A stretch of DNA of 64,000 nucleotides from an uncultured archaeon (GTDB lineage: Archaea; Asgardarchaeota; Thorarchaeia; Thorarchaeales; Thorarchaeaceae): contig CAZLEV010000002.1 in assembly GCA_964558645.1 (NCBI GenBank), forward strand, positions 1 to 64,000. Direction: 5' to 3'. The notes under the pieces are model-generated. The model searched no databases and was not told the DNA's origin. It was given only the letters and a program-made list of their open reading frames with translations. Below are positions 1 through 64,000 of the stretch, piece by piece; the stretch's first letter is position 1, and the number at the start of each line of letters is the position of its first letter. Both the position numbers and the translations under genes were made by a program.

Positions 1-364
1 TAGTCCTTCAGCAATAAGAACCTCCGTAGTAGTCTGAAAAGCATTGTGGTATTCAATAAGCACAAAGTCCAGACAGAGTGGCTAGATACGACAGAAGTGG
101 TTGCTAGCAGGTGGATTCTGACTCGGAGGGGGTCTACATGCTAGTCTTGCATGAGAAGTATTAAGAAGTAATCTGGTACGTAAGCTCAATGACGCGGTTC
201 ATCACGAGTCGGAGGTATCTAGACGGCCTAAGAGTGCCCCTCCACGATTCCGCTGAACCGCATCTTCGTGGTTGCGATTCTGATCATTCTGGGTCAGGCA
301 GAACATCTATGTTTATTTCAGACCGAACATCTGTAGAATTCAGCATTCTTGTGGTGCGAAAATA

Positions 365-931
365 ATGAAGAACTTCATCGGTGCTTTCCTCGGATTCGTC
401 GTTGGTTCACTAACTCTCTATGCGCTGGGACTTGAGATTCCCCCCTATCCAGCACCTTATGACATCATTGGCATTCTGTTGGCAGCGGCATCAGCCCTCT
501 TCAACACGTTCTCAACAGCAGCCCTAGGAATCGGCATCTTGGAACACATGATTGCTTGGCTACTAATCGGACTGATTTCTGGACTGCTTTCGGAAGGCAA
601 GTGGAACAATGTGAGGACTGCAGTGTGGCTTGGCATCGTCATTGGGGTTCTGCATCTCGCATCAAAACTGCTACTCAACCCGAGCTTCTGGAATCAGAGT
701 GATAGAAACCTGGTAATCCTCATCTCCTTCGTTGTTGTTCTGCCTGCTTCACAGATCACACTACTAACTTCAATTCCAGTTTCATATCTAGTGGGTAGAA
801 TCAGGGCAGACGAACCACCGCAGGCACCTAAGAAGATAGAAACAAGATGTGAGTGCGGCGCGGTCTTCAAGTCAAACCCTATACTATGCTCGGAGTGCGG
901 TAAGGTCTTGAGGCAGAAGGATGGAAGCTGA
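365..931 (+). CDS. Membrane protein with C-terminal zinc ribbon
   Basis: About 5 hydrophobic segments, then CECG...CSECG. Confidence 0.75.
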   Translation: MKNFIGAFLGFVVGSLTLYALGLEIPPYPAPYDIIGILLAAASALFNTFSTAALGIGILEHMIAWLLIGLISGLLSEGKWNNVRTAVWLGIVIGVLHLASKLLLNPSFWNQSDRNLVILISFVVVLPASQITLLTSIPVSYLVGRIRADEPPQAPKKIETRCECGAVFKSNPILCSECGKVLRQKDGS

Positions 932-938
932 GTGAGTG

Positions 939-1439
939 CTATCGTTTTCTGGTGATGGCGCCTCCAAGCAGCCCACCGATTATCGCTGCTATTGAAGGAT
1001 AGAGCATACCCTCAAGAACAAACTGCAGAAGCAGTAGCGAAGGTCCACCAAGGATCTGCGATACATCTGCAGTGCTAATGAAGAATACCAGGAGCCATGT
1101 GAGGAAGGCCCCGATGACTACAGCAAAAACTGCCGCAAAGATCCCCCCCACAATATCACGGGCGAGAAGTCCGGCAAGCAGTCCACCGGTTCCCCATGCA
1201 AGAGCCATGAGTACAGTGCCACCTTGGGCACCGAATGACAACTGGATCCCCAGATGGGGTGGGTATAGTATCGTTCCGATAACAGCGAGTTTGAGTTCGA
1301 GATCAGGACGATTCATGAAGTCTGTGACTATAGAGGGGGCAATCACATCATCTGGAATATAGATACCGAAAGAGAGGATTATGAAGACAACAGCAAAAGC
1401 TGTAATCAAACCAACAATGGCACCTATACCTTGACCCAA
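939..1439 (-). CDS. Hypothetical Gly-rich membrane protein
   Basis: 166-aa ORF with about 4 hydrophobic helices. Confidence 0.7.
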   Translation of the reverse strand: MGQGIGAIVGLITAFAVVFIILSFGIYIPDDVIAPSIVTDFMNRPDLELKLAVIGTILYPPHLGIQLSFGAQGGTVLMALAWGTGGLLAGLLARDIVGGIFAAVFAVVIGAFLTWLLVFFISTADVSQILGGPSLLLLQFVLEGMLYPSIAAIIGGLLGGAITRKR

Positions 1440-1516
1440 TGAATAGCCTCCGAGGAATCTCTGCTAACTCGTCACTCATCCTCTTCTTTTATACATACGC
1501 CATTCTGAACTCCAGC

Positions 1517-2044
1517 TCAGGCAGTCTTATGGATTGTCCATGTGCAAGTAGAGTCGCCTAGAGCTCTGCACGATTCTTGGTAGGCCTCGCCCTGAAAGCC
1601 GCGAAGATCGAGCACAGCCTGAAATACGCCGCTGATCAGATTGCAGTATTGCAGACCGGGCATATCAGTTATCTCTACTCCCTCACATAGTGGACAGTAA
1701 TCATCGGAGAACTTGATAGTCTGCTTATCATCACTAACCCACGTACTTGTGAAGTCCTGCCCAGAGTTGACCTTGTATGCGAGTTGGAGCGTAGAACCAA
1801 ACTCATGGAACTCTGATGCATGCTGACGGATTCGATCAGCGTAGTCCATTAGAAGATGTTCTCCAACCTTGAATCCCAAGTCCATCAACTTGTGATTGAT
1901 TTCATCAACCGTATCACTAGTCTTGATAAGGAAGTTCATCATCTCTCTGTAGATTGCCTGAAAGAGCGGCTTCGAAACCTTGTCAATCTTCAAAGCCCAA
2001 GCCAGTTTTCCCTTGATACCCATACTTTCACTGTCCTTTAACAA
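1517..2044 (-). CDS. TRAPP Bet3-like / V4R-domain protein
   Basis: KVSKPLFQAIYREM...EINHKLMDLGFKVGEHLL resembles the Bet3 N-terminus; V4R Cys pattern CPLC..YC..ESCRALGDSTC; ATG at 2023 is a likely start. Confidence 0.8.
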   Translation of the reverse strand: MLKDSESMGIKGKLAWALKIDKVSKPLFQAIYREMMNFLIKTSDTVDEINHKLMDLGFKVGEHLLMDYADRIRQHASEFHEFGSTLQLAYKVNSGQDFTSTWVSDDKQTIKFSDDYCPLCEGVEITDMPGLQYCNLISGVFQAVLDLRGFQGEAYQESCRALGDSTCTWTIHKTA

Positions 2045-2951
2045 ATTTGTCTCGTTTCACGTAACGCAGAGTCTTGCCCTTGTAGGGTAAAGTGCTCTGC
2101 AAAGCCTCAAAATACTGGATGCCTAGTCGCGCTGCAATCTCATGCAGGGTGTTGGTACCATTGCATAGCTCTAGTACCCGTCGATGCTCCTTCTTGGCCT
2201 TCTCTAGCGAACCCTCGTAAAGCGGAACTTCCACTATCTCTCGGGTCCCCGAGTCCTGTTCTTTTGGACACTCAGCTTCGAGAATCCTCTTTGAAACACA
2301 CCAACGTAGTGCTTCGAGGACACTCTCAACATTCTTGCCAAGAATCTCTGCAATCTTGAAGGCGGTTCGCTTCTCGTCCACCATCAACAGAATGTCCGTT
2401 CCCAGACCTGAATACTCTGCCTTGAGAAGACGACTCAGTTCTGAGTCCATGCTTGCCGCATCATTGTATCGTGGCCCCCGAAGGATAAGACACCCGTGAT
2501 TCATCTCAACCTCGTCGATGGAAACCTCTTGAATGCCCTCCTCAACCGGTTCTGGTGATTCAGGCAGTTTTGGTTCAGGTTCGGCTGCGTCCAGCTCTGT
2601 TTCAAGCGGCTGCTGGGGTGCAGGAGTGGGGGGAGCAGGGATCTCTACTTCCTTAAGCAATTCCACAACATCCTGTGTTCTCTTCAGTGCGATACCCAGC
2701 TGCAGGTCAGCGAAGTTCACAGCCAAGACCCAATCGGGGTTTATGCGTGCAAGAATCACAATCCCTTCTCCAGTCATGATATTCATCATTCTCAATGAAG
2801 AAGAATGAATCTCCATTGTACCCTGAATCAGAGGAAGGGCATGTTCGGGAAGTGCAAATGATAGGAATGGAGAGCCGTCATTGGTTAGGAGAGCATACCC
2901 ACTGACTGCTTCATCGAACTTGAGCTTCGTGAGTACTCTCTCTAAATCCAA
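2028..2951 (-). CDS. Roadblock/longin-like N-terminal domain, Pro/Glu linker, tandem winged-helix-like domains
   Basis: N-terminal alpha/beta pattern (VSGYALLTNDG); two wHTH-like repeats (DEKRTAFKIAEILG, NGTNTLHEIAARLG). Confidence 0.55.
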   Translation of the reverse strand: MDLERVLTKLKFDEAVSGYALLTNDGSPFLSFALPEHALPLIQGTMEIHSSSLRMMNIMTGEGIVILARINPDWVLAVNFADLQLGIALKRTQDVVELLKEVEIPAPPTPAPQQPLETELDAAEPEPKLPESPEPVEEGIQEVSIDEVEMNHGCLILRGPRYNDAASMDSELSRLLKAEYSGLGTDILLMVDEKRTAFKIAEILGKNVESVLEALRWCVSKRILEAECPKEQDSGTREIVEVPLYEGSLEKAKKEHRRVLELCNGTNTLHEIAARLGIQYFEALQSTLPYKGKTLRYVKRDKFVKGQ

Positions 2952-2997
2952 CTTGCCAATACCATCCAGTATCTTATGAGACGCGCGTTATACCTGC

Positions 2998-4104
2998 TCA
3001 AGAGGACATAAGTAACTTCTTACCACGTTTAGAGGCTGACGGATTTGAGTTGAGAAAGCTGACCAACTTGTCAGGGGATGGATGAGAAGCATCTGAAGAG
3101 GCCACATACAGAGCAGCGACCGCATTGGCAAGCAAGAGACGATCTTGAGATTCTAGTTCTAAGAGCGTTCCATAGATGTTTCCTGCATTCCAGGCATCTC
3201 CAGCTCCGCATATGACTCGGCCCTCAACGTCGAACACGGGAACACCTGTAACTGAACCTCTCTCAACGGTTGCAGCATAGTAAGGCGTATGCAGGTCCAC
3301 GCGAACCCCAGTCTTCCCGGACACCATCTCTGCAGCAATGAGCCATTCTTTAGGGTCAGTGATAGCACGCATCCACTTCTTGTCACCGGATAGAGCATAG
3401 GCGAACCAGCAGATCTCGTTCTCATTCGCACCCAAGATGTCCACCAAGCCATTGGCAAGGACCTTAGTTGCAAGTGGTTTCACAATCTCAGGATTGCTAG
3501 ATGGATCGCCCATGTCCATGAATGTAACAGCGTCTGACTGATTTCGCACGAAGGAGAAGACATCGCGTGCCAAGGTGGCAGCCTCAAGATTGTGATTGAG
3601 ACAGAGCAGCCCAACGAGTCCGGAATTTCGGATTGCTTCCTTGTCTTTCTCTTGAAGATCTGAAAAGCTGTAGTCAGCGGCTGATCCGCTATCACTCACC
3701 ATCAGATTAACGCGACGTCCCTTGTGATCTACCTCAAGAGATACAGTAGACGAGAGAGTACCGTTCGTGCTAATGTGGGAGAGATCCAACTCAGGTACTG
3801 TCATCTCACGGAGCAGACGAGACCCTTGTAGGTCAGTCTTCACAATCAAGACGGGCTTCGCCCCAAGAGCGAGCAACGCAGATGCAGTGTTGACGGAATT
3901 TCCACCTCGACGGATGAACTGAGAGGTGCCAGTAAGATTGCCTCCCCCTTGATTGGCTAGTTTTTTCAACTCAGCCTCAAAACTTGCGAAATCACTTGCT
4001 ATAACAAAGTGATCGAGAAAGAAGTCGGGTAACAAGACGGGCGTCTTTGTTTTACGGCCTTCTCGTAAGACTTGCACGAGCCGGCCATAATCCAGCTCCT
4101 GCAC
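2998..4104 (-). CDS. PfkB-family carbohydrate kinase
   Basis: GGNSVNTA, ANENE and CGAGDAW motifs. Confidence 0.9.
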   Translation of the reverse strand: MQELDYGRLVQVLREGRKTKTPVLLPDFFLDHFVIASDFASFEAELKKLANQGGGNLTGTSQFIRRGGNSVNTASALLALGAKPVLIVKTDLQGSRLLREMTVPELDLSHISTNGTLSSTVSLEVDHKGRRVNLMVSDSGSAADYSFSDLQEKDKEAIRNSGLVGLLCLNHNLEAATLARDVFSFVRNQSDAVTFMDMGDPSSNPEIVKPLATKVLANGLVDILGANENEICWFAYALSGDKKWMRAITDPKEWLIAAEMVSGKTGVRVDLHTPYYAATVERGSVTGVPVFDVEGRVICGAGDAWNAGNIYGTLLELESQDRLLLANAVAALYVASSDASHPSPDKLVSFLNSNPSASKRGKKLLMSS

Positions 4105-4127
4105 CTTTCGACCCTCTTCTGGTCATT

Positions 4128-4574
4128 CTATATCTTCTTGAGGGCGGCATCAACCATCTTGGTGAGCCGTTCTTCGGAGATATCGGTCTTGTTTGAGACC
4201 TTCTCGATATCACAATATGCAAGGTCTTCTAAACTCTTGATGTCCGCTTCAACGAGAGCTACGGCGTCGGATTTCTTGATTGAGGGCAGTGATGAGAGTT
4301 CCTTAACAGCCTCTTCAATGTCCTCAGATGGAGTCATTGCCTCGATGAGCTCATCAGCGACGGTCTTGAGATCCTCCTCGTACTCCTTCAGTGCTTCGAC
4401 ATTCTCAGGATAGGCAGTTCTTCGTCTCAAATCTACCATGAGACCCATGTCCCTGGCCTCTTTCACTGTGAGGTTTGCGTCTTCAATCTCTTTGCGGCTG
4501 AAACCACGCCCCCGTCTGGGCTTCCCTTCTTGGGGGGACCTTACAACTGGCTCAGCGATAATGTCATAATCCAT
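4128..4574 (-). CDS. rpl13e: Ribosomal protein L13e with C-terminal helix-hairpin-helix domain
   Basis: RRGRGFSRKEI and VDLRRRT..ENVEALK; C-terminal LSSLPSIKKSDAVALVEADI; start placed at ATG 4574. Confidence 0.85.
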   Translation of the reverse strand: MDYDIIAEPVVRSPQEGKPRRGRGFSRKEIEDANLTVKEARDMGLMVDLRRRTAYPENVEALKEYEEDLKTVADELIEAMTPSEDIEEAVKELSSLPSIKKSDAVALVEADIKSLEDLAYCDIEKVSNKTDISEERLTKMVDAALKKI

Positions 4575-4808
4575 CTGACCATCACCTGACTCGGCTCCCG
4601 ACCTCTCGGGGTGCTTATCAAGCTTTCGAGATAGCACTAGTCAGAAGTTAGGACCTAATGTGGTCCTTTAATGGAAATGCGTTTGAAGTTCAGCCGCTAA
4701 TCTAACTTGAACAATCCTGGATTCACCAGTGTTGCCCCCAGAACCGGAACCTGGCCAAAATCCTTGAGGTTCTGAGAGAACTCTGGACAAATCATAGAGA
4801 AGAAACAC

Positions 4809-5639
4809 TCAGAAGTCCTCAAGAGATGTCTGCTCTATGCGCTTCTTGGCTAACATGCTCTCCAGCTTCATCTCTTGCTTCGGATTAGCACGCCCCAGCA
4901 GAGAGAGCATCTGAAGCGCGTTCAGAGGAGCATTACCGTGGAAATGATTGTTGAAATAGCCGAGGACACTCTCGGTCTGGCTCTCAAGCGCACGCACGCG
5001 AGGAACCCACTCTTCTAGCTCCGTGATTTTGTAGAGATAGCGGTACCAAGGCTTCTCTCCGTGACCATGCCATCGAACATAGGCAAAGTCCGTCGTGATT
5101 CTCAGATCAATAGGCAGCTTCGGTTCATCGACGACTACATGGGCAACACCATAGTCCTCAAGCAAGCGCCAGGTGGACTGCGTCAGCCAACTATGTTCCC
5201 GAAATTCGATTGCATAGCGGAAATCAGTATCAAGAGTGGTGAAGAACGCCTCCAAATCCCCCATAGAAGACATCTTCCAAGGAGGCAGCTGTATCAGAAG
5301 GACTGGAATCTTGTCTTTCGCCGGCCGTATCAGTTCATGGAACTTTGCAAGAACCTCACCACCCTCTCCGTCAAGGTGAAGCCGATTATCATGAGTCACC
5401 TTTCTCGGGAGCTTGGCTGTGAAGAATCTGCCCTCATCTACGGAATCGACCAAATACTGGATGAACTTGGGCTGGGGTAACGCATAGAAAGTGGAGTTGA
5501 TCTCTGCAGTATCGAAGTATGATAGATATTGTTTGAGCAGCGAGGAGGGTGACCTATAGAATATCCCCTTCCAATCATCACCATAAGACCAGCCGCTCGT
5601 GCCAATTGTCAGACCTTTCTTGATTCGAGTCACACCCAT
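4809..5639 (-). CDS. DUF72 (YecE-like) TIM-barrel protein
   Basis: IGTSGWSY, EINSTFY, LLIQLPP, AIEFR, YVRWHG, YFNNH. Confidence 0.92.
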   Translation of the reverse strand: MGVTRIKKGLTIGTSGWSYGDDWKGIFYRSPSSLLKQYLSYFDTAEINSTFYALPQPKFIQYLVDSVDEGRFFTAKLPRKVTHDNRLHLDGEGGEVLAKFHELIRPAKDKIPVLLIQLPPWKMSSMGDLEAFFTTLDTDFRYAIEFREHSWLTQSTWRLLEDYGVAHVVVDEPKLPIDLRITTDFAYVRWHGHGEKPWYRYLYKITELEEWVPRVRALESQTESVLGYFNNHFHGNAPLNALQMLSLLGRANPKQEMKLESMLAKKRIEQTSLEDF

Positions 5640-5958
5640 ACTAGATAACAAAGCTGTTTCATTCTTTTGGATTAGGATTCCTTGATAGACCTAGACATCT
5701 CCCCGACATACTCAGAATAATCATCGAGGTGTTTCTGGCAGAAGTCCTCGGCAAAGTCTTTGACAAGAACCTACAGGAAACCATATCGTCTTTCTAGAAA
5801 TCGGGTATCTATTTCCCTATGGACACTCTCCCATACTACAGTTTCCGACCGCGCCAATTCAGAAGGATGTGTGAGCTGATTCCGCTTTTCACTGCCTCTC
5901 CCACATGCATGATGAAACTCTTAAAGGTATGAAAGTGCAAAAGAACCGTGATTGCACG

Positions 5959-6273
5959 ATGAAAGCTGAGAATATCAAGGCTGAATTCTCCAATCTGGAG
6001 ATACATATGGGAGATTTCGGGAAGACTAAGTTCAAAATGAAATGCGATGTCACCTATCAAGACTTGATGCTCACAATGGATGGCGGCAAGACTGTCGCGC
6101 GGATGCATGCAAGAAACATCAACAATGTGCACCTTGAAAAGAAGGCAATCCGAATCTCTGCGATAAACTTTGAGATACGAGAAGACAACGATGAACCAAG
6201 TGTCGTCAGCGGCGCTGTGCGGCTTGAGCTGGGAAATGACTCAGACAAATGGTACGAGGAGCTCTGGGGTTAG
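5959..6273 (+). CDS. Small hypothetical protein, possible PH-like fold
   Basis: Beta-rich pattern ending in a Trp-containing helix (SDKWYEEL); start uncertain (5905-5959). Confidence 0.6.
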   Translation: MKAENIKAEFSNLEIHMGDFGKTKFKMKCDVTYQDLMLTMDGGKTVARMHARNINNVHLEKKAIRISAINFEIREDNDEPSVVSGAVRLELGNDSDKWYEELWG

Positions 6274-6345
6274 CAGAGAACCTCATTGGCAGGTTTAAAA
6301 TACAAGATATGACGGCATCCAATTGACTGATAGGAGTAACAGCCG

Positions 6346-7653
6346 ATGCATGAAGAGATTCGATACATTGAGTTTCAGTTCGCAGACATCCTCGGAAGAA
6401 TCAAGGGCATGATTGTTCCGTGTGAAGGGGTTACGACTGTTGCTGATCTACGAAAGAATCCCGTAGTTCTGTCCGGAACAAGCATTGATGGGAGTTCGAT
6501 TACGGGTATGGCCAGTGTAGAGTCTTCGGACCTGAGACTGGTAGCTGACCCGGATTCCATTGTGGAGTTGCCCTACTCAATGCAACGCACAGCAGCCGTG
6601 ATGTGTTCGGTTCAGAAGAAGATGGAAACCGCCAACTCCGAATCGTTCCATCCCAAGGATGTACGCAGTGTCTTGGATCGTGTTATTGAAAGACTCCTGC
6701 CGGGAGATATGCAGATTCGTTTCAAAGTCGAACCTGAATTCCACTTCATCACAGCAGACGGGGAACCCTTTGACTATGGGGAGTACGCGGACATATATCC
6801 ACAGAATCCCAGCGCAGACATTCTACTCGAGATTGCAACTGCCATTCAAGAAATGGGAATGACAGTCAGGGTTGTACATCACGAAGTTGCCGCAGCACAG
6901 CTTGAGATTGAGATCTCATATGAGGAGGCTTTGAGGACAGCAGACAATATACTCAGGTTCAAGAATCTCGCAAGGGCCTTCACCCAAGCACAAGGTCTTG
7001 ATGTAACATTCATGCCCAAGCCCTTCGCGGGGTCAGCCGGAAACGGAATGCATTGTCATACCCAGCTATGGAAAGGTGACAAGAATCTGTTCGGAGCACC
7101 TGAAGAGGGAGAACTGTCTGATCAGGCCAAGTCCTTTGTGGCCGGGCTGCTGAATCACGCCCCTGCTATCACTGCCATAGCCAATCCCACGGTGAACTCA
7201 TACAAGAGACTCGTGCCTCATCACGAGGCCCCGGTCTACATATGTTGGGGACCAAAGAACAGAACCGCACTTATCCGTGTACCTCTTTTCACATCTCCCA
7301 GCAGTGCAGCCATCGAATTCCGCTCGCCTGATCCAATGACCAATCCCTATCTGCTCTTTTCGGCCATCATTGCAGCAGGAATGGATGGCATAGACCAGAA
7401 GCTTGACCCTCCCGAAGGGGTGACGGAAGATGTCTTTTCAATGACTGATGAAGAGCGAAGCAAGAGGGACATAGAGATTCTGCCTCCCACGCTGAGTGAT
7501 GCCCTAGATGAGCTAGATCGAGATGAGGTCTTGAGAGATGCGCTTGGAGATGAACTGATAGAGGACTATCTGACAATCAAGCGGCAAGAGTGGGGAGAAT
7601 ACATCAGTCATGCAGTCACAGACTGGGAGTGGCTCCAGTATTCGAGAGACTAG
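6346..7653 (+). CDS. glnA: Glutamine synthetase type I
   Basis: DGSSI, EPEF, HHEVA, FMPKP, GNGMHCH, NSYKRL, EFRSPDP motifs. Confidence 0.92.
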   Translation: MHEEIRYIEFQFADILGRIKGMIVPCEGVTTVADLRKNPVVLSGTSIDGSSITGMASVESSDLRLVADPDSIVELPYSMQRTAAVMCSVQKKMETANSESFHPKDVRSVLDRVIERLLPGDMQIRFKVEPEFHFITADGEPFDYGEYADIYPQNPSADILLEIATAIQEMGMTVRVVHHEVAAAQLEIEISYEEALRTADNILRFKNLARAFTQAQGLDVTFMPKPFAGSAGNGMHCHTQLWKGDKNLFGAPEEGELSDQAKSFVAGLLNHAPAITAIANPTVNSYKRLVPHHEAPVYICWGPKNRTALIRVPLFTSPSSAAIEFRSPDPMTNPYLLFSAIIAAGMDGIDQKLDPPEGVTEDVFSMTDEERSKRDIEILPPTLSDALDELDRDEVLRDALGDELIEDYLTIKRQEWGEYISHAVTDWEWLQYSRD

Positions 7654-7817
7654 TAGTTCTGCTTCAAATCTCATTTCCCTGTGGCTTCCTGTTTTCTTTG
7701 GTACTCTCTCTTCCAGAAATCCCAAATCGTGTCGGGAAAAGCCATCGGATCCTGAAACTCGATTCGGACTCAAAGTTAATATCCTCACGCAGGATAGGGT
7801 GTCATGGGTCTCCATCC

Positions 7818-8597
7818 ATGAAAGAGGAGTGTAAAGCCAGGGCTCTGGGCTCGCCTGATGCAGAAGTGGTCCAGACCAAGGAATTGAAAATAGAGAAGCC
7901 CCTACTAGTATGCTGTTTTCCAAGTGCAGGGGTGGTGGGCACCATTGCCGCCAATACGATGATTGAGCAGTTCGAGATGGAAGAGATTGCTCATGTTCGG
8001 TCGAAGTATATGCCATCAGCAGCTGTCTTCCTTGACGGGCTCCTTCGACATCCCTTCAGGATACATGCAAAGCCTGAACGCAATCTTATTGTCGTAACAA
8101 CAGAGCTACCCATTGCAGAACAAGGGATGTATGCGGTCAGCTCTGCGCTATTGGACTGGGCAGCAGAGATTGGAGTGAGAGAAACAGTCATTCTTGACGG
8201 TATCCCCGTTCAGGGAATACCTAGCGATAGGAAGGTGCTCTATGCTGCAGAGAAGGAGAAGCTAGCTGACCTAAAGAGTGATGAAAGCATGGAGATTCTG
8301 AAAAAGGGAATAATAACTGGGATTGCAGGATCCATCCTCTCCGAAACACTCTGTCGGGAGATGGTGGGCTTCGCTCTCTTGACTCCTGCAATTGCAGTAA
8401 TCCCAGATCCAGACGGCGCAGTTCAGTTGCTCAATGCATTGAATCGGCTCTACGATGTTGGAGTAGATGTTTCAGACCTCGAAGAGAGTGGCGACCAGAT
8501 ACGCAAGAAGATGGAAGAGATGGCACAGCAGGTGGATGGCATGCGCAGGAACCAACCTGAGGTCCAACATGCAGGATATGAGCGCCTGTATGCCTAG
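7818..8597 (+). CDS. PAC2-family proteasome assembly chaperone
   Basis: FPSAGVVGTIAA, HPFRI, PDPDGA; C-terminal HbYX-like LYA; start at ATG 7818. Confidence 0.88.
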   Translation: MKEECKARALGSPDAEVVQTKELKIEKPLLVCCFPSAGVVGTIAANTMIEQFEMEEIAHVRSKYMPSAAVFLDGLLRHPFRIHAKPERNLIVVTTELPIAEQGMYAVSSALLDWAAEIGVRETVILDGIPVQGIPSDRKVLYAAEKEKLADLKSDESMEILKKGIITGIAGSILSETLCREMVGFALLTPAIAVIPDPDGAVQLLNALNRLYDVGVDVSDLEESGDQIRKKMEEMAQQVDGMRRNQPEVQHAGYERLYA

Positions 8598-8661
8598 ACT
8601 CCTCAGTTAGAAGTCAAAGACAAGCTCTAGAGCAAGAGGCTTGTGGTCAGGAGAATAGCAT

Positions 8662-9219
8662 TCAGTCTGAGCAAGTCTCGTATGCTTCAGCGGCGCCTTC
8701 AGCGTTCTTCTCGCCCACCTTTCCGGGCCATTTCTCACGGATGACATCCTGTACCGTTTCCAGTTTGACAAGTCCGGTGGCCTTAGCGAATGCTCCAAGC
8801 ATCGTAGTATTCACAACAGGAAGACCAGCAACCAGAAGACCGTGCTTGAGTGCAATGCCGGTACCATCATAAGTGAAAACATGCCCCCTATCAAGATCCA
8901 AGTCGCCTGCTTTAAGTCTTGTATTGATGATGATCTTTCCGCCTTCTACAAGCCCCTCAGTCACATCAATCAGTTCTATCAGACCTTGGTCCAGCACCGC
9001 GACAATATCTGGTGTGTATATCTGACTTCTGATGTTGATAGGTTCATCAGAGATTCTTGTGAAGGCTTTGACCGGGGCACCTCGCCGTTCTGCTCCGAAA
9101 TAAGGGAACGCTGCTACACCCTTGTAACCGTCCCTATACGCAGCTTTCGCCAGAAGCTCTGCACTCGTTACGCCACCTTGCCCGCCGCGACCATGCCAGC
9201 GAATCTCAATCATAGGCAT
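8662..9219 (-). CDS. porG: Pyruvate/2-oxoacid:ferredoxin oxidoreductase gamma subunit
   Basis: [29 protein letters not shown]. Confidence 0.93.
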
Positions 9220-9363
9220 ATCATATTGACTCCTTCGAGCTGACCAGTTAGGTCAACTAGGAGGCCTCATTGGTGCAACAAAACCTTTTCGTCTTAGGAA
9301 CTGACACGCAGTGCGATAGCCTTATCCGAGGGGCGACCTAGCCGACCACATCCGACGGAATCT

Positions 9364-10182
9364 ATGGTGCAGACAGTGGATGAGAGACTACGTGCAAACA
9401 GGGAGCTCTGGGAGGACCGCGTAGCCGCACACAAAGAGTCCGAGTTCTATGATGTGGACGGCTTTCTCAATGGGAAGCAGACGCTGGAGCCAGTTGAGAT
9501 GGAAGAACTGGGAGATGTCAGGGGAAAGAGCCTCGTTCATCTCATGTGTCACTTCGGTCTGGACACACTGTCCCTAGCAAGACTCGGAGCCAATGTAACG
9601 GGGGTCGATTTCTCCGAGAAGGCCATTGCCCTCGCCCAAGCTATTGCAGAACAGATTGGAGTTTCTGCCAAGTTTGTTTGCGCCAATGTCTACGATGCTC
9701 CCGAGGTGCTCAAAGAAACTTTCGATATAGTCTACACAGGGGGAGGGGTGCTCTGCTGGCTGCCAGACATCGAGAAGTGGGCGGAGGCCGTCGCCAGTCT
9801 GCTGAACCCTGGTGGAGTATTCTACATCCGCGAGTTTCATCCATTCTCCATGATCTTTGATGACGAAAGCGAAAACCTCTCAGTTCGCTATCCTTACTTC
9901 CAGGGTGACACCGCCATCATGTTCCAGTGCGACTACTCGTATGCAGATACTGGGAAGAAGCTTGAAACCAAGATCAGCTATGAGTGGAACCATCCGATAT
10001 CGGAGATTCTCAACTCGTTGCTAGGAGTGGACCTTGAGCTGCAGTTCTATAACGAGTTCCCATACTCAACATGGCAGGCCCTTCCCAGCATGCAGCGAGA
10101 TGAACTGGGAAGATGGAGAGTACCTGGAATGGAAAGGCACATTCCGTTCATGTTCTCAATCAAGGCAGTCAAGCCAGTCTAG
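9364..10182 (+). CDS. Class I SAM-dependent methyltransferase
   Basis: VHLMCHFGLDT, GVDFS, FDIVYT, LLNPGG. Confidence 0.9.
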   Translation: MVQTVDERLRANRELWEDRVAAHKESEFYDVDGFLNGKQTLEPVEMEELGDVRGKSLVHLMCHFGLDTLSLARLGANVTGVDFSEKAIALAQAIAEQIGVSAKFVCANVYDAPEVLKETFDIVYTGGGVLCWLPDIEKWAEAVASLLNPGGVFYIREFHPFSMIFDDESENLSVRYPYFQGDTAIMFQCDYSYADTGKKLETKISYEWNHPISEILNSLLGVDLELQFYNEFPYSTWQALPSMQRDELGRWRVPGMERHIPFMFSIKAVKPV

Positions 10183-10193
10183 TGCCTCAAGAA

Positions 10194-11567
10194 TCAGGTT
10201 GTTTCTCGTCTATCCAGGACCGCAAGAACGCCTCTTGCTGAGTTGGCTGCCTGCTGTAGACCAACTCCAGAACCGGCTGTATCAGTTCCAACTATGTAGA
10301 GTCCGTCGATAGGAGTCTCGGGACCGGGTCTGTCTAAATCTGTCTGTCCGGGAACAAGCGCGGCACGTGTTGCATAAGACGTCTGTATATGTTCCATCTC
10401 AATATGCTGGAGCACTTCTGGATAGTACTTCGCTATACCGTTCTTCTTGACAAGATCGACTACCTCTCTCGTGGTCAGACCCTCAGGCAGAATTGTGGCA
10501 GCGGCTAGAAGCTCTTTGCCTTCAGGGGCACAAGAGGGATCGAAACTGCTCAATGAGATGAGCCAAGTGTTTGGTTCCGGATAGACAATCACTCGGGATT
10601 TGCGATCTCCGATGATGACCTCGTCCAGACCCCACCAGACGGTAACTCCTTGTGTGTGTATCATTGTGCTCCATTTATCGAAGAATGCCCTTGTCTCTCT
10701 GTGGGTATCAGATATGATGTCCGGCATAGACCAGAGGGGAATATTGCTCACAATCAGATTATGTTCCAGTGCTACACCACCGGCCTCTAGACCAACAACC
10801 TTCCCGTTCTCTTCAAGAATACGCGTGACGGGTGTATCGAGTACAAAATCACCTGCAATGCAGTCCCTGACACGTTCGATGAGTCCCTTCATGCCTCCGA
10901 TAACATAGCCCTCATCATACTCGTCACTGCCGAGAAGGAGTCTCTTTGCAGAGCCAATCTTCGAGGATTCCTTGTCAGTGTCTTTTAGTGTCCGCAAGGC
11001 CTCATAGGCCGATGCTTCGTCAATGCCCACCCCTGCGGCCATGTAGATAGCGCTCTGCATGACATCGAGGATCACTTGGTTCGTTGCACCTTTCGACTTC
11101 ATGAACTCCAGGAAGGTGATGTCTTTATACTTCTTCATCTCTTCCAGTTTCATTGTTTTGATCTTTGCACCGATGCGTGCCAAGCCAAGTCGACCACGAG
11201 GGCCGGTCAGTGGCCAGCGGAGGGTCTCTCCGATGCTGCTGGGGATAGTCCCAACCTTCTCGTGCACGCGAAAGAACCAGCCCTCGTGAAGGACAAACTC
11301 AGGGGGAGGGTCAAGGTGTGTCCTCATGAAATCAGCAAAGGCTCCTTGTTTGACACGAGTGATGATATGCAGTCCTTGATCCACGCGATACCCATCAACG
11401 TGATAACCGTACCACACTCCACCAATATGGTCTTCCTTCTCGATGACTAGGACCTTCTTTTCTCTAGCGGACAACCCGAGAGCAGTGAGCAAACCACCAG
11501 CCCCTGCACCGGCGATAATAACATCATACTCACTGGTGTCGACTTGATCGATTATTGTCTGTTTCAT
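10194..11567 (-). CDS. FAD-dependent oxidoreductase, phytoene desaturase-like
   Basis: GAGAGG Rossmann motif, EKEDHIGG, TPIDGLYIVG; start uncertain. Confidence 0.85.
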   Translation of the reverse strand: MKQTIIDQVDTSEYDVIIAGAGAGGLLTALGLSAREKKVLVIEKEDHIGGVWYGYHVDGYRVDQGLHIITRVKQGAFADFMRTHLDPPPEFVLHEGWFFRVHEKVGTIPSSIGETLRWPLTGPRGRLGLARIGAKIKTMKLEEMKKYKDITFLEFMKSKGATNQVILDVMQSAIYMAAGVGIDEASAYEALRTLKDTDKESSKIGSAKRLLLGSDEYDEGYVIGGMKGLIERVRDCIAGDFVLDTPVTRILEENGKVVGLEAGGVALEHNLIVSNIPLWSMPDIISDTHRETRAFFDKWSTMIHTQGVTVWWGLDEVIIGDRKSRVIVYPEPNTWLISLSSFDPSCAPEGKELLAAATILPEGLTTREVVDLVKKNGIAKYYPEVLQHIEMEHIQTSYATRAALVPGQTDLDRPGPETPIDGLYIVGTDTAGSGVGLQQAANSARGVLAVLDRRETT

Positions 11568-11622
11568 GGCCGCGCAGGCAGTCATTGAGTTACTACTTAA
11601 GATTGTCTCATGGTCAGATTTG

Positions 11623-12711
11623 TCAGATGATATCAATCCATTTCCTATTATCAGCTGATGTATAGGCCGCATCCACGACACGATGTGCTGCAACAGCGTC
11701 TCTGAAATCCGGAGTGAATGACGCGTCCTCTCGGACTGACTTGAGAAACGCGTAGTCAAGAGCTGTATATCTTTCGGTTCCAACTGATGTGAGTGTTTCC
11801 GCTGCATCAGAAGTCAGCTCGTCCTCCTCGAATCCCAGGTTTGACAGAAGCACTGAGTTGGCCGTTTCAGGCCATATCCTGACAGGCCCTCGCCCCTGTA
11901 AGTGATACTCCAAGTATCTCTTTGCAGACTCGAGACAGACACGAATATAGCCCTTCTCGAAGAAGAACTCGATGAATCGCTCATTGGGACGTTCCACCCA
12001 GTGCCAGACAGAATCTAGTGTTGAGACAGCGCCATTGGTATGTTTCATGATAATCGAGGCATGATCCTCAACTTCTCGACCTGAATAGAATCCTGTCGTT
12101 GCAGCTAGAGAGTCAACCTCGCCGAAGAAGCATCGCAGGATGTCTATGTCGTGAATACTGTGTTCAATGAGCGTGCCACCTCCAGCTATCGAGTGGTCGC
12201 CTCGCCATTTGCTGTAGTACATGTAGTCCACAGGAAAACGTTGGTCGTCCCGAATATGGGCCACCATAGGAGTACCGAAGTCATGACTCTTTATCAAGTG
12301 CTTTGCATAGTGTAGAAACTGGTCGTATCGAAGAACAAGCCCCACTCCGGTACGAACCTTAGCGTCATTAGTCACAGCCAAGAGGTCTCCGGCTTGAAGA
12401 GAACTATGGGCAAGGGGCTTCTCGCAGAAGACCGGTTTCCCTTCCTTTGCGGCCGCTTTCACCATATCAGAGTGTATGTTCGTGGGAGTACAGATGTACA
12501 CCAAGTCAACAGCCTCATCTGCAATAAGTTCCGTGTACTCTGTGAAGACCTTGTCAACATCAAAGAGCTCTGCTGCAGATTCAAGTGATTTCTCATCTAT
12601 GTCACAGATTCCTGCAATATCTACGTCAAGAAGACCTGACTCTCGAAGAGCAAGAAAAGCAGTGAGATGAGTGCGGCCGATGTTCCCTGTACCAATTAAG
12701 CCCAGCTGCAT
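11623..12711 (-). CDS. Gfo/Idh/MocA-family oxidoreductase
   Basis: GLIGTGNIG, CEKP, GGGTLIEHSIHDID. Confidence 0.92.
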   Translation of the reverse strand: MQLGLIGTGNIGRTHLTAFLALRESGLLDVDIAGICDIDEKSLESAAELFDVDKVFTEYTELIADEAVDLVYICTPTNIHSDMVKAAAKEGKPVFCEKPLAHSSLQAGDLLAVTNDAKVRTGVGLVLRYDQFLHYAKHLIKSHDFGTPMVAHIRDDQRFPVDYMYYSKWRGDHSIAGGGTLIEHSIHDIDILRCFFGEVDSLAATTGFYSGREVEDHASIIMKHTNGAVSTLDSVWHWVERPNERFIEFFFEKGYIRVCLESAKRYLEYHLQGRGPVRIWPETANSVLLSNLGFEEDELTSDAAETLTSVGTERYTALDYAFLKSVREDASFTPDFRDAVAAHRVVDAAYTSADNRKWIDII

Positions 12712-12874
12712 GCTGGTCCGTTCCTTGGTCAATAGGTTTCCCTTATTGGGAGGGCAATACCCCTCAATATATGAGTGTTCTGCGACACGACATAGTACCA
12801 ACTTATATTATGCATCAAGTCCTAGCAAAGACCGAACACGTCAATGTAACAAGTATGCATTGGGTGAGCATTGC

Positions 12875-14668
12875 ATGACCTCGCTTCAAGACGTTCTAAG
12901 GAAGGCATCTGACAAGATAGAACAAGGAGACAGAGAGGGAGCTGCAAGTCTGTTAGTAGAGGCCGGCGAGATCTTGGCCGCAAGGGGTATAGTTGATCGG
13001 GCTGCGCGCGTCTATATCGAGGCGTCAAGAATATACAGAGAGTATCAGAGAGCGTCCGACTACTACGACGCAGTCGAAAAGGGAACGCTCATGCTGATCC
13101 GCCAGGGTGCGAATTCCAAGACCAATGTCGATATTGTTCGAATCAACGAAGAGGCCGGCGAGTTTGCGGAGCAGGAAGAGGAGTATAACCGAGCTGCAGA
13201 TTTCTTCTTCAGAGCAATGGACTTTGCCACTGGTTCCAAGATCATCAAGCTCACCATCAAAGCTGCTGATGCGCTTGAGAACTCTGCAGATGAGAGAGAG
13301 ATGGAGAGGGACTTCGATAAGACTCTCAGCCTGTTGAAGAAGGTTAGTAGGCTCTATTACACTGCCGGTGATGACGAACTTGGAAAGAGAATCAATGAGA
13401 GAGCCATCAGGCTCGCATTGAACTGGGCGGAAGAAGCGCGTCAAAAGGAAGACTGGTTGACAGCCGGTAATCTTCTCGCAGAGGCTGCTCAAATCACTCA
13501 GACCGAGGGAGACAACGTAGAAGCGACAAGGCTCATGATGGACGCCGGGGTCTTCTACGAGAAGATAGGTCTTCACGAGAAGGCCGGGAATATATTCGAT
13601 GCGGCTCAAGAAACCTACAAGATGGAGAGGCTCTCAAGTGCACGGAAAAATGCAATGAGTCAGGCTGCAGAGGCCTACATGAAGATGGACGGTGAGCCCG
13701 AAGTTGTTGGACCGCTCCTTGTGAAAGCGGGAGACATGTTTGATGAGCTGGGGAGGGTCATGAAGGCGAAGTGGTCTTACAAGAAGGCCAGTGAAATCTT
13801 CAAAGAGCTGGCTCACAAGGCTGCTAACGAGGGTGATACCCAGTCAGAGAAGAGCTATCTACGATATCAGGCCATGTGTCTAAGAAACTGGGGTGCCGAA
13901 GAAGAAGCTGAGAAGATCTACACGGCCGTAATCGATTATTTCACCCGGCAGGCGGAGAAGGAACAAGAGACTGGCAATCATGAGAGGCAAGCCCTTTCTC
14001 TAGAAGAGGCCGCAGATGTTATGTATGAGGCGGGAATGAAGCAGAAAGCAGAAGCCACGTTGGAAAATGCTCTGGAGATATACGTCAGATTGGCCAATGA
14101 GCACGCCGCCTCTGATGCACCGGACGAGGAGAGCAAGCTGTTCTCCGAGGCTGCCAAGTGTGCATCCAAAATGGGAGATAGCGAAAGAAGTGCATCTTTC
14201 CGCAGAAAGGCAAGCGAAAGGGCGAGAAGTGCTGCCCAACTCTACCAAGAAATGGGCATTGGCGAGCTCGCGACTATTTGGCTGAGAACAGCCGGTCTTG
14301 AGGCTCTGAAGACACATGAACCAGAGATGAGGGAAAGGGCCATCGAATATCTGAAAGACTCAGCTGAAGGGTTCAGGGCTATAGATGAGGAAATTGAAGC
14401 GTTCAATGATTTGTTTGCAGTCTTCTCGCTCCTTCTTGAGCATAGTCCCGGTGATGATAGAATCAAGGATATTCTCTCATCGATGGATGAGATTGCACTT
14501 ACAACAAGAAGCGAGGAAGCTTCGTTGACTCTTTCGGTGATAAGACCGCTGCTCGAAGGGAATCATATTGCGGCTCTGTTAGCTCTTCAGGAGAATGAGG
14601 AGGAACTAGAATCAAAGGCTGAAACCCTTCGGAGACTAGTTGAGATTGTTAAGAAGAGGCTTCGTTAG
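12875..14668 (+). CDS. Alpha-helical repeat protein, alpha-SNAP/TPR-like
   Basis: Repeated AAxxYxxAAxxY/F helical units over about 600 aa. Confidence 0.75.
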   Translation: MTSLQDVLRKASDKIEQGDREGAASLLVEAGEILAARGIVDRAARVYIEASRIYREYQRASDYYDAVEKGTLMLIRQGANSKTNVDIVRINEEAGEFAEQEEEYNRAADFFFRAMDFATGSKIIKLTIKAADALENSADEREMERDFDKTLSLLKKVSRLYYTAGDDELGKRINERAIRLALNWAEEARQKEDWLTAGNLLAEAAQITQTEGDNVEATRLMMDAGVFYEKIGLHEKAGNIFDAAQETYKMERLSSARKNAMSQAAEAYMKMDGEPEVVGPLLVKAGDMFDELGRVMKAKWSYKKASEIFKELAHKAANEGDTQSEKSYLRYQAMCLRNWGAEEEAEKIYTAVIDYFTRQAEKEQETGNHERQALSLEEAADVMYEAGMKQKAEATLENALEIYVRLANEHAASDAPDEESKLFSEAAKCASKMGDSERSASFRRKASERARSAAQLYQEMGIGELATIWLRTAGLEALKTHEPEMRERAIEYLKDSAEGFRAIDEEIEAFNDLFAVFSLLLEHSPGDDRIKDILSSMDEIALTTRSEEASLTLSVIRPLLEGNHIAALLALQENEEELESKAETLRRLVEIVKKRLR

Positions 14669-14870
14669 CCATCTGAACACCTACGTTGTGGATCATGGGA
14701 CTCTGAACAGCAGAAGGTCACAAGTCCTGATTCAATCATGTTGACTCTCTAGTCTCCAAGAGCACATCTATTTGATTACATGGTCCTGCGATAGGGCTTT
14801 GATAAGGACACTTTCTTCCCCTGTTCGTCACCCACTGTAATCGTTATCAAGGAGAAGCGGATTTTCTTTC

Positions 14871-15302
14871 ATGGTGCAGAATATGGCGACAGAACATACG
14901 ACAATATCATTGGACACTCAAGGCAACTGCCAGATGATTGACATAACAGAACGGCTTGAAGGAGAAGTCAGCTCTAGTGGGTTGGTGGATGGAATATGTA
15001 CCGTGTTCTGTCCAGGTTCAACGGGATCAATCATCACAATCGAGTATGAAGAGGGGCTACTCAAAGATTTCCCAGAGGCGATGGAGCGACTAGCGCCAAA
15101 AGACATTGTCTACGAACATCATTTGAGATGGCATGATGGAAATGGTCACTCACACATTCGCGCCTCAATCGTGGGACCATCAATGACAATTCCATTCGTA
15201 GACAGCCAGCTGACACTGGGAACATGGCAGCAGGTGACCTTTGTGGATTTTGACAACAAGCCGAGAAGGAGAACTCTACACGTCATGATGATGGGAGAAT
15301 AA
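14871..15302 (+). CDS. yjbQ: YjbQ/UPF0047 family protein
   Basis: GNGHSHIRAS, LGTWQ, DFD..PRRR. Confidence 0.92.
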   Translation: MVQNMATEHTTISLDTQGNCQMIDITERLEGEVSSSGLVDGICTVFCPGSTGSIITIEYEEGLLKDFPEAMERLAPKDIVYEHHLRWHDGNGHSHIRASIVGPSMTIPFVDSQLTLGTWQQVTFVDFDNKPRRRTLHVMMMGE

Positions 15303-15303
15303 G

Positions 15304-15579
15304 TCACAGAACTTCATCATCCGAATTGAGATCCCAAATCATATCGACCAGACTCGCTGGTTCAGCCGCAGATTCTCGGATCTTCATGGCCAGATAATGG
15401 ATCCTGAGAGCTCTCCTGAGTCGATGGATCTGAAAAGGTGCATCCCAGCCAGGGGAACTGCTTCGATAACCGAAAGTGTCCATGATCCCGCGGATTGTGT
15501 CAAGCTCCTTCTTCACTTGTGCTTTAACATCATCTATTTCGCGGTCTATGGTCAGTGAGTTAGGCATCGATATATGCAC
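15304..15579 (-). CDS. Small hypothetical protein
   Basis: 91-aa ORF filling the gap downstream of nob1 on the same strand. Confidence 0.5.
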   Translation of the reverse strand: MHISMPNSLTIDREIDDVKAQVKKELDTIRGIMDTFGYRSSSPGWDAPFQIHRLRRALRIHYLAMKIRESAAEPASLVDMIWDLNSDDEVL

Positions 15580-15646
15580 CCCGGCATCCCGAATGGAGGG
15601 TAACTGTCTAAAATAGTCTGTGTGTTCCGCGGGTATTACGCGCCAA

Positions 15647-16171
15647 TCAACGAATTCGCTTCCTCTTGCCAGGTCGTCGCTGCATCAAGGTGCCACAGAT
15701 GGGACATTCCATCTGACGGGGTGCAGTTCTAAGTACTTCTCCACAGGCAGGGCATTTGAAGACCCACTCAATCTTCTCTCGAAATCTATGTGTAGGGTCT
15801 AAGATTCGAAGACCTAGAGAGACCGCAGTATTGAGAATCGCAAAGTCAGTCGAAACAACTGTGATGTCCTTCGACGTTTCAAGCAGAGACACGGCCAAGG
15901 CAAGCAGGTCAAGATCTTGTGGTGATAGCTCGTCTAGGTCACCAGTCTTTAGTGCTTCTTTTTCAGCTATAGATCGCGCATCTGGAGAGGCTTCCTCGAC
16001 TCGAAGGCGGCCCATTGATAGGATCTCGTCTATTCTTCTCCGACTAGGGCGGTTGAGTACTTCATCTATAACTGCCTGAGTTGTTGCTAGGTTCTTGTGG
16101 GGGTTCTTATGGGGCCAAGTGGTAAAGAGTATCCCTGCATCAACAACAAACAGATGAACCACCAACTCCAC
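15647..16171 (-). CDS. nob1: Nob1-like rRNA-processing endonuclease (PIN plus Zn ribbon)
   Basis: VVDAG, TGDLDELSPQD, STDFAILN, CPAC...CPICG. Confidence 0.9.
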   Translation of the reverse strand: MELVVHLFVVDAGILFTTWPHKNPHKNLATTQAVIDEVLNRPSRRRIDEILSMGRLRVEEASPDARSIAEKEALKTGDLDELSPQDLDLLALAVSLLETSKDITVVSTDFAILNTAVSLGLRILDPTHRFREKIEWVFKCPACGEVLRTAPRQMECPICGTLMQRRPGKRKRIR

Positions 16172-17041
16172 CTACTGAGTCCTGGGAACGAGTCGGGTGT
16201 TCAGGCGGTCATAGTAGTTGTCATACATGCGTATGAATCGTGTGACATGTTCTGACTTCTTCATCCACACAGTCTCATGTGGTTCCACTTCCCAACGGTC
16301 CTGCCCATCGATCACAACCAGACTGCGTACACCAGGTTTCACCATCTCAATCTCAAATAAGCTATCATCAGGAACAACCAGTGATTTCAGCTCGAATCGA
16401 GGAGGACAGACGGGAACGAAGATGAACCCGTGAACCCTAGGGGTCAGTATCGATCCTCCAGCTGCTAGAGCATATGCACTTGATCCGCACGGAGTTGCAA
16501 GCATTGCCCCGTCAGCCCTTCCAAAATCGACCCTTGTCCCATCTAGATATACTTGGATTGTCAGAAGGCGCCCGGGTACATAGGATGTGACCAACACCTC
16601 ATTGAGGGCATGACCAAACTCTCGATTTCCGCACCCTGTCTTGAGATTGACGCATCTCTCTATGATGCATTCGTTCTTCAATATCTGTTCAAGAGAGCTG
16701 AGGGCCGTGGTTGTGCTGCTCTCGGTCAAGAATCCAACCGTTCCTCGGTTAATGCAGAACAGGGGAGTTTCACGGTCACTCATATGACGAACCGTATGCA
16801 AGATGGTGCCATCTCCGCCGATGGTGATTGTGAAATCCACACTCATGTCCTCAATCAAAGTCGGTATAGCACCCTTGTCAGCAACATTACAGGAGCCCGA
16901 ATCAACCAATACACGAATGTCATGATTAATCAGAAACTGGGTCACCTGACTGGCAATCTGCTCAATATCGACTCGACCAGGCTTACAGACAAGACCAACG
17001 GTTCGATCCTCGCTAAGGATAGTGGGATTCTCTTCAATCAT
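16172..17041 (-). CDS. nadK: NAD kinase
   Basis: GGDGT, LNE, ADG..ATPCGSSAY..AAGG. Confidence 0.93.
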   Translation of the reverse strand: MIEENPTILSEDRTVGLVCKPGRVDIEQIASQVTQFLINHDIRVLVDSGSCNVADKGAIPTLIEDMSVDFTITIGGDGTILHTVRHMSDRETPLFCINRGTVGFLTESSTTTALSSLEQILKNECIIERCVNLKTGCGNREFGHALNEVLVTSYVPGRLLTIQVYLDGTRVDFGRADGAMLATPCGSSAYALAAGGSILTPRVHGFIFVPVCPPRFELKSLVVPDDSLFEIEMVKPGVRSLVVIDGQDRWEVEPHETVWMKKSEHVTRFIRMYDNYYDRLNTRLVPRTQ

Positions 17042-17189
17042 GAGGACAGCACATCCAAATGGAACTAGAATTGTTGGCAATATTACTCTTGCCGGTTCTG
17101 AAACCGATTGAATGCTGCCCCATAAAGTATATGAATAGAGTCATATGAGGTTCATCAAACTTGTCCTATGTACTGGTTGGTGAACAATA

Positions 17190-17585
17190 TTGAGTATTCG
17201 GAAAGCAGAGGCAAAGACGCTGAAACCAGGAAGCTACTTACTAATTGACGAAGAGCCTTGCCGCGTAATATCTATAGAGAAATCAAAACCCGGAAAACAC
17301 GGAGCAGCAAAGGCAAACATAACAGCAGTAGGCTTCTTTGATGATCGCAAGCGCAATGTGATTATGCCCGCAGACCGTATGGTAGATGTCCCAGTCATAG
17401 ACAAGAGAACAGCCACGGTCATCGCAGATCTCGGCGAGCAGTATCAGCTGATGGATTCTGAAACCTACGAGACTTACAATACTCCCAAGCCAACTGACGA
17501 AGAAATCGCCAGTAAGATGGATCTGAATGCTGAAGTTGAGGTCTGGGAAGTCATGAATAAGAGAGTCATTATGCGCGTCAAGTAG
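17190..17585 (+). CDS. eif5a: Translation factor aIF5A
   Basis: Hypusine-site motif SKPGKHGAAK. Confidence 0.97.
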   Translation: MSIRKAEAKTLKPGSYLLIDEEPCRVISIEKSKPGKHGAAKANITAVGFFDDRKRNVIMPADRMVDVPVIDKRTATVIADLGEQYQLMDSETYETYNTPKPTDEEIASKMDLNAEVEVWEVMNKRVIMRVK

Positions 17586-17851
17586 CTGTACAGTGTCATA
17601 CCTTCGATACATCCAAGAGTGTTGTATCGGCCTTGTGAGCATCTACCGATGTTAGACCAGGCAAGAGCTCCGGAATCCTGCAAATATACCCTCTTTCTAG
17701 TCAAAGTGTAAGATATAAGTGTCAGAAACAGGTTATCTGGATATTAGCAAGAATACCTATATTGAAGTGCTTGCCTATGTTTCAGCACTGGAAGGAGGAA
17801 ACAAGGCGTAAACATGCAATGCGTCATCATACGTGAGCCGTTCCAGAAGTA

Positions 17852-19318
17852 GTGGTGGAGATGAACAGAACTGATATTGGACGGATGGCGCATGAGCTCC
17901 GAAGAACCATCTCGCCTCTGAAGACGATAGCTACATCAATCTCACTAAAGGGATGGCTCATCTACTGCATTGGTTCAATCGCCGGGTTCCTTGTGACCGG
18001 CTGGCAAGTCCATGAGAGGTGGGCTGGAGTCTTCGGCGCCGCATACGCAGCGGCCAACATAGCGGCTTCAATATACATGCTAGGTGTACCGTTCGTCATC
18101 TCTTCCGCCCTGGTCATGACAGAAGCAGGAAGAAGACGAAACTCAGATGAAACCTTCGAGGTGCAGCCGAGCCCCGAAAATCGTTTCCTCCCGAGAGTGA
18201 CATTTCTCTTCATGCTCAATCTCTTCTGCGTTGAGGCATGGACCATCTTCTCATACTACGTCGCTGCTGTTGAGTTTACACACATATTGCCCCTCGATCT
18301 GCTCACCTATCTCCCCGCGGCTCTATTCACCGGTGTATTGACCTCCTTCTTCGTGACGGCCCTGACCTGTGCCCTAGCAACGGCCATGGATGACTGGCGC
18401 CTTGCCCTTGCCACCAACCTGTTCCTCTTCATCGCGATGGCATGGGTCTTTGGGATATCCACGTATCTCAGATCCCCCAGCACTCTTCCATTGTGGGGCC
18501 TCTATCACCTGCATCGGTTTCTTGCCCTCGGACTCGCAGCCGGGATTCAGGACGCGGTGTTCTCTGACCTGTGGACGAATCTCTATACGTCGGGAATGAT
18601 ATTCGGTATGCCTCTATCGCTCCCGGACCTAATACCACCCACACTGACATGGGTAGGGATATCCCTCATTTTGATACCTGCGATGCGGAGCGCCTATCGT
18701 CGGAGCCTAGCACACCAGCGGTTCAGAGGGATTGGGGTAGGCGGGCCAGCCGCGCCTGATGCGGAGCTGAAGACCCCCTTGCTGTCAGATCTCGACGCCG
18801 CCCGCAAGATGCAGAGGAGGATAGTCGCTGTAGGGCTCATCCTGCTCATCCTCGTTGTGCCACAGTTGAACGGCTTCATCGTGGCGCAGGAACAGGAGGA
18901 AAGCATACAGGTCCTCTATCAGAGCCCCGGTGGGGGAGAGGTGGTGACTCTCAATGTGTGGAGATATGACTCCGTTGAGTTCGGCCCTCCCCCCGCAGGC
19001 AAGTACAACTGGTACGGCATCGGGTTTGAGATTCTGGACTGGCACGACAGCCCTCATGAGCTGAAGTGCCGCACGATTTTCAGAGAGATGGGAACAGATG
19101 CATTCGAGTCGTTGAACCAGACCGAGCGTGATGCCCTGTCCGGGACCACTCATCTCCACATAAATCCAGACAGTAACGAACGCGGTGGCGGCTGGTGGAA
19201 CATCCAGTGGAAACACGGACAGTTCCTGTGGGGCGTCAAGTTCCAAGGGAGCGAGAATGAAGATGCAAGTGGACATCTTAGAGTGAGAATCACAGTTCGC
19301 ATTCGCACAGCGACTTAG
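17852..19318 (+). CDS. Multi-pass membrane protein (ABC-2 permease-like) with C-terminal extracellular domain
   Basis: About 7-8 hydrophobic segments, then a soluble beta-rich C-terminus. Confidence 0.6.
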   Translation: MVEMNRTDIGRMAHELRRTISPLKTIATSISLKGWLIYCIGSIAGFLVTGWQVHERWAGVFGAAYAAANIAASIYMLGVPFVISSALVMTEAGRRRNSDETFEVQPSPENRFLPRVTFLFMLNLFCVEAWTIFSYYVAAVEFTHILPLDLLTYLPAALFTGVLTSFFVTALTCALATAMDDWRLALATNLFLFIAMAWVFGISTYLRSPSTLPLWGLYHLHRFLALGLAAGIQDAVFSDLWTNLYTSGMIFGMPLSLPDLIPPTLTWVGISLILIPAMRSAYRRSLAHQRFRGIGVGGPAAPDAELKTPLLSDLDAARKMQRRIVAVGLILLILVVPQLNGFIVAQEQEESIQVLYQSPGGGEVVTLNVWRYDSVEFGPPPAGKYNWYGIGFEILDWHDSPHELKCRTIFREMGTDAFESLNQTERDALSGTTHLHINPDSNERGGGWWNIQWKHGQFLWGVKFQGSENEDASGHLRVRITVRIRTAT

Positions 19319-19566
19319 CCGACCCTCTTCCACCACGAGGCCTGATGGTTGGCGATCCAGCTATGACCACTATAGATGATATCATGAGAAGCAGTACAAG
19401 AAAGTATTTGGTGTCCATGGCGGCGAGGTTTGCCAAATCCAGTAGTCCGTTCAAAAAGAACGGGATGTCGTTTCTAGGTCACAGTAGGGCCCACCGGACA
19501 CTGGTTCCATGGTTGACCAGATCTCCTCTCATTCCTTAACGGAGGATGGCTCGAGTCATGGAATAG

Positions 19567-19654
19567 TGGTGCGGAGGGCGAGATTCGAACTCGCGAACCC
19601 CTACGAGATAGGGATCTGAACCCTACGCCTTTGACCTGGCTTGGCAACCTCCGC
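19567..19654 (-). tRNA. tRNA-Leu(CAG), intronless, CCA encoded
   Basis: Reverse complement GCGGAGG...TAGGG-TTCAGAT-CCCTA, long variable arm, GTTCGAAT, CCTCCGC-A-CCA. Confidence 0.96.
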
Positions 19655-19870
19655 AGAGTTACAACGTTGGGTCGTGAATCCTACCCGCAGGCTGTTTCTT
19701 TTTATCTTTTCGGAGAAGAAGGCGAGAGCGTTTCCTCTCTCTTCTTGTCACGTTGGTTACTCCCCTTGTGTTGTCCCGCTATACACTTGCTCATAGAGGA
19801 TGGGTGAACATTCATAAGTGTGTTACAAATGAACCCAATTCGTGTTACTGAGAAAGGAGATTGAAAATCA

Positions 19871-20302
19871 ATGAGCATAAAGCGGTTTGGCGTTTCGGTG
19901 CCGACCGAGCTGCTAGAGAGATTCGACGAGTTGGTGGAGAAGAAGGGATATGTTGGGCGATCTGAGGCACTCAGAGATGCCATGCGTAACTACATCACAC
20001 AGATTGAGTGGGAATCTGAACAGGGTGGCAAGCACGCAGCGCTGAACATCGTCTACAGACATAAACCAAGCCTGATGGCCAATCTGATTGAGGCTCAGCA
20101 TTCGGCACAAGCACACGTGACATCGACGGTCCACGTACACCTCACCGAGACCCATTGCCTGGAGATTCTTACCATCAGAGGGAATAGAGATGACATTCAG
20201 GCACTGGCTGATGAGATTGGCGGACTCTCAGGCGTTGAATATGTGCGTTTGTTTCCTTTTGCGCTGCTCGATGACGAAGATAATCGCGGGCACCATCACT
20301 AA
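19871..20302 (+). CDS. nikR: NikR-family ribbon-helix-helix regulator
   Basis: RFGVSVP..LL..FD, RSEALRDAMR, HVHL...HCLE. Confidence 0.9.
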   Translation: MSIKRFGVSVPTELLERFDELVEKKGYVGRSEALRDAMRNYITQIEWESEQGGKHAALNIVYRHKPSLMANLIEAQHSAQAHVTSTVHVHLTETHCLEILTIRGNRDDIQALADEIGGLSGVEYVRLFPFALLDDEDNRGHHH

Positions 20303-20606
20303 TCAGTTGATTTCCTTCGATGCGGAATCTAAAGGTGCTTCCTGGCGTCCGAGGAGGGCTTGGATCAAGATACGGGATTAAGTGGGTATCTGCGTCCTCT
20401 CCCAGTCCAACTGCTCTTGCAGGCACTCCCTCTCTCACGGCAATCAAATAGGGCACAAAGAACAATGCTACCCAGACACAGTACCCGTCGGTTTCATCCA
20501 TCCTTACGTCAGCACCGTCAATGACAATCTGATCCCCCGATATGAATGCCTGACAATTTCCACTTGTGTCGTCAACCGTTTTCTTGACTCGTAATGATGA
20601 CACCAA
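20175..20606 (-). pseudogene. Degenerate TIGR04076-like protein; reading frame overlaps the nikR 3' end
   Basis: GNC..F.SGDQIVIDG...ETDGYC...GV...GLG...LDPSPP.TPG resembles the family as recalled; last Cys absent; no stop before nikR. Confidence 0.45.
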
Positions 20607-20933
20607 GGAATAGATTGCTAATGAACATCATGAAGCGGTCCCGGAGTGTTTCTGATCTCAGAGTCTATAGACCAGAACATGGTGACTGTCATTCCGGCTG
20701 GAGAAAGAGAGAGGTGGAGGCTCGAAACTGAGCCTCAGTCCAATAGGACTATTCGCCGTTCAAGGTAAACCATACAAATCTGTACACCGGGGTCTTGTCT
20801 TCCCACGAACGGCACTCGGAACGACTCCGCCAAGTCTTGTATCGTGTCGAGAAGACCTCGAAAGAGCGGCATCATCAATCTGATATGAGCAGCTACACAC
20901 ATACATCCATAATGTCTATGTTCTTTGCGCCTG

Positions 20934-22202
20934 TTAGTCAGCCCTGAGGGCCTCGACGGGCATCAGCTTGGAGGCACGCCAGGCGGGGTAGATAGCAAAT
21001 ACCACACTTACGAGGATTCCAAACATCAGTGCCTGAAGAGCTAGTATCGGCGTAACAACTGGAGTGATAGATACTCCACTGGCTTCAGCTGGACGACCAA
21101 TAGGACCTCCAGACCCATTCAAGATGCGCCCGAAGATATTGGCAAGAAACCCCCCTGCGCCAATTCCAAGGATGCCTCCAATCAGTCCGATGATCAGGGC
21201 CTCACCAAGAAAGATTGCGAGGATGTGCCTTCCCTTTGCGCCGAGTGCCTTGAGAATCCCAATCTCTCGGGTACGTTCCATGAGAGATACAATCATGATA
21301 TTCATGATTCCAACTCCTGCAACGAGGAGAGATATTCCACCGATGCCAGCCAGTAGTAGTTCAACCGTGGCAAGGGCAGAGGATATTGTGCCGAGAAGCG
21401 CGGTTGCAGAGCTGACAGTCACTTCATTGAAGAATCTCTCTTCAATTTCATCAGAAACCTCAGCAATGAAGTCGGCATCGTCGCTGTCGAGCTTGACAAC
21501 AATTTGGTTCACCTCTTTTGTGTCGTAGTAGTCGATCGCAGATTCTATGGGAATGTACATGCCAAAGTCTGAAACTCCAAAGCCGAAGGTACCAATCTCC
21601 TCCAAGATCCCGACAACAGTCAATGACTTATTGACTGGTGTCAATGTCGTACCGTTTCTGACTGTATAGTATACATTGAAGGTACTACCAAGCTCAACGA
21701 GATGTGTTCCATTCGCCCAGGGGTCATGTATCCTATGACCAACAATTACCTCATCATCGGCAGGACTACTCGGAATACTGCCAGAGGCTGCGACAAAGGT
21801 CGAGTAGATCGTAGAATAGGCTTCAAAGTCCACGCCCGTTAAACTGAGCATCGAGTCACGCCTCTCGAATTCAGCTGTCACAGTCTTCGAAACAGAACCG
21901 GAGGATGTCACAACCCCTTCGACGGCGTTTATGATATTGGTATCATTAGCGTACAGGATGAAGTCGCTATCGCCACCTCCAAATCCCATGAAACCACCAG
22001 AACCTGGCGATACCGTCACAACGTCGGTGGACAGCCCTTCTTGGAACTGGCCAGAGATTGCAACCTGGAACCCCTGAGTGAATGACAGGAGTGCGACGAT
22101 TGCTGCTATGCCAATGACAATACCAAGGGTGGTAAGTGCGGCTCTCAGTTTCCGGAGGCGAATTGCGCCAAACGAATAGGAGAGAGTATCGCGAACCTTC
22201 AA
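20934..22202 (-). CDS. ABC transporter permease, MacB/FtsX family
   Basis: LTTLGIVIGIAA, GIMNIM..S..ERTREIGILKALGA, PAWRASKL.PVEALR. Confidence 0.95.
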   Translation of the reverse strand: MKVRDTLSYSFGAIRLRKLRAALTTLGIVIGIAAIVALLSFTQGFQVAISGQFQEGLSTDVVTVSPGSGGFMGFGGGDSDFILYANDTNIINAVEGVVTSSGSVSKTVTAEFERRDSMLSLTGVDFEAYSTIYSTFVAASGSIPSSPADDEVIVGHRIHDPWANGTHLVELGSTFNVYYTVRNGTTLTPVNKSLTVVGILEEIGTFGFGVSDFGMYIPIESAIDYYDTKEVNQIVVKLDSDDADFIAEVSDEIEERFFNEVTVSSATALLGTISSALATVELLLAGIGGISLLVAGVGIMNIMIVSLMERTREIGILKALGAKGRHILAIFLGEALIIGLIGGILGIGAGGFLANIFGRILNGSGGPIGRPAEASGVSITPVVTPILALQALMFGILVSVVFAIYPAWRASKLMPVEALRAD

Positions 22203-22888
22203 TTTGATGTCACCTCATCTGAGAAAACAAGTCCATCACGAAGTCGTAGGGTTCGATCTGTGCGTGTTGCAACTTCTTCGTCATGGGTCACCACTATAAC
22301 GGTCATATCAAGGCGTTCATTCAAACGCACAACCAGTTCCATAATCTCTGCTGCAGTCTTTGAGTCAAGATTTCCGGTCGGCTCGTCCATGAGTAGAAAG
22401 GTCGGCTCATTCACCAGTGCACGGGCAATCGCGACGCGTTGGCGTTCTCCGCCACTCAGCTCTGATGGTTTGTGGTTCATCCTGTCCGCGAGACCTACTT
22501 GGGTGAGTGCCTCGGCGACTCGCCTCCTGCGCTCATCTCGGTCCATCCCTGCAATGGTCAGGGGCAATTCCACGTTTCCACTTGCATCAAGCCTTGAGAT
22601 GAGGTTGAAGAACTGGAACACGAAACCAACCTTCCTTCGCATGTCGGCCAACTCGTTATCGCTCAATCCCGAGATGTCTGTCCCCTCAATGATGAGAGTT
22701 CCGTCAGTTGGTCGGTCCAGTGCCCCAAGTAGATTCAGCAATGTTGACTTGCCACTGCCTGACGGACCGAGGATTGAGAGCAGTTCACCCCTGTTAACTG
22801 AGAGAGAAACGCCTCTCAACGCTTCCACGGGTACAGAACCCAACATGTATGTCTTCATAACATTTTGAACATCTAGTACTTGTGCCAG
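22199..22888 (-). CDS. ABC transporter ATP-binding subunit, LolD/MacB type
   Basis: GPSGSGKST, LSGGERQRVAIARAL, DEPTGNLD; start uncertain (CTG 22888 after GGAGG, or ATG 22858). Confidence 0.95.
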   Translation of the reverse strand: MAQVLDVQNVMKTYMLGSVPVEALRGVSLSVNRGELLSILGPSGSGKSTLLNLLGALDRPTDGTLIIEGTDISGLSDNELADMRRKVGFVFQFFNLISRLDASGNVELPLTIAGMDRDERRRRVAEALTQVGLADRMNHKPSELSGGERQRVAIARALVNEPTFLLMDEPTGNLDSKTAAEIMELVVRLNERLDMTVIVVTHDEEVATRTDRTLRLRDGLVFSDEVTSN

Positions 22889-22971
22889 TTTTGTCCCTCC
22901 TGTACAGAGGTCTAAGCATATCCCTTCATGAACCAGTGATGAGATGGGTCCTGCCTCTGTTCTATCAGGGT

Positions 22972-23001
22972 CGATATCATTAGTGATATCGTATACGATA
23001 T
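22972..23001. promoter_or_regulatory. Candidate PadR operator upstream of the ABC operon
   Basis: CGATATCA-TTAG-TGATATCG inverted repeat overlapping the perfect palindrome ATATCGTATACGATAT. Confidence 0.75.
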
Positions 23002-23120
23002 TGCGCGGGGTTTTCGCATATAAACATTCTGTAACTACGACAGAGAACAGTGCGTGGCAGATGAGGAGATTCTGTCGTAAGGTGCAATTCAGCCTTGAGT
23101 CGTCGTAACCCAAAGAGGTC

Positions 23121-23861
23121 TTACTCGTTGATCTCGTACGATTCTGCAATCTGTTCGAGTTTCTTTGCAGCCGACTTCAGAATCTTCGTGACCTCCGAGG
23201 CCACCTGACAATCCATATCATCCAAGAGTTCCGAACAAATCGCAAATGTGGCCTCAAAGAGACGGCGAGAAGACTCGCGCATGGCCTGCAATTCGGGAGG
23301 GGCATCCAGAAAGGGAATAAATGGAAGTGGTGCCGATTCAAGTTTCTCCCGTACTGCACCAGCAATCTCATTGTCCTCTGCCATAAAGATTTGCCCCAAC
23401 TCTGTCATCCGATACCGCTTGATTCCTCCCTCCAAGGGTAGTTCCTCAATGATTCCCTCCTCAGTCAGGCTATTGAGCAGACCCTTTTCCCCATACAACG
23501 AGCCGGGACTCGGTTTCCAGCGTCCACCCGTTTCCTTCTCTATTCTGCTGGATATCTCAGAGCCAGACATGGGTTGCTTCTCCAGCAGACGCAGAACGCG
23601 GTATCGGAGGAACCCTCTGGGTACACGCGATGTATGACGCGCCCATTTCTTGAAAGGAGGGGCTGACAGCATTATACCCCTCTCCTCCAACTCCTTGGCG
23701 CGATCCTCGTCCAGATAGTATCTTCCGTCAACCTCAACAAAGGGAAGATGCTGCCCCCCCATAGACCGAACAACGTGTTTGAAGAATAGAGGGAGATCTA
23801 GCTCCTTCAGCGAAAGTGCCTTCTTCGCACTGGTTGCTCCCTTTTTCCTGAAATTCCTCAT
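23121..23861 (-). CDS. PadR-family transcriptional regulator with extra N-terminal domain
   Basis: RGFLRYRVLRLL..PMSG.EI, WKPSPGSLY, YRMTELG. Confidence 0.9.
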   Translation of the reverse strand: MRNFRKKGATSAKKALSLKELDLPLFFKHVVRSMGGQHLPFVEVDGRYYLDEDRAKELEERGIMLSAPPFKKWARHTSRVPRGFLRYRVLRLLEKQPMSGSEISSRIEKETGGRWKPSPGSLYGEKGLLNSLTEEGIIEELPLEGGIKRYRMTELGQIFMAEDNEIAGAVREKLESAPLPFIPFLDAPPELQAMRESSRRLFEATFAICSELLDDMDCQVASEVTKILKSAAKKLEQIAESYEINE

Positions 23862-23965
23862 TGTGTCGCGAAGTCTTTTCTCTAGGTCCAGTTTCGAATG
23901 CCACCTGCTTTGTTCTCTGTGAGATAGCGAAGGGCGAGAATCAACTCAGTGCATCTCTCACAGGC

Positions 23966-23987
23966 ATAATATCATTAGTGATATTAT
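23966..23987. promoter_or_regulatory. Candidate PadR operator upstream of padR
   Basis: ATAATATCA-TTAG-TGATATTAT; 16-bp core identical to 22974-22989. Confidence 0.75.
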
Positions 23988-24073
23988 CTCTGTATAAGTC
24001 TAGCGGACAGACAAGAAAGAAACCAGAAGGCATTTGCCCAATCGGTACAAATAGTTGCACGGCATCGGAGGTA

Positions 24074-24523
24074 CTGAGTGTACGGTATGAAGGCACTGAA
24101 ACCGTTAACCTTCCTGAATCCGTCGGGAGGGATACGGTTCATGACAGAATCGACGCGTGGTTGGGAGAGGAACCTGGCAGCTATTGTAGGATTCGTCGAG
24201 AGAGTCCTGATGAGATAGTATTGAAGAGAAAATGGAACGAAAACACGTGCAGGCTGATAGTCGGCTTAGTCGTCCTAGGGAGCGTCTTTAGAATCGTTTC
24301 CGGCTCGACCGTACCATCAATACATCTTCTAGTTTTCATGCTTACTTCTGTTGTTCTTGGTTCCATCGTATTGATTGCCTACTTGTTCTTCCTGTTTCCA
24401 TCGCGCACAGTGATCAAGGTGAGCATTGAGGAATCACAGATTGGTCTGAACCTCGAATCAAGTCAAAAGGAGGAATCGGAACAGGACTTCGATTCACTGA
24501 TACGTGCCATTCAGGAGGGCTGA
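24074..24523 (+). CDS. Hypothetical protein with two transmembrane helices
   Basis: 3' part of ORF 23861..24523; its 5' part covers the operator, so the start is probably later. Confidence 0.55.
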   Translation: MSVRYEGTETVNLPESVGRDTVHDRIDAWLGEEPGSYCRIRRESPDEIVLKRKWNENTCRLIVGLVVLGSVFRIVSGSTVPSIHLLVFMLTSVVLGSIVLIAYLFFLFPSRTVIKVSIEESQIGLNLESSQKEESEQDFDSLIRAIQEG

Positions 24524-24563
24524 TGCAGAAGAACCAAGGAGAGATGTAAGGAGGATATCGCCC

Positions 24564-24870
24564 ATGTTTGACGACACGACAGACATGTTAGAACATCCTT
24601 CATACACTACGGCCTTTCCAGAGACAATCCTGAGGTACTTCATGCATGCTATTGCTCCCTCTTCTTGTTACAGGCTACATGGTCTTCTGGAGCGTTGGGG
24701 CTTTGCTCCTCAGTATGTCTCCCATCGTTTACTCCATCTCCCTGGGCTTCGAGGTAGTGATGCTGCCAATGACCGGTGGATATCTGGGAAGGATAGCTGC
24801 ATCCCTCCTCTACGAGGCTGCTGATGGTAATGCCGTGGGTGCAGGCGTGCCCAGCTCAGTGACCCACTGA
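24564..24870 (+). pseudogene. Probable frameshifted membrane-protein remnant
   Basis: AGGAGG plus ATG 24564 frame (MFDDTTD...RYFMH); hydrophobic continuation lies in another frame from about 24646. Confidence 0.35.
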
Positions 24871-24982
24871 TTGCACAGCTCAGAGTCCGATCCGGTTTCA
24901 GAAAAGGGTAATCCCCTTCTGCCCGATAGAGATAAGCTAATAAGTTGAGGAGGAGCCAAAGACGCCTGCCACAGACAGCCAT

Positions 24983-25057
24983 GGCCTGGGTGGTGTAACG
25001 GCAGCATAGGGGATTGTGGCTCCCCTGACGCGGGTTCAACTCCCGCCCTAGGCCCCA
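24983..25057 (+). tRNA. tRNA-His(GTG), G-1 and CCA encoded
   Basis: G-GCCTGGG...GGGGA-TTGTGGC-TCCCC...GGTTCAACTCC..CCTAGGC-C-CCA. Confidence 0.96.
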
Positions 25058-25185
25058 TCTCCTCTTTCTTTTCAATCCGATGGTTCAGTCCTATCATGAC
25101 GCAATTCGCCTCCCTTTTCAAGTCTCATGTCTTGCTATCGATATTGAGCGCATGAACTCCTTCTTGTTCGGTTCTGCTTCCTTCT

Positions 25186-27387
25186 TCATCGATTCCCGCC
25201 TCGGGCCGCTGATTGTATTGTAGACTGAATCGTCCGCCCAGCAACGGCACTGGGTTCTTCTCTATGCCCGTTGAGGATGTTCCTCGCTGCGTTCACATCG
25301 GCATGAATGCGCTCACTGCAATGAGGACAGTAAAAGAACTCGCCACCACGGCATTCTATACTAGAGTCTGGTGTCTCCACCCTGATCCCCTTCTCGCTGC
25401 ACACATGGCATTTCCGAGATGTCCATGCAGGACTCACGGTCCATATCCCGCCGCGACGATGGCCTAAGGTCTGCCTCATATACCGGATGGTGTCAAGCAC
25501 CTTGCACCATAGATTGCTTGAGAGTCGCCACGAATGCGTGCCGTAGCCCCCAGGAGGCTTGTAGTTCTTCAGGTTCTCGAGATACAGGGTCTTGACACTG
25601 TGATTCTCGCAGAACCAGACGGCCTTAGATGCAACCTGACGAGCAATCTCTCGGTCCAGGCGCCGGACTTTTCTCCATATCGCTGAGAGATGACGCTTCT
25701 TCTTTCTCAGATGGCCGGGTTTGGGGTAGTCTTCTCCATGCTTCTTCTCCCAGTTGTTCCGCATCAGGGCTATCTTAGACGATAGGTGGCTGGTCTGATG
25801 CCTGAGATGGTCTCTCTTTCTGACAAGCTTGTCCAGAGAAATCAGCTCGTCCGCATACTCATCATCACCATTTCTCACCGAGAGTACGATGGGTACTCTG
25901 ATGCCCCGGTCTGCACCGGCACTCCTGTTGTACTGTCGCTCGCCAAGAACGTCGTCAATCATCTCAGCAGTTGGCGGCGCAAAGGGGACCTGGAGCATGA
26001 CCCGATGATTACGGAGAAGCAAAAGTGGTGGACCACAGGTTCGAGACTCTCTCAGACGTTGCACTCTCTCTTTCAGTTCTGCAACCTTCTCAGGGTCCGC
26101 ACCCTTGCGGTTCTTCCACTTCACCAACTGGTAGGTGGCATGCTGGAGCTCGATGGTATTGACAAGCTGCGCGTGTTGGTCCTCGAACCTCATGGCTCGA
26201 AATCGGAGTTTCTTGGCTCGGATATGTTTACCAGCTTGCTCTGCCTCGTCAGCCTTCCTTCGGTCTTCGGCGGCAGCCTGTGGGAGCCAGTCAAGGAATC
26301 TGAACGAGAGAGTCCTTGTTCGGAAGGGGGAGTCTTTGTGCCTCTCACCCTCCATCGGCTCAGGGATTTTCACGAAGAACAACACTTCATCCTCCCGGTC
26401 CAGGTCCTGTGAGTACCAGTAGCCCTGACCAGGAACATTCTCGCTGCTGGCTGAGAAGTCCTCGCTGTAGGAGAACATAGTGGGCGCGGGGAAGGGATAG
26501 CCCTGTGTGGCGAACTCATGCATGAGGTTATCCACGGATGCCATGACTTCAGAGGTCTCCGCATCATCCTTCAGGTAGTGTCGTACTCGGCGTCGTTGTG
26601 TCGGTCTGTATCCGAGCCCCTCACCACGCTCCTTGAGGATGTGCTCATCGAAGGTTTTGCGTAACTGCTTCAGAACCGAGAGAGAAAAATAGTAACCACT
26701 GCTACCGTTATCTCTACTCTTGCGCTGTTCACGCAGATCCTTAATCAGTTGAGAAGGAACATACTTGTTCTTCAGGAGCCTCAGAAGCGAGTCGCTGTCC
26801 TCACGGAGAAGAGCAATAGCACTCTCCATGAGACTCCTTCGCAACCAGTTCGACTGGATGATCCGAGCCGCATTCTCAAGGACGTTACGATAAAGTCGCT
26901 CGAAACACTGCTCGGCAATCTCAGGATTGTCTTTGTAGGCGAGGTACTCCTCCTTCTGGAGGAGATTGTATCCCTGACCACGATAGGAGTTCAGCTCCTC
27001 TCCAAGGAAGTCCAATCGCTCCCTGTGTGCGTAGACACGTTCCAGGACGAGATTCACCAGCTCCACATACTTCTCGAAGTATCGACCCAGAAGAGAGAGG
27101 TCCACATCTCTGACCTTACGCCCGGTGACCGCCTCGATTTCCGCTTGTACCGGTTCAGGATTGGAGCGCCGATATCGTGGGTCCGGTCGCTTCCCCTTCC
27201 CCTTCTTGTTCACCTCTCTATCCACCGAACAGAGGGTGAAAGACTGTACCAGGTACTTCAGTCCCGTATTCTGGTGCGCGGTTGAACGAGTAGTAATAAG
27301 TCTGCCATCCATTGTCGATTGCCTCTGGGAATCATCATCTGACTCCTGTTGCCTCCGGGGACGGCGCCGGTCGGTCTTGGTCATCAA
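25186..27387 (-). CDS. Large TnpB/Cas12-like RuvC nuclease (about 730 aa)
   Basis: RuvC-I AGADRG, RuvC-II LYLENL, WTSRKCHVC..CPHC Zn finger, RuvC-III HADVNAARNI; GAGGTG RBS before the start. Confidence 0.88.
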   Translation of the reverse strand: MMTKTDRRRPRRQQESDDDSQRQSTMDGRLITTRSTAHQNTGLKYLVQSFTLCSVDREVNKKGKGKRPDPRYRRSNPEPVQAEIEAVTGRKVRDVDLSLLGRYFEKYVELVNLVLERVYAHRERLDFLGEELNSYRGQGYNLLQKEEYLAYKDNPEIAEQCFERLYRNVLENAARIIQSNWLRRSLMESAIALLREDSDSLLRLLKNKYVPSQLIKDLREQRKSRDNGSSGYYFSLSVLKQLRKTFDEHILKERGEGLGYRPTQRRRVRHYLKDDAETSEVMASVDNLMHEFATQGYPFPAPTMFSYSEDFSASSENVPGQGYWYSQDLDREDEVLFFVKIPEPMEGERHKDSPFRTRTLSFRFLDWLPQAAAEDRRKADEAEQAGKHIRAKKLRFRAMRFEDQHAQLVNTIELQHATYQLVKWKNRKGADPEKVAELKERVQRLRESRTCGPPLLLLRNHRVMLQVPFAPPTAEMIDDVLGERQYNRSAGADRGIRVPIVLSVRNGDDEYADELISLDKLVRKRDHLRHQTSHLSSKIALMRNNWEKKHGEDYPKPGHLRKKKRHLSAIWRKVRRLDREIARQVASKAVWFCENHSVKTLYLENLKNYKPPGGYGTHSWRLSSNLWCKVLDTIRYMRQTLGHRRGGIWTVSPAWTSRKCHVCSEKGIRVETPDSSIECRGGEFFYCPHCSERIHADVNAARNILNGHREEPSAVAGRTIQSTIQSAARGGNR

Positions 27388-27571
27388 TCGTACACCTCTC
27401 TTCTGTCTGGGTCTGACAATATAACCTCATGATTAGTAATAAGTCTATCAAGACGGAACGCCAAAAAAGGCGCTATTATCCCTTTAAATCAATAATAAAG
27501 CACTCATAGACCTCCCAACATTCTCGATTTAGTTAAAGTCTACTTATAAGCAAAATCCATGAGCAGGATTT

Positions 27572-27672
27572 GGTAGTGGCATTGGACGCAGGCCGAGATT
27601 GCTTCGCCCGAATGCCGTGTTCGGATACCCCAACCTTGAAGGCACTTGATTTCAAAGAAACAAGTGTGTTTC
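27572..27672. ncRNA. Candidate structured non-coding element upstream of the nuclease (guide scaffold or transposon end)
   Basis: Two long hairpins (27578-27616 and 27638-27672); TTATAA at 27544. Confidence 0.4.
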
Positions 27673-27697
27673 GTCATCTAGAGAAGTCTATACTAGT

Positions 27698-28348
27698 ATG
27701 GCCCCATCGAAGCAGAGAAAGTACGTTGCTCTTGTGCTCATTGTAGCACTCATTGGTTCTATCGCGGCAGTCACGGTGCTCAACCGCCCACCACCAACGG
27801 AGATCGAGCTCGATATCACACTCGAGTTCAGGTCAAACTCAACATCGCATGCAGCTGTGTATCAGTATCACTGGGATGCACCCGGCCTTGACACCGATGT
27901 CTATCCATTCCATATCGATTGGAACCGCCAGTATGGAACGATGCATAGCAATGCGACAGGAGAGCTTGATGATCTATTGAGAGAGTAGGGTTACGTGGAG
28001 GGCTTCAACATAGAATGGACTGAGTTGGAACCCTACTCCAATGGAACATGGACGCTTCTACTCAACTTCTACGTCGGGTTGATCGATGAGGGTGAGCTCC
28101 TGTTGAAGGGAGACAATCAATCGATACATATTGAGAACCTTGAGATGACTGATGATAGTGATCCCGCCCTTCGGGACGGTCTGGCCTCTCTTGGCATCGA
28201 GGTACTGGAGGTCTATACGGACATCTCATTCAGCATATCCGCAGACATCCTCCGGAGCGCTTTTCAGGAGCAATCGATCATACCTCAGGTATCGGATGAC
28301 CTCGAGATGACTGTCAACGATATCAAATCTTGCACTATCGCGGCGTGA
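27698..28348 (+). CDS. Secreted or membrane-anchored protein interrupted by one in-frame TAG (27986-27988)
   Basis: ORFs 27698..27988 and 27995..28348 share a frame; N-terminal signal/anchor. Confidence 0.55.
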
Positions 28349-28394
28349 GTATTCGTGAGAACATAGACAGGGCAAGACCCCTCTCGCAGGCCTC

Positions 28395-29129
28395 CTAGCC
28401 CCCAGTCAGCAACCGTGCTATGAGTTCGAACAGAGCAATGTAGAAGTTACCAGTCGGTGGTCGGATGAACTCCATTGACTCATTGAAGTATGGACGGAGG
28501 ACCCAGGCCAACTGTGTGCCGACAAAGGCAAGCACAAGACTTCCTATCAGTAGGGCAGGCCACCACTTTTTGTTTTCGCCATGAATCCTGCTGAAGCCGC
28601 TCAGAAGATAGAGAATGGCTGTGAACCCTGAGAGGCCAAAGAAGAAGACGTTAAGGAGAATTGTGAAGGCATAGGTGGAAAAGGTCCGCTCTGGTGTCGT
28701 GATTGTGAAGAACAGTGTGACGGGCATGAATGCGATCAGGAGTGTGGTCATCACAGTGATGCTGATCATGAATAGGACTGCCATCTGACGAAGGCTCATC
28801 TGTCCACCAAGAATACCATTGAGGACATAGAACGTCGGGAGCGACACAAAGAGGGAGATGAGCAGGAGCATTGGTATCTTGATGGCGTCAAACAAGATCT
28901 GCAGACCTCCAGCATAGACACCCATCACAGCCCCATATAGAAAGGCGAAGATGATTGTTGAGAACAAGGAGGTCCAGAAGTACTCTGTTAGATTCTTCTC
29001 CTCCTTGATGTCTGAGAAGACTCCGTCCCTGTCAGTGATGAACCGATTGATGTTGTCAAAGAAATCTTGTCGGTTCAGACTGAGAATGCCAGAGGATCCG
29101 CTGCCGCTATCCAATCTACTTATCTCCAC
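28395..29129 (-). CDS. Yip1-like five-helix membrane protein
   Basis: Five hydrophobic segments; KIP.LL and VGTQLAWVLRPY motifs. Confidence 0.65.
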   Translation of the reverse strand: MEISRLDSGSGSSGILSLNRQDFFDNINRFITDRDGVFSDIKEEKNLTEYFWTSLFSTIIFAFLYGAVMGVYAGGLQILFDAIKIPMLLLISLFVSLPTFYVLNGILGGQMSLRQMAVLFMISITVMTTLLIAFMPVTLFFTITTPERTFSTYAFTILLNVFFFGLSGFTAILYLLSGFSRIHGENKKWWPALLIGSLVLAFVGTQLAWVLRPYFNESMEFIRPPTGNFYIALFELIARLLTGG

Positions 29130-29292
29130 AATACCTCAAATATGCATTGTATGGTTTCATAAAACAGTACAAGAAGTTTGTGATAAGAGGTGCTACGGTC
29201 AAACACATGTACCATTCCTCTTCCGCAGACACGGACTGGATGAGTTTTGATGTACACGGTAGCCATATACAGACATAAATGAAACTGAATGC

Positions 29293-31248
29293 ATGGAAGA
29301 CAGTATGACGCAGAGAATACGACCTTACGGCTTATGGGATCCGCTCTTGACCCCTGAAGAAATCTATGTTGATGTCACACAGTTTACTCATGTCTTGACC
29401 GATGAGAAAGGAAACACCTACTGGGCTGAACTGAGACCGAAAGAAGACGGCAGAATTGTCGTGGTGAAACGGACGGAAGAGAAAGGCATCAGAGATATCA
29501 GCCCATCTGGTTTCAATGTTAGAACCAGGGTCCACGAGTATGGTGGAAGGGCATTTACTGTCCGTGAAAACGTGCTCTATTTCTCGAACTTCGACGACCA
29601 GCGTATCTATAAGCGGGATATTGAGAACGATTCCCCCCCGACCCCTGTGACTCCTGAGAGGTTGCAGGATGGAGCATTAGGAAAGTACGCGGCACCAGTC
29701 CTATCCCCGGATGAAAATGCATTGGTCTTTGTTCTTGAAAAGGAATTTGAAGAGAGAGAGAACGAGAACTATATTGCAGCAATCAACCTCCAGGAGCCCT
29801 TTCCGCAGGAGCCGATCATACTGGTTTCAGGAAGTGACTTCTACGCGGATCCTGTCCTCTCTCCTGATGGAGATGAGATTGCGTGGATTCAGTGGGATCA
29901 TCCCAAGATGCCATGGGAAGGAACGGAGCTGTGGCATGCCGAGTTCAATAGCCTGGTTCAGTCTGTAGAATCAGTGGAGAGAGTTGCTGGAACCACCAAG
30001 ACGGCAATCTGCTTTCCAGCCTTCGGGCCGGACGGCACGCTGTTCTTCATAATGGATGAGGCGGGCCATGCTAGAGATGATCCGAAGAACTGGTGGAATA
30101 TCTACTCCCACAGACATGGCAAGACAGAACCAGTGACTCAGGAGCTGGCTGAGTTTGGGGGCCCAATGTGGACTCTTGGGCATAGCCGGTATGTGTTCGA
30201 CGGAAGCAAAATACATGCACTTTGTCACAAGAAACAGGGCGATTCACTTGCCCATATCTCTCTCGATACCAGCGAAATAACATGGACTGAGCTGCCCTAT
30301 GATGCTCTTACGATGATTCAGAAGGGAGAAGGTTCGACCCTCCTGCTTCGAGCAGGAGCATCTGACCGCCCTGCTGCAATTATCACCTATAATACTGAAA
30401 CGGAGAGGCTGCGAGTCTTGAGAGAGAGCTTCAAGATGCCATTTGACTCAAAGCAAGTTTCGGAACCCACCACTATGGTGTTCTCAACTCAAGACGGAGA
30501 GCATGCATACGCTATCCTATATCAACCCCGTAATCCAGACTTCCGACCCCCAGCAGATTCCAAGCCTCCACTTATAGTTCAAGTTCATGGCGGACCTACC
30601 GGCTCGGCGTCGACGGTATTGTCATTGGGAAACCAATTCTGGACCTCGATGGGATATGCTGTTCTTGATGTGGATCACAGGGGAAGTACAGGCTACGGTA
30701 GAGAATACAGGGACAGACTCCTTGGGCAATGGGGCATCATAGACGCCAAGGATGTTCATGATGGGATCCAATATCTGTTGGAGAAGGACAAGGTATCCCC
30801 CCAGATTGCGATTCGCGGTGGGAGTGCTGGAGGATATGCTGTTCAACGCTGTCTAACCATGTTTCCTGATCTTTTCAAAGCGGGAGCAAGCTATTTTGGA
30901 ATTGGGAATCTGATCACGCTTGCCAGATTAACACACAAATTCGAGTCGAGATATCTAGATTCTCTGCTCGGCGGTTCTCTCGAGGAAGCAGAAGAGGTGT
31001 ATAGGGAGAGGTCTCCAATCAATCATCTGGACCATCTGAAAGCTCCCATGATTGTTTTTCAGGGTTTGGATGATAAGGTGGTCAGTCCCGAAGTCAGTCA
31101 GGAAATCGTGCAATTGTTGGAAAAGAAAGGGATCAAGCACGAATACGTGGAATATGAGGGAGAGTCACATGGCTTCCGTAAGAAAGAAACTCGCGTTGAT
31201 GCTCTGAACAAGGAGTGCGAGTTCTATCGAGAAGTACTATTCATCTGA
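29293..31248 (+). CDS. S9-family serine peptidase (acylaminoacyl/prolyl oligopeptidase)
   Basis: VHGGPT, GGSAGG nucleophile, QG.DDKVV, ESHGF. Confidence 0.93.
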   Translation: MEDSMTQRIRPYGLWDPLLTPEEIYVDVTQFTHVLTDEKGNTYWAELRPKEDGRIVVVKRTEEKGIRDISPSGFNVRTRVHEYGGRAFTVRENVLYFSNFDDQRIYKRDIENDSPPTPVTPERLQDGALGKYAAPVLSPDENALVFVLEKEFEERENENYIAAINLQEPFPQEPIILVSGSDFYADPVLSPDGDEIAWIQWDHPKMPWEGTELWHAEFNSLVQSVESVERVAGTTKTAICFPAFGPDGTLFFIMDEAGHARDDPKNWWNIYSHRHGKTEPVTQELAEFGGPMWTLGHSRYVFDGSKIHALCHKKQGDSLAHISLDTSEITWTELPYDALTMIQKGEGSTLLLRAGASDRPAAIITYNTETERLRVLRESFKMPFDSKQVSEPTTMVFSTQDGEHAYAILYQPRNPDFRPPADSKPPLIVQVHGGPTGSASTVLSLGNQFWTSMGYAVLDVDHRGSTGYGREYRDRLLGQWGIIDAKDVHDGIQYLLEKDKVSPQIAIRGGSAGGYAVQRCLTMFPDLFKAGASYFGIGNLITLARLTHKFESRYLDSLLGGSLEEAEEVYRERSPINHLDHLKAPMIVFQGLDDKVVSPEVSQEIVQLLEKKGIKHEYVEYEGESHGFRKKETRVDALNKECEFYREVLFI

Positions 31249-31491
31249 CTGGTAGTCAGTATCCCACAAGCCCAAAGAGTAGTATAAGACAGTAGTAGGG
31301 AACTACAAGGATATTGGAAACCCTTAGCCATTATTGTTTTCCTAGTTGGAACAGGATGGTTGTCGCATCTCTCGGCCTTCATCTGAGAAATGAGGAATGA
31401 AGTCGAACATACACACTTTGACGAATTTGGAGAGTTGTAGAAAAGGTCATTATCTGGATACACCACATCGTGGGAACGGAGGCAGAACAGA

Positions 31492-32085
31492 GTGCAAAGA
31501 ATTGGAGCCCTAATCGACAGACACTCAACGAGACGTAACCTGCTCATCACACTCGTGGTAGCTGCTCTCAGCGTATCTCTGATGGGCTATCTGACCCAGA
31601 CACTTGTTTACGATGTCTACGGCGAGGCCAACATGCCAGACACAAACATAGGCTACACCTACGAACAGATAATGGAGGCATTTGACTCACTTGGTTCAGA
31701 GGGCCTTGGAGTCTGGTCCCAGGTTCATCTCTTGGACTTGATCTTCCCTCTTGGCTACGGGCTTGCCATGGCAATAGGAACGGCGATGGAATCAAGAATG
31801 GTGTTTCCTGATCGCCTGCAGATGAGAAACCTTGCACTGATTCCACTCATTGGAGTTGTTGCCGACTATGTTGAGAATGTGCTAGTAGCCTCCCAGATAG
31901 CCGCCTATCCCGAGGTTTCAGAATTGGTTGTGGCAGTGGCAAGCATAGTGACTACTGCTAAATGGGTGTTCATCTACGTCGGATTTTTGGTCATCCTAAT
32001 TCTTCTTTTTGCTGTAGTCCATATCCGGCTGAGAGGCCCAACCGGTTCACAGAAAGTGCTCAAGAAGACATCACAGACAGGATGA
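31492..32085 (+). CDS. Hypothetical membrane protein
   Basis: Four hydrophobic helices; LDLIFPL.Y and ADYVEN. Confidence 0.75.
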   Translation: MQRIGALIDRHSTRRNLLITLVVAALSVSLMGYLTQTLVYDVYGEANMPDTNIGYTYEQIMEAFDSLGSEGLGVWSQVHLLDLIFPLGYGLAMAIGTAMESRMVFPDRLQMRNLALIPLIGVVADYVENVLVASQIAAYPEVSELVVAVASIVTTAKWVFIYVGFLVILILLFAVVHIRLRGPTGSQKVLKKTSQTG

Positions 32086-32166
32086 GCTGGTGAATGCAAC
32101 GACCCACAACTATTATACATATCACATGAAGCAGCTCAGCTGCTATCTGAGCTAGGGTGCCCCACA

Positions 32167-33348
32167 ATGTTCGCCGAGAAGGGAATGAATGCAGAGGATG
32201 TCCTCAAGAAACTTGATGAACTGCTAGAGAGCGATGCAACATACAGAAGTGGACACCCGATAGCCTCGATGTCAACTATTCCGCACAGCCTAGGAGCCGA
32301 GGTGTTCTCCCGAACTCTGGAGAAAAATGCAGGACGATTGCATACGTTCAAGGGCTCAGCAGAAGTAGAGAAGCAAGTCATTCGGATGCTGGGAGATCTA
32401 TTGCATCTCGATGACCCCTACGGAACCACCACTTCTGGGGGAACTGAATCCAACATACTCGCCATGCTTGCATACCGAGAGCAAGCAAAGCGGAGAACCA
32501 GGAATCCCGAGGTCATCGTGCCTGAGAATGCCCATATGTCAATTCACAAGGCAGCATGGATGCTAGATGTAGAAGTTGTGAAGGCATCAGTAGACAAGGA
32601 ATTCAAAGCGAACCCCAAAGACGTTGAGAAGAGAGTCACGGATGATACTATTGGAATATTCACGACGGCAGGCACAACATACCTTGGACAGATAGACCCC
32701 ATTGAAGAGATTGGGGAGATTGCCAACTCCAACGAGATTCCCCTCCATGTTGATGCCGCCTTTGGAGGTTTCGTCATTCCATTCTTGTCGGAACTGGACA
32801 GAGGTGAGTATCCATTCGACTTCTCTGTGAAGGGAGTGACCAGCGTCAGCACCGATCCTCACAAGATGGGACTAGCACCAATTCCTTCAGGATCTCTACT
32901 CTTCAGCCAGGCGGGCTTCATGAGCAACATAACTTGGCAGGTACCGTACCTACAGGGTGCCAGTGCGAGGCAGTCATCGATTCTAGGGACACGACCAGCA
33001 GCATCGATTCTCGCCACTTGGGCGATCATGAAACATCTGGGCCGAGAAGGTTACAGAAACATTGTTTCGAGATGCATGGAGGTGACAGATGCTTTGGCAG
33101 ACAGGGTGACGAAGAACCCCCTTCTAAGCCTCCCAATCGAACCGGTCATGAACATTCTTGCTGTAGAGAGCCGAGAAGTCCCCCTTGCTGTCATTGTTGA
33201 GAAGATGGAGGCTCAAGGATGGCGCATGGCCACATCCCCCTTCCCACCAACATTACGCCTGGTGATCATGCCTCATGTGACGCATGGTGCCGCTAACGCA
33301 TTCTTCAATGTCTTAGATGAGGTATCTACAACCGTTCCTCCAGACTAG
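32167..33348 (+). CDS. mfnA: PLP-dependent tyrosine/aspartate decarboxylase
   Basis: SGGTESN, HVDAAFGG, DPHKMG, GTRP. Confidence 0.9.
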   Translation: MFAEKGMNAEDVLKKLDELLESDATYRSGHPIASMSTIPHSLGAEVFSRTLEKNAGRLHTFKGSAEVEKQVIRMLGDLLHLDDPYGTTTSGGTESNILAMLAYREQAKRRTRNPEVIVPENAHMSIHKAAWMLDVEVVKASVDKEFKANPKDVEKRVTDDTIGIFTTAGTTYLGQIDPIEEIGEIANSNEIPLHVDAAFGGFVIPFLSELDRGEYPFDFSVKGVTSVSTDPHKMGLAPIPSGSLLFSQAGFMSNITWQVPYLQGASARQSSILGTRPAASILATWAIMKHLGREGYRNIVSRCMEVTDALADRVTKNPLLSLPIEPVMNILAVESREVPLAVIVEKMEAQGWRMATSPFPPTLRLVIMPHVTHGAANAFFNVLDEVSTTVPPD

Positions 33349-33698
33349 GCCTCGATGAAGTCTTCCTTGATCTCCTCAATCTCTTCCTCTAACTCAGTCA
33401 CCTTCTGAGTCAAGTCGAGTAAGGCATTGAGAAGGACCGAGATCACGTATCCGTAGTTGACCGAGTAACCCTCGGTTCTGTCAATCAGGTGAGCCTCTTC
33501 AAGCCGTCGAGCGGCATTGGTAATTGACTGCTTCGATACCTTCCGCTCGTCAATTATCTTGTTCACACTCTTCCGCACATCTTTCGGCGCCACATTGGGC
33601 CCCTTGATCGGTTCAAGAAGGCTGTACAGAAGCATCAGCCCTGTCATCATCCTAGGATTCATCAGTTTGCCAAATGACAGTTCCAGTTCAGACCTCAT
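33345..33698 (-). CDS. Small winged-helix protein with C-terminal coiled coil
   Basis: SKQSITNAARRLEEAHLI; heptad-rich acidic tail. Confidence 0.6.
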   Translation of the reverse strand: MRSELELSFGKLMNPRMMTGLMLLYSLLEPIKGPNVAPKDVRKSVNKIIDERKVSKQSITNAARRLEEAHLIDRTEGYSVNYGYVISVLLNALLDLTQKVTELEEEIEEIKEDFIEA

Positions 33699-33872
33699 CG
33701 GTATTCATCCCCACGGGTGACATCTCATTCGCAGTAAACGTTTCCACAGAGAAAAATGTTTGTACTCGTCAAGAATCTGAACAAACCAAGAATTCGCCAC
33801 CTCCTCCGGCAAAGAACGTTTACCACCCAAGTCCACAACAAGTAAAAGGTGGCTATCACCCAATCACCATGA

Positions 33873-34565
33873 TTGCCAGTGACCTCCGAACTCGATAGAA
33901 TTGTCTTCGTCCCAGTAGTTCACACTGATAGTGAGAGCGTTGAGAGAGTACGAAGAATCATCCGTCAAAACAAACCGGAGGTTGTTGCAGTGGAGCTTGA
34001 CAGGCAACGCTATGAGCTTCTTCAACGGGGCGATGAACAGGAGAGGGTAGATGTCCTCCCACCCTCTGGGGATGTGATTCAGGACCTATTCTACCAGATA
34101 GCGAGATTGGAGAAGAATCTGGGAGATATGACAGGAACAGATGCTGGCACTGAGATGTTGGCAGCAATAGAAGCAGGCCGGGAACTCGGAGCCAAAATAG
34201 CTCTAGTTGATAGGCCAATTCAGGAGACCATACAGGCATTCATGAAGGTCCCTCTGGATGAAGTCTATGCGTTCTTTCAGGCCATTCCCTCCACAGAGGA
34301 AGATGCCGAGTCTCAGGGAGTCGATGCACTATTGGCCATGCTAAGAGACGAGAGTCAAGTAGAGGAGATAGTGCAACAGTTCACGGAGGAGTTCCCCAAT
34401 CTTGCCGATGCACTGATAGGACAACGAGACAGATACGTTGCTAATGCCCTGAAGACAATCCTCAATGATGTTGGAGGCCATATCGTGGCGGTCCTTGGTG
34501 CAGGACATATGAAGGGGGTAAAGGAAAGCCTTAGAGTCATGTTGAGCAAAGAGGCGAGCTCCTAG
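33873..34565 (+). CDS. TraB/PrgY/TIKI-family protein
   Basis: VAVELD..R, G.EM..A, LVDRPI, RDRY, VAVLGAGH. Confidence 0.88.
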   Translation: MPVTSELDRIVFVPVVHTDSESVERVRRIIRQNKPEVVAVELDRQRYELLQRGDEQERVDVLPPSGDVIQDLFYQIARLEKNLGDMTGTDAGTEMLAAIEAGRELGAKIALVDRPIQETIQAFMKVPLDEVYAFFQAIPSTEEDAESQGVDALLAMLRDESQVEEIVQQFTEEFPNLADALIGQRDRYVANALKTILNDVGGHIVAVLGAGHMKGVKESLRVMLSKEASS

Positions 34566-35212
34566 AGCTCCAGTTCTTTGATGAGTGCATCAATGCCTTC
34601 GCCAGTGCGGGCACTGACTTTTAGGACGGGCAGATTTGCATCGACTTCGCGGATGTCTGCAGTGAGAGCATTCACATCAAAAGACAATGCTTCGGCAAGG
34701 TCGACCTTGTTGATGACCACCATGTCCGAACGCTTGATGGTCAAGGGATGCTTTCGAATCATATAGGGTCCCTCTGTGATACTCACCACGACTATCTTCT
34801 TGTCAACACCCAACGGATATCCAGCCGGGCAGATCAGGTTGCCCACGTTCTCGATGAGCACCAAGTCGTAATTCGAGAGATCAGTCTCTTTCAGGGCAAC
34901 TCGCACCATTCTTGCATCCAGATGACACGCAGTGCCCGTATTGATCTGAACAGTATCAACGCCATGAGAGGCAACACGATCAGCATCTATTCTTGTTGCC
35001 AAATCTCCCGCAACCATCAGTATCCGGTATTTCCCTGAAAGTCTCTCGCAAAGAGCCTCGATGAGCTGGGTCTTTCCAGTCCCAACAGAGCCCATTATGT
35101 CAATGGACCTGACACCATGCCGCCTGAATTCATTCGCATTCAAGGCCGCTGCGTCCTCATTGGCTCCAAACAAGTCCTTTCTGATATCAATCGAGACCGT
35201 CTTCTCGGACAT
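34562..35212 (-). CDS. hypB: Hydrogenase nickel incorporation GTPase
   Basis: GSVGTGKT, ACHLDA, ENVGNLICP, NKVD. Confidence 0.95.
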   Translation of the reverse strand: MSEKTVSIDIRKDLFGANEDAAALNANEFRRHGVRSIDIMGSVGTGKTQLIEALCERLSGKYRILMVAGDLATRIDADRVASHGVDTVQINTGTACHLDARMVRVALKETDLSNYDLVLIENVGNLICPAGYPLGVDKKIVVVSITEGPYMIRKHPLTIKRSDMVVINKVDLAEALSFDVNALTADIREVDANLPVLKVSARTGEGIDALIKELEL

Positions 35213-35214
35213 TC

Positions 35215-35784
35215 TTACCCACTCACGCTCTCAAGGGGTTGGTCTTCCGCATGAAGGTTTTGGTAGAGGTAGGAGCCGGCAATGGGACGGAGTGCAATTC
35301 GCTCTACGGCAACAGCCACAGCAGCCCAAAGAGTCGCTTGAGCCCCATCGAGCAGAGCCCCAAACATGGCTGCCTCGAGGGGATAGAATAACCAGAGGCT
35401 TACCCCGAGAGTTGGAAGGAATCCGCCAATCAGCCCGCCACCAAGCATTGCAATTGCAGCATAGGATGTGCTGTCACGGTCCGATTGTATATGGATAGCA
35501 ATACCAGTCCCTAGTCCAAGTGCGATATTGCCAAGCAATGGCAGAAGGGGAAATTCACCGCCCCCTATAGCACCACTTAGTCCAACAATAGTCCCAACCA
35601 AGACACCTCCGTACACACCACCAACGACTCCGCCTAGTTCAGAGAACAAAAACCCTGGCGTTAGTTCCAGTAGGGTGGGGATGATTGTGAACCTGAGGAA
35701 GATGCGAGCAACAACACCAAGGGCGGATATCATTGCGAGAGTTGTGATAACTGCAGTGTTTCGTTTCAGCGGGAATCTACTCAT
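35215..35784 (-). CDS. ECF transporter S-component-like membrane protein
   Basis: AMISALGVV N-terminal motif; Gly-rich helices; about 6 TM segments. Confidence 0.65.
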   Translation of the reverse strand: MSRFPLKRNTAVITTLAMISALGVVARIFLRFTIIPTLLELTPGFLFSELGGVVGGVYGGVLVGTIVGLSGAIGGGEFPLLPLLGNIALGLGTGIAIHIQSDRDSTSYAAIAMLGGGLIGGFLPTLGVSLWLFYPLEAAMFGALLDGAQATLWAAVAVAVERIALRPIAGSYLYQNLHAEDQPLESVSG

Positions 35785-35808
35785 CCAGTGTCCTCCTTAA
35801 GATATGCT

Positions 35809-36186
35809 TTAGGATGGTGGGTCGGGCCACTGAGCCAACAAGAACTTTCTGGTCTTCGAATACCAGTCGTCAAGCTGCTTCAGAATTCTTTTCCTCACTG
35901 TTCCGGTAGAGATCGCGTTATAGACGTAGTAATAGCCGCCCCGGTCGAAGGTCTCACTTTTGCGCTTGACAAGGCCCTTCTTGTGCAGCTTCTTCAAAAC
36001 CCGCTGTACCGTTGTCCGATCTCTGTCGATCATCTGGGCAATCTCTTCAACTGTCTTCTCACCTGACATCAGGGCAAAGTAGGTGTCAATCTCGCTGTCT
36101 CGCAGGCCAAAGGCACAACATAGAAGATCGGATGGCTTGTCAAACCTCTTTGAGAAGAGATTGTCTAAAGGATCTCGAGACGTCAT
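35809..36186 (-). CDS. TrmB-like HTH transcriptional regulator
   Basis: CAFGL, TVEEIA..DRDRTTVQRVLKKL..GLV, GGYYYVY. Confidence 0.85.
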   Translation of the reverse strand: MTSRDPLDNLFSKRFDKPSDLLCCAFGLRDSEIDTYFALMSGEKTVEEIAQMIDRDRTTVQRVLKKLHKKGLVKRKSETFDRGGYYYVYNAISTGTVRKRILKQLDDWYSKTRKFLLAQWPDPPS

Positions 36187-36221
36187 AGTAGGATAACATT
36201 CACACATCTCTGAGATAAGGG

Positions 36222-36241
36222 TTGTGCAAGCGCATGCACAA
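36222..36241. promoter_or_regulatory. Candidate operator palindrome
   Basis: TTGTGCA-AGCGCA-TGCACAA between two divergent genes. Confidence 0.55.
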
Positions 36242-36300
36242 TCGCCATGTTCAGCGTATAATACTACCCTTCAAATCATGAGCATTACACAGAGAGTATA

Positions 36301-36786
36301 GTGACGAGCATGGACTTCCGGAACTTCGAAGATGAAGCAGAGACCAGACCTTGGACACGGTCTGAACAGTCGGACAGACACCTGCAATCCATCAATCTTG
36401 CCCCGCTCAAAGGAGCCCTCGAGTCAGATCCGGTGAGATCAAAGATTCTTCGCGTTCTTATTCAGGATGGGGGATGGGTCAGCACCGCAGATCTTCTCCG
36501 TGCAGCACGCCAATTGAGAACAATCATAGGAGCAGTCACTATCGGCACGATGCTCCACGGCCTCAACGAACTAGTTTCATCGCGACTGATTATGAGCAGG
36601 ACTTCTCTCTCAAGCGGACTCGATTGGGCAGAATGGAGAATTGATCCAAGCTGGCTAGAACCTACACGGAGGCTTCTTAAGATGCTCACACGAGCACAGA
36701 TTCGTAGAGATCGTAACGAACCCAAGACACCCCGAGAACAAATGCTCAACTCCGTCGATAAGCGGGGATTACTCTTTGATGAGTAG
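36301..36786 (+). CDS. Hypothetical winged-helix protein
   Basis: DPVRSKILRVL..GWVSTADL wHTH-like pattern. Confidence 0.6.
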   Translation: MTSMDFRNFEDEAETRPWTRSEQSDRHLQSINLAPLKGALESDPVRSKILRVLIQDGGWVSTADLLRAARQLRTIIGAVTIGTMLHGLNELVSSRLIMSRTSLSSGLDWAEWRIDPSWLEPTRRLLKMLTRAQIRRDRNEPKTPREQMLNSVDKRGLLFDE

Positions 36787-36837
36787 CTTATTCATAATGA
36801 GTTACATTCATAAGGGTGTTCGGTCACTCCCGGAGGT

Positions 36838-37476
36838 ATGTCTGCCGCTGACAGTCAGGAGCTAACTGAGATCTCAAGAGAGAGTCAGACAAACCCACTC
36901 ATTCTTGATGAACCAATCGATGGAGATCAAAGGGTTCTCCAGATTGTGACGGCTGCTGTTCTTGCTTCTTTGTCTGTGGCAGCAGCTCCAATAGCCTCAT
37001 TCCTTCCACGTCTGCCCTGGGGCATTGCCCTGATCGACCCCGTTTCGCTGTTCTGGATAGCGGCTTTCCTGCTAGGGGGGCCCTATGTCGGACTCGTAGC
37101 GACGGGAGCGGGAACGGTAGGCCTGTTCTTCTTTGACCCGACTCTGATTGGCCCAGTCTTCAAGCTGATAGCCACATTACCGATGCTGGTGGTACCATGG
37201 GTGGCTGTTCGGTTGCTCACCAAATCCGAGGAGGGAGAGGAGCTTGCACGACCAATGTTCTACGCTTCGTTCTCAGTTGTGGCGATAGTGGCAAGACTCG
37301 CTCTGATGATTCCGATGAACCTAGTCTTGGTTCCAATCCTGTTCGGTTACCACGATGTCGCAGGCATTCTGAGTGTCACCATATCTCTGAATGTGATTCA
37401 GGGCTTCTGGGATATGCTCATTCCATACTTGGTCATTCACAAGACTCCTGTCTTTGAGAACTTTGGTTTGTGGTAG
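36838..37476 (+). CDS. ECF transporter S-component
   Basis: AAVLASLS, IDPVS..W, GGP..G, GPVFK. Confidence 0.75.
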   Translation: MSAADSQELTEISRESQTNPLILDEPIDGDQRVLQIVTAAVLASLSVAAAPIASFLPRLPWGIALIDPVSLFWIAAFLLGGPYVGLVATGAGTVGLFFFDPTLIGPVFKLIATLPMLVVPWVAVRLLTKSEEGEELARPMFYASFSVVAIVARLALMIPMNLVLVPILFGYHDVAGILSVTISLNVIQGFWDMLIPYLVIHKTPVFENFGLW

Positions 37477-37579
37477 GTGGGGACCCTCTCTACGGGGCGC
37501 GACAAGCAGAAATCCCTTAAATAGTAAAGATGCGAAGAGATGGCCTGTGGGTCACTAATCCCAAAGGGTTGAATGTCAA

Positions 37580-38383
37580 TTGCGCCGCTGTGAGTTCTGT
37601 GACAGTCCTGTACCAGCAGATGCAATAGTCTGCCCGGTATGCAATGAAACCATTGCAGAAGAAACTCTCGAGCGCGTCCTACCGATTCTAAAAAGGCCCG
37701 AAACTCCAGAGTTCAGAGCGTTGGGGGTTCTGGACAGACTCTGGGGAGTAGTTCGAAATCCTGCCGGGACATATCGGGATATAGGGCGAAGACCCGATGG
37801 CGGGGGACCGTTGTTGATCATCGTGATGAACGCCCTCATCATGGCAGGTCTGTTCTTGGCAATCTCATCAAAGTTCTATGTAAGGGTAGACATCAACGGG
37901 ACTTTGACGGATGTCGGTGTGTTGGGAAGCGAGTATTCAGGAGCATTCTACAGCACCGCACTCGTCAGTATCCTACCCAACATACTTCTAGGCATGGTGT
38001 ATCTACTTGTCGGAACCATGTTCGCTCACCTGGCCTTCAAGGTAACCGGTGGCACAGGGAACAAGGGCAAGACAATGTCCATTGTCGGATACAGTATGGT
38101 TCCCGTTATACTGATTCGCCTGGTTGCACTTCTGGTGGTCATCTTTTACTTGCCCGCCTACAATATCACTGCCGCGAGTTCTTGGGAGGGAATTGTGATG
38201 TCAATCTACGAGTCCGGCGCGTGGTTAAATATAGATTATATGACGAGTGCATCTTTCTTCTGGGTCGGGCTGCTTCTAGTGTTTGGGATAAGAGAGGCGC
38301 ATGACACATCAACAGGATGGGCATTCGTTGTTTCAGCTGCTTGCATCGCCGTTCTCATCTGGACATTCTGGCAAGCACACTAG
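37580..38383 (+). CDS. Yip1-domain protein with N-terminal zinc ribbon
   Basis: CEFC..CPVC; NP..TY; GG.G...T.SIVGYS.VP; five helices. Confidence 0.8.
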   Translation: MRRCEFCDSPVPADAIVCPVCNETIAEETLERVLPILKRPETPEFRALGVLDRLWGVVRNPAGTYRDIGRRPDGGGPLLIIVMNALIMAGLFLAISSKFYVRVDINGTLTDVGVLGSEYSGAFYSTALVSILPNILLGMVYLLVGTMFAHLAFKVTGGTGNKGKTMSIVGYSMVPVILIRLVALLVVIFYLPAYNITAASSWEGIVMSIYESGAWLNIDYMTSASFFWVGLLLVFGIREAHDTSTGWAFVVSAACIAVLIWTFWQAH

Positions 38384-38386
38384 ATT

Positions 38387-39313
38387 TCAGAACAGAATCC
38401 CATACAGAGGGATGACAACGAAAGCGATTAGCCCAACGAGTGCACCGAGCTTGTCCAGGGTGCTCCCAATAAGAAGTCGCTTCTCATCTTGAGGACCTAA
38501 CAATGGAACGATTCCTGCACCCAGAATGATGCTCGACCCAAGAAGCATCAACAACCACAGATCCCAGCTCGCATATCCCAGAATCCAGATCAGAAGATAG
38601 CAGACGACACCGATGAAGTTGAAGACAGCTTGAACAGCAGCAGCCGCATTGTACCCGTAGACCCGGGCAATCGTACGGACATCTCGTAGTCTATCACCCT
38701 CTACGTCCTCGGCGCCCTTGATGGTCTCACGGGCCTGCAATATCATGAATGCGGTAACGAAGAAGAGCCATGATGGAATCGGAATCGAGATGCTTCCGAC
38801 TATCTCGCCGTAGACGAATGAGCCATAGATGACACCAAAAGCAAATGAGAATGCCACCATGAAGTTGCCAGCGATACCTAACGTCTTGACCTTGGCGGCG
38901 TAGATGTAACCCACAACCAGAAATGTTATGACCAGAAGCGCTCCGACAGGGCCGTTTAGCCATGCAAAGAAAGCACCAAGAATACTCAGGAGTAGAACAT
39001 AAGCCCAAGCCTGTCTGATACTCATTCTGCCACTGGGAAGAGCACGATGAGGGCGGTTGATCTTGTCAATCTCGATGTCAAATATGTCATTGACAACATT
39101 GCCGCCTGCAGCCACCAAGAAATACGTGATGTATGCATAGACAAACACGAGAACATACTCCGTCAGAGTGCCGACAGGATTCATCCGATATGCCATCGCA
39201 ATACCGGCGATGACGGTGAGGCCTCCAATGAAACAGTTCTGTGGACGAATGATTGAGAGGAACGCAAGAGGGTCAACTCTGCGTGACTGAGAAACATCTT
39301 CCTCGTTCGACAT
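38387..39313 (-). CDS. UbiA-family digeranylgeranylglyceryl phosphate synthase
   Basis: IRPQN, NDIFDIEIDKINRPHR.LPSG, RE.IKGAEDVEGD. Confidence 0.9.
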   Translation of the reverse strand: MSNEEDVSQSRRVDPLAFLSIIRPQNCFIGGLTVIAGIAMAYRMNPVGTLTEYVLVFVYAYITYFLVAAGGNVVNDIFDIEIDKINRPHRALPSGRMSIRQAWAYVLLLSILGAFFAWLNGPVGALLVITFLVVGYIYAAKVKTLGIAGNFMVAFSFAFGVIYGSFVYGEIVGSISIPIPSWLFFVTAFMILQARETIKGAEDVEGDRLRDVRTIARVYGYNAAAAVQAVFNFIGVVCYLLIWILGYASWDLWLLMLLGSSIILGAGIVPLLGPQDEKRLLIGSTLDKLGALVGLIAFVVIPLYGILF

Positions 39314-39400
39314 TATAACTCACATTCTTGAGCGAATGCGGGACCGAGAGTCATTAAAGAGTTACGAAAAGAAGCCTAACACTCAAATCCCGCCAAGTCG

Positions 39401-39931
39401 GTGGAGAGAATGGAGACGAATCAGTTGCTGGAAGACTTGTCGAGAGAAGAACTGCTAAAACTCATTGAAGTCTATGCCAAGGCCTGGCAAGCCATGGATG
39501 GAGCCTACTTCCTTTCTCTTGAAGAGAAGTTCGGAATGGAGATCGCAATGGAGATGGATATGGCAGCCTGGAGAGTCTTCTCTCCCATAGAGGCCAAGAG
39601 GATTATGCGAGAATTTGATATTCGGGAGAACGGTGGCTTGCCGGCTCTGGAGAAGGCGCTTGGCTACCGAGTCTACGCAGTACTTAATGACCAAGAGACC
39701 GAATGGAAGGATGATCAGACGTTGGTCTTTCGTATGAAGAGCTGCAGAGTGCAGGTTGCAAGGAACCGCAAGGGGCTACCGGACTTTCCCTGCAAGCCTG
39801 TTGGCATGATTGAATATGAGGGGTTTGCCTCCACCATCGACCCTCGAATCAAGACAGAGTGTATCTACTGCCCGCCGGATGAACACCCCGAGGACAGCTA
39901 CTGTGAATGGGAGTTCACAATGGAGGAATGA
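39401..39931 (+). CDS. Conserved hypothetical protein (DUF6125-like)
   Basis: W.A.DG..F, CRVQ.AR..KG, CPPD.HP...CEWEF. Confidence 0.75.
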   Translation: MERMETNQLLEDLSREELLKLIEVYAKAWQAMDGAYFLSLEEKFGMEIAMEMDMAAWRVFSPIEAKRIMREFDIRENGGLPALEKALGYRVYAVLNDQETEWKDDQTLVFRMKSCRVQVARNRKGLPDFPCKPVGMIEYEGFASTIDPRIKTECIYCPPDEHPEDSYCEWEFTMEE

Positions 39932-40773
39932 TTCCTCTGGGATGCCTTCGTTTTGGACCATCTGGGTATCCCTCTGATGCAAAAGGAAGTCTAGAGAGAG
40001 TATTCGAGATACTGAAGAGTTTGAAATTGGATGCGCTGGAGTATGCTGCAACCTACGGCTTGCGTCTTGGAGAACAGAAGGCCGAAGAGATCGGGAAACT
40101 TGCAAGAGCGACAGATGTATCCATGAGCATGCATGCTCCTTACTACATCAGTCTGGCGTCCAACAAAGAAGAGATCAGAGAGAGGTCGAAAAAGCGCGTG
40201 GTCAAGGCGCTTTGCTTTGCTCCACTCATGAACGTGAAACGGATAGTCTTTCATCCCGGTGGTTATGTTGGCCATACGCCAGAAGAGGCCTTTATGCTCA
40301 TCAGCAAGGCAATCTTGGACATCTGGGAAGAGGCGGGTCATTTGGGGAAGGGTGCGGTCTTGGCACCGGAGATTGCAGGAAAGAAGAATGCATTCGGGTC
40401 GCCTGGAGAAATCATCAGGCTGTGTGTTGACACTGAGGGTTGCATTCCCACGATCGACTGGGCACATCTCTATGCGCGAACCAGGGGAGAAATCAATGAT
40501 AGAGATAGCTATGGGAAGGTGCTTGCCATTTTTGAAGATGCCTTGGGCGATACATTCACAAAGAATTTGCACTTCCATGTCAGCGGCATCACATTCACCA
40601 ACGCGGGAGAGAAAGCTCACAGACCGCTTGGTTCAAAATGGGGGCCTGACATCCTGCCTTTGATTGAGCTCCTCAATGAACTCGGCTATGATGCAACAAT
40701 CATCTCTGAAACCCCAGAACCCGTCAGAGGAGCCCTATATGCCAAGTACCTGCTCGAAGAGCTGGAGAAGTGA
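39928..40773 (+). CDS. nfo: Endonuclease IV (AP endonuclease family 2)
   Basis: HAPYYI.L, VFHPG, IDWAH, HFHVSG, EK.H. Confidence 0.88.
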   Translation: MIPLGCLRFGPSGYPSDAKGSLERVFEILKSLKLDALEYAATYGLRLGEQKAEEIGKLARATDVSMSMHAPYYISLASNKEEIRERSKKRVVKALCFAPLMNVKRIVFHPGGYVGHTPEEAFMLISKAILDIWEEAGHLGKGAVLAPEIAGKKNAFGSPGEIIRLCVDTEGCIPTIDWAHLYARTRGEINDRDSYGKVLAIFEDALGDTFTKNLHFHVSGITFTNAGEKAHRPLGSKWGPDILPLIELLNELGYDATIISETPEPVRGALYAKYLLEELEK

Positions 40774-42119
40774 ATAGAATGAACACACTAGTCCTCATCC
40801 TGGGAAAGAACTGGCTCCTATCCATCGCAGAGCTGATAGCCTACTTTGAAACCCGAGGGATAACAATCTCTGTGGTTGACTATTCCAGAAACTCTGTAGT
40901 GGTAGATGTAGACACAGTGATGGACGATGAGGCAATTGTAGACCTACAATCATCTCTAGGTGGGTGCTATAAGACTGGGCGCCTGGTCACAACAGAAGGC
41001 AAAGGGCTGGTTGTCAGTGCCTTTCCAAAGAGGGGAAACTTCGACCAGAATACAAGAGCCAAGCTCCTCCGATGTCCTTGGACAAAAGAGGTCTGGCCAA
41101 GAGCTAAAGGCCAATCAATACATTTCGGAGTCAGTACTTATCCTGCTGACAAGAATACACCAGTGCATCTCAAACGATTCACACTGGGCATGGATGAAGG
41201 GATAAAGAAGGCACTGCGTGACAGAGGAGCCAAGAAAGCAGCATACGTTGCCTACGAGGAACCCGACAGACGAAAGGAGGACAGACCAAACACGGCACTC
41301 TGGCCTCAGACAATTGCCAGACATGGCCTATTACGTCCACCCAATGCAGAGATCCTTGCGCCATTCACGCACAACGCGTTATACATTGCGCGATCTGTGG
41401 CGGTCTATGACTCAATGCTCCAGAGATATCGTGATGAGTCGCGTCCGTTCAAATCAACCGAGATTAGTACAAGTCCAAAATTGTGTAGGAGCCTCATCAC
41501 GCTTGCTGGGGCTAGAAGAGGAGACACAGTCCTTGACCCATTCTGCGGAACAGGAACTCTTCTTATGGAAGCAGCACTCTTGGGGATGCGATGTGTGGGC
41601 ATCGACATTGATGCTAATGCGGTTCAGGGAACAGCTGCGAATCTCAAGTGGCTAGGCAAAGAGCTTGAAGAATACCTTGATTTCCGAGTCCTCCATGGCG
41701 ATGCGCGAGATAGCGAACATCTGGTTGCGGAGAAGGTAGATGCGATTGCATTTGAGCCCTACCTTGGTCCACTTTACGAGAATCAACCAGCAGAACCAGA
41801 GGCCAGAGCCTTGACCAAAGACCTGACAGAGTTATATCGAGACTCGCTGAAGTCGCTAGCGGCCATCCTGAGACACGATGGAAAGGTTGCGATGACTATC
41901 CCCGTGATCAATTGCAGGACCGGAAAAGTAAGAATCGATCTTGATCGCATGTTGTCAGAAACGCCCTTCCGGATACACAAGATGCTACCGGGCGGAGTAT
42001 TCAAGAGTGATCCCAACAGAAACACACCTTACATGATAAGACCAAACAGAGACCTGCTTCCCGAACGAAAGTGGGGACAAGTAGTTCAGCGGCAGGTGAT
42101 TACACTAAGTATCTCTTAG
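40770..42119 (+). CDS. Trm11-like RNA methyltransferase
   Basis: RD..RP, LDPFCGTGT, EPYLGP. Confidence 0.8.
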   Translation: MNRMNTLVLILGKNWLLSIAELIAYFETRGITISVVDYSRNSVVVDVDTVMDDEAIVDLQSSLGGCYKTGRLVTTEGKGLVVSAFPKRGNFDQNTRAKLLRCPWTKEVWPRAKGQSIHFGVSTYPADKNTPVHLKRFTLGMDEGIKKALRDRGAKKAAYVAYEEPDRRKEDRPNTALWPQTIARHGLLRPPNAEILAPFTHNALYIARSVAVYDSMLQRYRDESRPFKSTEISTSPKLCRSLITLAGARRGDTVLDPFCGTGTLLMEAALLGMRCVGIDIDANAVQGTAANLKWLGKELEEYLDFRVLHGDARDSEHLVAEKVDAIAFEPYLGPLYENQPAEPEARALTKDLTELYRDSLKSLAAILRHDGKVAMTIPVINCRTGKVRIDLDRMLSETPFRIHKMLPGGVFKSDPNRNTPYMIRPNRDLLPERKWGQVVQRQVITLSIS

Positions 42120-42955
42120 AAAAGGTATCGTACCACATCGTCGAGGATCGCATATGTCTGCAGTCTCTGGATATCACGCTTGACGTACGGCATCAGATGC
42201 TCAAATACCATTTGCCGATAGTTGTTCACACCGGCCTGTTCCTGTACCTCTTCGGCAGTTATCCGTAGGAGCTCCTCCAGAGCAGTCCGCAAGCTTCGGT
42301 AAGGGATGTCACCTCTGGAGACGTCTATCTCTAGTACCTCGATTCCACAGTCATCGATAGGTACGGATTCAAGAAACATATATCTCTCAGTGAGAGGTTC
42401 GATTCTGTTGCGGATGCTGCTGGCGATTTCCCGCTTGAGCTTTTTCTTCATGTCTATCTTCATCATCTGACGAAAGAGATGATTATAGACTTCAAGGCAG
42501 TCCATCGATTTGCCTGCGAGCAGACACTCGTCAGTCTCTTCATACTGAGCGACAAGTTCGTCCAAAAAGAATCCGAATTCCTTGAATGCAGTTGGATCAC
42601 CATGCCACTCCTTCAATACATTACTGATTCCTCGCTCTTGAGGGATGAAGTTGTTCACGAACTCATTCAACGCGTAGTCAAGCATGAATCGCATATGACC
42701 GATTCGTGCGGCCTTTGAGATGACCATGACGAAGAGAAGATGCTCATTCGCCTCCCAGACATATCTGCTGTTCTCGGTGTCTATTGTCTTGAGAGTCTCA
42801 TTAGAAGCCTTGTCGATGAAGGTGTGAGTCGCAGACAAGAAGGGAGCAATAAGATCCATATCAATGTCAATGCCATCATACGCTCGGGCCACGAGATTTC
42901 GGCCAGTTCCTCTCTCAATCAGCCACATTCCTAGAATTGAGCGACGTTCGGCCAT
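42116..42955 (-). CDS. Longin-like domain protein
   Basis: ILGMWLIE..TGRNL..R.Y, DLIAPFLSA..F, LLFVMV longin pattern; helical C-terminus. Confidence 0.65.
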   Translation of the reverse strand: MAERRSILGMWLIERGTGRNLVARAYDGIDIDMDLIAPFLSATHTFIDKASNETLKTIDTENSRYVWEANEHLLFVMVISKAARIGHMRFMLDYALNEFVNNFIPQERGISNVLKEWHGDPTAFKEFGFFLDELVAQYEETDECLLAGKSMDCLEVYNHLFRQMMKIDMKKKLKREIASSIRNRIEPLTERYMFLESVPIDDCGIEVLEIDVSRGDIPYRSLRTALEELLRITAEEVQEQAGVNNYRQMVFEHLMPYVKRDIQRLQTYAILDDVVRYLF

Positions 42956-43054
42956 CTTGAATCGCACTCCTCGTCCGTGCTTCCCCCGTAGCAAAATAAG
43001 CATATTCGCGATGCAGCTGGCCCAAGAGACTCGACTCCAATCTGTTTCTTGAGC

Positions 43055-43089
43055 AAAAAAGAGTCAGAGGGACAGGGAATTCCCTGCCC
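43055..43089 (-). terminator. Probable terminator downstream of tfb
   Basis: Palindrome CAGGGAATTCCCTG (43073-43086) followed by T6 on the minus strand. Confidence 0.5.
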
Positions 43090-43140
43090 ATCATCAGCAC
43101 GCCAACTCTCGGAGAGGAGTTGAAACAGCGGCGAAACCGG

Positions 43141-44112
43141 TCATGTTGTGGTAATATTCAGTTTCTGAACGATTTCCTTGTACCTGTTACGAACAGTAAC
43201 CTCAGTGACTCGAGCAGTCTTGGCAATCTGCAGCTGGGTTCGCCGGGAGCCAGTGAGGATACTTGCCACATAGATTGCAGCAGCCGCCATACCCTTCGGA
43301 TCCTTGCCAATAGTAAGACGTTCCCTCTTCGCATCATGAAGGATGTCTATCGCCTTCTTCTTCGCACAACCTGGCAGATTCAGTTCGGTGCCGAAGCGGT
43401 GAACGAAATCAACCGGACTGCTATGAGGGATCTTGAGATTCAGATATCTGAGTATAAGACGTACGCATAGAGACAACTCTTTGCGTGTGATATGAATCTG
43501 ATCGCATATCTCCTCCAGTGGGCGTGGTACAGTATGTACCCGGCAGGCAAGATAGAGAGATGCAGCAATCATCCCGAGAATGGTCCTCCCGCGAGTGAGC
43601 CGCTTTCTCAGAGCCTTTCGGTAGATGACTGCCGAGGTCTCACGAATCGAGTAAGGAATACTAAGCTGTGAGCTGATTCGGTGGAGTTCTGTCATTGCAA
43701 CTGCAAGATTTCGTTTGTCGGAGGAGTGTACCTTAGTGCGTATCTGCCATTTCCGTAGCCTGTGAATCTGTGCTCGTCTGGTTGAGCTCAGTCTTCGTCC
43801 CGATGCATCAACATTCTGACGACCAATGATAGTAGTAAGACCTTGGTCAAACTTGGTCCAGTCAACAGGCCCACCCACACGTTGGCGGGAATTCTGCTCT
43901 TCCGCAGTGAATGCTCGCCATTCTGGGCCCATATCTATCGAGTGGTCTGAAAGAACGAGTCCGCAATTAGAACAGATAATCTCTCCCCGAGTACTATCGA
44001 TGAACACTTCGGTCGAGCTACAGGCTGAACAGATGTAATTGGCCGCGTTTAGGCTATGCTCCTTGGTTTTCCGGGTCTTCAATTGTTTGCTGGCCAGTCC
44101 AATCATCTCCAT
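43141..44112 (-). CDS. tfb: Transcription initiation factor IIB (TFB)
   Basis: CSAC..CSNCG Zn ribbon, GPEWRAF, RLRKWQ, VTEVTVRNRY; start uncertain. Confidence 0.95.
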   Translation of the reverse strand: MEMIGLASKQLKTRKTKEHSLNAANYICSACSSTEVFIDSTRGEIICSNCGLVLSDHSIDMGPEWRAFTAEEQNSRQRVGGPVDWTKFDQGLTTIIGRQNVDASGRRLSSTRRAQIHRLRKWQIRTKVHSSDKRNLAVAMTELHRISSQLSIPYSIRETSAVIYRKALRKRLTRGRTILGMIAASLYLACRVHTVPRPLEEICDQIHITRKELSLCVRLILRYLNLKIPHSSPVDFVHRFGTELNLPGCAKKKAIDILHDAKRERLTIGKDPKGMAAAAIYVASILTGSRRTQLQIAKTARVTEVTVRNRYKEIVQKLNITTT

Positions 44113-44498
44113 ACAGATCCTGATGTCAGAACCTGCCGTGAGAGCTGTCAAGGGAAACCTATGCTGCGTGTCCTTCAAGGCGCATGAAGATCACAACGAT
44201 GACGCGGGGCTTATAGAGAACGGTCCTCGATGAGAACCAACATCATTGCGGTCACAACAAACGCAAATAACTCTTTGCACATTTCTTTCAAAATCAATGC
44301 TATTTATTTCATATTCTTTACAATTATGCAAGTACGCTTTTCCATGCGTTTCAATAACGTTATACGACAATCAGCGTCCGTTTGCTTTTGTTTTCGAACA
44401 AAAAGCTCCACGCATATGATAGATGAGAGCCCCTGTACTCTCAGAGCGCTTGATTTATCATGTGAATATGTCTGGTTGAGAGCGAGGCACCCAGCGGA

Positions 44499-46409
44499 AT
44501 GAATGACAATAACTCGACTCGAAATCCGTGGAAGAGGATACAAGACAGGATAAGTGAGGTCCTGGCAGACGTGAGTTCCGTTGGTCGAGAGAGAATTGTT
44601 GAGTACATTGAAACGCCACCGGATGCGACACTCGGCGATTTGGCATGCACTGTTGCTTTTGAACTCGCAAAGACGAAACGGCAGAATCCAGCTGTAATCG
44701 CAGCAGAGATTGCAGAGTCTCTGAAGAAGATTGGCACACAGGAGAAACTCATCGACAGAGTAGAGGCCAAGGGACCATACATCAACATATTCCTCGATCG
44801 GGCAGAGATTGCAGCGTATGTGCTCCCCATGGTAGCGGACTTGGGAGCAGAATATGGCCGGACGGATACCTATGCCGGAGAGAGGGCCCTCATAGAATCC
44901 CCTGCAGTCAACCCGTCGAAACCATGGCACATTGGACATTCACGTAACGCAATCATTGGACATACTCTGAGAAACATCTTGGCTTCGGTGGGATATGATG
45001 CAGTTCTGATTGACTACATCAACGACTTGGGTCTCCAGATTGCCCAGTTGACATGGAAACTCATGCAGATGGATGATGACGATACCGATGAGAAGTATGA
45101 CCACTACCTAGGAAGGCTCTATGTAGATGTGCAGAAGGAGTTTGAGAATGACCAGACGGTTGAGGCCGAGATCCGAGAAGTGACCAGGCGTCTTGAGCAA
45201 CTGGAGTCGGCGGAGTCAGAGACCAGCAGCAAGATGGTGACCAAATGCCTGAAGGCACAGAACCAGACTGCCTACAGGTTAGGCATCTATCACGACTATC
45301 AGGTGTGGGAGAGCTCCATTGCCCACAGCGGCTTGCTCACCAGAGCACGCGACATGATGCTCGACTGTGAGAATGTAGAAAAGGTGGCAGAGGGTGAGAA
45401 GAAAGGATGTATCGTTGCAAGACTTGACACCATTGAAGAATTCAAGGATATGAAGGACCCATCAAAGGTGTTGTTCAGGTCTGATGGAACTAGGACATAC
45501 ACAGGAGCTGATGTTGCCTTTCAAATGTGGAAATTCGGCATTGTAGATGATCCGTTTCGATACCGACCCTTTGAGGAACAGCCCGACGGGACCACCGTCT
45601 ATCGAACAGCCCTTGACGGGGAGAAGCGAGACCTGGGCAAATTCGATGTGGTCTTCAATGTCATCGGTTCGGGACAGGCGCACCCACAGAGACTCATCTA
45701 TGCATTGCTGGACATAATGGGATATCACGAACAGAGCAGAAACTCCCACCACATAGCCTACGAGTTCGTGGGGCTGGAGGAGGGAGACTTCTCTGGAAGG
45801 AAGGGCACATGGTTGGGATACACAACTGATGATGTTCTCGATCAGGCGCAAGAACTTGCAAGAGAGGAAGTGGCAAAGCGGAATCCTGATGCCGAGGAGG
45901 ACTTCCTGAGTCAGGTAGCCTCCCAGGTAGCCACTGGAGCCCTTCGATATTTCATGCTCAGCGCCTCACCAGACAGGAAGATAACCTTCCGCTGGGAAGA
46001 GGCCTTGGACTTCAATGGCGATGCAGCTCCGTACCTGCAATACTCGCATGCAAGAGCAAAGAGGATTCTAGAGAAGACTGAGGACGCAGACCTCGATGCG
46101 GACCTATCGTTATTGGACTCAGAGCACGAGTTTGCTCTTATCAAAGCCATCGCACGTTTTCCTGAGGAGATACTGGAGGTCGTGAGAGGCCTTGCAAAGA
46201 ATGCGTGGGGAACGAGCTTCAACTCGAATCGTCTTACCGCATACTGCTACGAACTTGCGACTTTGTTCAGCAAGTTCTATGATAATTGTCCGGTGTTGAA
46301 AGCGGATAATAATCTGAGACATGCGAGGATTGCTTTGGTGCAGGCATTCAGAATCACTATATCAAACTGCTTGGGACTTCTAGGCATCCCTGTTGTCGAT
46401 AGAATGTGA
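44499..46409 (+). CDS. argS: Arginine--tRNA ligase
   Basis: NPSKPWHIGH.RN, FSGRKG, PYLQYSHAR, C-terminal DRM. Confidence 0.96.
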   Translation: MNDNNSTRNPWKRIQDRISEVLADVSSVGRERIVEYIETPPDATLGDLACTVAFELAKTKRQNPAVIAAEIAESLKKIGTQEKLIDRVEAKGPYINIFLDRAEIAAYVLPMVADLGAEYGRTDTYAGERALIESPAVNPSKPWHIGHSRNAIIGHTLRNILASVGYDAVLIDYINDLGLQIAQLTWKLMQMDDDDTDEKYDHYLGRLYVDVQKEFENDQTVEAEIREVTRRLEQLESAESETSSKMVTKCLKAQNQTAYRLGIYHDYQVWESSIAHSGLLTRARDMMLDCENVEKVAEGEKKGCIVARLDTIEEFKDMKDPSKVLFRSDGTRTYTGADVAFQMWKFGIVDDPFRYRPFEEQPDGTTVYRTALDGEKRDLGKFDVVFNVIGSGQAHPQRLIYALLDIMGYHEQSRNSHHIAYEFVGLEEGDFSGRKGTWLGYTTDDVLDQAQELAREEVAKRNPDAEEDFLSQVASQVATGALRYFMLSASPDRKITFRWEEALDFNGDAAPYLQYSHARAKRILEKTEDADLDADLSLLDSEHEFALIKAIARFPEEILEVVRGLAKNAWGTSFNSNRLTAYCYELATLFSKFYDNCPVLKADNNLRHARIALVQAFRITISNCLGLLGIPVVDRM

Positions 46410-46410
46410 A

Positions 46411-47760
46411 CTAACCAGAGGTGACTTTTCCCGACTCTACGAGAATAGAGGGAGTTATTGCACCGACAGTCACTCTTGTGTCTTCTCCGACAACGCTGAC
46501 TCTCTTGAGAAGGTCGAGCATGTTGATTCCAAACAGAGTGTTCTTGAGTGCATGTTTAACCTCGCCGTTCTCTATGTAGAAACCCTCCATGACCATCGCA
46601 CTGAGATCTCCGGTTGCCATATTTGGTCGGTCCCCTGTCCGCCGGCATAGGATTCCTCGATCAATCTCTGCAATGAGTTCCTCTTGGGTTCCGCGCCCCG
46701 CCTCGATAATGAGATTTGATGTCGAGATTGACGGCAAGCCTGAATATGACGAACGACTGGCATTTCCGGTGTTCTCAACATTGTCCTTGTGGGCAGTGTA
46801 GGAATTGTGAAGCAGGCTCTTGAGAACCCCTGATTCAAGAACAGAAGTGTGAGTTGATGGAAATCCTTCTGCATCGAATGGTCGGGACCCTATGCCACCG
46901 GATAGGAGAGAGTTGTCTGCAACGGACAAAGAACCAGAGGCTATCTGCTCTCCCAAGGCATCGCTGATATAAGAGCGCCCGTACTGTACCTCTTCAGCGT
47001 TGACAGCACCGGAGAAGCCGCCACCGATGATGGTGCTCACTGCCAAGGGATCGAGTACGATTTGCATGTCTCCACCGTCGATTGTATGAGCTCCCAGATT
47101 CCTTATTGCGCTTTGTGCAGATGCGATTCCCACATCTTGGGGGTTCAGGTCTCCGACCGCTCTTGATATTTGATACTCGTAGCTTGATGTCTGCTCGCCT
47201 GAATGCTTGATTGTCGGTGAGATATAGAGATAGGCGAAAGAGGTCTTCGCTGAACCAGACACTCCAAGTGAGTTCACGATAGCCCGCTCACTGACAGACA
47301 GATTCAGCTGTGCCTCCACAGCGACTTTCTTTCCAGAGAGAACATCGCGAGCCGAATCAACTGATGTAAGAATAATCTTTGCTGATTCCTCCGATGTTAT
47401 CGATTCCGTTTCTGAATCGAAGAGGCCTCTGACATTGGGATATTCTTGGCCAGCAGATGGCAGACTGACAAAATCCGGATCAGGTACGGATGCACGAGCC
47501 AATGCAACGGACCGTTCAACGGCCTCCTCTATGTCCTTCTCTCTAAGCGTTGTGACATATGCAAACCCAATCGCATTATCAATGACAGATCTGACCCCAC
47601 AGCCCCCGTCAGATTCTCTTGATGCGGCCTTGACAGCGTTGTTCTCCACGTGGATGTTAAATGATTTCGATAAGGCTGCATACGCCTCGACTTGGTCTGC
47701 GCCAATCTTCTCTGCACGCTTCACCGCATAATTGCCGATAGCGAGGAGCTTCTCTCTCAA
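46411..47760 (-). CDS. pmbA: PmbA/TldE-family protein
   Basis: FDAEG.P, TGNA.R, GDLS, lacks HExxH; TTG start abuts tldD. Confidence 0.88.
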   Translation of the reverse strand: MREKLLAIGNYAVKRAEKIGADQVEAYAALSKSFNIHVENNAVKAASRESDGGCGVRSVIDNAIGFAYVTTLREKDIEEAVERSVALARASVPDPDFVSLPSAGQEYPNVRGLFDSETESITSEESAKIILTSVDSARDVLSGKKVAVEAQLNLSVSERAIVNSLGVSGSAKTSFAYLYISPTIKHSGEQTSSYEYQISRAVGDLNPQDVGIASAQSAIRNLGAHTIDGGDMQIVLDPLAVSTIIGGGFSGAVNAEEVQYGRSYISDALGEQIASGSLSVADNSLLSGGIGSRPFDAEGFPSTHTSVLESGVLKSLLHNSYTAHKDNVENTGNASRSSYSGLPSISTSNLIIEAGRGTQEELIAEIDRGILCRRTGDRPNMATGDLSAMVMEGFYIENGEVKHALKNTLFGINMLDLLKRVSVVGEDTRVTVGAITPSILVESGKVTSG

Positions 47761-47761
47761 A

Positions 47762-49147
47762 TCACAACCCTCCGACAGGCATTCCCCGTATGCGTGCGTG
47801 AGGACCACCGCTCATATCAGGTACTAATTGACCCGATTTGCCACAGGTTCCAGCATCCATCTTGAAGTCATTCCCTACAGCATCAACCTTCGAAAGGACA
47901 TCTAGGATTTGACCCGCCAAGGATATGTCACGCACCATCTGTCCGATCTCCCCATCTTCTATAAGATAACCATGACTGGCCTGAAACATGAACTGGCCTT
48001 TTGAGGGGTCTGTATACCCGTAGTTGAAACTGCAGAGAAGAATGCCTTCTCCTGTGTCAGCGATCAGTTCGTCAACGTCCCAGTCACCTGGTTCCATGAA
48101 TGTGTTACTCATGCGTGGGAGGGGCTCATGCATGAATGACTGAGACCTCGCAGCTCCGTTTGGTTCCATCTCCAAGCGAGAGGCGGTTTCAAGGCTGTGC
48201 AGAAGCTCATTCAGAACTCCATCCTTGACCAGCAAACGTCTTCTGCTCCTCGTTCCTTCCCAATCATATTCAAATGAGCCCCGCTCTCCACTCATGGTGG
48301 GGTCATCAGTCAGATTCAGGTGTTCTGGCCCAACGGTCTTGTCCACCTTGTCCTCGAGGACTGTGGTATGTGCGGGCCAATTGTCAGCCTCGGTTGCATG
48401 CCCAAAGGCTTCGTGCACCATAACACCATTCAAGACAGGATCCATAACGACATCGTAGGTACCGCCCTTTGCTGCAACAGATGAAAGAAGGTCAATCACC
48501 TGCCTTGAGGCGCGTATTCCAACGGTTTGAGCAGCATCGCTTTCCATTGCCTCATACCCACCACGAACTCCGACTGATTTGTGAGCCCGCTGCCGGTTGC
48601 TTCCCTCCTTTGCTGTAGGTGCAGATATTATCCGAGGAAGAGAGTTCTCGAAATGTACACTGGTTCCCAAGGAGTTGGCCACAAAGATGCTCGAAGACAA
48701 ATCACCATAGATTGTTCGCGAGTTCACAATCCGATCGTCAAAGTCCAGGGCTTGTTTGTCAATCCTCTTCACAAAATCCATCTTATCCTCTATTCGAATG
48801 TCTTCAAACGGCTTACGGACGTTAAGTGTGGCTCTGTCCGTAAAGGTCGGTCCATCAATGGTGAAGCAGTCTGCAACATGGTCCTTGGTTGCCATTGCCA
48901 GTCGCGCCACCGACTCACCTGTTTCTTTCATGCCCCTCGTAGTCAGAGTCGTGGTCTGAGCAAACGCCCATGCACCGTCGGCAAAGGCTCTTATTCCTGC
49001 CCCCTTCAGTCGTGATGCGATGGCCTTTCTTGTTATGCCATCAGAGATCTCAATGACTGTGGTCACAGTATTCTCAATACGGACATCGGCAAACGACGCC
49101 CCGTTGCTGAGGGCACCCTCAATAGCAGCTTGCGCAAGGTCTTCCAT
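47762..49147 (-). CDS. tldD: TldD-family metalloprotease
   Basis: HEAFGHATEAD, PRMSNT, CGKSGQ. Confidence 0.93.
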   Translation of the reverse strand: MEDLAQAAIEGALSNGASFADVRIENTVTTVIEISDGITRKAIASRLKGAGIRAFADGAWAFAQTTTLTTRGMKETGESVARLAMATKDHVADCFTIDGPTFTDRATLNVRKPFEDIRIEDKMDFVKRIDKQALDFDDRIVNSRTIYGDLSSSIFVANSLGTSVHFENSLPRIISAPTAKEGSNRQRAHKSVGVRGGYEAMESDAAQTVGIRASRQVIDLLSSVAAKGGTYDVVMDPVLNGVMVHEAFGHATEADNWPAHTTVLEDKVDKTVGPEHLNLTDDPTMSGERGSFEYDWEGTRSRRRLLVKDGVLNELLHSLETASRLEMEPNGAARSQSFMHEPLPRMSNTFMEPGDWDVDELIADTGEGILLCSFNYGYTDPSKGQFMFQASHGYLIEDGEIGQMVRDISLAGQILDVLSKVDAVGNDFKMDAGTCGKSGQLVPDMSGGPHARIRGMPVGGL

Positions 49148-49324
49148 GGATGCATCCGTCAGAGCTCAGCCAACTGTTATTGATATAACTCCTTTGAAGG
49201 CGCAACGAAGCGCGGATGAGCAATAACTGCGCGGATTCAGCATCCACATGAGTATTGTCATGATAATACTCAGGTTATTGTGAGCTATAGTGGACACTAG
49301 TACAAGACCAGCGGAGGCAGTCAG

Positions 49325-50887
49325 TTGAAGGTAGGCAGCTCCCACAGAAGATGCAGAGTTTGTGAGAGGAACACAGCGACTCACATGTGCGAAGACTGCG
49401 GCGAGAACTTCTGTCTGGATTGTCTTGAGAGTAAGACCACAGAGTACTATGTCTGCTCGGAGTGCCATCACACTCTAGGAACTCCAGAAGCCGGGGAGCC
49501 CTTCGAGAAGTGTCCCGAATGCGAGTGTGAAGAACTGAGCACTGGAAAAAGGATAGAGGAAATCTGTCCCCGATGTCACTCCTCTAGGATAGTCTCTATA
49601 GATGACAAGAGAAGGAACCTTGGAAAGAAGCTACGAGAGTCCATCATGACACTCCAGTACGGTCATCTCAAGCTGAGGGAGTTCAACAGCAAGCTCACTG
49701 CTTCGAAGAGACTACTGGTTTCCTTGAGGATGGCCAATTTCCTGCATTATCACTGGATTGAAGACAACATCGAGGGAATCCAAGATGAAGCATTGGCCGT
49801 GAAGAAGAGAGTTGTCAACCAAGCAGATATGGTCGGGCGTCAGATGGCTGCCGAGACCAAGGGAATAATCGACCCCAGCACCTGGACTCCCGATCAGTTT
49901 CCATTTATCGAGGGTGTTGCAAACCGAATTGGAGAACTGGGAGAGCATTTCAAGTCTGGTGTTGATGATGCGTTGGATGACTGCGTTGTTCGACTAAACG
50001 AAACGACAACCCAGCTTGAGGGACTTGACTACTATCGGAAGGAATTTGCGGGGTTCTACGAACATGCCGAACTGTCTGTCAATGAGCTTCCTGTCTGCGC
50101 ATTGCCCGAGATTCGAGTTACAGGTAGCGATTTCCTAAAGCATGACAAGGCAACGGGAACACTCTATATAACAAACAAGAGAATTGTGTTCATAGCCGAG
50201 GTGGGAACATTTCGAAAGAAGATGGAAGTCCTCTTCGATTTTCCCCTTGTCTATCTCAACTCCATGGAGGAGGACGGGAGAATCAGAAAGCGTCTGGTTC
50301 TCAAGATGAAACAGGGAGACCTAAAGATATCCTGTGACGAACAGACCGAAGAGGTCCTTCCAGACTATCTCGAGATAGCAAAGAAGTTCGACAGATACAT
50401 GCAGACAGATATGCAGCGGGTAAGGCGCATTGAACAGTCGAGTTTCAACATCAGTGATGTGCGTCTCAAGATAGAGGAACTTGTGTATTCACTCTTGTCT
50501 TCAAGCACTCGGAAACGTGCAGAAGATCTCACTATGAACGAGAGATGCCAAGACAGGTATCACTATCAGAAGCGTCCTGCAGCAGGCTATGGAACCATGA
50601 ATGGGTATGGGTCTCAGCATTTCACCGACCACCTTGAAGACGTTCTCTCTCGTGCATCTCTTGGACATGGAGAGCGACGCGGAGATATTGATCCGCAGGT
50701 ACAACGGCTCAAAAGAGATGCCAGAGACTTGCAGCAAGCAGTTTCACGAACCGTAGACCTATTCAGGAATCGAAGGCTTGTCTCTGAAGATTTTGTGAGA
50801 AGATACAGGAGCCTAATGCTCGACTCCTACAGAACGCGGAAAGAAATAGATGAGGTCATGAAACAGAGATCTGATTCTCTCTGGTGA
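49325..50887 (+). CDS. ESCRT-associated multidomain protein: B-box/Zn fingers, coiled coil, PH/GRAM-like domain, Vps23-type steadiness box
   Basis: Multiple CxxC; GTLYITNKRIVF; C-terminal VDLFRNRRLVSEDFVRRYRSL. Confidence 0.65.
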   Translation: MKVGSSHRRCRVCERNTATHMCEDCGENFCLDCLESKTTEYYVCSECHHTLGTPEAGEPFEKCPECECEELSTGKRIEEICPRCHSSRIVSIDDKRRNLGKKLRESIMTLQYGHLKLREFNSKLTASKRLLVSLRMANFLHYHWIEDNIEGIQDEALAVKKRVVNQADMVGRQMAAETKGIIDPSTWTPDQFPFIEGVANRIGELGEHFKSGVDDALDDCVVRLNETTTQLEGLDYYRKEFAGFYEHAELSVNELPVCALPEIRVTGSDFLKHDKATGTLYITNKRIVFIAEVGTFRKKMEVLFDFPLVYLNSMEEDGRIRKRLVLKMKQGDLKISCDEQTEEVLPDYLEIAKKFDRYMQTDMQRVRRIEQSSFNISDVRLKIEELVYSLLSSSTRKRAEDLTMNERCQDRYHYQKRPAAGYGTMNGYGSQHFTDHLEDVLSRASLGHGERRGDIDPQVQRLKRDARDLQQAVSRTVDLFRNRRLVSEDFVRRYRSLMLDSYRTRKEIDEVMKQRSDSLW

Positions 50888-50888
50888 G

Positions 50889-51503
50889 CTAGACACCTAG
50901 CTCTTGCTCCAGTGATTTGATCTCAGCCTCTAATTCTTCGGATTCTGTCATAGGGGCTTTCTTCGCCTGAGATGTAGCTGCGCCAGCTTCTGCATCTATC
51001 TCAGCCATGGCCGCCGCGAGCTCTTCTGAAGTGACTTCACCAATCTCAGTCGTGTCGAGGGCTTCTGTCGATATACTGGACTCTATCTCAAACTGCTCCA
51101 ACCGACGACCAATCTCATCCACATTTTCCACGACCTTCAGTGTGTCCGTGGTATCACCTAGAAGCCCCAGAATGTCAGCGACTTTCTCTAGTGCAACATT
51201 AGCCTTGGCCGTGGTCTGCGCTCGAGTGATATAGGCCAATATCTTTAGGATTTGAAGACGGGACTTGTCTACAGAGAGAGCAAACCGTCGGAACCGGACC
51301 ATCTCAGTAGCGTAGGTCTTGTACGCATCTGCCCTGCCCTCCTTCCTGGCACGCACAGCTCGAGCCCTGGTATCACGAGCTTCTTTCTCGAGTTTGTTGC
51401 GTTCTCGCGCCAGCTGTTTTGACAAAACTCGAAGCTGGCTTGAAACTTCACCGACATCTGGGCGTTTTTTGCCCCATCTGAAAGCCTTTCGAATTGGACC
51501 CAA
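50889..51503 (-). CDS. ESCRT-III protein, Vps2/24/46-like
   Basis: Basic N-terminal coiled coil (ARKEG..AYKTYATEMVR), acidic C-terminus with MIM1-like ELEAEIKSL. Confidence 0.85.
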   Translation of the reverse strand: MGPIRKAFRWGKKRPDVGEVSSQLRVLSKQLARERNKLEKEARDTRARAVRARKEGRADAYKTYATEMVRFRRFALSVDKSRLQILKILAYITRAQTTAKANVALEKVADILGLLGDTTDTLKVVENVDEIGRRLEQFEIESSISTEALDTTEIGEVTSEELAAAMAEIDAEAGAATSQAKKAPMTESEELEAEIKSLEQELGV

Positions 51504-51663
51504 GAGTTACTCCCTCGTCAATCTTATTGCCGTACATAGATGCAAGGAATGAAGACCGTTTAAACCTTCGTAGAACGAGTGACCAGTTCGATATATGAGG
51601 CAGACGGTAACTGGGAAATACTGAAGTTCTTAACGGAAGACATCTAATCGCGAGTGAGGTTCA

Positions 51664-52872
51664 ATGGTGGATAGAATAGATCAGGGTCTCAAGGCACTAC
51701 TTGACAAGGCAATAGACCTGGACAAGAGAGGTATGGGAAAAGAGGCTTGCCAGTATTATCTGAAGGCTAGCAAAGTGCTGATCAAACTGTCAAACTCGGC
51801 GGCATTGCCCTCTATCAGGAAACACTATCTCAAAAGAGCGCAAGAGTGTGTTGACAGGGTCCGGTATCTCTCCGGCATCAAGAAGAAGTCAGGACCTGTC
51901 CATGGACTCGAAGTACCACCCGAACCCCTTGAGAGAGAAGAGCCAGTTCCTGCTCAAGCCTCTACCGAAGAGAAGGAGATTGACGAGGATACCGTCAGGC
52001 TGCGAGATATGATAGAAGATACAATAGTTTCGGAGCGCCCAGATGTTAGAATGTCAGAGGTCGCAGATCTCGAGGATGCAAAACAGGCAATTGATGACGC
52101 GATTCTTGCGCCCATGAAACATCCCGAGCTGTTCCGTGGAAAGGCGAGACAGCCTTGGAGAGGTATCTTGCTTTATGGTCCTGCGGGATGTGGTAAAACA
52201 CTCATAGCAAAGGCCGTGGCCTCAGAGATTGACGCGACATTCTTCAATGTGTCAGCCGCCAATATAGTAAGCAAATGGCTTGGCGAATCAGAACGATTGG
52301 TAATGACTCTCTTCGAACTGGCACGTAAGAATCCACCCGCAATAATATTCATCGACGAGCTCGATTCTATAGGAGTTTCCAGATCAGGCGAGGATGTTGG
52401 AGGTGAAAGGCGTCTGAAGACGCAGCTGCTGACCGAGTTGCAGGGGCTCGGTAGTCGCGAGGATGAGAGAATCACGGTAATCGGAGCCACAAACCTTCCT
52501 TGGGAGCTCGACTTTGCTCTGCGGTCCAGATTTGAGAAAAGAATCCATGTGCCGTTGCCGGGTCGCGATGCTAGAAAGAAGATCTTTGCCACTCATATGG
52601 AGGAGATAGAGATGGCCCCCAGCGTAGACTTCGCGGAGTTGGCCGATCTGACAGAGGGATACAGCGGACGGGACATCAGTGTTGTGTGTCGAGAGGCGGC
52701 AATGGAACCGATTCGAGAACTCCAAACAAGTGGACGGTTGGATGAGGATGCGGAAATATTCGACCTGAGACCTGTTGAACGTTATGACTTCTTATCAGCT
52801 ATAGAAAACATCAGACCTGCAACATCGCCCGAAGATGTCAAGCGGTATATAGACTGGGCGGAGGGCTCATAG
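51664..52872 (+). CDS. vps4: Vps4 AAA+ ATPase with MIT domain
   Basis: MIT (AIDLD..G..EACQYY), PWRGILLYGPAGCGKT, SKWLGESE, DELD, SRFEKRI. Confidence 0.93.
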   Translation: MVDRIDQGLKALLDKAIDLDKRGMGKEACQYYLKASKVLIKLSNSAALPSIRKHYLKRAQECVDRVRYLSGIKKKSGPVHGLEVPPEPLEREEPVPAQASTEEKEIDEDTVRLRDMIEDTIVSERPDVRMSEVADLEDAKQAIDDAILAPMKHPELFRGKARQPWRGILLYGPAGCGKTLIAKAVASEIDATFFNVSAANIVSKWLGESERLVMTLFELARKNPPAIIFIDELDSIGVSRSGEDVGGERRLKTQLLTELQGLGSREDERITVIGATNLPWELDFALRSRFEKRIHVPLPGRDARKKIFATHMEEIEMAPSVDFAELADLTEGYSGRDISVVCREAAMEPIRELQTSGRLDEDAEIFDLRPVERYDFLSAIENIRPATSPEDVKRYIDWAEGS

Positions 52873-52875
52873 CTG

Positions 52876-53580
52876 ATGAATGTTCGTGAGAGGTCAAAAG
52901 AGAAGAAGAAGACCGTCGAGAAGAAGCGTGAGTCGGAAGAAGAGTCAGAAGAGCAAATTGTGATCAAGACTCCCACGGATCAACAAATACCCGAAGTCAG
53001 TGTCAGAGAGGCTGTGACCGTCACAGAGTCCGAAGAACAGGCTGCTGTACCGCAGGAGCCTGCAAGTGAAGTCGAGGATATCTTGCCGCAGTGGGGGCAT
53101 GCTGAAGACTCGGAGTGGATGTACCAAGTTCCAGATTACGAGGAGGGTAGACAACTCTGGGCAAGAGATTGGACAGACTTCATACTCACATGGATGGAGA
53201 ACCAGAAACTTCATGTCATATCGATCACGACTTTCATAACCGAGAGTCCATTTAGCGAGATTGTTGGCAAGGCGGATGCGTTTGAGATTCTTGGAGATAC
53301 CCTTGTAGAAAAGAACATAGCACAATGGATTGGAGATGAGAAGCGTCAGCTTCGAGTCTACTGGCGGCCTTTGGAGGACTGGGCGGATCATGTCTACCGA
53401 TGGGCACTCGAAACAGGCTTGATGCGTCTCGATGTGAAGTCGATCGTCATCCAACAGGGTAGAGAAGGTTTCGGACGCCTCCCGGAGGGCGACCTTCGCC
53501 GTATCATGGAACTGCTTGTAGAACGCGGCTATGCAAGATGGGTGGACAAGGAGCGCGGCGCTGTTGTGCTGGTTGTATGA
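52876..53580 (+). CDS. vps25: ESCRT-II Vps25-like protein with acidic N-terminal extension
   Basis: W.D.IL and VYWRPLEDWAD.VYRW match the Vps25 pattern; adjacent to vps4. Confidence 0.82.
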   Translation: MNVRERSKEKKKTVEKKRESEEESEEQIVIKTPTDQQIPEVSVREAVTVTESEEQAAVPQEPASEVEDILPQWGHAEDSEWMYQVPDYEEGRQLWARDWTDFILTWMENQKLHVISITTFITESPFSEIVGKADAFEILGDTLVEKNIAQWIGDEKRQLRVYWRPLEDWADHVYRWALETGLMRLDVKSIVIQQGREGFGRLPEGDLRRIMELLVERGYARWVDKERGAVVLVV

Positions 53581-53584
53581 CACG

Positions 53585-54343
53585 CTAGCGATTATGCTTG
53601 CCGTTCGAGTCGACATCTGTCCTTGATCTTAGGCCCGGGAAGTAGTATCTTCCCCCCGTGCTAAATCGGATGTCGGCCACAGCCATGCCAGCCTCCACAA
53701 GACTGGAGAGGACAGTTCGAGCGTGATCTTCAGACCATTTCAACTTCATGATTACCTCCTCAATAGAGACAAATCCTTTGGACGCTGCGAGATTAATCAC
53801 ATCAGCCTGGTCTTGCCGTAGTTCCAAAGGCCTCAATTCGACAACTTTGACGCCTCCGCTCAGTGTTCGAATCCCTGGGATGAGACCGTGCTCTGCAACT
53901 CGATTCACAGCCTCGATCACATCGTTATAGCTGACGGATTTGAGTTCGGGGGTTCGTCGTACAACGTCGACAATCAGCTCTGCCAGCCCCATAAGACCCT
54001 TTGATGCGTTCTCAGTTGCAACGTCAAGCACCGCCAGACCAATGTAGTCATAGTATTCATCCGATGTCATCCCCTGCATGGAAGCAGCAGACTGTTGTGG
54101 TAGAATTCGAAGCAGTCCTGCGGCTTCGGGGAAGCGGGAAACAATGCCCTCACTCTCAAAGAATCCGGTTACATCTCTACCCATCCGACGCATTCTATCA
54201 AGATTCTCTCGGATGTCCATGACAAGAGCCTCTGATTCGCGCTCGTAGGAACGAACATCCACTGCACCCATGTCGAACATCTTCTTGAACTGATCCAGCG
54301 TGGCTATCGACGCGTAGAGCTCAGATTCAACACGATCATCCAT
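53585..54343 (-). CDS. Vps28-N-like domain fused to a Vps22/Vps36 (EAP30) winged-helix domain
   Basis: SELYASIATLDQFKKMFDMG..YER N-terminus; YY..IG..VL, P.EL..DQ..V, WS..A..VL..LV..G, YYFPGL. Confidence 0.75.
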   Translation of the reverse strand: MDDRVESELYASIATLDQFKKMFDMGAVDVRSYERESEALVMDIRENLDRMRRMGRDVTGFFESEGIVSRFPEAAGLLRILPQQSAASMQGMTSDEYYDYIGLAVLDVATENASKGLMGLAELIVDVVRRTPELKSVSYNDVIEAVNRVAEHGLIPGIRTLSGGVKVVELRPLELRQDQADVINLAASKGFVSIEEVIMKLKWSEDHARTVLSSLVEAGMAVADIRFSTGGRYYFPGLRSRTDVDSNGKHNR

Positions 54344-54518
54344 CTCTATTGCTACCTCGCGTTTATACGGTCGACTCTGTACTGGAGTGAGTTGGAAGCA
54401 GCCTCCTTTAAGAGGGAGTATTATTGAGCACCGACTCAAGCACACGCTTCGCGATAGCACAAAGAACATATGTGCAAAACATATCGGAAGGACACGAAAT
54501 CCTGGAGAGGTTGAAGAA

Positions 54519-54683
54519 ATGTCACTACATTGCCATGATATGAAAAAAGGACAAGTCTATGCATGCGAGACCTGTGGCCTTGAAATCAAGATCCTCAGCG
54601 AGTGTACGGAGTGCTGCAACGACGAGGACCAGTGCGGCTGCAGTTTCACCTGTTGCGGTGATGACTTGACGCTGAAGGAATAG
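54519..54683 (+). CDS. Small Cys-rich metal-binding protein, desulforedoxin-like
   Basis: GQVYACETCGLEI...CCG; 10 Cys in 54 aa; GAGG upstream. Confidence 0.75.
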   Translation: MSLHCHDMKKGQVYACETCGLEIKILSECTECCNDEDQCGCSFTCCGDDLTLKE

Positions 54684-54808
54684 AACCGATATCCTTCATC
54701 TGAAATAGGCCGTGGGCCAAAGCCTCGGCCATAACTTTTTTCGCTCCGACTATTGGTGTGTTCATCCCAAGTCCCAAGTTGGAGATTGTGTACAGCAAGT
54801 GCAGCATT

Positions 54809-55504
54809 ATGGCGAAAGGTACCTCGAGTCCGCATATTGGAACGCTAAAAGAGCGCTCACTCCATGCTGGATTGAAGGAATGGTACAAAGAACCGGGCGA
54901 TTGTTTTGAGGCTGAGGTAGATGGATACGTAATTGATATCGCCCGAGAGAATCTGTTGGTAGAGATACAGACCACAGGTTTCTCAGTAATCAAAGCGAAA
55001 CTCCGGGATCTTCTCACCAGACACAATGTGCGTCTCGTCTATCCAGTGATATCAGAGAAGTATATAGTGAAAGAAACGCCTGATGGATCAGAAGTGATCG
55101 AGAAACGTCTCTCACCCAAGAAGGAGAGTTTCCACGACGTCTTCTATGAGATGGTTTACCTTCCGAGACTCATCGAACATCCTCGTTTCAGTATCGATGT
55201 CTTGCAGGTCAGGGCAGAGGAGACTCGCCGACGGGACGGACATGGTAGTTGGAGACGCAGAGGCTGGAGTATCGTTGATACTGAACTAGTGGAAGTAGTA
55301 GATAGGCAGTTGTTTGAGAGCCCATCAGATCTACTGAGGCTTATCCCACAAGACCTGACGAATCCGTTCACCAATGCTGAACTGGCAGAGCGAATCAAGC
55401 GGCCATCTGCTTTGGCAAGGAAGATGACGTATACTCTCAGGAAGATAGGAATCGTGAAGTTAGTGGGTAGACGCGGAAGAGCCCATCTCCATTCCATCAC
55501 CTAG
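54809..55504 (+). CDS. PD-(D/E)xK-like nuclease with C-terminal HTH
   Basis: E.SLH..LK..Y, E..VDGY.IDI, VEIQT. Confidence 0.7.
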   Translation: MAKGTSSPHIGTLKERSLHAGLKEWYKEPGDCFEAEVDGYVIDIARENLLVEIQTTGFSVIKAKLRDLLTRHNVRLVYPVISEKYIVKETPDGSEVIEKRLSPKKESFHDVFYEMVYLPRLIEHPRFSIDVLQVRAEETRRRDGHGSWRRRGWSIVDTELVEVVDRQLFESPSDLLRLIPQDLTNPFTNAELAERIKRPSALARKMTYTLRKIGIVKLVGRRGRAHLHSIT

Positions 55505-55600
55505 TTTCGGCAGAGGGGCCAAGACGGAAACTGAGCCGCCTTGACGATGGGTCTGATGCCGTGAGAAAGCCAATGGAGCCGCTCTTCGTTCGGCTGACCT

Positions 55601-56971
55601 CTATGGCATGAGCCGGTCCCGATCTCTCGGAAGAAGTGTTGCCTCTCGGATATTCTCAATACCCAGCAGCTGCATTGTTAGTCTCTCGAGGCCAAGGCCA
55701 AATCCTCCATGTGGAGGGGCACCGAATTTGAAGGGCTCGAGATAGAAGGTGAAATGGTCCGGATTGAACCCCTTGGCCTTGAAGCGTTCCACAAGTAAGT
55801 CATAGAGATGTATCCGTTGACCCCCTGTTGTGATCTCCATTCCCTTGTAGGTCAAATCGAAGCTCTCAGTCATGCCCTCATCCGTCATGCTGGGCATTGT
55901 ATAGGCGGGGCGTAGTTCCAGAGGATACTGTGTGATGAAGACCATGTTGGTACCGAATCTCTCCGGAAAGACTTCACCAAGAATCCTCTCACTCTCAGGA
56001 TCTAGATCGTCTTCAATGGATATCTCTTTCCCCTCATCCCGAAGGATATCGATTGCCTCCGAGTACTTGATTCGTTTGAAGGGAAGAGAGGGTACTTCCA
56101 GCTCTACCCCAAGAAGCTCCAGTTCAGTGGATGCGGTTTCAGCGGTCTTCTGGAAGGCATAGTGGAGCATCTTCTCTTCCACTTCCATGATGTCTTCTAC
56201 ACTGCTGATCCAGGCCATTTCCAAGTCGAATGATGTGTATTCGTTGACATGACGGCGTGTATTGTGCTTCTCTGCTCGGAAGACTGGCCCAATCTCAAAG
56301 ACCTTGCCAAAGCCAGCAAGGAGCATGAGCTGTTTGTAGAACTGTGGGCTCTGCGCCAGATAGGCAGGTCTGTCGAAGTACTTGATTTCGAAGAGGTTCG
56401 CACCACCCTCTGTAGACTCAGCCACTATCTTTGGTGTATGGATCTCCACAAATCCATCCCTCTCAAGGTATTCTCGGGAGAATCTTGCAAGACTGTGCTG
56501 CACTCTGAACACTGCATTGACGCGAGGTTTCCGTAGGTCAAGAATCCTATAGTTCAGCCTCGTGTCAAGGTCGATGTCCACTTTGTCCTCGACAACATCA
56601 ATTGGTAGCCGCTCCGATGTATTGATCACCTTGAGCGAACTAGGAATGATCTCTATGCCAGACTCTGTGTGCTTCGTTGCAACTACTTCCCCAATAACCT
56701 CGACAGCATACTCAGAGCCAAGACTGTCAGAGACCTCGAATACCTCAGAGGTGACTTTCTTCTTAGGTATGGTGACCTGGATCAGACCGCGTTCGTCTCT
56801 GAGGATGAGAAACTTGATTCCACCCTTATCACGGAGAATATGAACCCAGCCGAAGAGAACCACCGTTTCGCCCACATTGTCGGGACTCAGTTCGATGGTG
56901 TAGTGAGTCCTTTCGGCACTAATAGGTTGCACACCTGCATCTTCATAGAACTTCATTACTGCACCTCGCAT
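55601..56971 (-). CDS. aspS: Aspartate--tRNA ligase, archaeal type
   Basis: LAQSPQFYKQ, FRAE, GGQRIH, PPHGGFGLGLER, PRD..RL.P. Confidence 0.96.
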   Translation of the reverse strand: MRGAVMKFYEDAGVQPISAERTHYTIELSPDNVGETVVLFGWVHILRDKGGIKFLILRDERGLIQVTIPKKKVTSEVFEVSDSLGSEYAVEVIGEVVATKHTESGIEIIPSSLKVINTSERLPIDVVEDKVDIDLDTRLNYRILDLRKPRVNAVFRVQHSLARFSREYLERDGFVEIHTPKIVAESTEGGANLFEIKYFDRPAYLAQSPQFYKQLMLLAGFGKVFEIGPVFRAEKHNTRRHVNEYTSFDLEMAWISSVEDIMEVEEKMLHYAFQKTAETASTELELLGVELEVPSLPFKRIKYSEAIDILRDEGKEISIEDDLDPESERILGEVFPERFGTNMVFITQYPLELRPAYTMPSMTDEGMTESFDLTYKGMEITTGGQRIHLYDLLVERFKAKGFNPDHFTFYLEPFKFGAPPHGGFGLGLERLTMQLLGIENIREATLLPRDRDRLMP

Positions 56972-57048
56972 TGGGACTAGTCAAGTCGGGAGTTAACAGA
57001 TTATGAGGCTTTTGGCTCGTCGCTCGTACCTCAGACTTGGGTTGTGGG

Positions 57049-57282
57049 CTAGAAAGGCGTTTCCGTGAGCTCATATACTGTCATCCTTCCGTCTTCAGCA
57101 TGCCCCTCTTCCTTGACCAGACCCAGATCCTTCAGTCGGCTCAGGCCATAGTTGACCGTTCGAGGGGGCAAGTAGGTTGTGGTGATCAAGTCCTGCCGCG
57201 ACATGCGTCGCTCGCGCTTAAGCAGCACGTACAGGAATTTGGCGGAAGGAGGTAGTGACAAGAAAGAGCGACGGGCAAACAC
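57049..57282 (-). CDS. Small MarR-like winged-helix protein
   Basis: LPPSAK, LPPRTV.Y.L.RL..GLV, DGR..VY; GGAGGA before GTG. Confidence 0.8.
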   Translation of the reverse strand: MFARRSFLSLPPSAKFLYVLLKRERRMSRQDLITTTYLPPRTVNYGLSRLKDLGLVKEEGHAEDGRMTVYELTETPF

Positions 57283-57380
57283 GATTCCTCCATTGAACTG
57301 TTGCCATGTCTATAGTAGACCTCCTTAGTTATGTTGCAGATTACCTTACGTTTTTCCATTTAAGGATTGCTTCCTAGGAA

Positions 57381-58727
57381 CTAAGACGGCTTTCTGAACA
57401 CCAACACCCACTCGCCGTTCATTCTCTCTGGACGGGGAATCCTGATGAAATGTCTGATGAGGCCAGAGAAGAAGCGCTTCTCCAGCTCGAACCCCGCACG
57501 TCTAACCGCTATTTCGGAGAGGATATCTTGAGAGGGAATCTCATGACCACGGATGACATTGTTGCCGATTACGACGCAATAGTGCGCATCAGGCCTCAAG
57601 ACTCGACGCATCTCAAAGAATTGCTTCTCCATATCTTTGAAGAACTTGTATACGATATAGGATCGTCGGGGGTCAACTTCAAAGATAGCCTCGAGCAGTC
57701 GGTCAAGCGAATCCAGACCAGAAACACGGAGATTCTTGTAGTCCTCTTTGTAGACCGTTTCGGTCCCTATGTACTTCCGTTTCATCTGGGAGAGAGGACC
57801 GTCTGGAACCATGTCTAACCAGTACATCTCCAGCTGGTGGGTTCGCGGATAGTCTACCGCATTGATATAGGGTGGCGAGGTGACTGCAAGGTCGATAGAC
57901 CGGCTTTCCAAGCCCGTTTCCGTTGCTGTGCTTCGTGGCAGAGTCGGTGATGGGAGGGCAGCCTCACTGCAGAGTGTCCAGAATTCGCTCATTGTATCTA
58001 TCTGTGCCTCAAGGGCTTCAGAGAACTCTTGCAGCGCTTCTCCAGGACTCATGTTGCGTATTTTCTTCTTGCGAATAACGGTTCGCGTACAATGAGGATC
58101 GGCATTTGACACGCCACGAACGATTGAGGAGAATACTACTCGAAAGAAGTCGAACAGCCTGCCCTGCTCGTGTGTTTCAATCCCTCCAGCCCATAGGTCA
58201 CGATCTCTGATACACTCTAAGATAAGGCCCAGTTCCCGTAACACGTGAGACTGAAACCATGAATCACGATAGTGGAAATCCGGTATCGGTGGCCGATGTC
58301 CCGAAGCAAATCGCGCGTTCAATTCCTGGCTCAGGCGATCGGTTGCCAAGAAGAGCGTATCCGGGTTCAGAGCTGTTGTCTTGACGCGCGTGACGAGACG
58401 GGCAATCGGATCAATATCTATACCAATCCCTCTCCTCTGGCCAAGCATAGCCTCCAATACAACCGTTCCGCTGCCACACATGGGATCTAGTACTGAATCC
58501 ATCCGATGGGAATACTTCCTAATCAAATATCGAGGTAACTCGGGGAAGAACTTGGCAGGAAACTTATGGATGCCATGAGTCAGATACGACTGGTCATTAC
58601 TGATCACCAGAATGCGTGAACCATCAGGAATCTCGGTCTTCGGATCGATATCACCTTCAATCTCCAATAGACCATCATGTTCACTCGATGAGTCCTCTCC
58701 ACAGCACGAGTCCGACGATATATCCAA
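57381..58727 (-). CDS. Site-specific DNA methyltransferase (N4-C/N6-A class)
   Basis: HKFPAKF, LDPMCGSGT (motif I), TSPPY (motif IV). Confidence 0.9.
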   Translation of the reverse strand: MDISSDSCCGEDSSSEHDGLLEIEGDIDPKTEIPDGSRILVISNDQSYLTHGIHKFPAKFFPELPRYLIRKYSHRMDSVLDPMCGSGTVVLEAMLGQRRGIGIDIDPIARLVTRVKTTALNPDTLFLATDRLSQELNARFASGHRPPIPDFHYRDSWFQSHVLRELGLILECIRDRDLWAGGIETHEQGRLFDFFRVVFSSIVRGVSNADPHCTRTVIRKKKIRNMSPGEALQEFSEALEAQIDTMSEFWTLCSEAALPSPTLPRSTATETGLESRSIDLAVTSPPYINAVDYPRTHQLEMYWLDMVPDGPLSQMKRKYIGTETVYKEDYKNLRVSGLDSLDRLLEAIFEVDPRRSYIVYKFFKDMEKQFFEMRRVLRPDAHYCVVIGNNVIRGHEIPSQDILSEIAVRRAGFELEKRFFSGLIRHFIRIPRPERMNGEWVLVFRKPS

Positions 58728-58934
58728 TGAATGTCAAGCTCCGTGGTCGACAGAGGGCAAAGAACTGCACGCAGTTATTAATCTAGCCGCACTGTGGATG
58801 CGACCAAGGACTACGTCTTGAAGGACAATTCCTGCAAATACGGCAAACGTCGGAGTATGCATTCAAAAGAATGCATTATAGTTATATTCTCTTACTCCCT
58901 CAACAGACTTGCTCTCAAGAACGGAGTGAATGTA

Positions 58935-59270
58935 ATGGCAAAGAGTCAAGCTACGAAGATTGGTGAGCTGTTATGCCTCATAGGCGGACTCCTCGGTCTG
59001 CTATATGGGATTCTGCAGATATTGGGAATGGGTTTTGCTTTCCTTCCGGGTCTAGGTATAGGGGGTATTCTTGGTGGTCTGATCACCGGTATAATCCTCA
59101 TCATAATCTCTCTTGTTGTCTTGACAACAAGTGGAGTGATCAACATACCTGCTCTGAAATTGGAGAAGAACTGGATAATCATGTTGATTCTGGGAATCCT
59201 CCTCTACGTCTTCGGAGGCGGTCTGCCAGGAGTCTTGGTGATTGTCGGCGCCATCCTGATGCTGCTATAG
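58935..59270 (+). CDS. Small four-helix membrane protein
   Basis: Gly/Ile-rich; similar to 60869..61255. Confidence 0.7.
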   Translation: MAKSQATKIGELLCLIGGLLGLLYGILQILGMGFAFLPGLGIGGILGGLITGIILIIISLVVLTTSGVINIPALKLEKNWIIMLILGILLYVFGGGLPGVLVIVGAILMLL

Positions 59271-59384
59271 AGAAGCACTGGTCCATACCACTGAGATAGG
59301 CTCACGGTATGGATCCTCTTTCTTTTTCTCTGTCTATCCGGAGTCGGATAGAAGTTGTAACTAACCGTCAAAGGCTTTCTTCTT

Positions 59385-60740
59385 TCAGAGGTCAGTTGTT
59401 GACAGAGCCTTGTCAAGGCGTTCGGCCATATCATCAATCTGCTCTTTCGTAATCACGTAGCTGGGAGTGAACCGTATGCAGTTCTGCCCAGAACCGAGGA
59501 TCCATAGCTTCTGCTTCTGAACCAGATTCTTCACCAGCTTGTTTCGATAATCAACAGCCTTCTCCTTCGTCTTCGGATCCTTAACCAACTCGATTCCAAC
59601 CATCAGGCCCAACCCTCGAACATCGCCAATGACGTCATGCTTCTCTTTCAGTTCGTTTAGCCGTTGCATCAGGTAGTTGCCCATCTCAACATTTCTATCG
59701 AGATATCCTCCATCTTCTATGTGTTTAAGATGCCAGAGTGCGATGAGAGACATCTTGGGTTCGGCAGAGAAGGTCTCAGAGTGACGAGCAGGTCCTGTGA
59801 ACATAGGAGCAGGGCCAATAGAGGCACCCAAGGGATAGCCACCCCCCAACGCCTTCGCTAGTGCCACGTAGTCAGGCGCTATGTCGAAGTTCTCAATAGC
59901 ACACCATTTCCCTGTTCGGCCCATTCCGGCCTGTACCTCATCCGATATCAAGTATGCACCAATGTCTTTTGTGACCTCATGGATGCCCTTCACGGCCTTC
60001 TTCGGGGGCACAATCAACCCACCCTCACCGCATAGTGGTTCCATTACTGTCGCCGCAATGTCATTACCCTCAACTTGGAGCGCGTAACGTAGAGCCTCTA
60101 CACACTCTATGTTGCAGTCCTCAACATTCTGTCCATAGGGGCAGCGATAGCAGTAAGGGTAGAACACACGAATCACGTCAACACCCTGAGGGTAGCCCAC
60201 TTTGTGCTTGGAATTGGAGGCTGTGACGGCGAGCGCATATCCAGTTCGTCCATGAAACGCGGGACGAAAACCGATGAATCGGCCCTTCTTGCTCAAGTCC
60301 ATGGACGACTTCATACAGCCCTCTACGGCACGCCCACCCGATGTTGTGAAAGTCACCCGTTTCGTACTATTGCCGGGCATCAATGAGATAAGCCTCTCGG
60401 CCAGTAGAGTCTGAGGTATGGCATCAAAGTCCATCCCCGGTAGCTCCTTGATGACATCGTTGACCCGTATCTCGAAGTCCATGAAGGGCTTGTATCGGAG
60501 GCCAAGTGCGCGAACCGCCACCCCGCCGGTCATGTCAAGGTACTTTGTGCCCTCTATATCATAGAGATCCAGCCCGTCACCCCTTGTATGATCCAGACAG
60601 CCGTATATGTCACGTGCTTGAGTAGTGATTGCCAGAGCGTTCGCACCGCGTTCCTTCCAATAATCATTCGTCATCTTGTCTGGGCCAACATCCATGAAGC
60701 CCAATTCTTTCAAAATGTCAAAGTCCTTATCGTCCATCAT
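59385..60740 (-). CDS. Class III PLP aminotransferase
   Basis: AFHGRT, EP..GEGG, DEVQ.G.GRTG, LAKALGGG, VRGLGLM.G. Confidence 0.93.
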   Translation of the reverse strand: MMDDKDFDILKELGFMDVGPDKMTNDYWKERGANALAITTQARDIYGCLDHTRGDGLDLYDIEGTKYLDMTGGVAVRALGLRYKPFMDFEIRVNDVIKELPGMDFDAIPQTLLAERLISLMPGNSTKRVTFTTSGGRAVEGCMKSSMDLSKKGRFIGFRPAFHGRTGYALAVTASNSKHKVGYPQGVDVIRVFYPYCYRCPYGQNVEDCNIECVEALRYALQVEGNDIAATVMEPLCGEGGLIVPPKKAVKGIHEVTKDIGAYLISDEVQAGMGRTGKWCAIENFDIAPDYVALAKALGGGYPLGASIGPAPMFTGPARHSETFSAEPKMSLIALWHLKHIEDGGYLDRNVEMGNYLMQRLNELKEKHDVIGDVRGLGLMVGIELVKDPKTKEKAVDYRNKLVKNLVQKQKLWILGSGQNCIRFTPSYVITKEQIDDMAERLDKALSTTDL

Positions 60741-60868
60741 CTACACAATCCACGAAATCGACACGAGCTGCAAGATGGCACCCCTATTATCTAATTTGCT
60801 ATGCCGGCCACCTCAGACAACACTGGAGCCAAGGAACGAGAATCCATTTGACTCAGACAATGCACAGC

Positions 60869-61255
60869 CTAATCGGGCGGATGATAGATACGACTCTGCA
60901 GAACGGCTCCAAGGACTATGAGTATCGCTCCGATGTGCCCACCAAAGAGCATCATTATGAAACCAATCACAAGAAGAGACTGCCAAGCTCTGGTTGGTCG
61001 GATGAAATCCAAGTGGATACTGCCTCGTGTCCGGAGGACAATCACAGAGAGAATCACCAGTACTAAGCCCTGCAGGATGGATCCCAGGCCGAGAAAGATC
61101 ACGCTCAAATCGATATATGGAATACCGAAGCTGACGAACACTCCGAAGTTGAGGAGGAAGAGTGCGCCAATCACTAGATCAATACCTCCTCCCGTCAGGA
61201 CCATGACTTCACCGATGCGAAGAGCATCATTCTCTGAACTGTTAACCGGAATCAC
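60869..61255 (-). CDS. Small four-helix membrane protein
   Basis: Paralog-like to 58935..59270; GTG start overlaps the upstream stop (GTGA). Confidence 0.65.
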   Translation of the reverse strand: MIPVNSSENDALRIGEVMVLTGGGIDLVIGALFLLNFGVFVSFGIPYIDLSVIFLGLGSILQGLVLVILSVIVLRTRGSIHLDFIRPTRAWQSLLVIGFIMMLFGGHIGAILIVLGAVLQSRIYHPPD

Positions 61256-61635
61256 CCACGCGGACTGCTTCTCGTCATTATAAGAAGACCTGCGATGAGG
61301 AACATAAGGCCAGCAAGCATGCCAATATTCTGAAGCCAAGACAGTATGTCAAAGTTAAGCCCTCGGCCAACTATGACAATGGAAAGAAATCCAAAGAGAG
61401 CAAGTAAAGCCCCGCTCCGTCTGATCTTCCAGTAGATGAATCCACATGCGTCTATTCCCAGCAATGCCATAAGCAGCAAGAGAATACCGAGAACAGTGTT
61501 GATGACTCCATCGAAGCTACCACCCAGAGCCGCGTTGAGTCCCGGAATAAGTAGCTGGAATAGAGCGAACACAATAAGCACTATTGCTCCTAGCAATGTA
61601 TATCCTTGTGCAGCACCTTCAGCTTTCGCACCCAT
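61252..61635 (-). CDS. Small four-helix membrane protein
   Basis: Hydrophobic 127-aa ORF; AGGAG upstream. Confidence 0.7.
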   Translation of the reverse strand: MGAKAEGAAQGYTLLGAIVLIVFALFQLLIPGLNAALGGSFDGVINTVLGILLLLMALLGIDACGFIYWKIRRSGALLALFGFLSIVIVGRGLNFDILSWLQNIGMLAGLMFLIAGLLIMTRSSPRG

Positions 61636-61797
61636 CGTTTATCTCTCCTGATTTACCCGATATCGAATGAAAGGAAGTCACAGAAGATATAGTTTCCGAA
61701 AGTCTGGCTGTCCAGACCCGTTCATGTGTGAATTACTAGCGTAATACTCGGAGTTGTATTTCCAAAATGCCTGAGTTCATCTGCATTTTACTCTGAG

Positions 61798-62676
61798 GTG
61801 GCCATAACGAAATACGATTCCTACCGCGAAGAGCGAGACAGTGAGCGACCAGTTAGACTCGACAGAACAGAAGGATTCGTGGTAATCGAGGGAAAGGCCT
61901 ACCCTGCGAGAGAGCTCGTTGAGGCTCTAGCCCAGAGTGGATATGCCGAACTCAGAGCAAACGGCGACTCGCTTGTCCTTGGTAGAAAGAGGATAACGCC
62001 CATTTTTAAGTCAAGCCAAGAGAGGGCCATGGCATCGCTGTGTCATGGAAGCCCGGCATATTGTTGTCCCCTTTCAAAACGTTGTGCAGAGCGGGACCGC
62101 GCTCTTGAGGTGCTGAGTCTGACCAAGGAGGATTACGAGCAGCTCAAGAATGGTTCCCACTCCATGTTCATGGACGCATCAAAAGGATTCAGCCCAACAG
62201 GCAGCCAGTGGAATTATGACGTTAACGGGCGTTCCGTGAATAGACCGGCCATCGACACTGGATTTGGCTCTGATGACTACAGGCGCGATTTCGATACTCT
62301 GGACCGCGCACTTCAAGACCGCGACCGCAGAGAACCCTCAAGTGAGAGTCGATATCGAGATGGGCTGAATAGGCAAGAATCACCACGAGCAGCATCCAGG
62401 TACCTTGATCGAGACAGAGAACCAATCAAGGAGGTTCCTTTGGATAGACGCCGATTCGAGGATTATGGAAGAAGTGGGAGCGGTTCATTCGGTGGCTGCA
62501 ACCTGAATACAGATGAGTCAGTTGAGGGGTTAGGAGCCCTCTTCACTCAAGGGGAGTTGAGCCCATTCAACGAGGAGATGGAGGGTGAACAATCACGACC
62601 TTCTTTCTGTTTCTCCTGTGGGCGAACCATAGAGAGGGGGACAGGTAGATGCCCATATTGTGGAGCTTCTCAATAG
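61798..62676 (+). CDS. Protein with a methanogenesis-marker-9-like Cys domain, disordered linker and C-terminal Zn ribbon
   Basis: CHGSPAYCC..SKRC..RDRAL..L.LTKEDY..LK; CFSCG..CPYCG. Confidence 0.65.
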   Translation: MAITKYDSYREERDSERPVRLDRTEGFVVIEGKAYPARELVEALAQSGYAELRANGDSLVLGRKRITPIFKSSQERAMASLCHGSPAYCCPLSKRCAERDRALEVLSLTKEDYEQLKNGSHSMFMDASKGFSPTGSQWNYDVNGRSVNRPAIDTGFGSDDYRRDFDTLDRALQDRDRREPSSESRYRDGLNRQESPRAASRYLDRDREPIKEVPLDRRRFEDYGRSGSGSFGGCNLNTDESVEGLGALFTQGELSPFNEEMEGEQSRPSFCFSCGRTIERGTGRCPYCGASQ

Positions 62677-63722
62677 TTGCCTATTGCGGCTTCGCGACGT
62701 GTTGAGTAGTCCGCCGGATAGTGGAAGCTTGTTATGAGTCGGCTGATACCTGCATCTTGCGCAATTGCCTTCATCTCCTGCACCTGGCCCATCTCACTGA
62801 CTCCCCATCTGAATAGTGACACATGTCCTCCGCGTCGCTCGAACTCCTTGACAAAATACAGTGACTCAACGAGCTCCGAGTACTCCTTGCTCCCTTTGCC
62901 GGGAAGAAGCGGGGACCAGGGATAGAGGTTGATCAGCAGGTTTCCCGTGATATCGTTGATTCGAGAATAGTCATAGCCATACTCGTTCTTCCCTCCTTCT
63001 GCAAGGCCTGTTTCAGGATCCATCAGAATCTCAACGGTAATCCTCAGGGGGTTCTCTCGTCCAACCATTTCATCGGCATCTCTTGCGGCGTCCTGTAAGT
63101 ATGTGATGCCCTGCATTACTTTGTCTGTTCTCCAGCTGTGCCACTTGCTGTGATAGTCAGGATTCTCAATGATATACTGATAGCTCAATCGTTCAGGTTC
63201 CTGATTCACCATGGGCGCAAATTCATTCCTGCAGCGGTCACAGAAGCAGAACTGATCTCTTATGAAACCGGTGCCGAACAAGAGAATCTCGTTGACTGGA
63301 TATGACCCCATCTCCTTCACAATTTCTGCGCCATACTGCCAGAACTCTTCTCGGTTAGGGCAGATCTGATGGCTCATTGCGTTCCCCCGTGCATTGACGG
63401 TCTGATATTTCGGGTCACGACCGAACCAAGCATCTGTGTAGAAGTCCATACTCAAAGCGGAATTCAGTTCGAGAGCGTCCGCAAGAGTGACCCAGTCGTC
63501 GAAGAACTTGGAATGTTCCTCATCGACGGGTGCAGTTCTGCTTGGATATATCGTATGTCCATCTGGGCGCTTGCCCACAAGCCCCGCCCCCTGCATATAA
63601 GAGGCGAACGTGGACATGAACTCCTTGGCTTCCATCTCTACATCTTCAGGTCGAAACACGACGAGTAGATCACTCATCAAGAATTCTCTATAGTTCAGCT
63701 TCATCTTTGAATCCCCGGGCAC
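62670..63722 (-). CDS. Putative glycoside-hydrolase-like TIM-barrel protein
   Basis: ICPN.EE, CFCDRCR..F, W..WR; likely start at MKLNY. Confidence 0.6.
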   Translation of the reverse strand: MPGDSKMKLNYREFLMSDLLVVFRPEDVEMEAKEFMSTFASYMQGAGLVGKRPDGHTIYPSRTAPVDEEHSKFFDDWVTLADALELNSALSMDFYTDAWFGRDPKYQTVNARGNAMSHQICPNREEFWQYGAEIVKEMGSYPVNEILLFGTGFIRDQFCFCDRCRNEFAPMVNQEPERLSYQYIIENPDYHSKWHSWRTDKVMQGITYLQDAARDADEMVGRENPLRITVEILMDPETGLAEGGKNEYGYDYSRINDITGNLLINLYPWSPLLPGKGSKEYSELVESLYFVKEFERRGGHVSLFRWGVSEMGQVQEMKAIAQDAGISRLITSFHYPADYSTRREAAIGNY

Positions 63723-63824
63723 CGGAATATCACATTCGGTTATGGCTCAGATTGTCACAAGGTCTGGAGTGGGCTATAAGAATTTCTTAGTCGGACTGTT
63801 TCCAGAATGAAAGGCTCAAGGAGG

Positions 63825-64000
63825 CTAAAAGAACTGGTCAAGTGTGGTGAATCCCATGAGTTCTTCGAAGTCTATACCAACAGAATCCAGCACCTGACCG
63901 AATACCGATCTCAACGTATCAATGTACTTGTCCTTGTCAATGAAATAGGTTCCCTCCTCGGCCAATTCAACGGGAAGGACGCCCTCGGGACCCTTAGTCT
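63825..64000 (-). CDS. polB: Family B DNA polymerase, C-terminal fragment (truncated by window edge)
   Basis: Manual translation TKGPEGVLPVELA...IDKDKYIDTL.SVFGQVL..GIDF...TTLDQFF*, ending in a PIP box. Confidence 0.8.
   Translation of the reverse strand, partial: TKGPEGVLPVELAEEGTYFIDKDKYIDTLRSVFGQVLDSVGIDFEELMGFTTLDQFF

Follow-up and report, generated by a model that had tools for sequence, protein, structure and literature searches.

The region between positions 49325 and 54343 of the window (the whole 64,000-nucleotide stretch of DNA analysed, from an uncultured archaeon of the family Thorarchaeaceae) contains five contiguous ESCRT genes in mixed orientation (strands +,-,+,+,-) and raises the question of whether an ESCRT-I/II module standing without ubiquitin or UEV genes has been rewired. 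The coordinates and strands given in the original prediction were all confirmed, and its domain calls for the five genes proved correct on the basis of Pfam, profile and structure matches. Its suggestion of a new rewiring did not hold: the region is the usual, already published Thorarchaeota ESCRT membrane-remodelling gene cluster, conserved across the sampled members of this lineage, with some of its proteins already examined in two-hybrid assays (PMC9192718, PMC10936438). The gene order TldD-TldD-Znr(+)-IIIA(-)-Vps4(+)-Vps25(+)-Vps28N/Vps22(-)-AspRS is kept in eight of nine other Thorarchaeota genomes (8 genera; one of these eight loci stops at a contig edge within vps4), and in the ninth the cluster is rearranged, still contiguous. 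In the source genome (3.63 Mb; 92.8% complete, 6.3% contamination) an insert of ~1.1 kb (54387-55504), absent from the other sampled Thorarchaeota genomes, lies between vps22 and the AspRS gene.

Hatano et al. (2022, PMC9192718) used ThorAB25_08990 (the steadiness-box, SB, protein), ThorAB25_09020 (Vps25) and ThorAB25_09030 (Vps22) in yeast two-hybrid and reported, across the Asgard proteins covered there, Vps22 self-interaction and contacts between Vps25 and ESCRT-IIIB; they also remarked on the lack of ubiquitin in Thorarchaeota. The Thorarchaeota AB_25 cluster of that study belongs to a different genus and consists of orthologous genes: the supplementary SB, Vps25 and Vps22 sequences align lengthwise with the window proteins, the numbering implies that the ESCRT-III and Vps4 genes lie between _08990 and _09020, and the fusion protein discussed below is labelled simply 'Vps22' (PMC9192718). 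Makarova et al. (2024, PMC10936438) described Znr_CC_PH_SB (cog.011556) and SB-fused Vps22 (cog.002769), which have the same domain architectures as the window proteins; they propose that the former belongs to ESCRT-I, binds membranes through its PH domain and probably goes back to the Asgard ancestor. The cluster, both of its unusual proteins and the missing ubiquitin have all been published, and the window adds no new component.

The first of these proteins is a 520-residue ESCRT-I-like adaptor of the Znr_CC_PH_SB type (49325..50887, + strand), recognised by modelling and profiles, for which a Pfam search returned zero matches along the whole chain, UEV domain included, and nothing useful with the last 81 residues. 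It has 168 homologues, of which the 120 listed are 49-100% identical to it and, where the source is named, mostly labelled Thorarchaeota. The N-terminus carries three CxxC...CxxC zinc ribbons of RING/B-box-like character (residues 10-84; 49352..49576), with matches to the RNF4 RING (E 2.8e-5) and to B-box, FYVE and PHD fingers. Their 12 cysteines (pairs C10/13, 22/25, 30/33, 44/47, 63/66 and 81/84) are conserved across 27 sequences, ten of them invariantly and C10/C13 in at least 90%, and the conservation of C10/C13 supports TTG at 49325 as the start codon rather than the 500-residue database annotation. An AF2 model (mean pLDDT 83) places behind the ribbons a coiled-coil bundle (residues 92-246; 49598..50062) of three long helices (92-136, 144-177 and 189-246; pLDDT mostly 88-97) and then a GLUE/GRAM-type PH domain (residues 256-353; 50090..50383) with a beta-sandwich of seven strands and a C-terminal helix. 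Foldseek matches the latter to the Vps36 PH domain (2cay_A, E 4.6e-4), the EAP45 GLUE domain (2hth_B, 2dx5_A) and the GRAM-type PH domains of MTMR2 and Lam6. The chain ends in a Vps23-type steadiness-box helical hairpin (residues 457-519; 50693..50881), modelled as helices 457-481 and 487-519 with pLDDT 93-97, whose profile matches the yeast Vps23 ESCRT-I core (2p22_A, E 3.9e-4; 2f66_A, E 1.4e-3; 2caz_A) and TSG101 (6vme_B). This Zn/PH protein is neither a Thorarchaeota-specific substitute nor a general replacement for UEV-Vps23: of 101 Asgard genomes sampled, 68 encode it, most of them alongside both ubiquitin and Vps28, and several families have UEV as well.

The second is a Vps28N-Vps22 fusion protein of 252 residues (53585..54343, - strand), in which an EAP30 match (E 9.5e-14) follows a Vps28-type N-domain. 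Its start codon at 54343 is correct, the equivalent ATG opening all eight Thorarchaeota orthologues examined, and identities to the 120 homologues listed run from 61 to 92%, those with a named source being nearly all labelled Thorarchaeota. In BLASTP searches residues 1-80 (54104..54343) match the canonical Vps28 N-terminal headpiece domains of two other Asgard families with E-values of 9e-14 and 4e-13, as against only 0.1 for the Vps22 N-domains of the same two families' genomes; matches to yeast Vps28 N (profile E 0.06-0.09) and Pfam VPS28 (E 0.19) are weak. The Vps22 N-domains of other Asgard archaea match one another (E 1e-14), and this canonical type is absent from the fusion. Residues 94-238 (53630..54064) comprise a Vps22-type helix and tandem winged-helix domains, matching human SNF8/Vps22 by profile (E 1.5e-20) and 3cuq_A by Foldseek (E 3e-9), with concordant AF2 secondary structure. 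The Vps28 C-terminal four-helix bundle, the part in contact with ESCRT-II, is absent, the chain running on into the Vps22 winged helices, and tblastn of the genome with an Asgard Vps28-C and a stand-alone Vps28-C-like ORF gave nothing better than E 0.7, leaving the N-domain of the fusion as the sole Vps28-like sequence in the genome. These alignments show that a genuine Vps28 N-terminal headpiece replaces the usual Vps22 N-helical domain on the winged-helix pair. This refines the published description of an SB-fused Vps22 (PMC10936438), in that the Thorarchaeota 'SB' specifically corresponds to the Vps28 N-domain (E ~1e-13), whereas in the two families compared the Vps22 N-domain is only remotely Vps28N-like. 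An in-frame deletion between neighbouring vps28 and vps22 genes is the most likely source of the fusion, a simple origin suggested by the gene order in other Asgard archaea: at least 19 sampled genomes from outside the Thorarchaeota have vps28 immediately ahead of a co-oriented vps22.

Between these two lie the more conventional genes. The ESCRT-III protein (50889..51503, - strand; Pfam Snf7, E 1.9e-8) is tentatively assigned to the Vps2/24/46 (ESCRT-IIIA) class from its best PDB matches, CHMP2A, CHMP1B and CHMP1A (E 3e-4 to 9e-3), and its gene adjoins the Znr gene in all nine sampled Thorarchaeota genomes. The Vps4 AAA ATPase (51664..52872, + strand) combines MIT, AAA (E 6e-39) and Vps4_C (E 4e-6) domains with AAA_lid_3, the MIT match (E 8e-6, 26.3 bits) falling slightly below the 30-bit Pfam cut-off. 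Beginning 3 nt past vps4, the ESCRT-II gene vps25 (52876..53580, + strand) encodes a charged N-terminal tail of ~75 residues ahead of a PF05871 domain (residues 95-183; E 3e-12, 47 bits against a cut-off of 27), with orthologues of 37-46% identity at eight of nine sampled Thorarchaeota loci, the ninth ending at a contig boundary within vps4. The statement that a second, Snf7-class ESCRT-III is missing is true of the window and fails for the genome: an ESCRT-IIIB of the Snf7/Vps20-32-60 class is encoded on contig C18 (5182-5907), with matches to Heimdall ESCRT-IIIB (E 1.3e-11) and Snf7. The minimal chain originally drawn from the window omits this gene and a second Vps22 paralogue of 770 residues (P0246) on contig C1, which is found in part of the Thorarchaeota genera and whose N-terminal region, in an atlas search, retrieves only its own Thorarchaeota cluster. 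In eukaryotes Vps25 contacts Snf7-class ESCRT-III, and by analogy the Vps2/24/46-class protein of the cluster would not be expected to be its direct partner. An EAP30 match on contig C16 is a false lead, being the winged helix of MCM. An SB-type HMM further retrieved a 112-aa ORF on C13 (E 3e-5), the C-terminal tail of an ABC ATPase and a 75-aa ORF on C1; these are weak matches among unrelated genes, alike in nothing more than a hairpin motif, G-(I/L)-x-x-E-(F/Y), and were rejected as ESCRT parts.

We consider it probable, at roughly 80%, that the chromosomal ESCRT cluster common to the sampled Thorarchaeota is a reduced ESCRT-I/II module working without ubiquitin, fusion and steadiness-box docking included. 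Searches for ubiquitin came back empty for this genome and for all 76 sampled family members (many of them >95% complete), as against 204 of 301 Asgard genomes phylum-wide, and the same search finds the gene in nearly every genome of other large Asgard families. By Pfam, UEV was not found here or in 13 family members (36 of 101 Asgard genomes have it), nor was canonical VPS28 (0 of 13 against 68 of 101), the VPS28 and Vps23_core models being so insensitive here that the genome search came back empty and missed even the Vps28N domain. No E2 (UQ_con) was found in the whole 3.63-Mb genome, and two UEV-Vps23 tblastn queries gave no match better than E 0.7. A single ThiF/E1-like gene lies on contig C7, outside the window. 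The original prediction that ubiquitin, UEV and E2 are lacking from the window thus extends to the genome, and for ubiquitin and UEV to the sampled family members; with the assembly 92.8% complete, the absences of ubiquitin, UEV, E2 and Vps28 are to be read as 'not found'. That ubiquitin and UEV-Vps23 are present after all, missed through divergence or incomplete assemblies in an ordinary ubiquitin-coupled Asgard ESCRT system, would agree with this incompleteness, with the 6.3% contamination and with the limited sensitivity of the Pfam UEV model. We regard it as highly improbable given that a search which succeeds in other large families found nothing in 76 sampled family genomes or in this one, the parallel failure to find UEV, VPS28 and UQ_con, and the statement of the same ubiquitin absence in two independent papers, among them Hatano et al. 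(2022, PMC9192718).

The docking itself is supported by a complex prediction, proposed with the original prediction, of the steadiness box with Vps28N: it passes with an ipSAE of 0.82, against 0.00 for the best of 3 controls; 58 of 80 solved complexes attain that mark, as do 2 of 110 mismatched pairs. Three runs share at least 95% of contacts (partner pLDDT at least 77), with a predicted interface between steadiness-box residues 477-506 and Vps28N residues 3-40, although this pass may reflect likeness to, or memorisation by the predictor of, the solved Vps23-Vps28 cores (2CAZ, 2F66, 2P22). The steadiness box might instead self-associate or pair with other SB-like small proteins, and Vps28N-Vps22 might homodimerise via its own hairpin, making the two neighbours rather than direct partners. 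The B-box/coiled-coil layout does suggest TRIM-like self-assembly, the SB-type HMM finds more such hairpins (the C13 ORF and the ABC ATPase tail), and Thorarchaeota Vps22 self-interaction is reported from two-hybrid (Hatano et al. 2022, PMC9192718). We nevertheless think this unlikely in view of the heterodimer score and its concordant contacts, the linkage of the Znr and Vps28N-Vps22 genes across nine sampled Thorarchaeota genomes (one locus ending within vps4), and the weakness and unrelated contexts of the additional SB-like matches. Equally doubtful, in our estimation, is that a covalent tag is still read, in the form of prokaryote-type SAMP/Urm1-like beta-grasp modifiers that mark cargo, are activated by the single ThiF/E1-like enzyme and are recognised by the Zn fingers or the GLUE-like PH domain. 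Ubiquitin is bound in this way by the NZF finger of Vps36 and by the GLUE domain of EAP45, whose structure with ubiquitin (2dx5, 2hth) is among the closest compact structural matches to the PH domain. The seven ThiS/MoaD-family genes and one ThiF gene of this genome would supply the components; however, most archaea have such genes for ordinary sulfur-carrier roles, those of this genome are all located outside the window and away from the cluster, and SAMPs are not known to be linked to ESCRT.

The eukaryotic ESCRT-I headpiece is formed by the Vps23 steadiness box, the Vps28 N-domain and Vps37, and ESCRT-II by Vps22, Vps36 and two copies of Vps25. The Thorarchaeota cluster shares with these a Vps23-type hairpin, a Vps28-type N-domain, a Vps36-GLUE-like PH domain, a Vps22-type winged-helix pair and Vps25, but is without UEV, Vps37, the Vps28 C-domain and ubiquitin; moreover, Vps28N is covalently joined to Vps22, and it is the steadiness-box protein, not a Vps36, that carries the PH domain. 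Ubiquitin-coupled clusters of other Asgard families (e.g. G029, L029; G053, L032) likewise encode Znr_CC_PH(_SB), ESCRT-IIIA/B, Vps4 and Vps22; to these they add ubiquitin, E1/E2-like genes, UEV-Vps23 and a full Vps28, the last at times accompanied by a further Vps28-C ORF. G053 carries a fusion of the Znr_CC_PH module with a winged-helix pair, which gives a Vps36-like layout.

In the ubiquitin-independent module that we favour, the steadiness box would dock on Vps28N as Vps23 does on Vps28 in the eukaryotic headpiece, as the complex model predicts, tethering a putative membrane- or cargo-sensing PH/Zn module straight to ESCRT-II. By analogy and from published two-hybrid contacts, the winged helices of the fusion would bind Vps25, which would in turn nucleate the Snf7-class ESCRT-IIIB of contig C18; ESCRT-IIIA from the cluster would enter the polymer, Vps4 would remodel it, and the PH domain, again by analogy, would meet the membrane. 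P0246 and the SB-like small ORFs could alter the stoichiometry. More tentatively, and at rather less than even odds, we suggest that the in-frame deletion between vps28 and vps22 hard-wired an ESCRT-I head to ESCRT-II during or after the loss of ubiquitin, UEV-Vps23 and Vps28-C, making [Znr-CC-PH-SB]:[Vps28N-Vps22]:Vps25 a natural ubiquitin-independent ESCRT-I/II supercomplex whose GLUE-like PH/Zn module reads lipid or untagged cargo, with the Thorarchaeota-specific 770-residue Vps22 paralogue perhaps serving as a Vps36-like second stalk subunit.

The increments over the published picture are small: direct sequence evidence for the N-domain of Thorarchaeota 'Vps22' as a true Vps28 N-domain, a simple deletion-fusion origin to which the neighbouring vps28 and vps22 genes of other Asgard archaea point, a passing complex model of the contact between steadiness box and Vps28N, and a second Vps22 paralogue in part of the Thorarchaeota genera. 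Thorarchaeota present a natural test case for Asgard ESCRT-I/II function without ubiquitin, which is relevant to the question whether the coupling to ubiquitin is ancestral or was added later en route to eukaryotes.

The ORF listing and Pfam searches bear out the order and orientation originally claimed for the five contiguous ESCRT genes at 49325-54343. The first, starting at 49325 on the plus strand, codes for a Pfam-unassigned 520-aa protein with the Znr_CC_PH_SB architecture (Zn-ribbon, coiled-coil, PH, steadiness box or SB; asCOG cog.011556); it is followed by a minus-strand gene for a Snf7-family ESCRT-III protein (Pfam E 1.9e-8) whose closest solved matches are CHMP2A and CHMP1B, a plus-strand vps4 coding for MIT, AAA and Vps4_C domains, a plus-strand vps25 3 nt further on (PF05871, E 3e-12), and a minus-strand gene, its start codon at 54343, for an EAP30 protein (Pfam E 9.5e-14) with a Vps28N-Vps22 layout. 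Across nine further genomes from this family, spread over eight genera, the arrangement TldD-TldD-Znr(+)-ESCRT-III(-)-Vps4(+)-Vps25(+)-Vps22(-)-AspRS recurs, within contig reach, in eight; in the ninth the cluster is rearranged and still contiguous. At a locus from one Thorarchaeota-family genus (L024, G055:C21:164000-179000), the Vps22, Vps25 and Vps4 genes lie on one flank of both TldD genes and those for Znr_CC_PH_SB and ESCRT-IIIA (the Vps2/24/46 class) on the opposite flank, the whole set falling within ~9 kb. The window also carries an insert (54387-55504), absent from the sampled family genomes, that separates vps22 from the AspRS gene. In it are a short Cys-rich ORF (54387-54683) and a gene for a 248-aa protein (54758-55504) without a Pfam family; this protein may have a nuclease-like D...E motif and shows a C-terminal HTH-like region.

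Listed homologues of the 520-aa protein and of the 252-aa Vps28N-Vps22 protein show 49-100% identity, and those with a named source are, among the matches listed, mostly from 'Candidatus Thorarchaeota archaeon'. The Thorarchaeota-family cluster is real and was correctly read in the original prediction, and it is already known. As AB_25 orthologues (ThorAB25_08990 (SB), _09020 (Vps25) and _09030 (Vps22)) have been cloned and two-hybrid-tested (Hatano 2022, PMC9192718), and the domain architectures of both unusual proteins appear in Makarova 2024 (PMC10936438), a 'possibly rewired' module cannot be presented as new. The N-terminal tail of Vps25 (window 52876-53100; ~75 residues, K/E/S-rich and apparently disordered) has a similar counterpart in the AB_25 orthologue (Hatano supplement, PMC9192718).

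For the 520-aa protein, the TTG at 49325 is favored over the 500-aa database form because Cys10 and Cys13 are conserved, being kept by 90% or more of the 27 homologues aligned; the database copy begins at Met21, losing window 49325-49384 and with it the first conserved CxxC (C10/C13). An AF2 model based on an alignment of 27 sequences (mean pLDDT 83) predicts Zn ribbons with twelve conserved Cys (residues 9-91), three long helices (92-246), a sandwich of seven strands followed by a C-terminal helix (256-353), a disordered linker (~396-453) and a helical hairpin (457-519, pLDDT 93-97). In Foldseek the sandwich finds compact matches in the Vps36 PH (2cay), the EAP45 GLUE (2hth, 2dx5) and GRAM-type PH domains, and the family profile recovers the yeast Vps23 ESCRT-I core (2p22_A, E 3.9e-4, residues 418-513) along with 2f66_A, 2caz_A and TSG101. 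The Zn module (window 49352-49576) is RING/B-box-like in profile searches (RNF4 RING, E 2.8e-5); it occurs in a genome without detectable E2 or ubiquitin, and its placement ahead of the coiled coil is reminiscent of TRIM proteins. An SB-like hairpin motif, G-(I/L)-x-x-E-(F/Y), is present at three further loci, namely a 112-aa coiled-coil ORF with a weak GvpG match (L034:3998-4336 on contig C13; motif E 3e-5), the C-terminal tail of an ABC-transporter ATPase (L035:2001-2888, contig C1) and a 75-aa ORF (L036:2998-3225, C1), whose gene neighborhoods have no relation to ESCRT.

The Znr_CC_PH_SB family has been described as likely to belong to ESCRT-I and as probably dating back to the Asgard ancestor (Makarova 2024, PMC10936438). 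We found it in 68/101 sampled Asgard genomes, its carriers including families with ubiquitin and Vps28, several of them also with UEV, often within one cluster; it is probably a retained ancestral part and not, in general, a replacement for UEV-Vps23. In another Asgard family (L032:11401-13206 in genome G053), Znr-CC-PH is fused to a Vps22-type winged-helix pair in a 601-aa protein of Vps36-like layout, and the same genome carries adjacent genes for UEV-Vps23, Vps28 and Vps22.

For the Vps28N-Vps22 gene, the longest ORF would open at 54469, but 8/8 examined family orthologues begin at the ATG matching 54343; this shared ATG therefore gives the 252-aa length and sustains the original end coordinate. 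Residues 89-240 match human SNF8/Vps22 (profile, E 1.5e-20), and the Vps22 part recovers 3cuq_A in Foldseek (E 3e-9). Residues 1-100 match canonical Vps28 N-domains of two further Asgard families (E 9e-14 and 4e-13), as against no match (E 0.1) to the Vps22 N-domains of the same genomes, which match each other at E 1e-14; a weak profile match to yeast Vps28 N is in agreement. The domain call is upheld by these matches, and in this family Vps28N stands in for the N-helical domain typical of Vps22. Elsewhere in the source genome neither a further Vps28-like sequence nor a Vps28 C-domain was found. By their coordinates, vps28 immediately precedes vps22 on one strand in 19 or more of the genomes sampled from other families. 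If the stretch between two such genes were deleted in frame, the fusion gene would result, and we infer such an origin.

The window makes up positions 1-64000 of contig C2 in a source genome of 3.63 Mb (37 contigs, 92.8% complete). Pfam searches of this genome found no ubiquitin, UEV or E2 (UQ_con, sought in this genome alone), in line with the lack claimed for the window, and VPS28 was likewise not found. Within the family, ubiquitin is found in 0/76 genomes versus 204/301 in the phylum sample, UEV in 0/13 versus 36/101, and VPS28 in 0/13 versus 68/101; the phylum-wide searches served as positive controls, with ubiquitin in nearly every genome of other large families. Elsewhere the genome encodes one ThiF and seven ThiS/MoaD genes. 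Thorarchaeota 'seemingly lack true ubiquitin homologues' (Hatano 2022, PMC9192718), and a 2023 preprint reports UEV-Vps23 missing from Loki- and Thorarchaeia.

The claimed absence of a second, Snf7-class ESCRT-III holds within the window but not in the genome, where a stand-alone ESCRT-IIIB (Vps20/32/60, Snf7 class) at C18:5182-5907 (L008:5182-5907) matches Heimdall ESCRT-IIIB (9ftl, E 1.3e-11) and Snf7. Its gene is flanked by inositol monophosphatase and HAD hydrolase genes, away from the ESCRT cluster. Furthermore, C1:10175-12487 (L006:4176-6488) encodes P0246, a second ESCRT-II-like paralogue of 770 aa that combines a coiled coil and a CarboxypepD_reg Ig-like domain (residues 473-541) with a complete canonical Vps22 at its C-terminus (residues 538-770; helical domain and two winged helices). 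Comparison with the Vps22 proteins of other Asgard archaea gives E 1e-30 to 1e-22; P0246 has full-length orthologues in 7/13 sampled family genomes and may be a Vps36-like partner. With this paralogue, and ESCRT-IIIB on C18, encoded elsewhere, the ESCRT chain is therefore not the minimal one originally proposed.

Complex prediction with separate alignments for Vps28N (residues 1-100) and the steadiness-box region (residues 440-520) scored 0.82 against 0.00 for the best of three controls, a mark reached by 58/80 solved complexes and 2/110 mismatched pairs. Contacts were at least 95% concordant across three runs, with partner pLDDT of at least 77, and the predicted interface joins Vps28N residues 3-40 to residues 477-506 of the steadiness-box protein. 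The model thus favors the originally proposed contact, although a solved structure, the Vps23-Vps28 headpiece, has the same pairing, so that the pass may show likeness only. In eukaryotes, Vps25 contacts the IIIB class of ESCRT-III. The same contact is reported in the two-hybrid data of Hatano 2022 (PMC9192718). We propose that the steadiness box of the 520-aa protein would dock on Vps28N as Vps23 does on Vps28; on the model of the eukaryotic complexes and of published two-hybrid results, the Vps22 winged helices would engage Vps25, Vps25 would engage ESCRT-IIIB, and ESCRT-IIIA and Vps4 would act thereafter. The genome also carries two genes for FtsZ and one tubulin-like gene, so division need not rely chiefly on ESCRT.
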